Part shown: one piece after another, positions 1 through 64,000 of the stretch | Position numbering within the stretch: position 1 is the stretch's first letter | Layout: the number at the start of each line of letters is the position of its first letter | Assembly (NCBI GenBank): GCA_026023565.1 | Contig: JAPETS010000024.1 | Span: forward strand, 434,001-498,000 | Direction: 5' to 3' | DNA length: 64,000 bases | Origin: Cirrosporium novae-zelandiae | Lineage: Eukaryota | Notes under the pieces: generated by a model | What the model was told of the DNA's origin: nothing | Database searches by the model: none | The model's input: the letters and a program-made list of their open reading frames with translations, nothing else | Program-made: the position numbers and the translations under genes

Positions 1-1713
1 GCAGAGGCTGCCAGACTGTTCTGTCAACTGATTCTACGTGGCGTGAGGGTCATAGCATTCTGCAGAGTCAGAAAACAGTGTGAACTTCTAATTGGTGCCG
101 TGAAAAATGAACTCGTGTGTTTAGGGCGTCCAGAGGTAATGAGCAGAGTTATGGGTTATAGAGGTGGTTATAGCGCACAAGACCGACGGAATATTGAAAA
201 GGAGATGTTCGAAGAGAAGCTCGTAGGCATCGTCGCTACAAGTGCTCTAGAGTTGGGCGTTGATATTGGTTCTCTTGACGCTGTCATTACGTGCGGTTTT
301 CCTTACAGTATCGCCAACTTGCGTCAGCAAAGTGGACGTGCTGGACGAAGAAATAAGGATTCCTTATCAGTTCTAGTTGGTGATTCGTTCCCTACAGATC
401 AATATTATATGAATAATCCCGACGAAATCTTCACCCAACCAAACTGCGAACTTCAGGTCGATTTGGAGAATATTATGGTACTTGAGGGGCATGTTCAGTG
501 CGCTGCATTTGAAATGCCAATCAAGCCAGATGAGGACGAGGCATATTTTGGAAGGCAATTGCCAAAGGTAGCGGAGGAGCGACTGACTAAAGACCCACTT
601 GGGTTTTATCACTGCAACGAGCGTTTCCGACCATTCCCCTCTAGATGTGTTTCCATTCGCGACACTGAAGATGGACATTTCGCAGTTGTTGATATTACGA
701 ATGGACGGAACATTGTTCTGGAAGAAGTAGAACCGTCACGCTCATTTTTCACAATATACGAAGGCGGTATATTTCTTCACCAGGGGAATACCTATCTCGT
801 AAAGGAGCTTAATCTAGATACTAAGATTGCCAAGGTTGAGCTTGTTAAGGTTGACTGGACAACTCAACAGCGGGATTTCACAGATGTTGATCCCATTGGA
901 ACAGAAGCAATACGACGCATACCAAAGACTCTGTCAAGGGCTTTCTTCGGGGCTATCAGAATCCGAATGGTGGTTTTCGGCTTCTTCAAGATGGACAAGA
1001 AGCGTCGAATTCTTGATGCTGTTGAAGTGGACAACCCACCAATAGAGATATACAGTAAAGGAATGTGGCTGGATGTTCCGAAATCAGCGCTTGATATTTT
1101 AAATTCGAGACAACTCAACATGGCTGCTGCAATTCATGCTGCTGAGCATGCGGTACTGAGCCTAATGCCAAACTTTGTGATTTCGATGCCTGGTGACGTC
1201 AGAACCGAGTGCAAGAATCCGAAGAAAGAATTTGCGAAAAGAGAAACGTCTCGAAAACGACCAGCTCGTTTGACTTTTTACGATGCCAAAGGGGGCCCAA
1301 GTGGTGCCGGAATAGCACAGAAGGCCTTTGAATTCGTAGATCTCCTTCTGAACCAAGCGGTAGAACGAGTAATTGGATGTCACTGTCAGGGAGGTTGTAT
1401 TGAATGTGTCTGCTCTGAAAGATGTAATGAGGCAAATGCAGTATTAAGCAAAGCAGGTGCAGAGGTGATATTGAAAAGCTTATTGAACATTGAGATCGAC
1501 ATCGAGTCGTTGCCCATGGGACCAGAAGAATCTGCACCAGCTGGGATCGAGACTATTGTTGCAGCCACGGAAATAGCCCCAGCAATAGGATTGGTAGTTC
1601 CAATATTTGACAGTGGCAGGAATTCGAGCGTTCCGCAGAAGCATTCTGTTGGTCAAGCAGACGCAGGAGACAATGAAGTGGACATCAAGATAGATAGAAG
1701 TGAACTAACTTAG
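1..1713 (+). CDS. HRQ1: Hrq1/RecQ4-like ATP-dependent DNA helicase, C-terminal part (5' end lies outside the window)
   Basis: Frame is open from base 1. Contains SF2 helicase motif V (ATSALELGVDIG), motif VI (QQSGRAGRR), AAIHAAEHA and a C-terminal Cys cluster (CHCQGGCIECVC) typical of the DUF1998 zinc-binding domain. Confidence 0.9.
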   Translation, partial: AEAARLFCQLILRGVRVIAFCRVRKQCELLIGAVKNELVCLGRPEVMSRVMGYRGGYSAQDRRNIEKEMFEEKLVGIVATSALELGVDIGSLDAVITCGFPYSIANLRQQSGRAGRRNKDSLSVLVGDSFPTDQYYMNNPDEIFTQPNCELQVDLENIMVLEGHVQCAAFEMPIKPDEDEAYFGRQLPKVAEERLTKDPLGFYHCNERFRPFPSRCVSIRDTEDGHFAVVDITNGRNIVLEEVEPSRSFFTIYEGGIFLHQGNTYLVKELNLDTKIAKVELVKVDWTTQQRDFTDVDPIGTEAIRRIPKTLSRAFFGAIRIRMVVFGFFKMDKKRRILDAVEVDNPPIEIYSKGMWLDVPKSALDILNSRQLNMAAAIHAAEHAVLSLMPNFVISMPGDVRTECKNPKKEFAKRETSRKRPARLTFYDAKGGPSGAGIAQKAFEFVDLLLNQAVERVIGCHCQGGCIECVCSERCNEANAVLSKAGAEVILKSLLNIEIDIESLPMGPEESAPAGIETIVAATEIAPAIGLVVPIFDSGRNSSVPQKHSVGQADAGDNEVDIKIDRSELT

Positions 1714-3594
1714 TCTACGACCGTTTGTTATCTTCACGGTCTAGGACCTGAAGTTTGAATAATACCATAGTAGGGTTTAATTGATACCCCTAATGCAGCA
1801 TGCACTCTAATATCTACTTTGGTCAGAAGATTAGTAGATAATGTTCCTGATGTAAAAACTATCAACTCTGGGCCTATTCATCCCCTCCTCGAGATCATAC
1901 GAGCTATCGGCATTTTTCCTTTCGTCCAGCATCCAGAGCTTTACGGAATGTTTTATGTACCGAGAAGGAGAAGGTTTTAGTGGTGAAAACTTCCGGAAGA
2001 GCCGAAGAAGCCCTAATTAGGCTGGTTCTCTGGGCCAGTGTCTTTCATGCGCTGGCTGGGTGGGTTAAGGCTGGAAACGTTCTTCGGAACATCTTATTAT
2101 ATCTTTGGTGGCGTTGGTGTCAATCTGACGAGAGTTCAGGGTTGTGCATCTGGGTTAGGAGAAAGTCAGATGAGAGAGAGGAGGCTCAAGTTCCCCCGCA
2201 TTGTGGTAATTGGTAGTGGTGAGAAGTTTATATGATGGATGGGACCGAAAGCTTCGGCGATGGTGTTTTGGGCCCATCGAGGGATTCCCAGAAGAGGTAT
2301 TTTGGTCTCTTGATCGGGTGCTCTCCCATGGTCTAGAATCTTATGGGTCAAAGAGTTTTGGATAAATTTTTGAGCCAAGTAGAGATTTGAAATAGACGCA
2401 TCTGTGGCATGGTCTTAAAGGATATTACACGTGAGACAAGCAGGAACGCAGTGGAGGAGGAGGGGTTCTGGTGCAGAGGGTTTGCCGCGGTAGTGGAAAC
2501 TCTCAGTGGAGGCTGGCTACGGCAGTTGGTCGGCATTAACCAGGATTGTTCGATTGAGCTGATACAGATGGATATTCTTTTATATAGACATGTATACAAC
2601 AAGGATCATGGTGGTTTTAAGTGACGGTGGTTCAGAGGTTGACTAAGTATTACCAAATCAAGGTGTCAGGATATCCCCTGGATGATGATTGGTTTCCACG
2701 GATAGATTTAGAAGGTTCTTCAGGAACAGAACTATTGGCAGAAATTGCCATGTCAATAAGTTGCGTACTTGTGGGAGCAAGAGGAAACGCATTGATCGAG
2801 GATGGGATCATGCCGGGGATGGATTGAGATGGATTTCTGGTCAACTAGTTGATTAGTTGGGTTTAGTTTAGTTTTTAGTTTTTGTTAGTCATTACTACTT
2901 TTGCTACTTTGTTCCATTTTGTTGACTTATGGACTATTGACTCTTGGAGGTCTTTTTTGAGTGCTTGGAATGACTGGTCCAAATGCCCAAATGAAATGCA
3001 CCAAATGCACTGACCTTGTTCGATTAAGCTTCGATTTGAAGTTCCCGCGACTTGGCTGATTAACTATAATCAGTCTGATTGCCGGCTGAAGGATGACTTC
3101 CCACTCGATGAGAAAGTTCACATCCTTCGCTGTGTACTACTTTACAGGTACATGGACCTTGATGGATGTATTTGACCCACCAAGAGATATCTATCAGTTG
3201 AGAGAAAAAAAGAAGCAGAAGAAGAAGAAGCAGAAGAAGAAGAATCAAAAAGTTATTTCGGAAATTTAACATTTGAAATTTTAATATATACATAATTATA
3301 CAATTTGCTGATGGTTTATGATTTATGATTTATTATTTATTATTTATTATTTTTTATTATTATTACTATTATTACATTATTACATTATTACATTATTACA
3401 GTGTTATTACAATCAATGTAACCTATGTAAACTTATTGTGTATGCATTGATTGTTCTTTACTTACCAGAACTCCACCGCACTACCATTACTTGGCTTTAC
3501 CTTGGCCCTTCTTCGGCCTTCCCCTTGGGCTCCCCTTAAAACATGACTCTAAAGGATTTGACCTCTAAACTACTCGACTATCCTACTCGACTAT

Positions 3595-3598
<4 letters not shown>

Positions 3599-3638
<40 letters not shown>
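3599..3638. repeat. (AC)n microsatellite, ~20 units
   Basis: Uninterrupted acac run read directly. Confidence 0.95.
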
Positions 3639-3640
<2 letters not shown>

Positions 3641-5461
3641 CATCTCGGGGCTGTTAACTCTTGTTGTCTTTGGCAGAACAATGTCGGGTCAATCTGCCAG
3701 TAGACGGGTTCTAGCGCCACCTTTGTGTTCTAAGCTGCAGATTGCACTTCAATAATCCAACTGCAATCAAAGTCCATCATCTACTTTAAGGATTGCCAAT
3801 TTTCTACAGCAATTGACAAATCAGGCTTCCAATTCTTCCAGAGAAGGTAATAGTCTGAAAACTTGTCTCTAGTCCTGGATGAGGTGAGAAATTGAGGTAC
3901 GTACCATAAAAGTACATGCAGTGGCTTTTTTACCATTATGCATTCTGCAGACAGGTAAAAGCACATGGAAGTTGAAGTTTAGTCATAGTTCAAGGTCCTG
4001 TTGGTTTTGTTCTTGTTGATTTTGCTGTTATTGTTGTTGTCGTTGTTAATGGACAAGTCAATTAAAGGCACCAAAGACATCAAAAAAACATCAAGGCCGA
4101 AAAGGCAAAACTGCACAGACCTCTTGTATCTGCTCAAAGTCTTCCAAGTACGAGCAAAGTACCTTGGCCAAGGCAACTATCTCAAGACCCTTGTTAAAGA
4201 CTTTTTTGTTAAAGCTCATGATCATCAATCACCACCCCTGTTATCCATGTCATCCATGTCCAAGATCAGCAAAAGCTTCGTTGACTTGATCCACCACAAA
4301 AAGCGTTTTTGCTTGAATCTATGTCCAGATAGGATTGGAGAATGTTTAGGTAGGATGGGATGGGGATGGGATGGAGAATAGGATAGGACAGAAAATACAA
4401 ATCCAAATCAGCTCGGGTTAACTAGAGGTTAGGACATAACTAGGTAATTAGGACATAGGACACAAAGGACAAAAGAACATAGGAAGGACAAGAGAGTGAT
4501 AGTTAACTAAAGGGAAGGGAACTCCTCCGTAGCTTTTTCTTCTAAACCCGCCTTTCCCCCCCCCCCCCCTCATCAAAACCGGATGTGGCCCGCACTTATC
4601 AGATCCGGCATTGTTACTGTCTTTAGATGGTGTCAGCTAAAAAACCACCTTAATCCACCTAAACCCATCTAACCATCTTCTGATGTTGCAAAGATAATCC
4701 ACATCCCCGACCGCCGTTATTCCATTGCTTCGAATTCAGTAAACCAGATTTTTCCTTACTCAAAACTTTATTATTTGGAAGAAGATCACTACCAATATCG
4801 GCAGCTTTCCATTAACCCCCCCTCCCCCCCCCCCAAGCCCCAAGCCAAACTGCACATCTCCAGCGGCTGAGAAAGGTACCTAATCAGCTTCAAGGCTTTT
4901 TACAGCTCTAGAATTGCTACTTCCCGTTTTCCAGCCAGGGTCAACCATCCGAAGAGGGGAAATATTTATATCTCAGTTCCAACGTGATATGTGGGCATCT
5001 TGATTGGGCACCATATCAGCTCAATTCTGTTATCCAATTGGTCAATATAAACTTGATCGAAGACTCCTTGAAACCCCCCGGCAGAACCATCATCATTTGT
5101 GCATCTGTGCATTGTCCTTGGTGCTGAAGTCACATCACTCTCATAAACGGCTAACCCCTCTGTCAAATCATTTCAACCACGATCGTGGCGAAGCCTTGAA
5201 GAAATGATTTTGGAAATTTCCCGTCCTCATCAAACATCATTCAGTTTCATCTACATCTAAGAGAAGATTAAATTTCTATCCAAATCTGGGATTTTTTTTA
5301 TTTTCTCCCTTTCTGTTTATTCCTTTTGGCCTCTCCCCCCCCTCCCCCATCCTTGCTGCCGCACACGACTATGTCCGACCCGACCATTCGCCATTGCCTT
5401 GTCTTGAATCAACTTACCAAATCTTCTCTGTGACTAAGTGTTTTAGCTTAATCTTTGAAGG

Positions 5462-8194
5462 ATGGATGGCTTTTCCTACCTTGGTGGTGGGGGACAAAAC
5501 CCCAATCCCAACAATCAATTCCCGACCTTCTACCAAAACATACCTTCAGCAAATCAACCCATGGCCTTTGAACAACAGGAAAACTATCTCCAAAACGTTC
5601 CACCATGGTATCCACAAGCTGCAGCTGCGATGGGGATGGCACCACCAACAATGGGATTTGCCACACGCCCACGCCACCGATCGACACCAGGACCAGATCA
5701 TGTCAAACACAGAAGGACCAGAAGTGGGTGCTACACCTGTCGGCAGAGGAGAGTAAAGGTTATTGTCAACCAGTCCAAACGGAAAAAGTGATCATGGACT
5801 GATTTCTTCGATAGTGCGATGAGGCTCGTCCAGTGTGTGAACGTAAGTTGCCTGTGCTTCTGCTGGTATTTGCTATTACTTAGAGCTTCACAATAGGCTG
5901 CAAAAAGGGAGGGCGAGAATGCGTCTATCCTGAACCAAATTTAGGGTCCAAGTCTTCTGCTCGAAATCGAAAAGCAAGTCGAGGGTGCTCCCCATCCTCA
6001 GGGGAAGATGTAGACGAAGACCTAGAAATTCTGGAAACCATTCCGGACGAAGAGGAAGGAGAAAGCAGCCCTCAACAACCCAAAGAAGGGGGAGGGCCTG
6101 CTGTGAGGTCAAGACTAGCTAACATTTCAAAGAAACGAAGTATGCAAACAATGCGAAAAAAGTTTCCCCCTCCAAAGCAGCTTAAGCAATCATCTTCAAA
6201 AGAAACCAGCTCTTCTCCTTCTTCGACAGACATCTCGGCCTCTCCAATCTCCCATCCTGGCCAGAATCCCGAGAATGCTGGACGCTCAGACACCTCGAGG
6301 GAAAGCTCCCAGCCTTCGGTGAAGTGGGCACACCTGGCTCCGGATTTACGAACGCATCTGGAATTCCATCAAGAGCATATGACACATCACCATTACTTCC
6401 TTAAGTACGATATTATAGATTTTGTGCACAACAATTTGATCGATCTCGCATTAAATTACCCGCCATTGCTATCTGCAGTTGTGGGATTTGCAGCTTTCCA
6501 TCACACACTTCGGAATCCAAATGGCCGCATCCAGGATTTCCTGGGTTACTACAACCGCTCTGTTTCTCTGCTTCGCCATTGTCTGAAGAAGGGGGAGAAA
6601 TATTCAGATGCCATGATTCTGACAACTCTTCAGCTCGCCACCTTTGAAGAATATCTGGGTGACTGGATTAATCTCTTTGGACACCAAAAAGCCGCCCTGG
6701 AGATGATGAGAGACCTTTACACCCCCACAAGCATCAATAAAACTGAAGTTGGCCGGTACATCTTTTCCTGGTATGCGCGCTTCGACATTTTTGCAGGCCT
6801 CCTAGCCCGCAGTGGAACCATTCTCGAGCCCGAGTGGTTCTATGCAAATCACCATTACTACGAGCAGCAGGTTGCACGTTTTCCCACTAATTTCCACCAC
6901 AAAATCGAAGCAACGGTAGCATATTACCGAGTCTTGAGTATGGACATGGCAAATCTATTCACCAAACTTCCGAATGGTGCCATCTCAATCGATGACTTTA
7001 CAATAGAAAACAACACCATCAGTTCCCGTATCGCCTCCATTCGCAAGGTGCTCAACGATCTCATCGACCCCCAATATGTGGTAACGACATTTCCCTCTCA
7101 TCCTCCCCTCTCCCCCTCCGACATAGTAAACCCCTACCTCCCAGGTGGCCTTTTCAAAGGCCCCCACCACATCCTCAACCACATGTACCTGGATTTGCTT
7201 GCCCTTGACCTGATGCACAAATCGCAAACCTGTCTTCTTCTCCAACAACCGCTACCCCCTGAGCTAGGGGAAAATGCACTGGAGCAATGTCGGATATTCG
7301 AGGCGGTAGAAATGTGGCCAGAGAGTCCAGAAGGGGCGTTGCTCAATGCGCATGCCAGCTTGGGCTTAGCAAGCGTGTATCTGCCCAAGGATGAGCGACA
7401 TGCGATGTGGTGTAGGAGAAAATTGGCGGGTATTGAGCAGTTGGGGTAAATTCTCCCTTTTCTTTTTATTTTACTCGGGCGGCATCATCACCCTTTCTTC
7501 CTCTTGAACCTACAAATATGTACAAGAAATGATCAAAACGAGTTTATGCCTTCCAGAACACCCATCCATACATCTGCATTTCATTAACATCGGGGAAAAC
7601 AGCTACATCTACCCAGTCACACTGCGCTACAAGCTTTCTGAATTCTGGTCCATTCCTTCCGTCCGCACATGGTGGCTCCCCGACGGCGAAAACCTAACCC
7701 CCATTCTCTGCGCCCTCCGCGCCTTTATCCAAGAACGCACCCTTCCCCCGACCACCGACTTTTCCATGGGTGGCGAACTCGACGACCTCGCTCGCGAAAA
7801 AGAAAACATTCGCGAAATGAAAGGCTTATTCGCGGGTCTGACTCTCAGTGAAGACGGAAGCAGCAGTGGTTTCGGTGATAGCCCTGATAGCGTAGGAACT
7901 TTGGGCAGCAGTAGGGATAGTGGACAGAGTCCACAGAGCCAGGGGGTTCATGGAACGGGGGCTCCGATCAGCAGCATGCCTATGGTTAGCGAAGAAAGTG
8001 GAGAAGAAAAGGGATCGCAGATTCAGATGCATATTCTGCAGCACCAACACCAACAACAAAATATGACGGGGATGATGGGGGCGTTCGGAGGCGGGGATGA
8101 CGCCGGGGGAAGCACTTTTCTGGATCCGACGCACTGGGCCGTGGAGGATCAGACGTGGACGGGGATGCGACACCCGGATGCCCCGTATGAATGA
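5462..8194 (+). CDS. Zn(II)2Cys6 transcription factor with a fungal-specific TF domain; exons ~5462-5758, 5815-5842, 5897-7445, 7603-8194
   Basis: Splicing at GT..AG sites joins RSGCYTCRQRRVK / CDEARPVCE / RCKKGGRECVYP into a complete six-Cys cluster. A helical middle region (LQLATFEEYLGDW, WYARFD) follows. Confidence 0.9.
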
Positions 8195-8699
8195 TGGATG
8201 AGGCTTACTAGTTGACATGGCATGCTCATGATGGGAAGCTGCTACGAACCCATGTGCGGTGCCTGCAGTCCTAAAGGGAAGATCCCCGTCAGATTCAGCC
8301 ATGGTCCAAAAATATATTGTCTCGCAACACGTAACTAAGCGTCGGGCATGAACAACAAGGCAGATGGGCGTACATGGGGAACAAGCATAAGGTAACTACA
8401 TATGGTATGTAGTTCCGCCTTTTCAGCCGCAAGTTCCAGTCATCTGGCCATGAGCATAACAAACAAAAGAGGAGGAAGAAGAGAAAAGGAAATAGAAAAG
8501 AAGGGTTCGAAATACCACCCAGCCATTCATCCATCCATTTCAACCTCTCTAGCTAAGGTCTAGAGAGTAAACCAGGACGACTCGCCCACCCATATTCACT
8601 TCATTTCACTCCACTGGGGGGTCAACACAACTGGAATCCAAATTAGTATAATTCTTTCTTCAATCACCTTGTCTTATTACTGTATTTTTACTCTCCCCC

Positions 8700-10785
8700 T
8701 TTTTTTTCGGGTCATTGGTTTCTTTTTTTTTTATACCATACCAAAAATGTTTGTCATAGAGACCTTATCTTTTTTCATGTATGTACGACAAAATCTTTTT
8801 GGGATAGCATAGGATGGGATAGGATGGAAGTGTGGGAATCCAAAGAGTGAGTGAAAACTTTATACAACTTGGGTTAAAAGAAAAAAGAAAATAATTTTCT
8901 TAAACGGCTAAAAAACTTGAATACTTGGTTACAATCAAATTGATTGATATGTTGCAAGACTTTATCGACATCTTTTCCCTCATATATATATACGCATCTG
9001 CTACACCGCAGCCAGGTTATATATCCTAACCCTAACACACTAGGTATGTATCCGCTCAAGTAGCGGATATATCCCACGTCCTTTTGGCTTTGGTTTAGTT
9101 AGGTAAGAAGTGTTGTTGGCTTGTCTTCTAACACAGCATCCATCTTCCCAACAACTTTTAAAGAAAGAAAGAAAGAAAGAAAGAAAAAAAAGTCCTTTAT
9201 TCAATTCCTCATAGTTTTTTCTCTCCTCTATTCCCCTTTCTATTCTCCCTTTTCATTCCCACCCCCCACCCCTCCCTTTTATTTTATATTCTTTTTTTCC
9301 CCTATCCAAAATAAAATTCATTTATACAATACAAATACACCACAGATATCGCAGACATGGGGGGTTTTTTTTACTAAGATCAACAAGAGGGGTAAGTTTT
9401 TCTCTCCATACCTACATACTTACCTACTTGCCTGCCTACCGTATTACATATACTCCTTTCGAGTCCCCCTTTTTTTTTCACCTCGGTTTTCTTTCCTTTT
9501 CTTTCCTCTCTTCACTTCTAATACCTCACATTTCTACCCTTAAATCACCTTTACTTACCTCACTTACCCATCGAAACTCACTAAAACTAACCTAACATAA
9601 TAAATAACCAAGTATCCAACCAACCAATCAACCTATAACAAACTAATATTCTAGTAAATATATACATATCCTCTATCCAATTTTTTTTTTAATTTACCAA
9701 CCGACTGAATCGAATCATTGAATAAGCGCCAAGCGAAGCAAAGCATGAATGGATAGGTGGATGGATGGGATGGGGGTCGGCAAACCAACAATTCGCGTTT
9801 GTTGAAAGCTCACTTCCATGTTTACCGCGCGGTAAACTCTATATCGCCCTTAAGCAATGTTAAGCAATGTTGGGTCGGGCTTGGAGTCCTTTTTTTTTAG
9901 AGCTGTCTATCTGTCTGCTACCACTACCATCACCACCACCACCTCTACTTTTATTTCATTTTCATTTTCTTTCAAAAAAAAAGGGGAGAAAGCAAGAAAA
10001 AGGGGAGAAAGCAAGAAAAAGGGGTGAATTATCAGGGGTTGAGCTATCGGGTATCGAGGTACGCACCACACCGCACACACTGCTTCATGCACCATATACT
10101 ATGCAGTATTGGAATATTAGGTTACTAGGTTACCCTTTGATGCCAGTTTTCGATTTTGATTTTTGAGAACTTCAACGGCAATGACATGACTAGGGGTTTA
10201 TTATTGTACAGTAGTACTATTGTGTTATCTAAGCTATGGCCCTTTATGATTTCTTGTGTTTGTGTTCATTCATAATCCATGCTATAGGATGAGATTTAAT
10301 TTCATTCACCACAGACACAGCTGATAGCTGACTTTAGCTTTAATTATCTAACTTAACGGTCTATCCTAACCTGTTGTTGTTGTTATTGTTATTGTTCGAG
10401 GTGGTATATATAAATAGGTAAGCAGTTCAGAAGGTAGGTAGTAGGTAGGTAGACATTCTTCCTACACATCCCTATTCACCCATCACCCATTACCTGCTTC
10501 TTTCTTCTTCCCTTTTCCTCTCTCCTCTTGCCCCATCCCTATCCCCATTTATTTTCCCATTTACTGAACCATCTATAGATGAATTGGATAGAATTACTTG
10601 GTTGATAAGAGGGATGGTTGCAACCCCCCCCCCCCCCCCTCCTCTCCCTGAGGTTATGATATATATATATTCATGTACGTATGTAAGAACAAATAATCGA
10701 TAATCGAAAACCAGGGGCAATATATATTGTATGTGTGGTTTTCATGTCTTATATGTTATATGACATATAAAGTATAACATAAGGT
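8700..10785 (+). ncRNA. TER: Putative telomerase RNA (TER/TR); boundaries approximate, especially the 5' end
   Basis: No credible ORF. Template CCTAACCCTAAC at 9025-9036, 11-bp hairpin at 9046-9072, U-rich pseudoknot candidate at 9075-9195, P6/P6.1-like junction at 9837-9902, ATAAGT at 10786 with CTAAC branch motifs at 10846 and 10854. Confidence 0.8.
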
Positions 10786-11001
10786 ATAAGTGTAAGATAC
10801 AAAACCAATACAGACGTTACCTATGTACGGGAACGTATGGGTAATCTAACCAACTAACCAACCAACCATGGACTCTAGACTTTATATGAACCATGAGCCA
10901 TTAATTAATTGAATTAAAAAAACACACATATGCATTTTTGTTGTTATCTTATTACTTTCGTTTTTGCCTTTGTTCTGTTTTTTTTAGACATACAATACAC
11001 A

Positions 11002-11147
11002 ATACACAATACAGATATAAATATAATAATGGTTAATGTTAGACCCAATGAATGAAGAAGGTGGAAAAAAAGATGAAAAATGAAGAATGATGGAAAGAAA
11101 GAACACACACATACACAATACATACACAATACAGATATAAATATAAT
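11002..11147. repeat. 26-bp direct repeat (atacacaatacagatataaatataat) at 11002-11027 and 11122-11147
   Basis: Two identical copies 120 bp apart, read directly. Confidence 0.85.
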
Positions 11148-11169
11148 GTTAAACCCGAAGAATGAAAAC

Positions 11170-11262
11170 GAAGAAGAAGAAGAAGAAGAAGAAGAAGAAG
11201 AAGAAGAAGAAGAAGAAGAAGAAGAAGAAGAAGAAGAAGAAGAAGAAGAAGAAGAAGAAGAA
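11170..11262. repeat. (GAA)31 trinucleotide microsatellite
   Basis: Perfect gaa run of 93 bp. Confidence 0.95.
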
Positions 11263-11758
11263 GATGGAAAATAAAAGAATATAGATATATACAACATAAC
11301 CTGGGGGGAAACACACTCCTGGGGAGAGAGAAAAAAGAAGAAAAGGGAAGAAAAAGAGAAAAAAAAGGATGTTGATGTTGTTGCTTGTATGTTTCCTTTT
11401 CTCCATTTCCATTTAAATCTACCCATTCATACATCCATCTCCTACTGTAATATTCCCTTCCTGTTTTTCTATACCGTTATGAAGAAGAAGAACCCATGAC
11501 ATCCATCCATTCCTTTACAAACCACAAACCACAAAGCAAGTAAGAAGCCCCCCCCGCACCCCCAACCTCCTACCACATCACACCACCATCCGCACAATTA
11601 ATCAATCAACCAATCATTCACCCCTCAGAATCCGAATCCGAATCCGAATCCCATGAAACAGGAGGCCGAGGACTCCTCATCCTAATAATTCTCCGCCAAC
11701 CTAACCCGATAAAAGAAAGTTAGTCAAGTTAGCCAGCCAAGCAATTAAGAGTTAAGAG

Positions 11759-13488
11759 TTAGCTCTCTGGAGCAGGTGTGGATTTTTCTTTTTCTTTTTC
11801 TTCTCCTTCTGAGCTTTCTTCTGAGGTGGTATTGTGGATGTTGATGTTATCGTCATTGTCATTGTCATTGTCATTGTCGTCAGAGGCGGTAGTGGAAGTG
11901 GAAGTGGAAGTGGGAGCGGAAGGCTCACCACTCTCTTGTTTCTCCCCTCCTGCTCCCTCGTCTTTTGCTGTCGTAGTAGCAATAACTTCCGGCGCGTCCG
12001 CCGTCTCGGCTGGCGTTTCTTCTCTCTGTTCTTCCGTGTCTGGTGGTTCGGTTTCCGGGTTTGGTTCTTTTTCTCTTTCTTCTCCTCCTTCTTCCTTTTC
12101 AGGTATTATTTCCCCTTCTCCTGGTTCCTCGCTCGTCAAAGACTCCGGCTCGTGAGTCACCGTTGGTTCTCTTTCCTGCTCATCGTCCGAGGACATTCCC
12201 ACCTCCAACACCGTAATGTCATCTCTATCATCATTGTCAACCTCATTCGCTTCATCAATAGTAGTAACAGCCAATCCCGTCGAAGGAGTAGTTTTATGTT
12301 TCCTGGTGGTTGCCCCCGTCGACACCGTAGTCTCCACCCCCCCTACCGCAAGCTCGGCCGGCTTCTCAATAATCGTCTCTCGTCCCGTAAGGACATTGTC
12401 TGGGGGACTATCTCTTTTCTTCGACAAAATCGTAACACTTCTTCCATGGCCCTTCGCAGGCGTCTGTGCCTCCTTCTCCGTTACCGTCTTTGCAATGGGC
12501 GTCTCGCCTTCTACGTCGCCGCCGTCAGAGCCGACTTCCGCTTCTGATGGTATAGTGTAATTATCCTCGGGGATAAGGCCGTAGACATCACATACAGTCT
12601 TGAAGAGGATGTAGAGTCCATCGTGACCTTCGACTTGCCAGAAGACAGAACGGTGCTGGAACCATGCATGTGCAAATATGCGGTAGACACGACGAAAGAT
12701 ATTCGTTAGATGGCGGATAGATTGTTGGATGCCGGGCGTGTTCTGTGACATCCCTGATGGAGGGGAAGTGGAGGCGCCCAGATTTAGTGACATTCGACTT
12801 GGGAATTGTGATGGGCTTGTTAGGAGGTTAGAGGCCCAGTCGAGGGTGTGGCAGCAGTAATCTATGGCGCAGCATGCCTTTGGAGGATCATGGACAGCAC
12901 ACAGGTACTGCCATTCCGAAGCGCGCATTTCGGAACACGTTTGAGCGGAGCAGGGAGGCGAGAGGGCAAAAAAGGCAACAATGAGGGCGTTGGCTTTGAG
13001 GGTTAGGAAGCGACATAGCTCGTAGAGCCAGAGGGGTGGGGAGATTGATGCGGGAGCTTGAGCGAGCCGGAGAGCTTTATCACGGGTGAGGGGGATGGTG
13101 GTTTTGGAGGGGGGTGGGGAAGTATAATATGAGTATAGGGCGGCAAGGTGTTCTTGGAGTTGGAAAGGAGAATCAAGCTGGCCCTCGTTTATTAGCTGCC
13201 ATCATCATAATCTCAACAACAGTGGCTCAAAATCAAATATACCTGATTTAGTGGTACAAGTGGTGGTCCCGATGTCATATCCGCTGCCTTTGTGCCAGGT
13301 CGTGTCCTCCTAGCTGAACTTGTTTCTGCCTCGGTAGCATTTTGTTCATTTTGTGTATTCGAGAATCCATCCCCAACTGTAGGAGATTTAGGACCTATCT
13401 GATCTTCTGTAAATGGAGGAGGGCTGGGAAGTCGGGGGGAGCTGGAAGGCGAGGCAGCGCCAGCGCTTGTGGATGATGCAGTCGCCAT
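11759..13488 (-). CDS. mob3: MOB family protein, phocein/Mob3(Mob4) type (STRIPAK subunit); exons 13488-13243 and 13177-11759
   Basis: The spliced product reads LDSPFQLQEHL...WLYELCRFLT...CSEMRASEWQYLCAVHDPPKACCAIDYCCHTLDW...RRVYRIFAHAWFQH, the phocein signature, followed by an acidic disordered tail. Confidence 0.9.
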
Positions 13489-14517
13489 AATGGCGAGCGA
13501 TTGGGTTGTAAATGTAATGGCCTGGTATTTAGAAAGAGAGTGAGAAGTGATTGGAAGAATAATACTTGGTCAATGGGGGTCGAAGGACGGATTGATAATT
13601 AATTATTAGACGTTTGTTGGCCTTGGTGGTTTTGCGCCTGTCAAAAGGATCCTGGTACGCCTGGGGCGAGCAAGTGGTCCGTGAGACAGTACCAAAATAC
13701 CACAATACCACATTACCACATTACATACTGGTACACAGTACTAAGCTCAAGGTTACCGGGAATCGGCCTGTTCAAAGTAAATTACATCCTCATCTCTATT
13801 CTTTTGAATACATTTATCCATCGACTGTTGATTTGACTTCCTAATTATCCGACATGGAAGGAGGAAAGGAATTACGCTAAATATGAAAGTCATTCCATTC
13901 CCCCCTGAGCTGATAAAGAATGAAGAGGTGTGTATGCTAACACCTCACGCTTTATTAGACCCAGACCCCAGAAGAAAAGAATGGACAATAAAGCTCGTTT
14001 CTGTTTCCATTCATCCATTTGTCCTTGCTTCCTGGGTATTTTCCTCCACTCCTTCTGCGCTCTTCAGGCCCTGGCAGGTAGTATCACATGAAATTTGGTC
14101 CCATAAAACCCAGGATAACAAAAGAAGCCCAAGAGAAATTTCATTCCATCACTATATCCCGTTCGTCCTCCACGCCCGCATGCCCAACATGCTAAATGGA
14201 AAGAAAAGAAAAATTAAGAAAAACTCAAAGGGAAGGAGACTCCGTTCACTTTACCCCAGGGTAACACGTTTCCTCATCATGTCTGTTCGTTAAATTTGGA
14301 AAAAGAAACAAGAAACATATCTCTGCCACTAGGACCTTTTGCATTTCCTTTTACTATCAAACAACACACTTCAAGCTACAAGCTGTGGGATAGCTTCCAG
14401 AGCTGGCTGGTTGTGGTAAAGTAGGAAGATTGCGAATGTATAGAAAGACAAACCGTCTCATTAGCAAGCGTTATTGAGGGAAAATTATCTGTATGGTGAA
14501 AAGTAGTCTGCCTTCCT

Positions 14518-17022
14518 TCATGGCAGTTGCACCGTGCTAGCTGATGCTTCGCCTACGCCTTGGCCACGGCAGAGAGGACAAGAATTGCGACCGGTTGTTA
14601 ACCACTAAGAAGAACAGGTTAGTATATAATAGCCAAGCGTAGGGGTAGAATATCTTACCTCGTCAATACATTCACGATGATAGGTATGGTCGCATTTTGC
14701 TAAACGTCTAATCTCTTCGCAAGGTTCATAGGAGGAAAGACAAACCAGACAGCGATCATCAACTCCGATAGTGATGGGTTCTGCCCCATTTATAGACTCT
14801 GCAATCAAACGGCCATTGGAATCCATCAGTCGATAGAGTCCTCCAGCAGAATCGAGCTCCGACTGGCTAGCGACTGGTGGCTTGACGGGGCCAATTAGGG
14901 ATGAGAGTAGGAGCATATCTTCGTAGGTGGGATTGTCCGTGAAGAGGCTTGGTGTAGCAAAAGCAGGATGATCCTCTGACAGATTTGTTCCGACAACATA
15001 TATCAACCAGCTACGATGGGTGGGACCCGGCGTATCATCTGGGGCAACAACTCCATTTCGTCTTGTAGCACCAGATCCAAGATCACGATGACGGGCATAT
15101 TCCGAATCGCTTCTACGGCGTTGTCGTGCTGCTTGGAAATATGCCGGGGTGTCTGTGTCCGTGTCAAGATCCTCTGATTGGTTCGAGCTTTCACGAAGAC
15201 TTGGAAGAGGGAAAGGAGAGGCGGCGGAAGCAGACGACGGTCTTCGGTTGGGTGTAACAGAGCCAGATGTTGGAGCCGAACGAAGAAGTTCCGATGGAGT
15301 CGATGGAGGTGGACGAGGGCCTGGTGGAGTGCTAGAAAATAGACTAGCATCAGCGTCACTTCTGGGGGTGGGGCGGTTTCCTGTTGGTATTCTGTCGTAA
15401 AGTTGGTTGTCGAATCGGGCTTGGCGTTCAAGTCTAGCTCTGTTTTCGGTGTGTCGTAAGAAAGGGTATCTTTGGGTGGTTCTTGAGCTAGCAGGTGGGC
15501 CAATCACTAGACCTGGATTCCCTGTCCGAGTTGTATTATCTTCAGGCATCGACTGGACTCCAACAATAACCAAAGTCACCACACGTCCGTCTACCCCGTC
15601 ACTATCACCAGCGGCCTCTGCTTCTCTGGTATCATCGTTTCCGGAGTCCCTCGATTCTGTTGAAGCTGGAAGACTTGGGTGGACATATCTGAATGCTCTC
15701 ATGAAATGTATTCCACCGTTCCTGCTGGGTGGTGTGTTATCTGTAGGGGCTTCTGTTGCACCGGTATCTTCGTATCTAGCGGTTGCATCTGACAGCCGTT
15801 GAATAAAGGTCTGGAGGCTGTCATCGATGCCATCTGTACCAATTGCCTCTAATTCAGGCATACCACCTTCCGGGTGTCCTGTAAGCTGAGCGGCGATAGC
15901 GGTTGCAGCAATGGCAAGAAGCTGGGAAAGGGGGAGAGCTTCGTTGAGGCGAGACATTCGAGTTGACCTTGACCGAAATAGTGAAGGGAACCTTCGAATA
16001 CCATGTGCAGTGAATGAGCTTCTGCCAGGACTGTTTAAAGATCTGAGGTCAACTAGCGCTGGTCCGGAATCCGAAGGGCTAGGCGAGTCAAAAATCCCTG
16101 ATGATGCAAGTCCGTGCTGTCTCTCTATACGCTCCAAGTCGTCTTCTGTTGCACCCTCACCAAGACGCGCTACATTAGCCTCGGTAAGTGCCGACGTGGC
16201 CGAAGGACGTTGAGGCGTACGTATGGAGGTATTGCGAGCAAAATCTAGGACTGATTGCGAGAGGCCAGATATTGAATGTCTCACTCTTGACCTTATTCGG
16301 CGTTGGCGTGTAGGTTCATTCGCGGATTCTTCAGCTTCCTCTCCACTTATAGTAACCTCACCAGTATTTGGCTCGGGGGAGCGAGAATGAAGTCTACGGT
16401 GGACTTGGGAAGATATAGGCCCACTGATAGATGATGTAAAATTACGAGAGAGTAATGAGCCTCTGCGAGTCGGAGTTGAGGTTGGATTGTAGGAGGAGTA
16501 ACGGTTTGGTAAGTTCGGGTTATGTGAAGGTAAAAATCGATCTGAAGATGACATCGAGGATGATGATGGTCTACCACCTCGAAGAGCTTCTCCTTCAGCC
16601 GCAGTCTCCTCACCACTACTCAAAAGACCTCTTGCCACCGTTTCTGGCAATAACCTGGTTCCAAGCCTAGACATGTATGAAGATCTTCTTAGCGGAGGTT
16701 CAGTTGTGATGTTATCGATCGGAGTATCTTGCAAATCTAGATCTCCCATGTTGGCAAGCGGCCTTTCCTCCTGCTCACGAAGAATCCTATCTCTTGTGGT
16801 CGAGTTACCGTTTTCCGAAGTGTAAATTGGCACGCGATATGAACCGGAAGTTGAAACAGGAAATAAGCTAAAACGCCCTAAATGGCGATGGTTCTCAACC
16901 ATATTCCCTTCTGTAGCACTTCTACGGTGTCTTGTACTCGAGTTGTTGTTCCGTTGTCTGAATTGAGGAAATCTCCGGGAGTCTGTCAGTTCTCGTCGCT
17001 GGGACGAAGAACTTTGGCCCAT
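14518..17022 (-). CDS. RING-H2 finger protein (putative E3 ubiquitin ligase); exons 17022-14659 and 14604-14518
   Basis: CLVCLSSYE...CDHTYHRECIDE is completed after a GTAAGA..TAG intron by WLTTGRNSCPLCRG. N-terminus MGQSSS is a possible myristoylation site. Confidence 0.88.
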
Positions 17023-18481
17023 GGTGGAAGGCGGTGGTGACGGAAAATAGCAAACTAGCTTAAAGGTTGCCAGAGCATTAGGATGTTGAGTTGAATAGAG
17101 GATGAAGACAGTTCTATTGAAGGATATTGTATTGATTGTTGTCAGTTAGCTTTTGTGGCACTGTTATGACGGCTCTGCACTGTCAAAGTGCGTGAAAGTC
17201 GGTAGGCCTAACTATTTTAATAAGAAATAAATGTCAGCACGTTTCCCTTTGTTTTGACAAAAGTCGCGTTATAATATCATCGAATAAACCGGAATCGGAG
17301 GTTGTTGATTACACTGAGACACAGTTTGCAATGCTACCATGACTGGTGGTGTCCAAGAATAGAAATGCTTCACCTATATCGGGGTTGTAACGTACCTAAA
17401 GATCGCAAGGTAGCGAAATTCTTTGTCGATGATTCAACAATTCAATGCCGATGGATTGGCAAAGAATGCTTCGAAGGGAGGTTCCTGTAGATTAGATGAC
17501 GGGGGGGGGGGGGGTGGTGATGGAGGTGGTGGTAGTGGTGGTGAGTAGATGGTCGCAGGTGTCCAGGAGCCGAAAGGAACGAACAGTGAGGCAAGAATGA
17601 AAAGTCGGACCAAATCTACATGGTATAGGGAGAATATCAGAATGGAATAGGTCGACGGTGGATGTATAGAGAGAGGGACATGGCGGGGAAGGATAATCAG
17701 AGGTAAATGGTGGGTTTGGGGGGTTTGGAGGTTTGGCGCTCAGCCTCATAACTAGAAGAGAGATGGGATCGATGCTGCTTCTCTCCCTCTCTGTTCATTG
17801 ATTTTCTCTCCTCTATCCGCAATTGTCAGAGAACTAACCAAAGAGTGACCCGGGAACGCTTGGCCGGTCGAGAACTTCCAGGGGGTGTGTGGGGGGTGTT
17901 TAAATTAGAAGGAACATCAAAGTTACCAGGGTTACATGGGACGCATGGACAGACCCTATGGAGATCCTATATCCACACTTTATGAACATGATATGCACAC
18001 ATACACACACCACACACACCTTAATTAATTTATTTAATACTTTTTGTACAGTCAAAGACTCAAAGTATTTCATGAGAACCACCAACCTATTGTCTATATT
18101 GGTAACTGAAACTCTTTCCTCCACTTATTATTATTATTAGTATTACAACGTGTGCATTTTATTAACTGATGATAATATTGATGGAAAATATCACCAACCG
18201 TTATATTCCCTCTCATTCTTGTCTCATACGTGGCTGCAGTCGAGCATCAATTATTCCCTAGCTACAGAAAATTCCAAGAACTAAAAGAGTCGAGACTGTA
18301 CCGCCCCATTGCATTTGCATCTGCACCTTGTGCGGGTGTTGATAACTACAATCAAATCTGCCTATCATAACTCCCATCGTACTCGGAAACTTTTGAGCTA
18401 CTGTGATTGGATAAAAAAAAATAATCGTTTTCATACAAAATCTTGAAGAAGCCATTAATTAATAATTACCACCAGTACAAG

Positions 18482-19912
18482 ATGCCTTCAACACCATTTG
18501 CTTTACCCATAGTACCATGGCGACAAAAACGCCCCGCTGGTGTCCTGGACGCACCGACCCGAAAACGAAAGCGCAGAGGTTCTGATAGCAGCCAGGAATC
18601 TGAGGACCATCATGAATCTGAAAGCAATATTGGAGAACCCTCTTCCTCCGCACATCTTTCAAATTCAGCATATCTTCCAAGTTCAGCCTATCTTCCAAGC
18701 TCATTTAATAAGACCAAATCCAGGAACCTCTCCCTATCAGATCAAGAGCAATATCGTACAGCAGGGCTTCCCTTCGACCAGCCCCTCCCTAACAGCACAG
18801 GTTTCCCTCATGCTGCTTTCACCATCCCAGAAGATATTCCTGAATCTTCTCAAGAGAATAGTCTCAAATCTCTCAAACCTGCTCCTCGGCGCATATATAC
18901 TGATTACGAAGATATTGTTGTCTTAAATACAATACTCCACCGTAGCCTCCTTGATGGAGACTATAACCGGGCTACTCGTGCCCTCCGGCTTCTCTTGCGT
19001 CATTTTTATCCCAAGAGAGCTAGGAACCCCGAGGAAATCAGGAAAAATAGTAATGTTCTTGATTTTCGTGTCAACGGGACCTGGGGAATTTTCGCAGAAA
19101 TCCTTCTACGTCAAGGGGGAGCTACTCCGTCACCATCATCTCAGCCCTTAGATTCCGATTCCTATTCCCAGGAGGAACACGATGGTAAACCTCGACAAGT
19201 TTTCACGCGAGCTGGCCTCAAAAAGGCCAAAGACTTTTACGAGCGTTTAATTATCGACTATCCCTTCCGCCGCGCAACACCTAATGCGACCAGCGCTCTA
19301 GACTTTTACCCTGCCATGTTCAGTCTCTGGATATATGCAGTGAATTCCCAGCGGCAGCAGGATGCTGACTCGTCCGCCTCAGAAGCTGACTCAGATGACG
19401 ACTCGGATGAATTCTCAGACTCCCACTCCAACACATCCAACTCCTCGCGATATCGCGCTCTTCGAACCAAACGCAATCGCCTCCGCAATCTCAAACGGAC
19501 CCTCCGATCCGCTCTCGAAATCGCCGAGAGAATTGAAGAGCTCACCTATTCGCCCCCCTATTCCGACAACGCCCGCATGCTGAAGCTAAAAGGCATGATC
19601 TCGCTCTGGGTGGGTGACCTCACCGTCGACGTGTCTGTGGCACAAGCCGAGCTCGAAATGGAACGGAATGCAGATGTGAAGGTAGACGTAGACGTGGATA
19701 ACGAGTATGGTGGTGATGAAGAAAAGGCAAGACCGTCAGAGCAGGCCATGGCAACTAGGAAACAAAGAATCAAAACCGCGAGAAGAGCGTTTCGGAATAT
19801 GGAAAAGTGGGGTGGGATGATGGAGGGATGGTTGAAAGGGTTTATGGATAGTCTGGGCGATGAGGAGGATGAGGATGATATTTATGAAAATGACTGGGAT
19901 GATGAGGACTGA
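18482..19912 (+). CDS. Probable RNA polymerase I initiation (core factor) subunit, Rrn11-like
   Basis: Single ORF from ATG 18482. Motifs LNTILHRSLLDGDYNRA, WGIFAEILLR, YERLIIDYPF and LDFYPAMFSLW resemble filamentous-fungal Rrn11-family proteins (recalled similarity). Has a basic NLS-like RKRKRR. Confidence 0.55.
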   Translation: MPSTPFALPIVPWRQKRPAGVLDAPTRKRKRRGSDSSQESEDHHESESNIGEPSSSAHLSNSAYLPSSAYLPSSFNKTKSRNLSLSDQEQYRTAGLPFDQPLPNSTGFPHAAFTIPEDIPESSQENSLKSLKPAPRRIYTDYEDIVVLNTILHRSLLDGDYNRATRALRLLLRHFYPKRARNPEEIRKNSNVLDFRVNGTWGIFAEILLRQGGATPSPSSQPLDSDSYSQEEHDGKPRQVFTRAGLKKAKDFYERLIIDYPFRRATPNATSALDFYPAMFSLWIYAVNSQRQQDADSSASEADSDDDSDEFSDSHSNTSNSSRYRALRTKRNRLRNLKRTLRSALEIAERIEELTYSPPYSDNARMLKLKGMISLWVGDLTVDVSVAQAELEMERNADVKVDVDVDNEYGGDEEKARPSEQAMATRKQRIKTARRAFRNMEKWGGMMEGWLKGFMDSLGDEEDEDDIYENDWDDED

Positions 19913-20186
19913 GAGAGAGAGAAAGAGGGCCTTTCGGTTATGGAGTATAGGGGCGGCAGGATGGAGATTCTCGAGGGAAACGATGGCGATGATGAAAACG
20001 AAGAATGAAGACTCTGGGACACATGAATTAAAAAAAGAATTGTCTGTCTGTGAAATATTATAAATACCTTCCCCCGAGCTATCAATCTTCCCTCTCCCTC
20101 TTCGATATCCCCCAACCCAACTTCACAACACCCCATCCCCCCATATTTCATATACTAACCCCCTCACCTCAATCACCTGATAAAAG

Positions 20187-20304
20187 TGACGATGATTCTC
20201 CCAGCGGTAGTGCCATTACAGATGGCTTGGTCTCCATCAAGGAACACCAAACCAAGCCAATAAACCGACGTGCGAGCGAAGGTTCTCATCTTACTAAAGG
20301 TGAA
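20187..20304 (+). pseudogene. Exon-like fragment resembling the pre-finger segment of a conserved fungal C2H2 zinc-finger protein
   Basis: Encodes DDDSPSGSAITDGLVSIKEHQTKPINRRASEGSHLTKGE, preceded by ACTAAC (20154-20159) and AAG (ending 20186). No zinc finger is seen downstream. Confidence 0.45.
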
Positions 20305-21740
20305 GTTAGAAAAATACATCCTCAATATCCCTCCTCCCTACAGTACCTCATAGAGCAAAAAAAAAAACGCCCTAGACCCCTTGATGAACAACCCACAAAA
20401 ACCCCCAAATTACGCAAACCGTAAAGAAAACCCCAAAACAACCACAGTCATGCTCTATCAACATCAATCAACATCAACCCTTAACCCTCCACCTTGCTTT
20501 ACTTTACTTTTTATCCCCCCCCCCCCCAAAATCAACCTCACATCCACAATATCATACCCCAGACAAAAAACCAGAAAAACAAAAATCAACTCGAGTTAAA
20601 AATACCCATAAATAAACATTGCTAACCCTTTAGTTTTTTGTAAGGGTGTGGATTCTTGTGATGAGAAAGGGGTATTGATAGATAATACGGAGTAGAGAAA
20701 GGAAAGTATTATATTATAATTACCCTATTCTCCTTTGGATGGAAAGGGAAAAGGGGAGGCTTTGTGTCGTATTTATATTTATATATATCCAAACTCCCTA
20801 TCCCTTATACGCATACCAGAATCCAAGAATCCAGAACCAACCCTTTCTCACCCTCCAACTCATGTAAAACCCCCAATCCCTAAATTCTACACATTTCCCA
20901 CAGCTCCACAAAGCAAGTCATAAGATATATCCATTCATCCATCCATTCGTTCTTGTTTATTTATTAATCCGTTGTTTGGGCTTTTGTAGTGTTTTTTTTT
21001 TTTTTTTGAATAACTAGATAAATACCTAGCTAGGTAGGTAGGTTGTTAAATGATGTCTCAAAACCCAACCCCTCTCTTTCATATCCCTTCTCTCCAGCAA
21101 AATTGATCTCTCCCTCCCCCTGCCCTTTCCTCTCAGCTTCAGATATATCTAGCGTAATTACCTAATTAGTTAAATTGATGGGTTAGTTCATTTCACTATC
21201 ACAATCACTCTTATCCCTCTTATATATCTATCCTACCCCTTCTACCCTTCCACCCTTCCATCTTCCCTCTTAAGCTCCTAGCTTTTATATCGTATATCGT
21301 ATATCAAATCTACATAACGTCCACTACATACATACATACATACATACAATACTTGTGAATAGGTATACAATGGTATATAAAAGGTATATTTTTGAGAGGG
21401 AAGGGGGAAGAAGGGAAAAGAGGAAAGGGGATATTTCGATGTTGGAATTCTTTGTTTTTGGAGTTGGGGTAATTGTAGTAGTAGTCTAAGCCTATAACAA
21501 TAGTTATCCCGTAACCCTATCGAACCGGTCTGGGTGGGCATCTATCTAAGGGTCTGAGATATCTATCTATCTATCAATCCATCAATGAGTCTAACACCCC
21601 CCCAACCCCTCCTCTTCTACATCTACTTCTATTTCTATCTATAAAAGTATAGAAAAAACTTAAAAATTCCCCCATCCGCAGACCATGCGTGTATGTATGC
21701 ATGCATGAATGAAACCAAGTAAACAGGTTCCCCTACCCCA

Positions 21741-22968
21741 TCACAACCCCTTCACAAACGCCAACTCATACGCAAACCCCAAAGTGAGCCTCGCATGCTG
21801 CAGCATATGATCGAAGCTCAAATACTCGATGCGATCCTCGGTCGAATGGATTTTCTTATCCGAGTACTCAAAGTCGCTTTCGATGACGAAGGCAGAGGGG
21901 TACCCGTACTTGGCGGCCGAGGCGTGGTCGCTGCAGGCGTAGCCGCATTTGGTGGACGTGTAGGGGATGTCGCAGTAGTCGGTGATGACCTCCTTGATGA
22001 AGTCGGTGAGACCGGGATTCACAAAATCCGTGATGACGCCCACGCTTTCGGGTTTCCCGGCCGCGAGCGTGCCCTGGATGTATCCCGTCATGTCTTGCTG
22101 CAGCATGGCTTTGATGTCGCGGTCGGAGGAGCTGTAGGATTGGAAGATTGCTTGGCTGCCCAGGAGGCCGCCCTCCTCGGCCGAGTACCAGTGGAATTCG
22201 ACTGTGTTTTCGGCTTTTCCTTGGATGAAGTCGGAGGATTTTAGGAGCACCCGCAGCGCTTCGAGGATGGTGACTGTGCCGCTGCCGTCGTCGTCGGCGC
22301 CGGGCGCAGCGAGGATCGAGGGGAGCCAGAGGTTGATGCTATCTTGGTGCGCGCCGACTACGATGGTGCTGTTTGTTTGGCCGGGGAAGGTGGCGATGAT
22401 GCTGGGTTGGCCCCAGTAGTGGTCGAATAGTTCGACCGTCGCACCGTATTTGTCAGCGCCCGAGTCCGCGATTGTTTGATTCACTTGGCCGAAGAGCCAC
22501 ATGGCGGAATCGTGGCCGTAGCTGGATTTGTAATAGCGGGTATGGAAGCTTGTAAATTTCTCGAGGTTGGCGCGCATGTGTTTCTTCGAAAGGTGGGGTA
22601 TTAGGGGGGAGAGGGACTCGTTGAAGGTTGTTTTCTGGGGGTATTTAACGGTTCTTGATCGGGCGAGGGAGACCGCATCGATATGGGAAATGGAGTCTGT
22701 GATGTCCATAAAGTTTATGCCTTCCTATATCTAGTTGTTAGTGATATATATGCTAAGATTTGATGAAAGAAGGCGGTACTCTTCTCAATGCCCATTTCTC
22801 ATCTTCTGTGACCCATTTGGTCACTCCAGGAGATAGTTCGATATGATAAGTAGCTTCAGCATCCTCAGCTGGGATATCAAGGAGGATCGCTTGTTGTTGT
22901 CGCGGAGCTACTGATAAGGCGTAGGCGCTTGTTGCGACGCAAGCAGTGAGGCAGGTAGATAACTTCAT
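21741..22968 (-). CDS. LAP1: Secreted leucine aminopeptidase 1 (peptidase M28); exons 22968-22780 and 22724-21741
   Basis: Signal peptide [17 protein letters not shown]. Zn-binding motifs [38 protein letters not shown] and IHSTED. Confidence 0.93.
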
Positions 22969-25900
22969 GTTTATAGGATAATTTATTGAAGATGTGAGGA
23001 TGAAGGACTCAAGAAGATGGCATTCGGATGGGGAGTCCAAGACGAGGTCGGGGCGCGGTGTGTCATGCGCGTCATGGGTTAGACATTCTCATTAAAGTTG
23101 AACCTCGGCTCTGAGGTTGTCCGGACGATTACGATGGTTGTATTTAGATAAGGACAATAAAAGCAAAGGGGATATTAATATTCACGTACTGTGGTATAGT
23201 TAATAGCTATCTACTCTAGTTAGGATTGGAAATATATCAACCAGATACATAGGTATCCAAGAAGTGCAGATATAGGAAACTAGCCATGTGAACAACAAAA
23301 AAACAAGAGAGAAAAGCGATATCGAGCGTAATTCTTTAAGGTAGGACTTGAGAATTCTGCATTAATATATATACGAATAGGGAAAAAAACGAAGAATCTT
23401 CTAAAAAGTAGGGGAAGCAGGAGGAAAAGGTAGAATCAAAATGCAACGAGAGCTAGAACAAGACTATTAAAAGTTGGAGCCAAGCAAAGTATAGAGATTT
23501 ACGCTATCATTTTTTAGTCTATTTGCTACTATATTTTACTTATCCTAGATAACAGCTTCCACTGAAAAGGGCTTGCCTCAACACTCTATCTCATCTAGAG
23601 TCTTGTAACGATCTATTCGACTATTAGTCGATATGAATATGAATATCTTCCTGCTATGGAGTGCTTGCCTAGGGACCCTTCAGCTCTGAAAGCAAGCCTC
23701 TCTGTTTCTTGGGCAACCTAGGAGTATTATCCAGGCAAGGCTTCGACTATCGAGTCCAAGGTATAGTAGTGAGACTACTGACTAGAATTTAGAGCCGTTG
23801 TCTCTAAGCTTCATATATATGGGGAAATTACGGGAGATATATTGAAAGTACCATCATGGGCGATAACACTGTAACTTGGTTGTCCGGATAGGGTATCTAA
23901 TAGGATTCTAGCCATGTCAGTAATGGAGCCTAGTATTTCAACATGTGCGATCAAGTCAACACAGTGACTAGAAAGGATTCAACGATGTCCATTATTTATG
24001 TCAAGGTTTGCTCTTTTCGTCTTCGAGCTCCGTTTGGGTAGTCTGGCGTTCTGGTAGTAAATAGATAATATGAGATTGTAGCTTGCAATGATCGAATAGC
24101 GGTCAAAATAGCGAATTAGATGGTAAGCCCATTCTCTTTCTGTTTCGTGTGCAATAATATAACATTGAAAAGGATTCAGTGTCAGCGTGACTTCATCAAA
24201 TATTCAAGCCCAAGCTGTTCAACTCAAGGATAGTGACAACTTTAGTGACCTAAAGGAGTATCATTCAGTTCATAAACAGGTGGGTCGGCTTCAGAACTGT
24301 ATGGCTGTACCTTCCTCCCTCCTATATAAGCGAATGAGAGAAGCACCTCGTATAAAGTAGTATAGAGTACACTTGCATTAGAGGGAAGTGGATGCGTTGA
24401 TACTCCACTTTGACACTGAAAGAATTATATCATTCCATCACCCTCAAGGAATGGAACCTAGAAATAAGGCATAGGATGAAGTGTCGATGTGAATGTCAAT
24501 CCTCAACGAGGCCTTTGATAAGAATGCTCGATATTTTACTTGCAGGTGAACCATGCTAGCAGATACCAACATCCCGGGAATCCCAAAATTATGGTGCTGA
24601 TTGTCGAGCCTAGTGGAATAGGGGTACGGACCCACTGAAGACCTGAGCTGATATAAGTAATGGTGCGTTAGATCACCGATTGGCTAGCTCATTGGTTCGG
24701 CTTCTAAAGTTCTGACCTCACTCTTGATCAATGGTTCAATGGTCCTCTATATACCAGTTGATACTTACTGGCTGCGTGGGAAGAGTTGATTGGATGTTGC
24801 TGGCTCTAAAAGGAAGACATTTAATACTTGATAGTGTCAACTAAAGGCGTCATAAAGGGTTATAATTTATTGAGAAGCTATGATGGTATTATCCGTGATT
24901 GTAAATATGACCCACGCCCTATTTTAGGGGTCTAGGATGTGGAATCATTTCTCTCTTGGAATTAGAAAAGGTTTCAGGTTTGAAGGATCATGAGGAATGC
25001 CGAATATATCGAGAATGCCTAGTATTTCAACCCCTTGGAAGTATTTTTTGAATGCGTTTATGCGCTTAGGATCCTTGGGATTCAATCAGAGTATGTTCAT
25101 TCCTTCAGAATATGTCATGAGAAAAGGTAGTCTTGCATTTGCATTTGCAAATGACTGAATCTAGCATTTGATTATGATGTAAATCGACAAAAGCTTTCCT
25201 CGTAGATAATAGTCGAAAGCAATATGATAAAGCTTTGGTGGCTTTGTGGCTAGTAAAAGGACCTTGCGCTTTCAGAGCTTTATTAATTCACTTTAAGGAC
25301 TATGAGGTTTGTGTTCCTGCCTCGGCATGCAGCAAGAGATCCGAGAAAGCAAACGATGCTTTATAAAAAAGGGGGCATTGCAATAATGACAACATGCAAT
25401 TGCCTAATGAGGGCATTTAAGTTCAGGAGCCCAGATGACAGATACAAGAGGAGTAATCATACAGTGTGAGATCATCGGGGCTAGTAGGAATGAAGGATAA
25501 TGAGTGTACCAAAGTTTTTTGGAATGTTGCAGGGCCAATTGAAAGCGTAGGGTAGCGAAAGACAAACTTCTTTAAAGCTGGGACTTTTGACGAACCATAC
25601 TAAAGTAGGTAGGTGCAAGCTAAGGGGTGTCAAGATCTCGTCTCCTTACACTGGGTCTCTAATAATAATATTTAGGGCCAAATCGAGTGCATGGAAAGCA
25701 GCTGAAAAGATAGTCCAATCAGTGATATATAACTTCTTTCAGAAAACGGACACGGTAAAGCTTGGCGGACGGGTTGTAGGCCTATCTCTTTCAGCCACAT
25801 CGGTCCCAAGGGTTCGTTTCATGGGGAGTAGGGCTTAGTTGGAGCTGACTGCATGTCAACTTTGAGCGGCTTCCTATTTCGGAAGTCATAAATTGGTGGA

Positions 25901-28900
25901 TTATTAACTAGAAATTGGCCGACTGATCAACTGGTCAGTTAAGCTTCAATGAAGAATGACATGAATAAGTATCAGTACCTAAGGACTCAAGAGTTAAGAG
26001 TGAAGAGTCATTTAGGTATTTATCAGCGAGTCAATTTGTCAACTGTCTCTTGAGAGCTAAATGGGCGGAGTTAACATGGTAGTTAGAATTAAGCATATCC
26101 GAGTGTGATTGAGGAATGTGACTGGTTCAAAGGTCATGAATGACAATTAATGGTGGTGAATGATGGGAATGATGGGAATGATGGATAAGCACGGATTTTA
26201 CAAATCAACCGGAACTGAAATCTCGGCCCAACTTTGTGCCATGAATGCCAAGAATTTTATGAGTAATTAATCCCGAAACGTCAATTTTTCTTTGATCTTC
26301 GGTCAAGCCTTGAGCTTGTTTTTAGTCTTCACTTGTATTTTTCGCTTCCGCTCCTCGCTTTCGCTTTCGCTTTCCCCGCATTTTTCTCGTTAAGTCCGGA
26401 TCATGGGTCTTAGGCTTTTAGGCTTTTAATCTTCGTTGTCTCCGAAAGGGTCCAACATTTGATTTGTTGGCCGCCCTACAGGCTTTTGCTGGCGCCCTCA
26501 GGCTGAAATGATTCACAGTAGAAAAAACAACAACCACCAAACGTTAATTACCTAGCTAGGTAAATAATGAACATCTTTTTTATCCCAATTGTTGTTACTT
26601 TAATGTGTGCCATGCCGTGACTAGCGGGACCTAACTATATTAATTGATGTAGTCATATTCTTCCCAATTTGTGTGACTTGGATGGTTCTCGATTATGCCC
26701 AGATTCATACCTTCTAGAAAGAGAACAAAAGCATGGTTATTGCTTCGCCATGGAGGAAAAGAAAGCCGAGCAGGACCTCAAAAACATGACAATATGTCCG
26801 CATATGGAATGATATTCAGGGTCCAATGCAGTTGCGGTAGCATTTTGGTGGACTTTTGGTGTAAGCACAAAAAATAGACCGGGAATTAGAGTAGGGAGCA
26901 GACCTGTAACTAGAAGTACTTCAGCGAGAAGGGGTCAAAGCTGACCGCTGTTACATAGGTGGATGGATAACAAGTTCCCTGAAGACACGCTTTGATTGTG
27001 ATACATAACGAGGGTTTGGGGGCTGATGCTTACAAGGAAAGACCTTTGTTGTATTGAATGTAAACATTGAAAGCTGGAGGCCTGCAGTGCAAGGCTGCAA
27101 CATTCTTGAGTGGATTTCTTCAATTGAACAAGAATTGTACAGACTCGGAGGGGGTTTTCGGGTAGACCGCCTACCGGTAGCCAGGAGTCAAAGAGCCAAG
27201 AGCCAAGATTACCGGCTTAAGCAAAGCCTCAGTGGGAACACCAAACACCAAACACCAAATTAAATCCCCTGCAGCGTTACGCAGAAGCGGCCGTAAAGCC
27301 ACTTCCATGTGTCCTTAATCCCTATTGCAATCTTCTTTCTGCCTTGCCTTGTTGTCAAAATTACCGCCTAAATCTTCAATTACTATCCGTTGAGGGAGCA
27401 ACGTTGTGACGGCGCCCTTGGAATAAACTGCTATTCGGTATCTCCTTGGAAGCTCTGACCAAGACTGTATAAACTAGGTTTGCTGTATACAAGATTCCTC
27501 TCGGCACTCTACTCGAGTAAGTTCAAAGTCGTGGGGAATAAAGCGGATACAAAAGAAATATCAGAATCCGTACCGACGGAATCTTTGGTACACTGAAATG
27601 CCGATGCGAATGTTAGGCAGTCAGTTTTAATTTGAATTTCAAGAAAGGAAAATGCGGATGGCTTATCATATGTAAAATTAAACATTATCTATACGGTCAC
27701 TATACGGTAGTTATACGATATACGATAAGATACGGTTGATAGTAACAGTTTCAATCAGGTGGAACAGTCAAATATGAATGAGGCGGGCGGTGTATTTCTC
27801 AGGTTTCTCTGTGTTGTCTGCAAGACAACCAATGTCTGGTACCGATCAATTGGTTCGTAGAAAAAATGGAAGCCTGGCTTACCGAAGCGGTCAACAAGTC
27901 ATTGTGGCTCGTGGCTTGTTGCAGGATTGGGTGATGGAGAATGGGGGATGGGTGATGGATGAGTGATACCTAAGGTAACCATGACAGAGAAAAGGAATTC
28001 AGGTACACGGAGGGATTTTTGGCCCTCTGGAGCATTTCTAACCAATCTCTCAAATAGTTCCTAATTCTGTTAATGGTGGTCGGTGGGCACGGATAGATTT
28101 CTGATCCACGTCAGAGTTAAGTCGAGTCAAGTCAGTTGGAATCAGTCAGACATTAAAGTTATGGTGGATGAGTTAAGCAACATTGACCAGGTGCTAAGTA
28201 ATTAATGGTCATGGATCTTTAGCAAGCTTTGGATTGCTGTATTGAGCAATACGGACAAAAAGGCGGATTTGAAAGCGGATGCGGGAGAAGATGAAGGAAG
28301 ACTGGGAATCAATAAGAAGCGAGAACTTGGAGATTTGGCTTCCATCATTCTTGAGAATCCCTGTTATATCCCTGTAAAGTATCCTCATCGTAGGCAGAGG
28401 AGTTCCGCAGGCACCGAGGCTCGCTTTCGGAGTTTGGATTGCCCTTAACCGACCAACGCACGTACGGACGGCACCCAAAGGGAAAAAAAAAAAAAAAAAA
28501 AAAAGCTTACGTTTAGTGACGGTACAAGGATGAGAAATCCACCGCATCCTGAGCTGGACGGATACAGACCTTCCTGCTTAACTCCAGATGTCAAGGGTGT
28601 CGGCCCCGAGGATGCTTGCTAAAATGCGCTCCCATGAAAGAAACATAAAAGAACTTGCGAAGCCCACTTGATCACCGTTTCATTTCGAACTCCACAATAC
28701 AACTCAATAACATCAAACATATCTATATTCTCTGCACTGCATCTGCTGAGAAAAAATAAATCAAGCCTGCAACCTGCAACCCACAACAACTTTCAAGCAT
28801 CTAGACTTTGGACCCCACCCTGGTCACCGCCCCAGTTATATTCCTTGTTTGATTGGTGAGTACCGCCCTGCCCGCCCTTTCGTTCTGCCGCCTATTACAA

Positions 28901-28978
28901 GGCAGCTTTCCCAGTTCATTGACTCACATTTGACATCAGACTCTACTTTATATTGCCAATCATCACGACATAAGCATC

Positions 28979-29764
28979 ATGTCTACTACAACTCTCAAAC
29001 ATCAACAACCATCCTCCTCACCCAACTCTCCCATTGCTCGACCACCACAAAAAAAGCAAAAGATGAGCATCACTCAAACATATTACCTCGCCCACACTGC
29101 TCGAGGCAAGCTCTCCAAGGAGGCTGCCCAGCCAGATCACAACCTTCGTCTCCTTGTTGGCCATGCCAACCTTCTTGACTCGTTGATGCTCGACCTGGCC
29201 GAAGCAGAAAGGGAGCAAGAACAATGGTTCAACCAGACCGTCCGAGGTGCACAGAAGGAGGAGGAACAAAGACACATCCAATGGGCCGAGACTATTGTGG
29301 AAGACCCAGAGGACGAGTTTGAAGTTTCAGACAGCGAATCAGAGTCGGATTCTGATGATGAGGAGGAGGAGGAAGACTTCATTGCTCCAACCCCAAGACG
29401 GAGAGCACCCACACCAACAGCAATTATCACCGAGACTGAAGTCGATGAAGACGACGACATGGAGGAGGATGATGAAGATCAGTTTGGCGAACTTGCACTC
29501 CAACGAACACACTCCCATCCATCACCACCTGAGCTGCTACATGCCGACTCGGATTCGGATTCGGATTCGGATGATGCAATGCCACTCTCACCACCACAAC
29601 CCTCGATCGAATCCCTCACTGAACAGCAACGCCAAGCCATAGCCACCACAAGCCTTTATCAAAACAAGTCGCAACCACTATCAGAAGCAGAGCAAGCCAG
29701 CTTTGTAGAAGATGGCTATTTTCTACCACAACGAGATACACCGACAGTCGTTTCAGCCTACTAA
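28979..29764 (+). CDS. Ecm13-like conserved fungal protein
   Basis: Motif YYLAHTARGKLSKEA..DHNLRLLVGHANLLDSL followed by an acidic low-complexity region. Intact intronless ORF. Confidence 0.75.
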   Translation: MSTTTLKHQQPSSSPNSPIARPPQKKQKMSITQTYYLAHTARGKLSKEAAQPDHNLRLLVGHANLLDSLMLDLAEAEREQEQWFNQTVRGAQKEEEQRHIQWAETIVEDPEDEFEVSDSESESDSDDEEEEEDFIAPTPRRRAPTPTAIITETEVDEDDDMEEDDEDQFGELALQRTHSHPSPPELLHADSDSDSDSDDAMPLSPPQPSIESLTEQQRQAIATTSLYQNKSQPLSEAEQASFVEDGYFLPQRDTPTVVSAY

Positions 29765-32700
29765 AAATCATTCATTAAAAAATATTTCATTGATATTATC
29801 CTCACGATTCCCCTTGTACTGGCTATGGCGGCAACTTTCTGGGATTCAGTCGAGCATATTTAGCGAGCGAATTGGGTACATTTTCTAATATCCAACATTT
29901 ACATGCAAGGCGTTGGAAGAGATGGTCTTGGGTTTCTTTTTCTGTACAGTATGTGGTATCTAAATACAGATACCTTATGGGACCCACGGACTATTTGTGA
30001 TGACTGGCCATTAAGGGAATTATTATTTACCTGTTTTCATATATGGATGAAGGAGGAGGAAAAGATGGCCGGTCGGGATTTGGTTTTACATCTTCTGAAA
30101 CAGAAGATAGTCATTGATTAGCATAGCTCATCTACTTGCTACCTGACAAAACAGTCAGGTTCATAAAGCATGAAAATTCAATTAAAAAAAAATATTAATA
30201 TTGATTCAAAACAATCATCTCAATTTTCTCCTGTAGTACCTTGTTCTCTAACTTGCTTCCTTGATACATAGTCATAATCATGTTATTATTAGCGAAACAT
30301 ATTACCAGAAGTTGGTAACGTGGCGTAACATTAAGTAATATTCATTGCCCAGACGCTGGTGCAGGCAGCAGGTAAGTATTGTAGTTACATGTGAAACCCC
30401 ATGTCATTTATGTTTTGCATAAGTGATTGTGATTCTTACACGTTTTCTCTGCGCAAAAGTTGACTCTTGGCCCTTGTGGCCTATTCGTACAGGCCTCGTA
30501 TATCTCTCGTACATGGGCTCGCAAGTTGATACGGTCTAGGAATGGACACGAAATTGGGCCAAGGAGTTCAAACCCAATATTTGCCGATGCCTAGGGCACT
30601 GCCTCTCCTCCATGTCCGTACGAGGCTCTCAGCTACTAATTCCCGTCAGACCAATGCACAGAAACCCACAGCGATTTCTTTCTTTTCGCATGCATAGTTT
30701 GTTATCGCATGGACTGAGCAGATGACCCTCCCATAATTTGACTAAAGCCCCAAGCATACTTACATTTACTATTTCTAGGCATCCTATTTCCCAAGGCCAT
30801 CTTGGGTCCTCCACTCATGTGGAAAATTCCGGTAGTGTCGGGCCTAGAGTAGCCGATGGATAAAGATGCGGGTGTTAATCGTTAATTGTTAATTCGATCA
30901 CCAGGACAATGAACGATATGAGGAAATTCTGACGAAGACGATGAGTGGACGATTAACAAATTCATGACCACACAGAGTCGGAGGATCGGATCAAGAGTGA
31001 TTTCCACGGAGTCACGGTCTTAACGGCGTTTTGAGTTTTTTTTACTAAGTATTCTAGACGCGGGTGATGATTCATCCTGGCTTATGCAAACAAGCAGGGG
31101 TATTTTTATGCTGATTGTCCGTCATTGCCAATCTGTTTTCGGCTTCATGGTCCGTTCGTAGGGCTATCCGAGGAGATCGATCGCTTGTCCGTCTCCGTCT
31201 CATCGGTGAGACGGAGTTGTTTCGACCCCGAAATGATGAACTGATGTGGCACGTGTGTGTGGCTCGAAGACATTCCAAGTTTCAGCCTTGTTTTTGTTCT
31301 TGTGTTCATTTCAACCATGGAAAGAGACGAATCATCATCATCTAATCTGATCGATTTAATCAGATTGCGCCATCATTACGAATCAGAAGAAAAGTCCATC
31401 AAAGCTTGAAAATATAGAAAAGAGAGAAAAAAAAACCAACTCTTCCCAAGACCCCGCCAGTATTTCCTCTTTTCTATTAGTAAAGAGCCGCAGTTGTCCG
31501 AGATGACCGAGGGTCCCTTGCTGGACCCCTTGGAACGGATATTCATGGAATCTTCTATTTTTTAAATTGACGTTAGGCAGCTATAAAAAATTACTTTAGA
31601 CTAGTAGTATTAGGCTGATAGAAAATTCTTGTCAAATTGGAAATTAGCAATGGTCCATGCGGGATTAATGATCAATACTGTAATGAAGAAACCTTTGCGC
31701 ACAACAATTTTTTTGTTGCAAGTTTTTGAGAAAAGATATTTTCGGGTTAGACTTGATCCAATGCGATGATAAGATTAGTCGGATCGTCAACCTGTTCCTG
31801 GGTCCATGTCAGAAAAATTACTTTAACCGAACATCCGGGTCTTTTGTGAAATGTGAAGACTGTTCATTATTTTATGAATGCCCCCACTTTAGGATGTTAG
31901 TGAAGGATATGCAGGCATTCACAAATGGTAAATATCTCCACGTTTCTATCTCCAGGGTTCTCCGCCATTGAGATATTTCCTGTCGCCCGGACTCATAACA
32001 TCTCCGAATATACACCATTTCCCCGACTTTATTGCCAATGAGATACTTTACCAACCTTCTCTAACTTACCAATACTCGAGTATATTCAATTATCGTACCA
32101 GTCCAGACCTCTCCTCAGGTTCCTGTCTCCCTCACGTGGCCATCCCTTTCTATGAAATAAGCATATTCCTTCTCATTCTCCTCTTTCTTCATCTCTGTTT
32201 ATGTGCTTGGTCATATATCTATTCCCAATCCTGTGAGGGCGGGGTTTATTTGCTCCTTTTGTCGTCTGAATCTGCATCGTACATGTGAAGCCGTGTTGTC
32301 AATCTATGTTTAATCCCTGTTGCACTCTCTGTCCTCCTTCATGTGTATTCTTGCACAAATATTAATTACACGTGTCGCGACTCTATTTCAGATACGCTTT
32401 CAAATGTTTCTATACTGCTGGCTGGTTTGCATAAGCTCTCATGATATTTTGGCGGAGCACGGACCTGGTCGAGGTGTCTTATCTGGCACCTCGTATTATG
32501 AACTCCTCTATATTTCTCTATAGCTGTAACTACTAATTGTTTACGGCTCCTGTTCCTTTGTTCCCTCTTCTCTTTTTGGGAGTCCAAGTCCGGTCCCACC
32601 GCAACTGGAGACCTGATAACTTGTGGAATATTTACAACACCACCATACTTTGCTGGCAATGGGTCCTCCTGGGATAGTTTGATGCCCCTCTCCCTTGTTT

Positions 32701-35700
32701 GATACATACTATTTTCTTTCTAAGGATATTCCATGTCTGGCCCACTTTTGACCAGTTCTGACGTGTTCCAAAACGAGTCCGCCTCATGCTCTTCCCTTCA
32801 CCGCCACAACGATCGGTTTCACAACCTCTAAACTTTGGGACCCATTTCGCCCCCACAGTTAACAATTGCAGAGCATTCTACCAAAATTCTAGAAACCCTA
32901 TGCTAGCAATCCCTAAGGACAGTTGCACCTCATTTCGAACGGAAACCTCGAGCTAGAAATCCATCCGCCTCTCATTTCTCCAAACTAGCATATCATATTT
33001 CTTTCCACGAGATTTACCTTACCTTACCCCGAATTTCTTCTAGGGACTGGACCACTCGTTCATAAACCTCAGTATTATATCAAACAAACACATACGGCCA
33101 TAGGCTTGAGAAAACTGGGCATCCCGTCCGCTCTGCCACACATAACCTCGAGGCCGGCTGGTTAGTAGCTGGGTCGGTGACGACCAGTGAATCCTAGCTG
33201 CTGTATGTGTTTTGTTTTTTGTTTTCCTTCTTTTTTGTTTCTTTTTATAAAGAAGATACAGCCCTCTGGCTATTAGCGTTTGGCACTCTATACGGTGGTT
33301 ATTTCCCCAAGGTCTCCTAAGTATTTGTCGGGATGCCATAAATACCAAGTTGGGTTTGATTCCCAAGAGCGCTAGTGATTGGTCACATTGGTATCAGTGT
33401 TCTTCTGTATTTACTGATGCAAAGGTCTAACTCGACTAGAACTTGACCTTGACCCTTAGCCAAAGGCTTCATCTTGCCTGAAAGCCTCCCTAACATGAAT
33501 AGTCCAAGTCCGCCTCTACTAACACCTACCCATAACCTATATTATATTGCTCAATATACAAAAGAACCAAATAACTAATATCCCAATCCCTTTATACCTC
33601 GGCCCCCGCCGCTATAAACCTATAACTAAAGATACAAGCTCTCATCCCGCATCCCACATCCCTATATTCAATACCCACCTTGGTATGATGCATATAGCCA
33701 CACCATATAACATATCCACACTACAGTAAATCGACAAACCAACAACGAACATTCTTTCACTCCCCACCCCCTCTAAACCAAACCAACCTTAACAAAAAAC
33801 CGGACCGAACCCAACTTTTAAAAATTAAAACCACCCTTCGACCCTTCAGTACATCCACTCCGACAATGAAAAAGCAACCCCTCCATTCCCCTCTAGCTCC
33901 TAATTCCTAAGTCCAAAGTCCAATCCCGCGACTTCCCAAGGTCCAAGATCACAAAACCCCAAACCCCAAATGGACGGATAGATAAGACTCCAGAGAACTG
34001 AACTGAAAATCCCTATCTATAGTCTTTATTACCTTATTTATCTTAAACCCTAAACTAAACCAGACCAAACCAAACTAGTTCCCCCCCTCTCTCTCACACT
34101 CTTCTCGCAGTCCTCACAGACCCAACCTACCTACTATCTACCTATATTCCTATCTCCCTTGCCCGAAAAAGCCATATTCCATTCATACATTCATTCATAC
34201 ATACATGCCTTTCCGAGGAAGGAAGGGACGTTCTCAAATCTAAATCCAAATCCAAACTCTTCTGAGCTCGGAGCTCGGAGATGAATAGGTTCGTGCGTAG
34301 TCTAGTATATAGATACATAGATACATAACCCCTCCCCCCCCCCAGCCACTCGATAACTATAGTTAAGATTTAACAATAACAACAACAACGACAACAAAAA
34401 AGTCCCAAAATTAAGAGGGAAAGAAAAACTAAACACAATACCCACGCATAAAAAATATTACAATATTACAACCCTTACAAATCTCATATAATTACACCAA
34501 ATCCATCATACCGCACTTGCACCCCCCATCCCCCATCCCCCATCCCCCTTTCCTTTCCTTTCTCCCCTTCCCAAACTCCCCCTAACCCCCAACCATCCCC
34601 CAAAAAACCCCCCCGAATCCAGATCCAGATCCAGATACATATATAAACACACTACTAACTATCCCCTATATCCTTATAATTTATAATTTTCCTAAAGCAT
34701 ATATTGAATATTGGCAATTTAAACACGGGGATGGGGGTGGAGATGGAGATGAACAGAAAATAGAACGATGGAGAGATGGGATCCCTTTTTCAAGATCTGG
34801 ATGGATGGAGGAGATGGATATCCTCAACCCCCCTTCCCCCTTTTATTGTTATTTTTATTGTTATTGTTATTCCCATCCTCTCATCCTCTCTCATGCAGAG
34901 AAGAAGAAAAAATATAAGATATAAGGTATAAGGTATGGGATTTATATTCGTATTCGTATTTATCTTTATATCCCTAGTAACTAGACTGCTTACTTACTTA
35001 CTTACCTCCCTGCTTGCATATAGATAGATAGATAGATAGATAGATATACATTCGAACCGAACCTGAGTATGGATATGCACGGGGGTTGGGGATGTGGATG
35101 GGGATATGGATAAGTATGGATGATACAGATGGGATAACACAGATGGATGGATGGATGGGACATGTAATATATATAGAATACGAGATACTCACAACATCAC
35201 CCCAGAATCCCAGGAATCCCAGAATCCATCCCCCCAAACCCATTTCAAAACTATCCCACCACCGATTCACACCCCTTTTCCTCTTTCCCCTTCTAGCCTC
35301 CCCTTTCCCCTTTCCCATTCTTCAGGTTAAGGCTAAACCAAACCAAACCAAACCAAACCAAAAAAACGCAAACCCGAGGTAATTAGTTCTGTTTCCTAGA
35401 AGAGAGAGTAAAAAAAAAGGGGGTGTTGATAAATATAAATCTCATGTTTAGCTTTCAACTTAATGAATTTTTTTTAGCATTATACTCACACAGATACACA
35501 GACACACAAACAGCTCTCATAATTCAATAATCATTTCATATGGCAGTGTAGTAGTAGTAGCAAGTTAGTAATAGTAATGAAGAAAAAATTTCTTTCGTAT
35601 ACCAATCAATCAATCCCTAATATCATCCAATCCAATTCCATTTCCATTGCATCCCATACCATACCATCCCCCCCTAATCTTGTCCATCCATCCATCCACC

Positions 35701-36318
35701 CATTCCGATTCATAATAATACCAAAAGCCACACACCCACACACAAGAAAGAAAAAAAGTAGAATTCACCAATCCACATATAAGCCATAAAAGCAAAAAAA
35801 AATCCGATCCATACATAATCCGCATTTTCTTTCACAGCCAACCAACCAATCAATTAGCCGGCCAGCGCACACTAGGAAAACAAATACAAACTAATGGAAC
35901 CTTTAATCATATCATACCATATCATCATATCATGCATGAAGCTCGGATGAAACTGTTGGTTCTTGTTGTCTGTCGCTTTGGAGTTTGGAGTTTGGGGGGG
36001 GGGGGGGGGGTTTCGTTATGTAGTTTTGTGGTCGTGTTTGCGTTTGTAGGGGGAGGGAGGAGATTCGTTTCAAAGGTCGTAAATTCCGTATCCATATCCA
36101 TCATATCATTATAGAAGTTTTCGCAAAATGCTGAAATTGAAAATGCAGATATTCATAACGGTCATGCGTTGATTCATGCATGATATGAAAAAAAAAGAGT
36201 GTTAGGAAACTAGACTCCTTGTTTGAGGGGAATCCTCCCAAAGCCGAAAAGTTACATTCAAATGAAACGCGAAAAGGGGGTACTCCTTAGAAAAGCCCTA
36301 ACTCCGTAGAATAAATCC

Positions 36319-39300
36319 TCAAACCAACCCGGAAGGTTCGCCCTTGTCACAATTGCTGCCTTTTTGTTCATTTGACTCTCTGGTATTACTTGGTTCCATC
36401 TCACTCATCGGAGTTCTGTAGCCCTCTAGGTCGTCATCAATATTCATATCTAGATCTGTCGTAAAGCCGTCACCCACCCCCGCTAAAATGCCAGTCATGT
36501 GACTAAAATGAGATTTTTTTTCATAATGTCCTGTAGTTTGGAGTGATCGGGGAGGCTCATCAGAGAAGGACCGAAGCCCGAGGCCAGAAAAGTCAAGCCG
36601 AGGATAAGAATTTGGTTGCAGCCGATAGATGTTGTGATCGATTTGGGGCCAATTTCTACTAGTTTCTGGAATCGGCCCTGGTGCATTGAGATCGAGAGCA
36701 CTGATGCTCGAGGGATAAGTGGGGTGTTGGTTGTTGTCAAGATAGGCGCTGAGTGGTTTTGGTGAGTTCTCATGTCCATGAGATGACGGAGGTCGCGATG
36801 TTTCGAATTTAGGGAGTGAGATCTGGAAATCCGAGTGTGTATCTCGGCATTGGATCTGGCTACCGCAAGGCTGTTCTAGAGAATTGATGGGGCTATGAAT
36901 AAGGGTTTGCCCGTGACATAAATGGTTGGCTAAAACATTGACGCGAAGGCCTTCATCCATGCTCATCGAATGCCTTTTAGGCGGTGATTGGGAAGCATCA
37001 TTGCTATCATGCAGAGATTGGCTCTGGGTTTGCGATATTTCTAACCCGAAATTCGGTAGAAATAGCTGTTCAATAAACTTACTGGCCCTCCCCGACGGCT
37101 TTGACTCTGACTGTACGAGAGACTTTAAAGAAGGTGATGGAGAGTTTGAAGGTCTTTCTGGCTGAAGTGGAGGTATGTTAGTCTCTGGGATAAATTTCGG
37201 AATCGAGTCCATGACGGATTCCTGCACCCTAGTATATTGTAGAGCATGCTTAGTGGGAGGGCCCGTTAAAGCCTTAGTCGGGTGTTCTGAAATTTCGATA
37301 TTACGCCCCTCCTCACTTTGCTGGACCTCAAAATTTGGAAGGAGATCTGAAGACTCAGTCGGTACCCCACAGTCATCTGCGGCTGCTGATCGTGATGCAA
37401 TCTTGAAGGATGGCAAGGGATCAGACACGTGGTTGACAAGGCACTCTGCAGGAGGATCAGCACTCGGCACAAAATGTTGCGTTTCCTGTTCTCTGATACG
37501 ACATAGATAGTCGTCGACTGGTACTCTCCTTGACTTCTGGGCAGGAGAGTCAATGGACCCAGGTTTATGCGATACGTTTAATTTGACTTCGGGCTGTTCT
37601 TCAGTAAAGGTGAGAAGATCGGTAGAATCCTGGGCGGGATTTGAAGCGTTGGTGGGCCCCACAAGAGGCGAAGTGATAGCTCCTGCACGGAATTCTGATA
37701 GTAGATCTGGTTGAATAGATTTTGGAATTGCTTCGTTAGATTCTGAAAACTTTTCGTCACTGGATTCCGAGATATGATTTTTTTGTTCTATATTTTTGGT
37801 TTCGGGGACCGTGTCCGCATGCTGTACAAATGATTTACTAGGGTCCGAAAGGTGTCCTATAGGAGATACGTTAGGATGGTCACATGGGTGGGTGTTTGAG
37901 GGTTCAAAGGGCATCCCTAGGGAAAAGGTAGGAGTTGGCCAAAACCGAGTAGGTTCCATGTGGAAGGGGTCGAAAGGAGGAGGGGCTATGCGAGGCCTGA
38001 CACAAAACCTCCAGGGGGATTCCGCGAGTGGCTTGCAAGAAAAGCCAGGAAACGATGTAGTATTGATACTTTTTGTGATAGGCGTGGCTTTGGTCGTTGG
38101 ATCAGCACTGCCAGGACGAGGTTCTAAAGCTGGAGGATCGGCTAAATGACTGAGGAATCGCTCAAGATGAGTTCCTGAAGCTGTTCGCTGAAGAGTCTCC
38201 TTTGGGTCTGTGGTAGTTGGGATATTTGATGGATTAGGCATTGCTTCTAATGTTATATAATTCAGAAGAGCGGGTTCTTCATCCAGACGTGTCAGGTAAT
38301 CTCTAGCAGCGTTCGGTACAGGGCCTGATGATTGAATCGAACCTTCATCGATATCTTCCGGAATTTTGTCCAGTGTTTCCGTTACAACTGGAGGACCGTG
38401 CGAACTGGTACTGTTATGACAGCCTTTAAGGATTTTGAGGTCATTTTCATCGAAAGATCCCTTTTCCATGAGATAATGAGCGCCACCAAGTTGAATGTTA
38501 TCCCACTTCTGTGTCGCATCTGGCGCAATAGTGCTATAGCGACCCTCTTCTTTGGTACCCGGTTCTTGGGAACCAGTTGCAGAGCTTGGTCGAACTCTCT
38601 CAAGCTCAAGCTCGGTCATCTCAGGCGGTGGAGATCGGCCTCTACGGTCTAGGCGATATGCTCCCGAGTTAACATATTGTAAGTCAGCTGACCCGGGTGG
38701 ATTGACAAACGTGCGACCAGTGCTTGATAGATTCTCGGGAGATGGCTGGCTTGGTTGAGTTGTTCTAAAACGGTAGACATCATCATGAGCGACCGATTCA
38801 GAAACATCCGTAAGCTGTTCTTTGGGCCTGCATGGAAGTGATACCCCTAACCTATAATCTGAACCTGGCGATGGGCATACCCTTGCTGCTTCACTGTCAA
38901 TGGTCGGGAACATTTTAAGAAGCTGCGCAGCCGATTTTCTGTCTTGTGGCCTATCACTCAAACAGATATTGACAATCTCACGATAGTAATCTTTAATTTC
39001 TGGTTTTGCCTGATCCAAAGTTAACGGCCTTGGTTGACGTTCTGGCTCATCTTCTTCTTGGGCCAATGCCCATAATGTCATTCCTAGCTGATACAGATCG
39101 GATTTGACCCCAATATACATGGAGATACGTTGTCCTCCTTCGATCTTCTTGCGAATTTCAGGCGGTTCCCATCCGACGGGACACCCCCGACGATTTATGT
39201 CAATGATCTTCGCATTGTCGTGGTCGTCAACAACAATATTGGACAGTGTAAAATCTCCTTGTACAAAGCCCGCTTCGTGTATCTCGGAAAGACCATTTAC

Positions 39301-40584
39301 AATCTGCTTCGCCCATTTTTCCCTACGACTCCATTCAAGCTGACCCTTGAAATCGTAGAGAAGATCTACTAGTGCTCCCTGCTCAGCGAAAGAAAGAAGT
39401 AGACCTTTCACTACCTCATATCTGTCATCAACAACAACACCCTGGAACTGAATGACATTTGAAGCTTCAGACAGATCATGCAAGGCATTGATTTCATATA
39501 GGAATTCATCAACGGTATCGGGTCCAGGAATTTCCTTTTTGATAAATATTTCATCCCTTACTTTCACCTTATACACAAACCCTGACAGGTGAGAGACAAA
39601 TTCAAGATCCTTCTCGGGGATGACCTCGCAGCCTAAGTATTGTACACTGATTATTGGTGGATACGGTATTATCTCGTTCATGTCCTCGGTGACATGTACA
39701 TGTAGCCGGTCATTGCTTGTTTCGAGCTTCAGATTGGTAACAGTATCATAAAACTGGATCTCGGCCAGAGAATCACGTATCGATTCATATATTCTGGCGC
39801 TTTTGTCACGCTGGTACTGTAGCTCTTGGAGGTCTCTTTCTAACGAATCAGGTGGGGCTTTTCGATAATCACAGGATACAGTGACCCTTCTCCACCTGTT
39901 GGGTGTTTCGGCATAGGTAATAAAGAATTTTTCTCGGTCTGACTTATCCCTGAAGTGCATACTCAAGTTGAGAATCCATTTCGTATCTAATTCGTGCTGT
40001 AGCATGTCTTCCGCCTCTGCATCATAGGCATCTGCATCTACATCTGAACCCGGCCCTATCTCGGAGGCGTCGGCGGAGGGAAAGTTTGGTGGTAGAGGTG
40101 GTTCGTCGAATGCATCTTGAGTCTCACCAAACTCATTCTTAAAGGTACTTGTAGGAACGTCTTCTAGCTCGTTGATATTGTTGTTGTTATCGGTATCTGG
40201 AAAAATTGAGGCTGCACTCGGAGCGGATGTCACCTGTTGGAGGGCGGAACTTCCAAGAAGACTTAGGGCTCTTCTACGGTCCGCCGAAGCAGCTCTCCGC
40301 TCATCAGTGCAAGGTTGGTGTGGTGATAGTTTCTCACGCTTTTCAGAATTCAGACGTTGAAAGGTGGGAGCTCGGGGAATTCCAGCAACGACTTTTCTTG
40401 ACTTGGGATGTTCCTCGCCAGGTATCTGAAGATCTTCCTCCATACCGATAGATCCGTCTTCTTTTCCGAGCCATTGGGGTAATCTGGAAATCCATGATCT
40501 CTGCCACATGCTATGTGTCGGTATGATCTCTTCGGACTCTGGGGGAAAGGTACGCGGGGGACGGCTGGCAATTGAAACACTCAT
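36319..40584 (-). CDS. Atypical Ser/Thr protein kinase-domain protein with a long disordered C-terminal tail
   Basis: 1421-aa ORF. Kinase-like segments HLSGFVYKV, FIKKE, FLYEINAL, GFVQGDFTLSNIVV, KIIDIN, WEPPE and KSDLYQLGMTLW. Confidence 0.85.
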   Translation of the reverse strand: MSVSIASRPPRTFPPESEEIIPTHSMWQRSWISRLPQWLGKEDGSIGMEEDLQIPGEEHPKSRKVVAGIPRAPTFQRLNSEKREKLSPHQPCTDERRAASADRRRALSLLGSSALQQVTSAPSAASIFPDTDNNNNINELEDVPTSTFKNEFGETQDAFDEPPLPPNFPSADASEIGPGSDVDADAYDAEAEDMLQHELDTKWILNLSMHFRDKSDREKFFITYAETPNRWRRVTVSCDYRKAPPDSLERDLQELQYQRDKSARIYESIRDSLAEIQFYDTVTNLKLETSNDRLHVHVTEDMNEIIPYPPIISVQYLGCEVIPEKDLEFVSHLSGFVYKVKVRDEIFIKKEIPGPDTVDEFLYEINALHDLSEASNVIQFQGVVVDDRYEVVKGLLLSFAEQGALVDLLYDFKGQLEWSRREKWAKQIVNGLSEIHEAGFVQGDFTLSNIVVDDHDNAKIIDINRRGCPVGWEPPEIRKKIEGGQRISMYIGVKSDLYQLGMTLWALAQEEDEPERQPRPLTLDQAKPEIKDYYREIVNICLSDRPQDRKSAAQLLKMFPTIDSEAARVCPSPGSDYRLGVSLPCRPKEQLTDVSESVAHDDVYRFRTTQPSQPSPENLSSTGRTFVNPPGSADLQYVNSGAYRLDRRGRSPPPEMTELELERVRPSSATGSQEPGTKEEGRYSTIAPDATQKWDNIQLGGAHYLMEKGSFDENDLKILKGCHNSTSSHGPPVVTETLDKIPEDIDEGSIQSSGPVPNAARDYLTRLDEEPALLNYITLEAMPNPSNIPTTTDPKETLQRTASGTHLERFLSHLADPPALEPRPGSADPTTKATPITKSINTTSFPGFSCKPLAESPWRFCVRPRIAPPPFDPFHMEPTRFWPTPTFSLGMPFEPSNTHPCDHPNVSPIGHLSDPSKSFVQHADTVPETKNIEQKNHISESSDEKFSESNEAIPKSIQPDLLSEFRAGAITSPLVGPTNASNPAQDSTDLLTFTEEQPEVKLNVSHKPGSIDSPAQKSRRVPVDDYLCRIREQETQHFVPSADPPAECLVNHVSDPLPSFKIASRSAAADDCGVPTESSDLLPNFEVQQSEEGRNIEISEHPTKALTGPPTKHALQYTRVQESVMDSIPKFIPETNIPPLQPERPSNSPSPSLKSLVQSESKPSGRASKFIEQLFLPNFGLEISQTQSQSLHDSNDASQSPPKRHSMSMDEGLRVNVLANHLCHGQTLIHSPINSLEQPCGSQIQCRDTHSDFQISLPKFETSRPPSSHGHENSPKPLSAYLDNNQHPTYPSSISALDLNAPGPIPETSRNWPQIDHNIYRLQPNSYPRLDFSGLGLRSFSDEPPRSLQTTGHYEKKSHFSHMTGILAGVGDGFTTDLDMNIDDDLEGYRTPMSEMEPSNTRESNEQKGSNCDKGEPSGLV

Positions 40585-42757
40585 TCAGAAGGACGTCATC
40601 CGAGGCGATGGGCATTGGCCAGCTGTTCATGGATTTGTTGCACGAGAATCGATGGCAATTGACGCGGGCTGCCATATGAGCGTAATCCGTGAGTCCAGAT
40701 AGGCAAAGTCTTATGTAGGTATGCGTTTGCAAAAGTGTTGTAGAGGAACGGCCTCAATTGAGGGTTCCAGAAGGGTGTTGGTGCAGACAGTATTAGACAA
40801 CGACAGGAATGAAGCAAAAGGGCCGCCCATGTGCAGTTTGATATCAGTTTCAACAAATATGATTGTGGGATGTAGTGAGGCTTTCAAGTTTCGCCTGAGA
40901 GTGTTGGAAGTTGTGGAAGAAGAAGCGGTAGGACATATTGGAAGACACCGACAAGACACCGGCGGGATGTTGTCATGCCCTGATGGCTGGGGGGGGGGAG
41001 TATTTTGGCGGGCTGGACTTTTGGGCGATAGGGAATGGGGGGGTAATCTGGTAGGCTGGCATGGCAGTGGGCAGGTAATGGCTGGGCTTAAGGAAGCTAG
41101 GCGTGTTAGGCGTGCTAGGGACAGCTAAAGAAGCCTAGAGAAGCTAGACGGGACTTTAAAGAACCTAGAAAACCTAGAAAGTACTAGTTCACAAATATCA
41201 CCATTACCATCAAGCAAAACTTTGTGAACCCCAAACTTTGGACCACTGACCGTCAATTATTATCCTCAACTGCAAGGCTGCCCTATTTTGCGAGGCTGTC
41301 GATATTGACTGACACTGACTGACTGACCTTAACAAACACTGACACCTTGACACCTTTGACACTTTGACATTTACAAATCCAATTGAACTTAAGAATATTC
41401 TTAGGCCATTTCATCTTCTGGATAATCTTCTGGTTCCAATGACTTCTCACCTTGAAAAAAAAAGAAAAAAAAGAAAAGAAAAAGAAAATGAGAAGAAGAA
41501 AAAATACAAAAAAATACAAAAACAAAAAATACAAGATCCGAGTTGGTACAGTACATGAAACCAAAGCAATATTACGGCTCAGTGAGGCCCAGTGAGGCCC
41601 AGGAAGAGCCCAGGAAGGCCAGGCTACAGGCCTTAGCTACCTGCTACCTACCCTCCAACTATATAGCAACGCCATGGCCTTGCAGACTAAATACCAGCCC
41701 AAAGCACCCCCTCAGTTTCCTACCCGAATTCCCAAATTTCTCACCTGTTACCTCAAAAGAGCCTCCAAAAATTTTCGGGAAGTTGTGGCCGGTTGAAAAT
41801 TTTCTTTCGTCCCCTCACGCCGCATACTTTTTCGTTTTGTTTCTACCAATGAAGTTGAGCCACCAACGCTGATGTTGTTGGGCATCATTCCCATCCGTAC
41901 TCCCATGCCCAAGAACCGTTTCCGTGGACCAAGCAGGCATCATGCATAAAAGCAAAGCAATCAATGAGAAGTACGTGTCTTGTTCCATTCAATGACCTGC
42001 CCCACGACCAAATCTACTCATCGTCCCTCAGGATTCGTCTCAGACCTCTTTCTCGAGTGCTTTAAAAAGGTGGTCAAAGGAGGTCTTGCGTTTTCTCCTA
42101 CTCCACTTTGCGACCTCCCCGTTACGCTTGCTTCTTTTTGGTCGCTACGGCCCGTTGCGTTCATGGTGAACTGCAGAGGATCATAGAGAGATCACCCACC
42201 GTCTAATAAGAAAGAAATTCCTAGCGATGCTGTTAACAAGGAAGAACCTGCATTCATGTGAAGAACTTGTGTTATGCTGGACCTATTCCGTAACATTCAT
42301 CTGGAGTAGCTGTGTAGCTTCTAACATAGTATGGTTCATAAAAAATGCCATCAAAAAAACATCTCACTTCTTTTGGTAAATGGCCCAAGAGCCTCCCACT
42401 GCCACCTCGACATCAAAAAGTGCAAAGCATTGACACTGTCATATGATTGCCATATGGCAAAATATTCATGGAGACGACAGATATTTATTGGTTTCTAATA
42501 CAATTCAAAAGTCCGCACTGTGTGCTGGGCTTGAAATTCATCTCCAATCATCACAATAGCTCAATATACATGGTATGGCAAAACTCCTGGAGTGGGGATC
42601 AGTACAACTGCTTTCAAGTACCAATAGATCTCTCTAACTCCTTTCCGGTTTCATCCACGCCTTTTCCCCTCCCGGATCCGAATCTAGAGGTCTGGGACTC
42701 TTTTGATGCTGATAAACGCTCAAGCAAAATGTACATTCGTGAATTATAGAGATATGA

Positions 42758-45700
42758 TCATGCATCATCTTCGCTTCTATCCTTAGTATGTTCTGACTGC
42801 GTCAATTGCTCCTTCCACAGATTATTTGCTTCATTTTTATCAATATCTTTGAAAACAATGTCAAAAACATCCGAGTACCATTTTACAGGATGCCCTTCGA
42901 CGCCCTTTTTGATGTTCTGTGACGAAGTAGATTAGCCTGTGATCATGAACTAATGATTACCGGTAGTAGATCGGCTTACCTCTGGGAGCTCTAACCAGTC
43001 AGACATGTTATCGGCTGGAAATATGATTGACTGAGCTCCTGCTCGCCGAGCTGCTACGGTCTTCTCTCGTAGGCCACCGATTCGCAATACCTTGCCAGTT
43101 ACGGTAAGTTCACCAGTCATCGCTATCGTTGGGTCAAGGGGCGTCTTCAAAGCTAAGGATAAAAGAGAGGTGGCCATGGTGATGCCAGCAGAAGGTCCTA
43201 AAGTACACACGTGTTAGAGTATCCTTGATGTGCCTGCAGATCAAAAACGTTTCACTCACCATCTTTTTGTACAGCGCCTTCTGGGCAGTGCAAGTGAACC
43301 TTTGCCTTTTCGAAAAACCTGTTGCCAGGGAACTGATGGGCCATTACAGACTTTGCGAAAGAATAAGCAATATTGGTAGATTCCTTCATCACATTCTTTA
43401 GGTTTCCGGTGCGCTCGAAGCTTGGTCGAGAGGAAGGAGATAAAGTACCCTCCAGTATAGACTCAACATAGAGAGCGGCGCCGCCCATGCTCGTCCATGC
43501 CAATCCCATGGCGACGCCAGGAGGAGTTATATCGTACAGTCGGTCAGAAGTGAAAACCGGAGATCCAACGTAATCTTTGAGGTTGTCCTTTGAAATGCTA
43601 ACATGCACAGTGTCAGGAACTTTCAAGGCCACACGAGGAACCTCTGTAGTTTCCTTTTCAATTGCTTCTGGTGTCTCCTTGACATCCGTTTGATCCTTTT
43701 CGGACTCAGCTTGAGCTGCTTTGCCTTCCTTAGTCAGAGCTTTGTCTTCAGAAAGTACATCCTCGCCAACATCTTCAACTATCTTCAAGGCAGACTTTCG
43801 GTAAACCTTTTCGATTTGTTTCTTTAAGTTCCGAACACCACTCTCCCTGCAATAGGACTTGATGAGTTCTTCCAGTGCATCCTTTGTCAAGGTAACATCG
43901 ACATCTTTGAGACCGCTGAGGTCTTTTGCTTGTGGCGCAAGATATTTTTCAGCAATCGCCATCTTCTCATCGGCAACATAACCCGATAATTCAATCACCT
44001 CCATACGGTCAAGTAGTGGTCGAGGAATTGTATCGGACATGTTGGCAGTACAAACAAATAATACCTTGGAAAGATCGACGGGGACATCCAAGTAATGATC
44101 GAGAAATGAAGAATTCTGTTCAGGGTCTAGGAGTTCTAGTAGAGCTGAAGCAGGATCTCCTTGAACGCCTCGCCCAAGTTTATCGACCTCGTCAATGAGA
44201 ATCAATGGATTTTCAGTTTGGCATTTTTTGAGAGCTTGGATAACACGACCAGGAAGTGCGCCAACATAGGTCCGTCGGTGGCCCTTGATCTCAGCAACAT
44301 CTGTCAAACCGCCCACACTGAATCTATAATATTGTCGATTTAACGCACGGGCAATAGACTTTCCGATGCTAGTTTTACCGACACCTGGAGGGCCAACGAA
44401 GCATAGAATCTTACCTTCAACGGTTCCTCTCAGTTTTCCTACAGCGATAAATTCTAGTATGCGGTCTTTAACGTCTTGTAGCCCATAGTGGTCCTCATCA
44501 AGGACTGATTTGGCGTTCTTAATACCAAAATTTTCGGCGCTCTGCTGACCCCAAGGTATTTGTGTTAACCAGTCTAGGTAGTTTCGGGTAACGTTGAACT
44601 CTGATGCCGCAGCCTCAAGATGGGATAGTTTGTTCAATTCTTCATCGAATACTTTCTTGACGGCTTCGGGCATAGCAAGTTTCTTGCTTTTTTCCTTAAA
44701 CTTCTCTACCAGCTTGTCTTTGCCATCAGATTCGATTCCTAGTTCGCGCTTAATTCCTTTCATCTGTTCCATCAGCCAATACTCGCGTTGGCGTTTTTGG
44801 ATCTTGGCTTCAACATCCTTGGAAATCTTTGATTGCAGCTGGGCATTCATGAGCTCTTTTTTAAGTACCAGTAAAGCTTTAGACAGACGTTCCTCGACAT
44901 TTAAACTCTCAAGAACATCTTGCAGTTCTTTTGTCTCTCCTTGAGATACAGCAGCCGCAAAATCTGCGAGCTTTGCTGGTTCATCAATGACATTTCCGGC
45001 AGATTGACTCATTGAGAAAGTTGATATCTGGTCCCGGAATAGAGGGTTGAGATTCGCAACCTCTTTGAAAACATTGACAATTTCGCTCGTGACAGCGCGA
45101 ATGATAGGGCTCTTTTTGTCGTGGATTTCTTCAATCAAGTTTTCGACGTTGACCAAGCTAACTGGGTATTTTCGGAGGAAGGAAGTTGGCTCATAAGGCT
45201 GTATATCTTTGGGGGGTTTCTCTGAAGAGACTTCCTCGAAGCTCGCCACAACATCTCCTTTGCTGTCGGTGGCTATCTCTAGGCTTGGCCCTTCATCTGA
45301 ATGTTGGGTTTTTATCGTCTCGGCAGATTTCTTCGGTTCCTGGGAGCCGCTGGGAGGATATAAACTGGACATTTTGATGCGACGATGAGGATATAAGACT
45401 GCAGTTAGGGTATTATCGACAGGAAATGCACTAGTGATCTGCGCAAATACGCCCACATCATGTACTTCATCCATATTATCTATAACGTCCTTCTCTGCCT
45501 CCTCGTCTTTAAATAGAAAGGCTCCCACATATGGTTGTCCTCTTTTCATCATTTCTTGTATTGCTGAAGCAACATTCGGATCGCGTATCGTGATAGCTTT
45601 GTAGAATCCTGGAAATAATGGTCGCTTTGCTATTGGTATAGCCATAACTTGTGGGTAAACGTCAGGCACCGAAGGTTTCTGTAATGCCCGCTCGGACGGG

Positions 45701-46182
45701 GCTTTCCTCCCCTTCTTTCCTCCTTCATGGCCGCTTGATCCTGATTCCCCGCCACCAGAGGTAGAACTAGCTTTGGTCTCGGAGGATTTGAGGGAGGCGG
45801 AGACCGGTATTGGTTCTGGTGGTTCAGGATCTTTACTCCGGCCCTCGACAGAGTCCTCCTCTTTAGGCGATCCAAGGTCTTTTTTATCTTTGGCGTCCTC
45901 GCCTTTACCCTCTTCTTTACTAGCCTCTTGCTCTTTCTCATTGTCCCCTCTTCGACGATCTCTTAGCCTTGAACTTGATGTGGAGAAGGTCGATGTTTGA
46001 ATCTGGTGTATAGAGTACACGGCAGGGATTGGGCGCCATGACCTTTGGTGCTGCACGGAGAAAGACGGAGACAATCGCAGGCTGCTATATAGCCTCTGAG
46101 GAGGAAGTGGGCGTAATTTAAACTCATCGGGGCGGCAATTGCGGAGCAAAGCTCTCAATGGTAAATTCTTCCTATAGATCAT
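42758..46182 (-). CDS. PIM1: Mitochondrial Lon protease; exons 46182-43260, 43197-42980, 42916-42758
   Basis: Arg/Ser-rich presequence, Lon N domain (PLFPGFYK), Walker A GPPGVGKT, Walker B LIDEVDK. Catalytic Ser motif KDGPSAG spans intron 1; catalytic Lys is in IGGLREK. Confidence 0.95.
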
Positions 46183-46593
46183 GCTCCAAAAAACCGTCCC
46201 CAAGTTCAAATAATATAGAGAATTAAACCTTGACCTACGATAATCAACAAAAGGAGACAGGTGGTGGTAGGTATAGGAAAGAAGAGATTGCACAGAAACA
46301 AGCGTAACAGATTAAAAAGGTTTTCTGTAATCGTAAAATGTATTACAGAATTACAAATGACGCCAGGGGACTTTCGGAAATATGTTTTTTCGGCCTTACT
46401 TAAAAGCCGACCTCTAGAACCTTTCCCGAATGGGTACATTTAAGTTCCGAGATTTCGATTTTATGCCCTTCTAGATGATTCGTTTTACCGGCTGCTTCGT
46501 GCAGGACTTTCTAACATTTTTCTACTGCAATCACCTCTAACCATTCAATTCTTATATGGATACCCTCTCCCCTCCTTGAAACTTGTCCTCAAG
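46183..46593. promoter_or_regulatory. Bidirectional promoter between PIM1 and MDJ1 with HSE-like TTCnnGAA units
   Basis: Divergent ATGs ~410 bp apart. CTCtaGAAcctTTCccGAA at 46412-46430. Confidence 0.55.
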
Positions 46594-48380
46594 ATGAATG
46601 CAATCGGACCCCGGTTGGTTCAAAGAACTGCCGTGTGTTCGCGATTATGGAACACTGCTGTCTGTTGCCAAAATCATGGCGAGCTGCTTATTCGAAGGGC
46701 TCAGACTCGGAATTACTATGCGCACAGTCGAGCTTCGTTTGACCGGCGTGCCCAGACATCGAAAAACAGACTGTTAGTTGAACCTCCGCAACGAAGGGTA
46801 AGCTTAAAAATGTCTAGTAGAGCTAGGATTTATCTTCACTACATAGCTTGACAATTACAATATCTACGCTGCCCCGGATATATTAGCTAACACTTGTATC
46901 TGTATATTAGGTTTTTCACGCCTCACCCTCGTCATATGCAACCCAGAAAAACCCTTACCATGTACTAGGCGTGGATAAAAACGCCTCACCATCTGATATA
47001 AAAAAAGCGTATTATTCTCTCGCAAAGAAATATCATCCTGATACAAACAAGGACCCCTCAGCAAAAGAGAAATTCACAGAAGCGCAGGGAGCTTATGAAT
47101 TACTATCAGACCCCAAGAAAAAGCAGGCATTTGATCAATATGGATCCGCTGCCTTTGATCAGAACGGGGGCTTCGATCCCAATGCCGGTGGAAATCCCTT
47201 TACTAGCGCTGGAGGATTTGGCGGACCCTTTAGTGGTAGTGGTGGAGGGTTTGGAGAATCCGGGTTTAGTTTCGAGGATCTTTTTGGTGCATTTGCAGGA
47301 GGTGGACGACGCGGAAGGAACTCCCGGAGATCGCCATTTGAGCAGGAATCAATTCTTATCGGTGATGATATCGAGGTACAAACCAACATATCCTTCATGG
47401 ACGCGGCGAAGGGAACTAGCAGAGACATCTTTATCACACCTTTGGTCGAGTGCAGAACGTGTCATGGCAGCGGTTTGAAACAGGGTACAAAACGACAAGA
47501 GTGTAGGAAATGTAATGGAACAGGTACCAGAGTCCATGTTATGGCTGGAGGCGCTTTCCAAATGAGTTCCACTTGTGATGCCTGCGGGGGTTCGGGAGTG
47601 GCTATCCCTCGAGGATCTGAATGCGGTACCTGTTCCGGGAATGGAGTTATCCGTGAGAGGAAGACGGTGGCTGTAGACATTCCAGGAGGTGTCGAGGATG
47701 GTATGCGACTACGGGTTTCCGGTGAAGGAGATGCGCCAATCACAGGCGCCGCAGCAAACCCAAGCTCGCGATCCACCAGAGGAGATTTGTTTGTTCATAT
47801 CCGAGTTGCTTCGGATCCAAAATTCAGCCGGTCAGGAGCCGACGTGTTATATACAGCATCCATTCCACTGACGACGGCTCTCCTTGGAGGAGAGGTAAAA
47901 ATACCAACCTTAGATGGAGACGTCAAGGTCAAAGTCGCAACCGGTACAGGCACCGGGGATAAGATCACACTCGGTGGGATGGGAATGCGGAAGATTGGAA
48001 GCAGGAGAGGGGCAACGGGCGATTTACGAGTGGAATTTAAGGTGACAATGCCGAAATATCTGACAACGAATCAACGAACTATACTTGAGATGCTTGCAGA
48101 CGAGTTGGGGGATACTACAGCAAAACGGGTGATGAATATTGGAAAAGAGCAGAGGTAATCTTGTAATGGCCGAATCCGATGATTTGAGCTGACAATTTCT
48201 ACCAGCTCATCATCATCCGCATCGGATTCTGCTGATTCACATCAGAACGAAGGATTTATCAAATCAGCATGGCATAAACTAACAGGCCAACATGATAACC
48301 TAATGGATGAATCCAAAGACGAATCAAAGGACAAAAAAGGCCCAGATGAAAAGTTCAAAAAGGGATCTGGGTCTAACTAG
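46594..48380 (+). CDS. MDJ1: Mitochondrial type I DnaJ co-chaperone; exons 46594-46797, 46911-48154, 48206-48380
   Basis: Presequence ending ...RRVFHAS, J domain with HPD, G/F-rich region, four CxxCxGxG repeats and a C-terminal substrate-binding domain. Confidence 0.93.
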
Positions 48381-49231
48381 AAAGACCTATGGGGGCATGT
48401 ACTGACCGGGTGTATTATTTGGAACATTTTGATATCCTGGTGATGGCGAAGTCTGGGACAGAGATGGGAATCCCAGAACTTGGGGTATATTCAGCGGATC
48501 AGACATGCCCCTAGGTTCATAGGTCTCCATTTCCGCTGTTATGGCTGGTGATTGATGCATATGAAAAAGATAGATGTACTATAGAACTTGTTCGTAGTGA
48601 ATAATGACAGTATTGCTTGCAACTCAAATATGTACAGTACATTAACTTCTTCAACTAGTTGGCCCGTATTGGTGGGCACATTTTTCTGCAGCTGCATCTC
48701 AGTAAAGAATAGAGCCGATAGGTTCTGGATTCAATTGGGAAATGTAGTGTGGTGGGAATTGGTCGATAATAATTACCTAGGTAGTTGCTGTAGTAGAGCA
48801 TGAGCCGGATATTGGAGAAGGGGGGCCCTTGGTCAGTGATTAGATAGCATAGCCGCCGCCAACTTTCGTCACATCAGGTAGCTAGACACACCTAGATCAT
48901 CTTGCCCTCCGTGCCCTCCTCTCCAATAATGAATCTTCTAACAACCGATCTCTGACCTCCGCATATTATGTACACGATAATTACCAATGTCGCGAATGCG
49001 GTAAACCAGAGGAGCTGCGATTTTATCTCCATGCCATTAATCCGGAAAGGTGCAGATACCGAAGCAACGTTGTAATCTCCCACCTGGCAATTTGTTGGAA
49101 TTCCAGTGGGGTCTATGAACGAGTTGGTCCTTTCCTAGGACACCTTGATCTACCTTACATATATCGGCCTCGATAGCCCAAATTTAGCTTCCTGGTCGCT
49201 CTTGTGAACCTTCATCGGTGCTATCTACACA

Positions 49232-52200
49232 ATGATGCAGCCTCCTATGATATCCTGCCCGTTGAAGCAGACAAATGAAATAGACTGGGTGGCTCCTTTG
49301 AAAAACTATATTCGCCAGACATATGGAGATGACCCGGAGAGATACTCGGAGGAATGCGCGACGCTAAATCGACTCAGGCAGGATATGAGGGGTGCTGGAA
49401 AGGATAGTGCGGCTGGAAGGGATCTACTTTACAGATATTATGGACAGCTGGAGCTCCTAGATTTGAGGTTTCCGGTTGATGAGAATCATATAAAGATATC
49501 TTTCACATGGTATACATTTCTTATATTGCTGCCTGACATGTTAAATCTAATAATGCAATTTTAGGTACGATGCCTTCACCCACAAGTCTACATCACAATA
49601 TTCCCTGGCATATGAGAAAGCGTCTATCATCTTCAACATATCTGCCGTCCTCTCCTGCCATGCCGCAAATCAAAATCGGTCCGAAGACACTGGCCTCAAG
49701 ACCGCATATCACTCATTCCAGGCATCTGCCGGGATGTTCACCTACATCAACGAGAACTTCCTTCATGCACCGTCTACGGATTTAAGTAGAGATACCGTCA
49801 AAACTCTAATATCTATAATGCTTGCGCAGGCTCAAGAGACGTTCTTGGAGAAACAGGTTGGGGACGGCAAAAAGGCCAACTTACTAGCTAAGCTTGCTAG
49901 CCAGGCAGCATATTTGTATACTCAAGCCGCGGAGGGCGTCCAAGATAATGTTGCCAGGGGAGTCTTCGAGAAGGTGTGGTCACTTGCCACACAGATTAAA
50001 GCAAGCTATATGGCAAGCCTAGCTCAACATTACCAAGCCCTTACAGATGAAGATGGCGGTCAATATGGCGTTGCTATCGCTAGATTAGCTTACGCCGAAT
50101 CACAAGCCAAAGACGCGCTCCGAACAGCAAACTCTTTCCCTTCTTCTCTGTCCTCCACTGTGTTTGCCAATTCGAACATGAGTTCGGAAACAGGACCGGT
50201 TCTCGTTGAAATGACAAAACGACATCTCGCCATAGTATCTGAGAAGCTGAAAGAACTTTCTAAAGATAACGATTTTATATATCATCAATCGATACCGAAC
50301 GAAGCATCTCTTTCGCCAATATCCAAGCTTCCAGCTTCGAAAGCTATTCCCGTAAGCGAGCTTTACCAAGGTCAGGATATTCAAAGAATCATTGGTCCAG
50401 ACATTTTCCAGAAAATCGTTCCGATGGCAGTCACCGAAGCAGCGAGCTTATATGATGAAGAAAAGGCAAAGCTTGTTCGAGCGGAAGGGGAGAGGGTTGA
50501 AACAGCCAATGGAGAGATGGCTGCAAGCCTAGATTACTTGAAGTTACCGCAAAGTTTAAACATTCTTAAAGGTGGCGTGGACCAAGAGATAACCGTTGAC
50601 AGTGAATTTAGACGGTGGTGCGAGGATCTGGCTGGGCATGAACCATTTGTGAAAGCCTTCAAACAAATCGAGGAAGATAAGGAGGCTATCCTCGAAGTAT
50701 TAGACAAATGCACAAGACAACTAGATATGGAAGAGAGCAGCTGTGAAAAGATGCGATCTAAATATGGAGCCGACTGGACTCAACAGCCAAGCTCAAGGTT
50801 GACTGCGACATTACGGAGCGACATCAAGAACTACCGCCGAACAATCGATGAAGCAAGTCAAAGCGATGCCCAGTTAATGGCTACAGCAAGACAATATGAA
50901 ATTGATTTTGACGAGATGCGTTCGGCTGGAGAAACTGATGAAGCTGATGTTCTCTTTCAACGGGTCATGATAAAAGCTGGGATTTCAAAGGGGAAAGGCA
51001 GAAACGGGAGTCCATATTCTCCAAATGCTGAACCAAATCTACTAGATGATGACTTTGACGAAGGCCGGTCAACTGTGGCCGAACAAATCGCAAGGGTGGA
51101 AGAACTTCTCAAGAAACTAAACCTAGTAAAGAAGGAACGGACCCAGGTATTAAGAGACTTGAAAGAAAAGGTAGAGATAACGTTCCTCCTAATTCCAATT
51201 TCCTTGCCTCTAACTAAGTTAGGTTCACAACGACGATATCTCGAATGTCCTTATATTGAATAAGAAATCAATAACAAACCACGAGAGTCAACTTTTTAAA
51301 ACCGAATTAGAGAAATTCAGACCGCACCAGAACCGCCTTATCCAAGCAAACCATAAGCAATCAGCACTAATGAAGGAACTCACCAAGACATACTCAGATC
51401 TACTACAAGACAAGAGAGTGCGGTCGGAGCAATCCAGATATGAAGTTATAACTAGACAGCGCGCCACTGTAATGTCGAAATACAAGAAGGTCTACCAAGC
51501 CTTCAACGACCTAATTGCAGGGTTGATGCGAGCTCAGGGTTTCTACTCGGAAATGGGCGATACAGTCGACAGCCTTGAAAAGAATGTTGAAACCTTCATT
51601 AGCAATCGTCGTTCCGAAGGTGCTCAGCTTCTCGATAAAATCGAGCGCGACAAAGCCTCCAATGCTACCGGCCAAGCCGACAAGGAACGCGAGAGGTTGA
51701 GAGAGTTGATGGAACGTATGTCCATGGAACCCGTCTCAACCTCTTCTCCCACAAGATCAAAACATAGACCCTCATCAACCACCGGCTCGGTCTCGAATCC
51801 TAGATATTCGCATCCCTCAAAATCCCCCTCCCACTCCCAGTCTCCTCGCTATAACCAACCACAAAATCTTCCCTCACATTCGCCTTCCATTTCACAACCC
51901 TCAATCTACCCTCACCCAGTCCACAATAACGGTATCGCTTATACACAACAAGGTGCCGCGGCGCCCCTCTCGGAACCCTACAACCCCATGGCCTACCCCT
52001 TTCAAACACCCCAGACAGCATCTCCACCACCGAATCAACAATTCTTTCAAATCCCCCAGCAGAATCCATACGCAATGTATCCGCCGGCGCAGAACCCGTA
52101 TGGAATGCCAGCATATATCCCGCCGCCACCACCTGGCCCACCACCAGGTGGACAGCCCCAGTATGGCTATCCCACTAGCGTGAGCCCATATCCGGGGCAA

Positions 52201-52302
52201 GGACAGCAGATTCGACAGCACCCAGGAACTCAGGGACAAGGACAGGCAATGGGTCAAGGAAGGGCGAATGACCCATGGGCGGGATTAAACGCTTGGAAAT
52301 GA
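49232..52302 (+). CDS. BRO1: Vacuolar protein-sorting protein Bro1 (ALIX family); exons 49232-49509, 49565-51170, 51223-52302
   Basis: BRO1 domain (LNRLRQD, YYGQLELLDLRFP, FTWYDAF, KDNDFIYH), coiled-coil V domain and Pro/Gln-rich C-terminus. Confidence 0.92.
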
Positions 52303-53182
52303 AGATGGAAAAATGAGATGATTGGCAAAATGCTGAAACGAAGCTCAAAGATATGCATCTCCGGTCTACTAGAAAATCAATTGGACTCGAACTTGCGGCT
52401 TAGTCGGCGTTTTTTTCTTTCCTCACAATTTTTTTTATGTTTCTTTATTTTTTAATAAAGAAAGCGGCCAAAGGAAGGACGGAATGAGGGATATTTATAT
52501 AGCATTGCTCACTCACGTTCAACGTTCACATCACGTCGAAAGGCCACACAAACATTTTCAAGATTAAAGATATGATATGATTTATGGAGAAGGACCATCC
52601 ATCCCATCCCATCCCATGCTATCCCCCCAAGCAAACAATCAAACAATCAAACAATCAAAAAGCATTTTTAAAAAACCCCCAGCCCCCGGGATTTGTTTTG
52701 GCTGGCTGGAATATATTTGCTTTTTTAGTTGTTTCGAGTTTTAGCTGAAGGGTTGGTTGGTTGGTTTGGTTTGGTTGTTGGGTGATATATTTATCTAGTT
52801 CTAGATGATATAGCAAGCAGGCAGATACAATAGAAATGAGAAGTTAGTATAAAAGTTTAAAAAGGAAAGAAAAAAAGGGGGGAGGAGAAAGATCGTGGTT
52901 GATGTTAGATGTATTGTAATTATTAGACTTTTTAGGATGGCGGTCTTAACCATATTTAATTTCTTTTTGGTTGCTGTTTTTGTTTTAGGTTAGATTTTCA
53001 TGTTTGTAAAATAATTAATGTAGTGGTGGTCGGTGGTGATAATACATGCATATATATATATGCCTATCTATGTATATACGTATGCATACATGCAAAAAAA
53101 AACCAAAAAAAACCAAAACAAAGCAGTAGTAGTAGTCCTTCATAATAACCACGAGAAATAATCATCATCCCATCATAAAAAA

Positions 53183-54647
53183 TCAAAACATCCCACTTTT
53201 CCTATACCTCCTACTATCTTCATATTCACCCCCACCTGCACCCACAACACTACTCCTTTTCAATGGACTTCCGCCTTCTCTCTGAAACGGATTCGGGATC
53301 GCTCGGTCTCGGAGCCCGTCTATGCCGGTGGAGCGGCTTTTCCGTAAGGGAGAGTTTGCGTGTGAGTATACCCCTAAGCTACCGCCGTCGCCGTTGCGGG
53401 AGGCTGTGTTGGGTTTGGGGGGTTGAAATTGCGGTTGGTAGTAGGAATGAGTGTGGGAAGGGGTTTTGGAACGAGAGGGGCGGTAGGAGGATAGGGGTTG
53501 GGTTTGTGGCTGGGCCTGTGGTTGGTGTTTGATAGGAGAAGAAGAACCAGAGGGAGTTTGGTATGATGATCCGGCTGCGGGGGTGTATATCGGTCTTGGG
53601 GCTGTTCGAGGTGTGGCAAGACCATTTGGATCTACGTGTCTTGAGTACGAGGGGTTGGCGTGGGTTTGGAAACCTTTGTTTATAATTGTGACCGGGGTGG
53701 AGGCTTGGACGCGGTTGAATTTGGAGTCGTGAGTGCGGGAGGGGAGACCACTGGGGGAGTGGAGATCCGTGAAGAATTGGGTTCCGACGTCGCGCATTTG
53801 GGTTTGGGTGCGGGGGTGCACAAATTTGGCGTTGTATTCGTGGAGGACTTCTTTGTGAATGAGGTCTGCGTCTTTAGTTTGCTGGATGAAGGAGGACTTG
53901 AGGAGGGTGAGTTGGATCGAGAGTAGAGTGACGAGAATTAGAGTCTTGACGATCGTTACGCTAGGACGGGGGTCTAACGGGGATGTAGGTAGGAAGAGGA
54001 AGTAGACTAGGATGTGGCCCGGACTAAACATGCAGAACATGTGTAGGCATAACCGTGTTGGGTCCCAGACGGCGAGTTCCCAGACTTCACGATCCGAGTC
54101 CGGGTGAGCGCGCGCCGCGGCAGTTGTGGAGTTGATTACATTGGTGATGTAACGGAAGGGGGACGAGCTGGGGGAGGAGTCGACGCGCACTCGTTGGGCT
54201 GAGGGTGTATGCGGTGCTTCGTCGATTGGGGTTTCGAAGAGTCGATAGTGCCGTTTGCGGTAGAAGGTATAGAATGCGTTTAGGAGAGAAAAGAGGGTGA
54301 GGAAGTGGACAATGAAGGAGCACTGTGCGGAAAAGTTAGCTCTCTTTCGGATATGGGTATATCAAGCTCTCAAAAAAAAAACATACGAGCCAGCTCATCC
54401 AACCTGCGTCATCATCCTCGTCCCCGAATACATCGTCAATGTCATCATTTCTTCTAGATCCGCTATTCGCCCTCGCAATCAACATGACAAGGTTGAGAAG
54501 ACATCCAGATATAGTTCCATACTCTTTCTGCCATTCGTCCCAGTCGCCAGACTCTAGTTCTTCAGACAGCCACAGCAGGAAGTCGAGAGGGTTCAAGTAT
54601 GACTTGATTCGCTCTATGAGCGGCTGTCGGCGCACGAGTCGAGGCAT
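53183..54647 (-). CDS. Nur1/Mug154 (DUF2418) family nuclear-rim membrane protein; exons 54647-54387 and 54322-53183
   Basis: MPRLVRRQPLIERIKSYLNPLDFLLWLSEE, YRKRHYRLFE, VWELAVWDP, FSPGH and KEVLHEYNAKFVHPR, with hydrophobic transmembrane segments. Confidence 0.82.
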
Positions 54648-55059
54648 AGTAGCAAGGATTATTATTAGAATGGAGGGAAATGGTTGTTTGGTTGTTGTAT
54701 TAGAAATTATTGTTCCATGATTAAAACGTAATGTAATGTAATGCAACTCGTAGAAGAAGCCACAGCTTTGAAGAAAGTCGATTCCAAGGAAATTACTTGT
54801 CAGCAAGCTTCTATCAACTAATCCAATGAACAACAAAGTAACTTTTCTTTCTTCAAAGGTCAGTATGCGAATGGTGTTGTTTCTACCAGGGTTCGTCTAT
54901 TGTTTATATTTGAGATTTTGATGGCGGAGTTGTTTTACGTACAATGTTCCAGTGGGTCCGAGCTTTAGATCTACTTAGCACCAGAAGCTCAAGTGGGCGT
55001 CATCCTATTATCACTTACTGTCTAGCAAACAGAAACCTCGACAATATCAGAAAACAGCC

Positions 55060-55645
55060 ATGGCAGCTCCAGCTTCCGCCTACAAGGATAGGCATTTCTT
55101 AGCTGTCATCGGCGATGAGGTAATACATCCATAGGGCTACCCGGAAAACTTCTACAGAAACTAATAGCCTCTTCTACAGGACTCGGTCACCGGTCTCCTC
55201 CTCGCTGGCATCGGGGTATGAAGTTCTAAATCGCATTCATCCAGGGATACTCTTGTCGCTCTTCATATGCTGACCTTCGGCATACTCTCTTAGCATGTGA
55301 CCAATCCCCCAGATTCGCAGCGCAACTTCCTAGTCGTTGACAAGAAGACTGAAACTTCTGCTATCGAAGCAGCCTTTGATAGCTTTACCAAAACACGGAA
55401 AGATATCGCTATATTACTGATTAACCAACATGTCTGTTATCGCTCTACCTTCTACTTCATGGCTGTCGATTGGGTGACTGATAGTCGGATATCTTTTGGT
55501 CTAGGTTGCGGAAAGAATCAGAGAGAGAGTTGATAGCTTCACCGATGCATTCCCTGCTATTTTGGAGATACCCAGCAAAGAGCACCCATACGATCCAGAG
55601 AAGGATAGTGTCATGAGGAGGGTACGGAGGCTATTTGGAGAGTGA
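55060..55645 (+). CDS. VMA7: V-type proton ATPase subunit F; exons 55060-55119, 55180-55215, 55294-55431, 55505-55645
   Basis: Spliced product [21 protein letters not shown]...[18 protein letters not shown]...[27 protein letters not shown]. Mostly missed by the ORF track. Confidence 0.95.
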
Positions 55646-56080
55646 TATAAGAGGATGATTTATAAGACTGGAAACGATCATTATTCACCATTAGAGCTAC
55701 GAATATCAAAAGATAGTGGAGCAATTCTAAATCTCCGAATTCGGGAACAGGTGCGCACTATGATCATACAATTGATACCAATGTAAACCAGCCTAACGAG
55801 ACTGGTTGATAAATTATAGACTCCAAGGATTATGTACGAATCCCGTTGTTTAAATGTTAAAAAGTAACGCCATGCTCGTAAGACTTTCAGTGTGAGGGAC
55901 ACGATTAATCCACCAGCAGGATTCCAATGCATTCCATAAACACCATTCAGCAAAAGTAGTAAGGTATCAAGGCTCCATGAGACTTAAAATGGTGAACATT
56001 TCATCGTTTTCAACACAGAAGATTTAGTCCATGCGATAGTTATCTCTTCGTGATCGAAGACCCATCAAATTTACATTTAT

Positions 56081-56750
56081 TCACATCTCAGATCGAAGGT
56101 CGAGTTTGATACTGCTACCTGGATGACCAGCGCCAAAGGTGACAGTAGCCGTAAGGCAGGTGATCTTCTTGTCATCCTTGGTGTAGACGTCGGCCAAAAC
56201 GGTGTATTTACCCTGTTCGGATAGCGGTTAGTAATAGGTTCAACCATTCTTGATGGTTGATGAGTACATACTGGAGGAATCTCCTTGGGTAGCTCCACTT
56301 CTTTGACAATCTCCATAGGACCCTTTTTGATTGGACATTTCAAGTCGATATTCTTAGCTTCATCACAGAGCATGAACTTTTGGTTGATCAAGCGAATGAG
56401 GCCATATTTGACCGAAAGGTTGACATATGCACCATCTTCAACATCTTGGCTTAGAGTGCCAGAGGCGGTGATGATAAGCGACTTGCCACTGATATATATT
56501 AGCTTCTTGGGGAGCTACATTGTTGGGAAAGATCAACCTACGCAGCAGGAGGGTTTGGGTTCAAGTCGACGTAATCAATTTCGAGGATATCATCGGTGCT
56601 CTTTTGGCAGTAAAGAAGAGGATTGTTTCCAGGAACTGCAAGCTCACTATCTTCGTCCTTGATGACCGATTCACTGCCGAAGAGAGATAACGATCTCGCA
56701 GCCACCAAGTTTGCGAGGAGCAGAGGAAGGATAGTAGCTGACAGCTTCAT
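56081..56750 (-). CDS. NPC2: ML-domain phosphatidylglycerol/phosphatidylinositol (sterol) transfer protein; exons 56750-56542, 56488-56272, 56212-56081
   Basis: Signal peptide, VPGNNPLLYC, VDLNPNPP, VKYGLIRLI, CPIKKG and LPKEIPPGKYTVLADVYT..ITCL. Confidence 0.92.
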
Positions 56751-59666
56751 GATGATTTCAGTATCTTCTTGATATTTTAAATAAGAAGGAGAAGAGATGT
56801 GCAGATGAAAATGTTGAAGTTATCAGCAAGCTGCAAAGGAAACGATTGATTCGAGAGGTAGATGATGGCTGGGACAAGTTCATAGCGAATGAATTGACGA
56901 TATGAGAGAGGTGGGGCGCTAAAAGGCTAAAGCGTCACCGCAATGGCCCAGGCGCTGAGGCTTCCATCCCTCAAACACCTCACAGGTGATGCCACACACA
57001 TATGTTAAGTTCATCAAAGGTCATGAGGAAATAAATTCTGCCTATCCTAATATTTCCTACCACGGTAATCAATTCTATTAAGGCTTATCATTCGCGCCAT
57101 TGGTCGTTAATTTCACCGCCTGGGCGTCATCAACTCCTTATGTGCCAGGTTGTAGAATTCTACAAAATTGGTGAGGCTTCCACGGCTTCCTGCAATACAC
57201 TCCCTGCCTTTCTACAAAAGTAGCTGGCGATTCCCGCTTCTCTCCTCTTTATTGAAGTCCTCTATCTTAACATTTCTTTTTACTGCAACCATTTTCATAC
57301 TGAGTCTGTACAATGTAGTCATTGGTTTAAATCAGGCAACCAATGACCAACAGATGACCATATTTCCGATAATCAGCCGTGAAAAGCAATAGGTGGAAGA
57401 AACCCCCGCTTGAATGGAGAGAAAAGAGCGAAATGCAACGCTGGAGGCCTTTTAACCCTCAAAACCCTTCTTCCAGATAATGGCAGTCGATTCAATATTG
57501 CATTCAACCAGCAAGTTCTACTCATCCATTCCAATACTTATTAGGATATGCACCAATTGTCTCGTGGTACCGGAGAGTGTTTTAGTACTGGAAGAAGAGC
57601 TGATTAGTTATATTCGATCGCATATTCCATACTTCCCAAGCCTTATTGACGTTGGCGAGCCGTAGGAGAGCCAGAAAAGTAGGATATGGATAACAGAGAA
57701 GCTGAGACGCCGTGGATATTTAAGATAAGAATTGAAAGGCCGCATCTTAGTGATATTAATGATTTCCTTCCCTCCTTTGGAAATTCATGAGACCAAATAG
57801 ACGCCATAGATGCTAATGATGATCCATTCTAAATAAAGGCCTTTTTTTTTGCAAAGAATGGCGCAATGACGGACAGAGCGATTATGTATGCTGGTGCTAT
57901 CTGCCTGTCTGCTACTCTGCAGGATGCAGGATGGTGGAGGGGTTTCCTGATTAATGCTCACGTCGCCATCCGTTCTGGCTTTCGGTAAGGATAGGTAAGG
58001 TGGTGGATGATAAGCTTGATTGGATGGGAACAACCATGTCCTGAAAAATAATCGTCATCTTGCTGTAATAGCAGCCCACTAACTAATGCCCTCTCTTCGT
58101 GTCGCTGTTAGCCATTTATGTTCTTTCAAGATATTCACCATATTCGGTATCCCCTGGTTTCTGGTTTGGATCTGAGAGTCTGCAAATGCGAAGTGGGGGT
58201 AGGATGAATGATAAATTATCAAACTTATCGAAGACGAAACCAATGTGTTTGGCTAGAGATCATTCACTTTCTATTTTTTGCGCCGTTCGAAGTTTGGGAG
58301 GAGGGGGGGGGGTGGGATTGGCGAGGTTAAGCAAGGACATCGGTTGGAAGATCATGCCACATTTAGGGGGTAGTCGTGAGTGGCTCGCAATCATACTTTA
58401 ATCAGTTGGAGCACCCCCTTTTCTTGCCGTTTAACGACAGGAATCATCGAACGAAAAGACGAGAAAGCACAAAAACATTCTCACCTCCAACTTCTCATTT
58501 TTTTTGGACAATGTTGGTTCAATGCGATAAGGTGAAAAATGATGGAAATAATGATTATTTTATTTCTTGGATAACTTGGGGATGATGGTTAGCATGGGGT
58601 TGAATGATGAGATCCAGTTTTATGGCCGTTGAGGTTGAGCGAAAGAAGAGAATTTTGAGATGAAAGTACTCAAAGTGTGAAAGTAGGGGAAAGGCATTTT
58701 CGGATCCGATGGAAAAGGTCCAAAAATGGCGTGGGATATTCCCTGGGCGCTAATCCCTAGATGGAATAATGATGACGCTATTCCGTTTCCATCAACCAGT
58801 GGCTATTCGACTCTATGGATACTGGCTGGACTGGCTGGACTGCGCAGTGGGTAAGGCCTGCCTTTGGTGCTTTTGGTGCCCTTGGTCTTTCTTGGTGCCA
58901 GTGGTGCCTTGAAAGGCCTGCCTATGAAGTTCCCCATTCCCGTCTAAATCACTCCCAGCCGAAAAATGCGCCCAGTGGCACTCAACTTACTTACTCTCAC
59001 TCTTACTACCCGGCCCTCAAGCGTTCCCAGTGTGCTTCAACTTCAAGCTTTCTCCTCCTCCTCCCTCCCTTCAGATCTCACACCTTCAACTCAATACACA
59101 TCAGGCGCATTCCTCCCATTCCGTCTTAATTCATATCGCTCACCCACAGAAATCATTCTCTAGTATTTTAGATTTATCCACCACTTCTTCCGCTTTCGAT
59201 CCTGACCTTGTCGTACCTCTCGCTTTTTCCTTTGTTTCCTCAATCCGAAACACCTTCTCATTGTTGGTGATTGAATCAACCTCGCCTTCGACCAACAATC
59301 CACCGGTGCCAATATCGAGAAGCAATCCAAAAATTCATGATCAACCATTGAAGTCATCAGTGAATCCATCAAAAGAACCTCATCCGCCCTTTCAGTCAAC
59401 CATAGCATTACCAAGACCACGCAAGCCTTACGTTACCTATCCCTCGTCACCTACCTCACTTGCCATTGCGCGCATGTTACAATCTATCGTGATTTCAAAG
59501 GTATCAACGTTATCGGGTGGTATCACACTTAGGTTGTCTTGATCTTGCTGGATCAGCCTTCATTCAACCTTTTATCATTAGCCGTCATGCGACTCAGGCA
59601 TAGGATATAGACATATTTGACCTGTTGATGATCCAAGAGTCGACGTGCGACGCTCGCTGTCAGATT

Positions 59667-62588
59667 ATGACAAACACCTTGGGCCCCTTCGCCGCTCACG
59701 CTAATCGACCTCTTCTTCCCGTCACTACAGATATCGATGCATCACCGTCTGCCAACAGTACCTTGCCGGAAGCTTCTGTCTCCGAAGAAGATGAAGATGG
59801 ATCGATCAAGTGCATTTGCGGTTACCAGGATGATGATGGCTTGACGGTTTTCTGTGAGCAATGCAAGACCTGGCAACATATTGGATGTTATTACCCTGGA
59901 GCGACTGCGGCCACAGTGCCAGAGATACATTATTGCAGCGACTGTGTCCCAATGCCGGTGGATGTCAAAGCTGCCAGGGAGAGGCAAAAACTAAAGCGCG
60001 ACCAGGGCGAAAATTCAGAACAGAGACTCAAGCGGCAGACAAACAGGAGCCACAAGAAGAAGCCCAAAGATCAAAATGGTGTTGCTGAACCGCCAAATTC
60101 TTGGGGATCCGATACCAAATATGATATCTCCACTGCTATTAACAAAGGTCAACCTCCCTTGAAGAGAAACAAAACTAGCCATAGATCTTCTGCTTCCATG
60201 GGCTCCCAAGTCAGTTTCGTACCACCAGATACTCACAATCAGAATATCCCAAATGGCCATTCAGATCATAGCCTAATCAAAACTCAATTGCTCGAATCTC
60301 CAAAGGACTGCGACATGCCACTATATAGCCATCTATTCATGCACCTTTACGATGAAGACCCTGGGGAGATTGATCTAGCCGAAAACATATTTCAATCCCT
60401 GAATACTACAAACACCCTCTTTTCTTCCTTTAATGATCCCAAAATAAGAACAAAATGTGTTTTAAAATCGGAGTTTGATTTGGTACCAAAGAAGATATCA
60501 AAACATGATAGGGAGGATCTGAATTATACCTACGCTGGCAGACATCCTCGATGGCAATATGTAACAGTCGATTCCTTCGTTGCTACAAATGAATATATTG
60601 GTGAAATCAAGGGTGAAATAGGATTGCTCGATGAGTATTGCAAAGATCCCACAAACGACTGGGCTGAAACTCATCATCCCAAACCATTTGTCTTTTTTGC
60701 TGGAGAAGTACCGGTCTATATTGACACGCGCAAGCAAGGCAACCTTCTGCGTTATGTGCAGAGGAGTTGTCAGCCTACCATATCATTGAAGCCCGTAATT
60801 ACAGACTCGGGTGACTATCATTTCTGTTTCTTTGCCCGTGGAGACCTTCAACCTGGCACAGAACTCACCGTTTGTTGGTACATGGACCAACAGATGATGG
60901 ACGGTGCGAAAGAAGAAGGAATGAATCCAGCTATAGAGACATGGGTCAGCAAACTGTTTGCGAATCATGGCGGTTGTGCTTGCCACAATATTGAACCATG
61001 TATTCTGGCGCGTTATGATCGACGACAAGCTACCTCTTCTATGAAAGACGTCGAACCTATGCCTATTGCAAATGGAAAGAGAAAAAAGAGGGGCAAGCAA
61101 CAGATGTCACCTTCTGCTACCAATTACACTGTCCATAGCCGTGCCAGCAGTGAGAGTCTCAAACCTCAAGATAATGATGAATTGGACAACCGATCGGTTT
61201 CTGGGTCCGTACGTAGTAGAGACATAAGTCGAGGAGTCACACCTCAAACTTCGGCGACAGAATTAACGGACCGAGATAAGCGTAAAATCGCTGTTGCGGA
61301 GCGGAAATTCGAACAGTTAGAACACGATCGTGAACATCAAAGTCAAAGAAAAAGGAAACGGCATAGTGCTGGGTCAAATGCACAAGCTACCCATGGCTCT
61401 TCGTCTAGGCCACTAGGTGCTCGTTCTGCATCAATTTCACAAGCAGCTGGATATGCTTCACGTCCCTCCCATGCCGATGCCGGCACTTCTAGAAGGATGT
61501 CGCACTCTCCTCCATCTGAGCGCTTGTCGAATTCACACTATAGTGGCAACTCCTCAAGAGTTTCGTCTGGGCCATACGTACCATCTACACCCTCCCCCCT
61601 CTCTCGTCCCCGGTACGTCGATGTTTCCATGCAGACAGACCTCGACGCTTGTCAGCCTGTCGCAGAACCTCCGGTAACTTGTTCAACATGGCATAGACCT
61701 TTTATCCCTCTTACAAAGAAGTTTCTGAAGCGTTGTCACGAACAGAGGGTCCGACAATTAGAGGAAAGAAGAAAGAAAGCAGAAGAGGTCAAGCAGAGAG
61801 TGTCAACTACTATACCTGTGGAATCAAACGAAACGACCACATCGCTAGAGCTAAGCAAACAAAGTGGAAGTGAGGTCGAAATGAAGGATGCTAGCTCGGG
61901 GAATATCTCACCAACCTCTAAACCCCCCGAATTTATCCCGGTGCAGAAGCCACGCCCTCCAGATCCCAACCGCAGTAAAGAAACTAGCGTTTCGCCAAAT
62001 GACGAACATAAGATCAAACCCCCACCTGCTCCATGGCCAGCGAGGAACAATGACACCCCTATGTATGGAGTTGCCGCAGCACCCTTAAGCAATTTTCGAG
62101 GTACTGACCTACATGTCTCCTTACCGCCAAAAGAACCATTGTCGATGATATTATCCCCCACGCATTCCACACTTGCAACACCAAGCACTATCACTTCGTC
62201 CGTTACAACACCCTATGTTCATCCCCCTGATGTACCATCCACATCCTCCATCGCACAACCTAGTCCGGTGAAAAAGAAACTTAGCCTCAATGACTATATG
62301 AATAGGCGGGCACACATGACGCCTACTACTGAGAAAAAGGAACATAGTGGTGGACTGATGAATATGCCCAACAAGCCGGGTCTCCCCAGAGTTGAAGAAA
62401 AAAAAGATAAGGAGCAAGAAATAAAATCGGAGACTATATCTCCAATAGTTCTTCCAACGAAAGATTCATCAGCGGCAAGACAGGAGGACAGTATTATGGT
62501 CATGAATGAACTGTCAGACATAAAGAACAACCAAACCAACAAACCAAATATGGGTGGAACAGGGCTAATGAACGTATCGAGAAACTGA
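59667..62588 (+). CDS. SET3: PHD finger plus degenerate SET domain protein (Set3/Set4-like); start codon uncertain
   Basis: PHD finger IKCICGYQDDDGLTVFCEQCKTWQHIGCY..HYCSDC, SET-like YIDTRKQGNLLRYVQRSCQP..GTELT, and C-terminal KKKLSLNDY. Confidence 0.8.
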   Translation: MTNTLGPFAAHANRPLLPVTTDIDASPSANSTLPEASVSEEDEDGSIKCICGYQDDDGLTVFCEQCKTWQHIGCYYPGATAATVPEIHYCSDCVPMPVDVKAARERQKLKRDQGENSEQRLKRQTNRSHKKKPKDQNGVAEPPNSWGSDTKYDISTAINKGQPPLKRNKTSHRSSASMGSQVSFVPPDTHNQNIPNGHSDHSLIKTQLLESPKDCDMPLYSHLFMHLYDEDPGEIDLAENIFQSLNTTNTLFSSFNDPKIRTKCVLKSEFDLVPKKISKHDREDLNYTYAGRHPRWQYVTVDSFVATNEYIGEIKGEIGLLDEYCKDPTNDWAETHHPKPFVFFAGEVPVYIDTRKQGNLLRYVQRSCQPTISLKPVITDSGDYHFCFFARGDLQPGTELTVCWYMDQQMMDGAKEEGMNPAIETWVSKLFANHGGCACHNIEPCILARYDRRQATSSMKDVEPMPIANGKRKKRGKQQMSPSATNYTVHSRASSESLKPQDNDELDNRSVSGSVRSRDISRGVTPQTSATELTDRDKRKIAVAERKFEQLEHDREHQSQRKRKRHSAGSNAQATHGSSSRPLGARSASISQAAGYASRPSHADAGTSRRMSHSPPSERLSNSHYSGNSSRVSSGPYVPSTPSPLSRPRYVDVSMQTDLDACQPVAEPPVTCSTWHRPFIPLTKKFLKRCHEQRVRQLEERRKKAEEVKQRVSTTIPVESNETTTSLELSKQSGSEVEMKDASSGNISPTSKPPEFIPVQKPRPPDPNRSKETSVSPNDEHKIKPPPAPWPARNNDTPMYGVAAAPLSNFRGTDLHVSLPPKEPLSMILSPTHSTLATPSTITSSVTTPYVHPPDVPSTSSIAQPSPVKKKLSLNDYMNRRAHMTPTTEKKEHSGGLMNMPNKPGLPRVEEKKDKEQEIKSETISPIVLPTKDSSAARQEDSIMVMNELSDIKNNQTNKPNMGGTGLMNVSRN

Positions 62589-63579
62589 ACTGTATCATAC
62601 ACAATCGTACAATCAACACACCTTTCCAATGAATCTCATCATGGATGCCCACTTTTTCTTCTTCTTGTCACTTGACAGGCGTTTTCGGGAAACTAGTATA
62701 AGGGAATGCGTTAGGTGGTCATGGACGGAAAAGCTTTTACTTACAAGGATGGCGGATGGGCTCGGCGCTCTTTTCTGGCTGGGTTGACTAGCTATTAATG
62801 AAGCTATGTGACATTATTCAATTGGTGGATACAGGCGCAAAAAGTCGGGGCTTATCTGCTGTTATCATCAGCTGGTTTCTTAAATGGAAATGAAATGGAT
62901 GGATGAATGTGATGTATGGATGGGAAAATGGATTGCTGCTCTCTACGATAATGCGTACGGATTGTCAGTCAGCTAAAGCAAAACATGATGAATACCAAAA
63001 CTGGTATTTACTGATACGGAAGACAAACAAACGAAAATACGATATCTAGAGAACCCGAAGGGAAATGAGGTATGGGGAACCTCTTGGGGCTTCCTCCCCA
63101 ACCCTTTCGGGATCAGCAAACCTAGCCTACCAAACACTAGTCTAGGAAGTTTTAAGGAATTTTTTTTTTTCCTTTCCTTCTTCCTTTCTCGGATTTAAGC
63201 GGGCGTTCTTGCTCCACGACGGACGATATGCGGTGGCTATTCTCGAGCGTTCAACGTTTCATGAGCGTGTGTGCGTGTGTAGCCTTTCGTCTCTTCTTTT
63301 TTAGAGCTTCTTTTTTTTTCTCTGTGGATATTTTCTTTTTCATTGCCGTAATGAGATACCTACCCATGTGCCTGTGAGCATGTGGTTTCTCCCCCTCAGA
63401 GGAACTGCGGGGGGTGGGGAGGGGGGAGATTTTGAGCATGCGGTTATGCTTTTGTTCTCGATGTTGGTTAAGAGAGCATATACTTGGTACTCTTATCGAA
63501 ACCGAACTAAAATCGGATTGAACTAAGCTGAAAAAGTAGAATAGAATGGGGAAAATAGGATTGAATAGGTTTAGATAGC

Positions 63580-63609
63580 TAATCAATCAATCAATCAATC
63601 AATCAATCA
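63580..63609. repeat. (AATC)n tetranucleotide microsatellite, ~7 units
   Basis: aatc run read directly. Confidence 0.85.
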
Positions 63610-64000
63610 GTGAAATCGATGAATCGAAAAAAATGTAATTAGCTGATTCTTTTTTTGGGGGGGGCTGTATGAGGTGGGGATTTTGGTTAAAAGATGATTG
63701 TTGTTAGCTTTTTAGAGGGAAGAGGAAGGGGAATTTGTAGTGCTAGATAATGGATGATGACGAATGGTGATTTAAATCAGTAATGATGGGAAAGTAGGTA
63801 CATGTACCTAGGTACTTGGGTGTTATGTTAATAAAAACACAGCAGCCCAGGTTCAAAACTTTCAATTTAAAATCCTCCCCTTCTAAACGATATGAAGGCA
63901 AAACCAACCATACTAAATATCGCCTAGCGGTTAATTACTTGAAATGGTTTAAATTCTGTGTTGTGTGGGAGCCAGTTTAAGGTACTTAGGTACTTATGGA

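Follow-up and report, generated by a model that had tools for sequence, protein, structure and literature searches.

A telomere-template-like 12-mer inside a dispersed repeat in an intergenic spacer of Cirrosporium novae-zelandiae

The locus

The window, a 64-kb stretch from a metagenome-assembled genome of Cirrosporium novae-zelandiae (Pezizomycotina), includes a convergent gene pair whose stop codons face each other across an AT-rich spacer filled with simple repeats. A first-pass annotation had placed a probable telomerase RNA (TER) gene in this spacer, between a Zn2Cys6 factor and a Mob gene. Both neighbors are as it described them, and their locus tags are consecutive (M1834_003986 and M1834_003987). 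The gap of 3.5 kb without an annotated gene is among the longest in the window. The features considered here are collected in Table 1.

The same annotation called the interval free of ORFs and saw in it conserved islands separated by linkers expanded by simple repeats. ORFs of 140 amino acids (9121-9543) and 99 amino acids (9867-10166) are in fact present, but their translations are of low complexity and have no Pfam match at E ≤ 1. The simple repeats are there too, but every spacer of the window looks likewise. There are 14 ORF-free stretches of at least 700 nt in the window, and because all of them are rich in simple repeats, the look of this spacer is generic.

Table 1. Positions within the window of the spacer, its bordering genes, and the sequence features discussed
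Feature	Position	Strand	Description
Zn2Cys6/Fungal_trans_2 factor	ends at 8194	+	Convergent neighbor
Spacer	8195..11758		Between the stop codons of the convergent pair; AT-rich, simple-repeat-filled, without annotated gene
Template-boundary-like helix	8982..9024	+	Predicted fold; 7 A-U pairs around a 4-bp CTGC/GCAG hairpin
Dispersed repeat, one copy	9002..9108		Covers helix, 12-mer, and hairpin; matches in other contigs
Telomere-template-like 12-mer CCTAACCCTAAC	9025..9036	+	Sequence match; two full repeats complementary to TTAGGG
11-bp hairpin	9046..9072	+	Directly 3′ of the 12-mer, within the dispersed repeat; in MFE and centroid fold
P6.1-like hairpin GGGCTTGGAGTCC	9877..9889	+	4-bp stem, loop TTGGA (fits NUNGN), followed by T9; outside any compact three-way junction
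Hairpin with U-rich loop	10145..10171	+	Relaxed scan; resembles the 5′ half of a TER pseudoknot
Compact P5/P6/P6.1-like junction	10567..10619	+	Alternative candidate from a blind scan with criteria fixed beforehand
A-initial intron-like unit	10786..10878	+	93 nt; ATAAGT 10786-10791, CTAAC 10846 and 10854, TAG 10876-10878
Mob1/phocein gene	ends at 11759	-	Convergent neighbor

The 12-mer and the repeat that carries it

The telomere-complementary template claimed for this spacer is present on the + strand. The transcribed strand of a TER gene should carry a template of no fewer than ~1.5 telomere repeats, and CCTAACCCTAAC holds two, assuming TTAGGG telomeres. It is the sole telomeric k-mer of 10 or more bases on either strand of the 64 kb, and the sole match to CCCTAACCCTAA at up to one mismatch, for which 0.26 matches are expected and at least one was obtained in 23 of 100 shuffles. 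Exact 12-mers of this kind are expected by chance at 0.54-1.25 per Mb of the window's spacer DNA, or some tens per 36-Mb genome, and for this reason the 12-mer alone is no marker of a TER.

The 12-mer has structured neighbors on both sides. The predicted boundary-like helix ends at the base just 5′ of it (9024). Shuffling yields a helix as long as this in 174 of 5000 cases, but when spacer positions of the window are drawn at random, 247 of 1639 have one as well. On the 3′ side, a hairpin and a U-rich pseudoknot had been proposed at 9046-9195. The hairpin forms in the minimum free energy (MFE) structure; the pseudoknot fails in a strict scan, as described below.

A TER is expected to be a single-copy gene with a template core unique in the genome. 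Here the template region belongs to a repeat that is dispersed in this genome. This counts against the locus being a TER gene, because multiple copies are not expected where a single-copy TER is under the strongest constraint. At least six other contigs from the probable source run match ~9002-9108 at 80% or more, and weaker likeness reaches ~9135. At least seven pieces from other contigs fall on 9002-9108; these contigs range from 35 nt to 28.8 kb, and five of them measure 6-29 kb. Two further runs of that study, both of DNA contigs, gave no match to this stretch. Summed depth is 1618 in the bin 9004-9079 compared with 318 elsewhere, and the other repeat-bearing contigs have depths of 352-365, near the 318 of the locus itself. 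No second copy was found in the 64-kb window or in 80 Mob1/phocein loci of relatives.

Other copies, where they are readable, differ from this one at the 12-mer itself. The closest has no mismatches over 9007-9085 and 14 gap positions, and it lacks the 12-mer because 8 of these gaps fall within 9030-9038. In three other copies the likeness extends beyond 9048 in the upstream direction (agreement 0.98) and includes CCTAAC once, and the second CCTAAC is absent from the repeat copies that are readable there. The change may be a gain at this locus or a loss in the other copies. As to the class of the repeat, an ARAGORN scan of 8000-12000 gave no sign of a tRNA or SINE origin. Two further assignments were dropped by eye: for a Helitron 3′ end, the likeness between copies crosses the would-be end, and for a MITE, no inverted termini were seen.

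TER-like motifs downstream

A TER would also be expected to carry an H-type pseudoknot with a U-rich loop, able to form a triple helix, between template and junction. A strict scan of 9037-10560 gave no match, although the scan is simple and may miss a bulged pseudoknot. The A-rich part of the pseudoknot that had been proposed is an (AAAG)7.8 microsatellite. A relaxed scan gave two matches, neither of them usable: one lacks a second stem rich in A-U pairs, and the other would have the junction at 10567-10619 inside it. The latter begins with the hairpin at 10145-10171, whose sole partner is TCGAAAA at 10704-10710. It was rejected as topologically implausible, given that Qi 2013 (PMC3592445) describes template-pseudoknot and junction as two TER domains that function separately.

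The three-way junction proposed at 9837-9902 is not supported either. The P6.1-like hairpin GGGCTTGGAGTCC exists, but the region fails the criteria for a compact junction and folds as a four-way junction (z = -0.96), and the proposed structure has an energy of -8.3 compared with an MFE of -18.2 kcal/mol. The alternative at 10567-10619 is the sole one among four P6.1-like hairpins in 9037-11758 to pass, and it passes each criterion barely. Its predicted P5 is AACCA/TGGTT (extendable to 7 bp), its P6 has 5 bp (10572-10592), the linker is ATTA, and P6.1 is CTTGGTTGATAAG at 10597-10609, with a 4-bp stem and a GTTGA loop. Such junctions occur 43 times in 1,990,590 nt and in 50 of 3000 shuffles. The structure lies 4.5-7.4 kcal/mol above the MFE (-4.2 or -7.1 compared with -11.6 kcal/mol), and its P6.1 pairs have a probability of 0.012. 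Neither junction model is thus favored by predicted thermodynamics. The alternative lies 176 nt before ATAAGT, and this position fits published TER geometry, yet the candidate is weak and thermodynamically disfavored.

The signals at the 3′ side were read correctly in the first-pass annotation as ATAAGT followed by two CTAAC branch points, to which a TAG can be added that closes a unit of 93 nt. The ATAAGT lies 1750 nt downstream of the 12-mer. There are 34 such intron-like units in 1,990,590 nt, which gives ~0.05 expected in 2.7 kb, and the one at 10786 is the only one of the 34 with a junction within 400 nt upstream. The CTAAC words, however, lie within a low-complexity run of CCAA type that is 91% identical to 9605-9626. 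No U-rich Sm-like tract was found beside ATAAGT. If the locus is a TER gene, this unit would be its putative signal for 3′-end formation by spliceosomal cleavage, recognizable at the level of motifs. Canonical 5′ splice-site hexamers are also found on the + strand (GTAAGT at 9392, GTACGT at 10675, and GTATGT at 10679 and 10729).

Folding, RNA families, and relatives

The interval 8700-10900 shows no excess folding over control spacers: its mean folding z on the + strand is -0.14 (21 windows, one below -2), and the means of three control spacers range from -0.17 to -0.46. A gathering-threshold Rfam scan of the whole window found 5S rRNA only. At E ≤ 10, no telomerase family is among the 18 matches in 7500-12500, the 9 in 10520-10900, or the 15 in 8750-10560, all of which score far below gathering.

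For synteny, metagenome contigs were scanned with a Mob1/phocein alignment, which gave 305 matched stretches and 207 relatives, with 80 loci (931,295 nt) kept. The convergent pair of factor and Mob is kept in 2 of the 80 (L061 and L074), and on the strand of the factor neither of them has a telomeric 8-mer in the gap separating the two genes, a gap that in L074 measures at most ~0.9 kb. That both relatives that keep the pair have no template between the two genes counts against the TER reading. Telomeric 9-mers occur in 25 of the 80 loci, and in none of the 80 does one lie within 4 kb past the Mob 3′ end on the opposite strand, the layout of the window. Exact 12-mers in two loci were considered as TER candidates and rejected. 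One (L001, at 17824) belongs to a CTAACC-rich run that follows the stop of a gene and is on the same strand as that gene, and the other (L043, at 8574) lies in apparently low-complexity coding sequence. A blastn comparison of the spacer with the 80 loci gave 62 alignments, and the 40 viewed are all of low complexity (best E = 5e-4, 82 nt at 69.5%). The islands described as conserved thus find no conservation in these relatives.

Interpretation

On balance, the locus is probably an ordinary spacer between convergent genes that holds TER-like motifs by chance, and not a TER gene, a reading that is held with limited confidence. The 12-mer would then sit in one copy of a dispersed repeat of ~100-130 bp whose other copies have CCTAAC once. 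Slippage-type tandem duplications at this copy (CCTAAC doubled, AC doubled, and TA steps in both hairpin arms) would have produced the perfect two-repeat 12-mer. The remaining motifs, i.e., the helix before the 12-mer, the P6.1-like hairpin, and the series ATAAGT-CTAAC-TAG, are short, weak matches in DNA that is AT-rich and of low complexity. The copies of the repeat and their indel pattern, together with the lack of a pseudoknot in the scans and of excess folding, are observed features of the locus, while the direction of the duplications and the coincidental nature of the motifs appear likely from them. Against an ordinary spacer stands the joint geometry of 12-mer, junction, and AU-intron-like unit, which is not easily had by chance: the chance product for intron unit plus junction is ~1e-3 per template site, to be set against tens of chance 12-mers per genome.

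That same geometry speaks for the possible, though doubtful, alternative that this is the TER gene of C. novae-zelandiae, transcribed by Pol II from the + strand as an RNA of ~1.8-2.1 kb. As read from the motifs, such an RNA would begin at ~8450-8800, have its boundary helix at 8982-9024 and its template within 9025-9036, and place the CR4/5-type junction at 10567-10619 rather than at 9837-9902. The first splicing step at ATAAGT (10786) would make the 3′ end, and the A at intron position 1 would block the second step. Such a gene would account for a perfect two-repeat template unique in the window, a helix ending directly before it, and an AU-type 5′ splice site with branch point and 3′ splice site at a distance like that in A. 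oryzae. It would also account for a junction with a 4-bp P6.1, a NUNGN loop, and an A-containing linker ahead of the putative cleavage site (1 of 34 units), all in an ORF-free, unannotated setting. It is opposed by the multi-copy state of template, helix, and hairpin, by the barely passing junction with its improbable P6.1 pairs, and by the absence of a U-rich-loop pseudoknot, of excess folding, and of conservation in the 80 related loci, including the two syntenic ones without a template. Two of the four islands on which the proposal was built, the pseudoknot and the junction at 9837-9902, have failed. A variant that accommodates the copies is similarly doubtful. It would be a true TER of the Xylobotryomycetes, a class without a described TER, with its junction at 10567-10619 and its 3′ end at 10786, whose template, helix, and hairpin are common to at least six dispersed, near-identical, template-defective fragments elsewhere in the genome. 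In that case either parts of the TER core would have spread to other places in the genome, or the template region would have taken up a repeat. Improbable, finally, is transcription of the spacer as long 3′ UTRs of the convergent genes or as an unrelated lncRNA with ordinary introns, in which case the splice-like signals would be real and the telomere-like 12-mer irrelevant. Both flanking genes do point into the gap, and since canonical hexamers lie upstream of CTAAC and TAG, an ordinary GU-AG intron could use them. However, there is no coding potential past the putative 3′ splice site, and no sequence feature favors such a transcript specifically.

Were the locus a true TER, it would extend by one member, in a class not yet sampled, a family that more than 70 Pezizomycotina are known to have, which has value for annotation but holds no surprise; its only unusual aspect would be a core in common with dispersed repeats. 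The lesson of the locus concerns screening. In AT-rich, slippage-prone fungal spacers, a perfect two-repeat telomere-like word with an AU “splice site” is insufficient for a TER call, and genome copy number and model-based core detection are needed before a call is made.

Comparison with known systems

Interstitial telomere-like sequence that arises by slippage inside a dispersed short repeat offers one system for comparison. As in such sequence, the 12-mer differs from its paralogues by tandem duplications of whole units, the spacers are rich in microsatellites, and the element is a short one that forms a hairpin and occurs in dispersed, nearly identical copies. A difference is that no terminal inverted repeats or target-site duplication are defined here, and the other copies are seen as fragments.

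Known TERs of the Pezizomycotina offer the other. The background that had been cited for them, long Pol II RNAs with a template-pseudoknot core, a P6/P6.1 domain, and a spliceosome-generated 3′ end, is correct according to Qi 2013 (PMC3592445), Kuprys 2013 (PMC3603654), and Kannan 2015 (PMC4299874). In Qi 2013, the Neurospora crassa TER (NcrTER) is 2049 nt long with P6/6.1 at nt 1826-1864, and its template core, TAACCCTAA, is contained within the 12-mer of the candidate (PMC3592445). The candidate resembles NcrTER in its long ORF-free setting and in a junction with a 4-bp P6.1 and NUNGN loop ~180 nt before the putative 3′ end (PMC3592445). It differs in that its template region is multi-copy and no U-rich-loop pseudoknot was found. 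Its P6 has 5 bp and an 11-nt loop, whereas a short 9-bp stem is described for NcrTER (PMC3592445), and its linker measures 4 nt, although an alternative fold would shorten it to 1 nt, an A.

Relative to the Aspergillus TERs, the predicted boundary helix consists here of 7 A-U pairs, of a kind seen at 15% of random spacer positions. In Kuprys 2013, the Aspergilli have a CGGC(3-5)U(7-12) Sm-like tract at the splice site, while the candidate has none; its nearest pyrimidine tract, C15TCCTCTCCCT, lies ~135 nt upstream of the splice site (PMC3603654). The Aspergillus TER neighbors named in the same paper (vacuolar sorting protein, 3-oxoacyl-ACP reductase, PPIase, and arrestin, with Zpr1 in A. oryzae) are not those of the candidate (PMC3603654). 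The likenesses lie in the template and the 3′ end. The 11-mer template given for human and A. fumigatus is contained within the 12-mer, and the template reported for A. fumigatus and N. fischeri, CUAACCCUAAC, is the same in the candidate (PMC3603654). [quoted passage not shown] Its distance of 1750 nt from 12-mer to ATAAGT falls within the 1567-1775 nt that separate template and 3′ end in A. oryzae (Kuprys, PMC3603654).

Locus and annotation

Cirrosporium novae-zelandiae belongs to the class Xylobotryomycetes of the Pezizomycotina. M1834_003986 and M1834_003987 are convergent and carry consecutive tags, so the interval between them is a spacer without annotation. The Mob1/phocein ORF matches the C-terminal part of M1834_003987 at 100% identity and contains the Mob1/phocein domain, and the M1834_003986 protein ends where its ORF does, at 8194. 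The first-pass annotation proposed a telomerase RNA (TER) gene here and called the region ORF-less, which holds insofar as there is no annotation and no Pfam match at E<=1 for the spacer ORFs; ORFs of 140 aa and 99 aa do exist, with low-complexity translations.

A (GAA)n microsatellite of ~36 units (11157-11264) lies 500-600 nt past the Mob1/phocein stop codon, probably within or just beyond the 3' untranslated region. A solitary 5S rRNA gene at 33090-33209 (+; RF00001, 67.8 bits, E = 3.9e-12) is the sole Rfam match above the gathering score across the 64 kb.

Features of the spacer and its flanking genes (window coordinates)
Feature	Position	Strand	Identity or basis
Zn2Cys6/Fungal_trans_2 factor	ORFs 6103-7449 and 7529-8194	+	M1834_003986, 788 aa
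Spacer, no annotated gene	8195-11758 (3564 nt)		between M1834_003986 and M1834_003987
Template-like 12-mer CCTAACCCTAAC	9025-9036	+	seen in sequence
Candidate compact P5/P6/P6.1 junction	10567-10619	+	motif scan
AU-intron-like unit, 93 nt, first base A	10786-10878	+	ATAAGT 10786, CTAAC 10846 and 10854, TAG 10876-10878
Mob1/phocein gene	ORF 11759-12928	-	M1834_003987, NCBI MAG hypothetical protein, 560 aa

A telomere-like word within a dispersed repeat

The telomere-complementary word proposed as template is present, with no other telomeric word of at least 10 bases on either strand of the window, and the hairpin described after it is real (11 bp, 9046-9072). By chance, each Mb of spacer DNA should contain the exact 12-mer 0.54-1.25 times, so that a 36-Mb genome with its one true TER would hold a few tens of chance occurrences. 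The candidate boundary helix 5' of the word has 7 A-U pairs, a length that 247 of 1639 randomly chosen spacer positions also reach. The stretch 9025-9104 also forms an imperfect palindrome centered on the hairpin (self-match 64% over 69 nt). CCTAAC at its left end is complementary to GTTAGG at 9099-9104, and a longer foldback that pairs the two could mask the template-like word.

Contigs from X1, the DNA contig run that is the probable source of the window, were aligned to 8700-10950 at a likeness of at least 80%. Among the pieces listed, at least seven from other contigs cover 9002-9108. Five of these contigs (6.0, 7.0, 10.8, 27.7, and 28.8 kb) each have a depth of 352-365, near the 318 of the locus itself, and the summed contig depth over the repeat region is 1618. 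Because matching copies lie on other contigs, the "template," with its helix and hairpin, belongs to a recently copied multi-copy element. Three copies extending upstream of 9048 are near-identical (agreement 0.98) and have a single CCTAAC. Another copy differs from 9007-9085 by 0 substitutions and 14 gap positions, eight of which delete bases in 9030-9038, leaving it without the 12-mer; the remaining gaps shorten both hairpin arms. Whole-unit tandem steps set the window copy apart from the others. Neither the window nor the 80 loci described below contain a further copy, and ARAGORN found no tRNA-like gene in 8000-12000.

Folding and linkers

The proposed pseudoknot was not recovered, as scans of the interval gave no strict and two relaxed candidates, neither acceptable. 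Four interval segments have folding z-scores of -0.96, -1.87, -0.86, and -0.99, and a sliding scan of the + strand averages -0.14; the means of three control spacers range from -0.17 to -0.46. Rfam scans of the region returned no telomerase family at E<=10. The simple-repeat-expanded linkers are there and are nothing special: Tandem Repeats Finder (70 rows) reports simple repeats in essentially all 14 window stretches of at least 700 nt without an ORF of 90 aa.

Relatives and synteny

Relatives were represented by 80 fungal loci (931,295 nt) drawn from metagenome contigs by Mob1/phocein alignment; among the matches listed, none has an island conserved with the interval. The convergent factor-Mob1/phocein pair is kept in two, L061 (7124-13104) and L074 (1203-5900). 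In neither locus does the intergenic part of the factor's strand contain a telomeric 8-mer; the L074 gap is at most ~0.9 kb. Synteny thus lends the TER proposal no support. Fungal TER positions are known to move, so these template-free spacers do not refute a TER here; the A. nidulans TER lacks the synteny common to other Aspergilli (PMC3603654). The Mob proteins of L061 and L074 are 45-46% identical to that of the window, and closer relatives (57-59%) lack the convergent pair. In the closest Mob1/phocein relative, L001, a CTAACC-rich run just past the stop codon of a gene (17824-17870, +) opens with the exact telomeric 12-mer CTAACCCTAACC, which shows that low-complexity spacers in related fungi can give rise to telomere-like words.

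Candidate junction and AU-intron-like unit

The junction motif, set before looking, comprised a perfect P6 hairpin of at least 5 bp, a 1-4 nt linker with an A, a P6.1 of 4 bp with a NUNGN loop, and a P5 of at least 4 bp. Across the 80 loci and the window, both strands (1,990,590 nt), it occurs 43 times (0.0216 per kb). Four P6.1-like hairpins lie in 9037-11758 (at 9797, 9877, 10597, and 10722), and only that at 10597 belongs to such a junction. The three-way junction previously placed at 9837-9902 is not supported, its hairpin at 9877 failing the motif. The surviving candidate has almost every feature at the bare minimum. Its energy is -4.2 or -7.1 kcal/mol (MFE -11.6), P6.1 has a pair probability of 0.012, and P5 alone is robust (0.91-0.95). 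Shuffling the 400 nt preceding ATAAGT yielded such a junction in 50 of 3000 trials. Directly 3' of the candidate junction lies a 15-C homopolymer (10625-10639); extra contig depth in its bin suggests that such runs are present elsewhere in the genome.

ATAAGT and its branch points are as first described, with the CTAAC words lying inside a CCAA-type run 91% identical to 9605-9626. The same 1,990,590 nt (both strands) hold 34 AU-intron-like units, of which the one at 10786 alone is preceded by a junction within 400 nt. A telomeric 9-mer is found in the 2.6 kb before four of the 34 units: the window's and those of L004, L005, and L080, whose flanks are identical at that site and count as one event. 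A long A/U-rich hairpin (10738-10785, +) ends right before ATAAGT and gives, among the 120-nt segments of the interval's + strand, the only z below -2 (-2.91); a microRNA-like Rfam match there is spurious (24 bits versus a gathering score of 80).

Weighing the readings

The balance tips toward an ordinary spacer, in which slippage would have made a telomere-like word within a dispersed repeat. What speaks strongly for a TER gene is the combination of an AU-intron at the right distance (chance ~0.01-0.05) with a junction at the right place (~0.017), jointly ~1e-3 or less. Against it stand a borderline junction, a missing pseudoknot, the absence of a folding signal, and the fact that some choices followed inspection of the data. 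The weightiest objection is the multi-copy core, judged very unlikely for a real TER. A TER gene is therefore possible but doubtful, and some other transcript is improbable. The first-pass observation survives for the 12-mer, hairpin, and AU-intron and falls for the pseudoknot and junction; its interpretation as TER leans negative.

Comparison with published TERs

Pezizomycotina TERs have been described from 2012-2013, in 73 species (Qi 2013, PMC3592445) and 13 species (Kuprys 2013, PMC3603654); a true TER here would add one more, from an unsampled class. Aspergillus TERs are ~1.6-2.1 kb long, with a helix ~2 nt 5' of the template and a 3' end marked by an Sm-like CGGC(3-5)U(7-12) tract followed by AUAAGU and, after it, a GCUAACU branch point; template to 3' end spans 1567-1775 nt in A. 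oryzae (PMC3603654). A block of the second splicing step is attributed to A at intron position 1 (PMC4299874), and an invariant A is described in the P6-P6.1 linker (PMC4993307). The Neurospora crassa TER (2049 nt) has the template 5'-UAACCCUAA-3', a template-pseudoknot domain at nt 225-1515, and a P6/6.1 element at nt 1826-1864 in which P6.1 is a 4-bp stem capped by a 5-nt NUNGN loop (PMC3592445). That element lies 185 nt from the 3' end, and the candidate junction here is similarly placed, 176 nt before ATAAGT.
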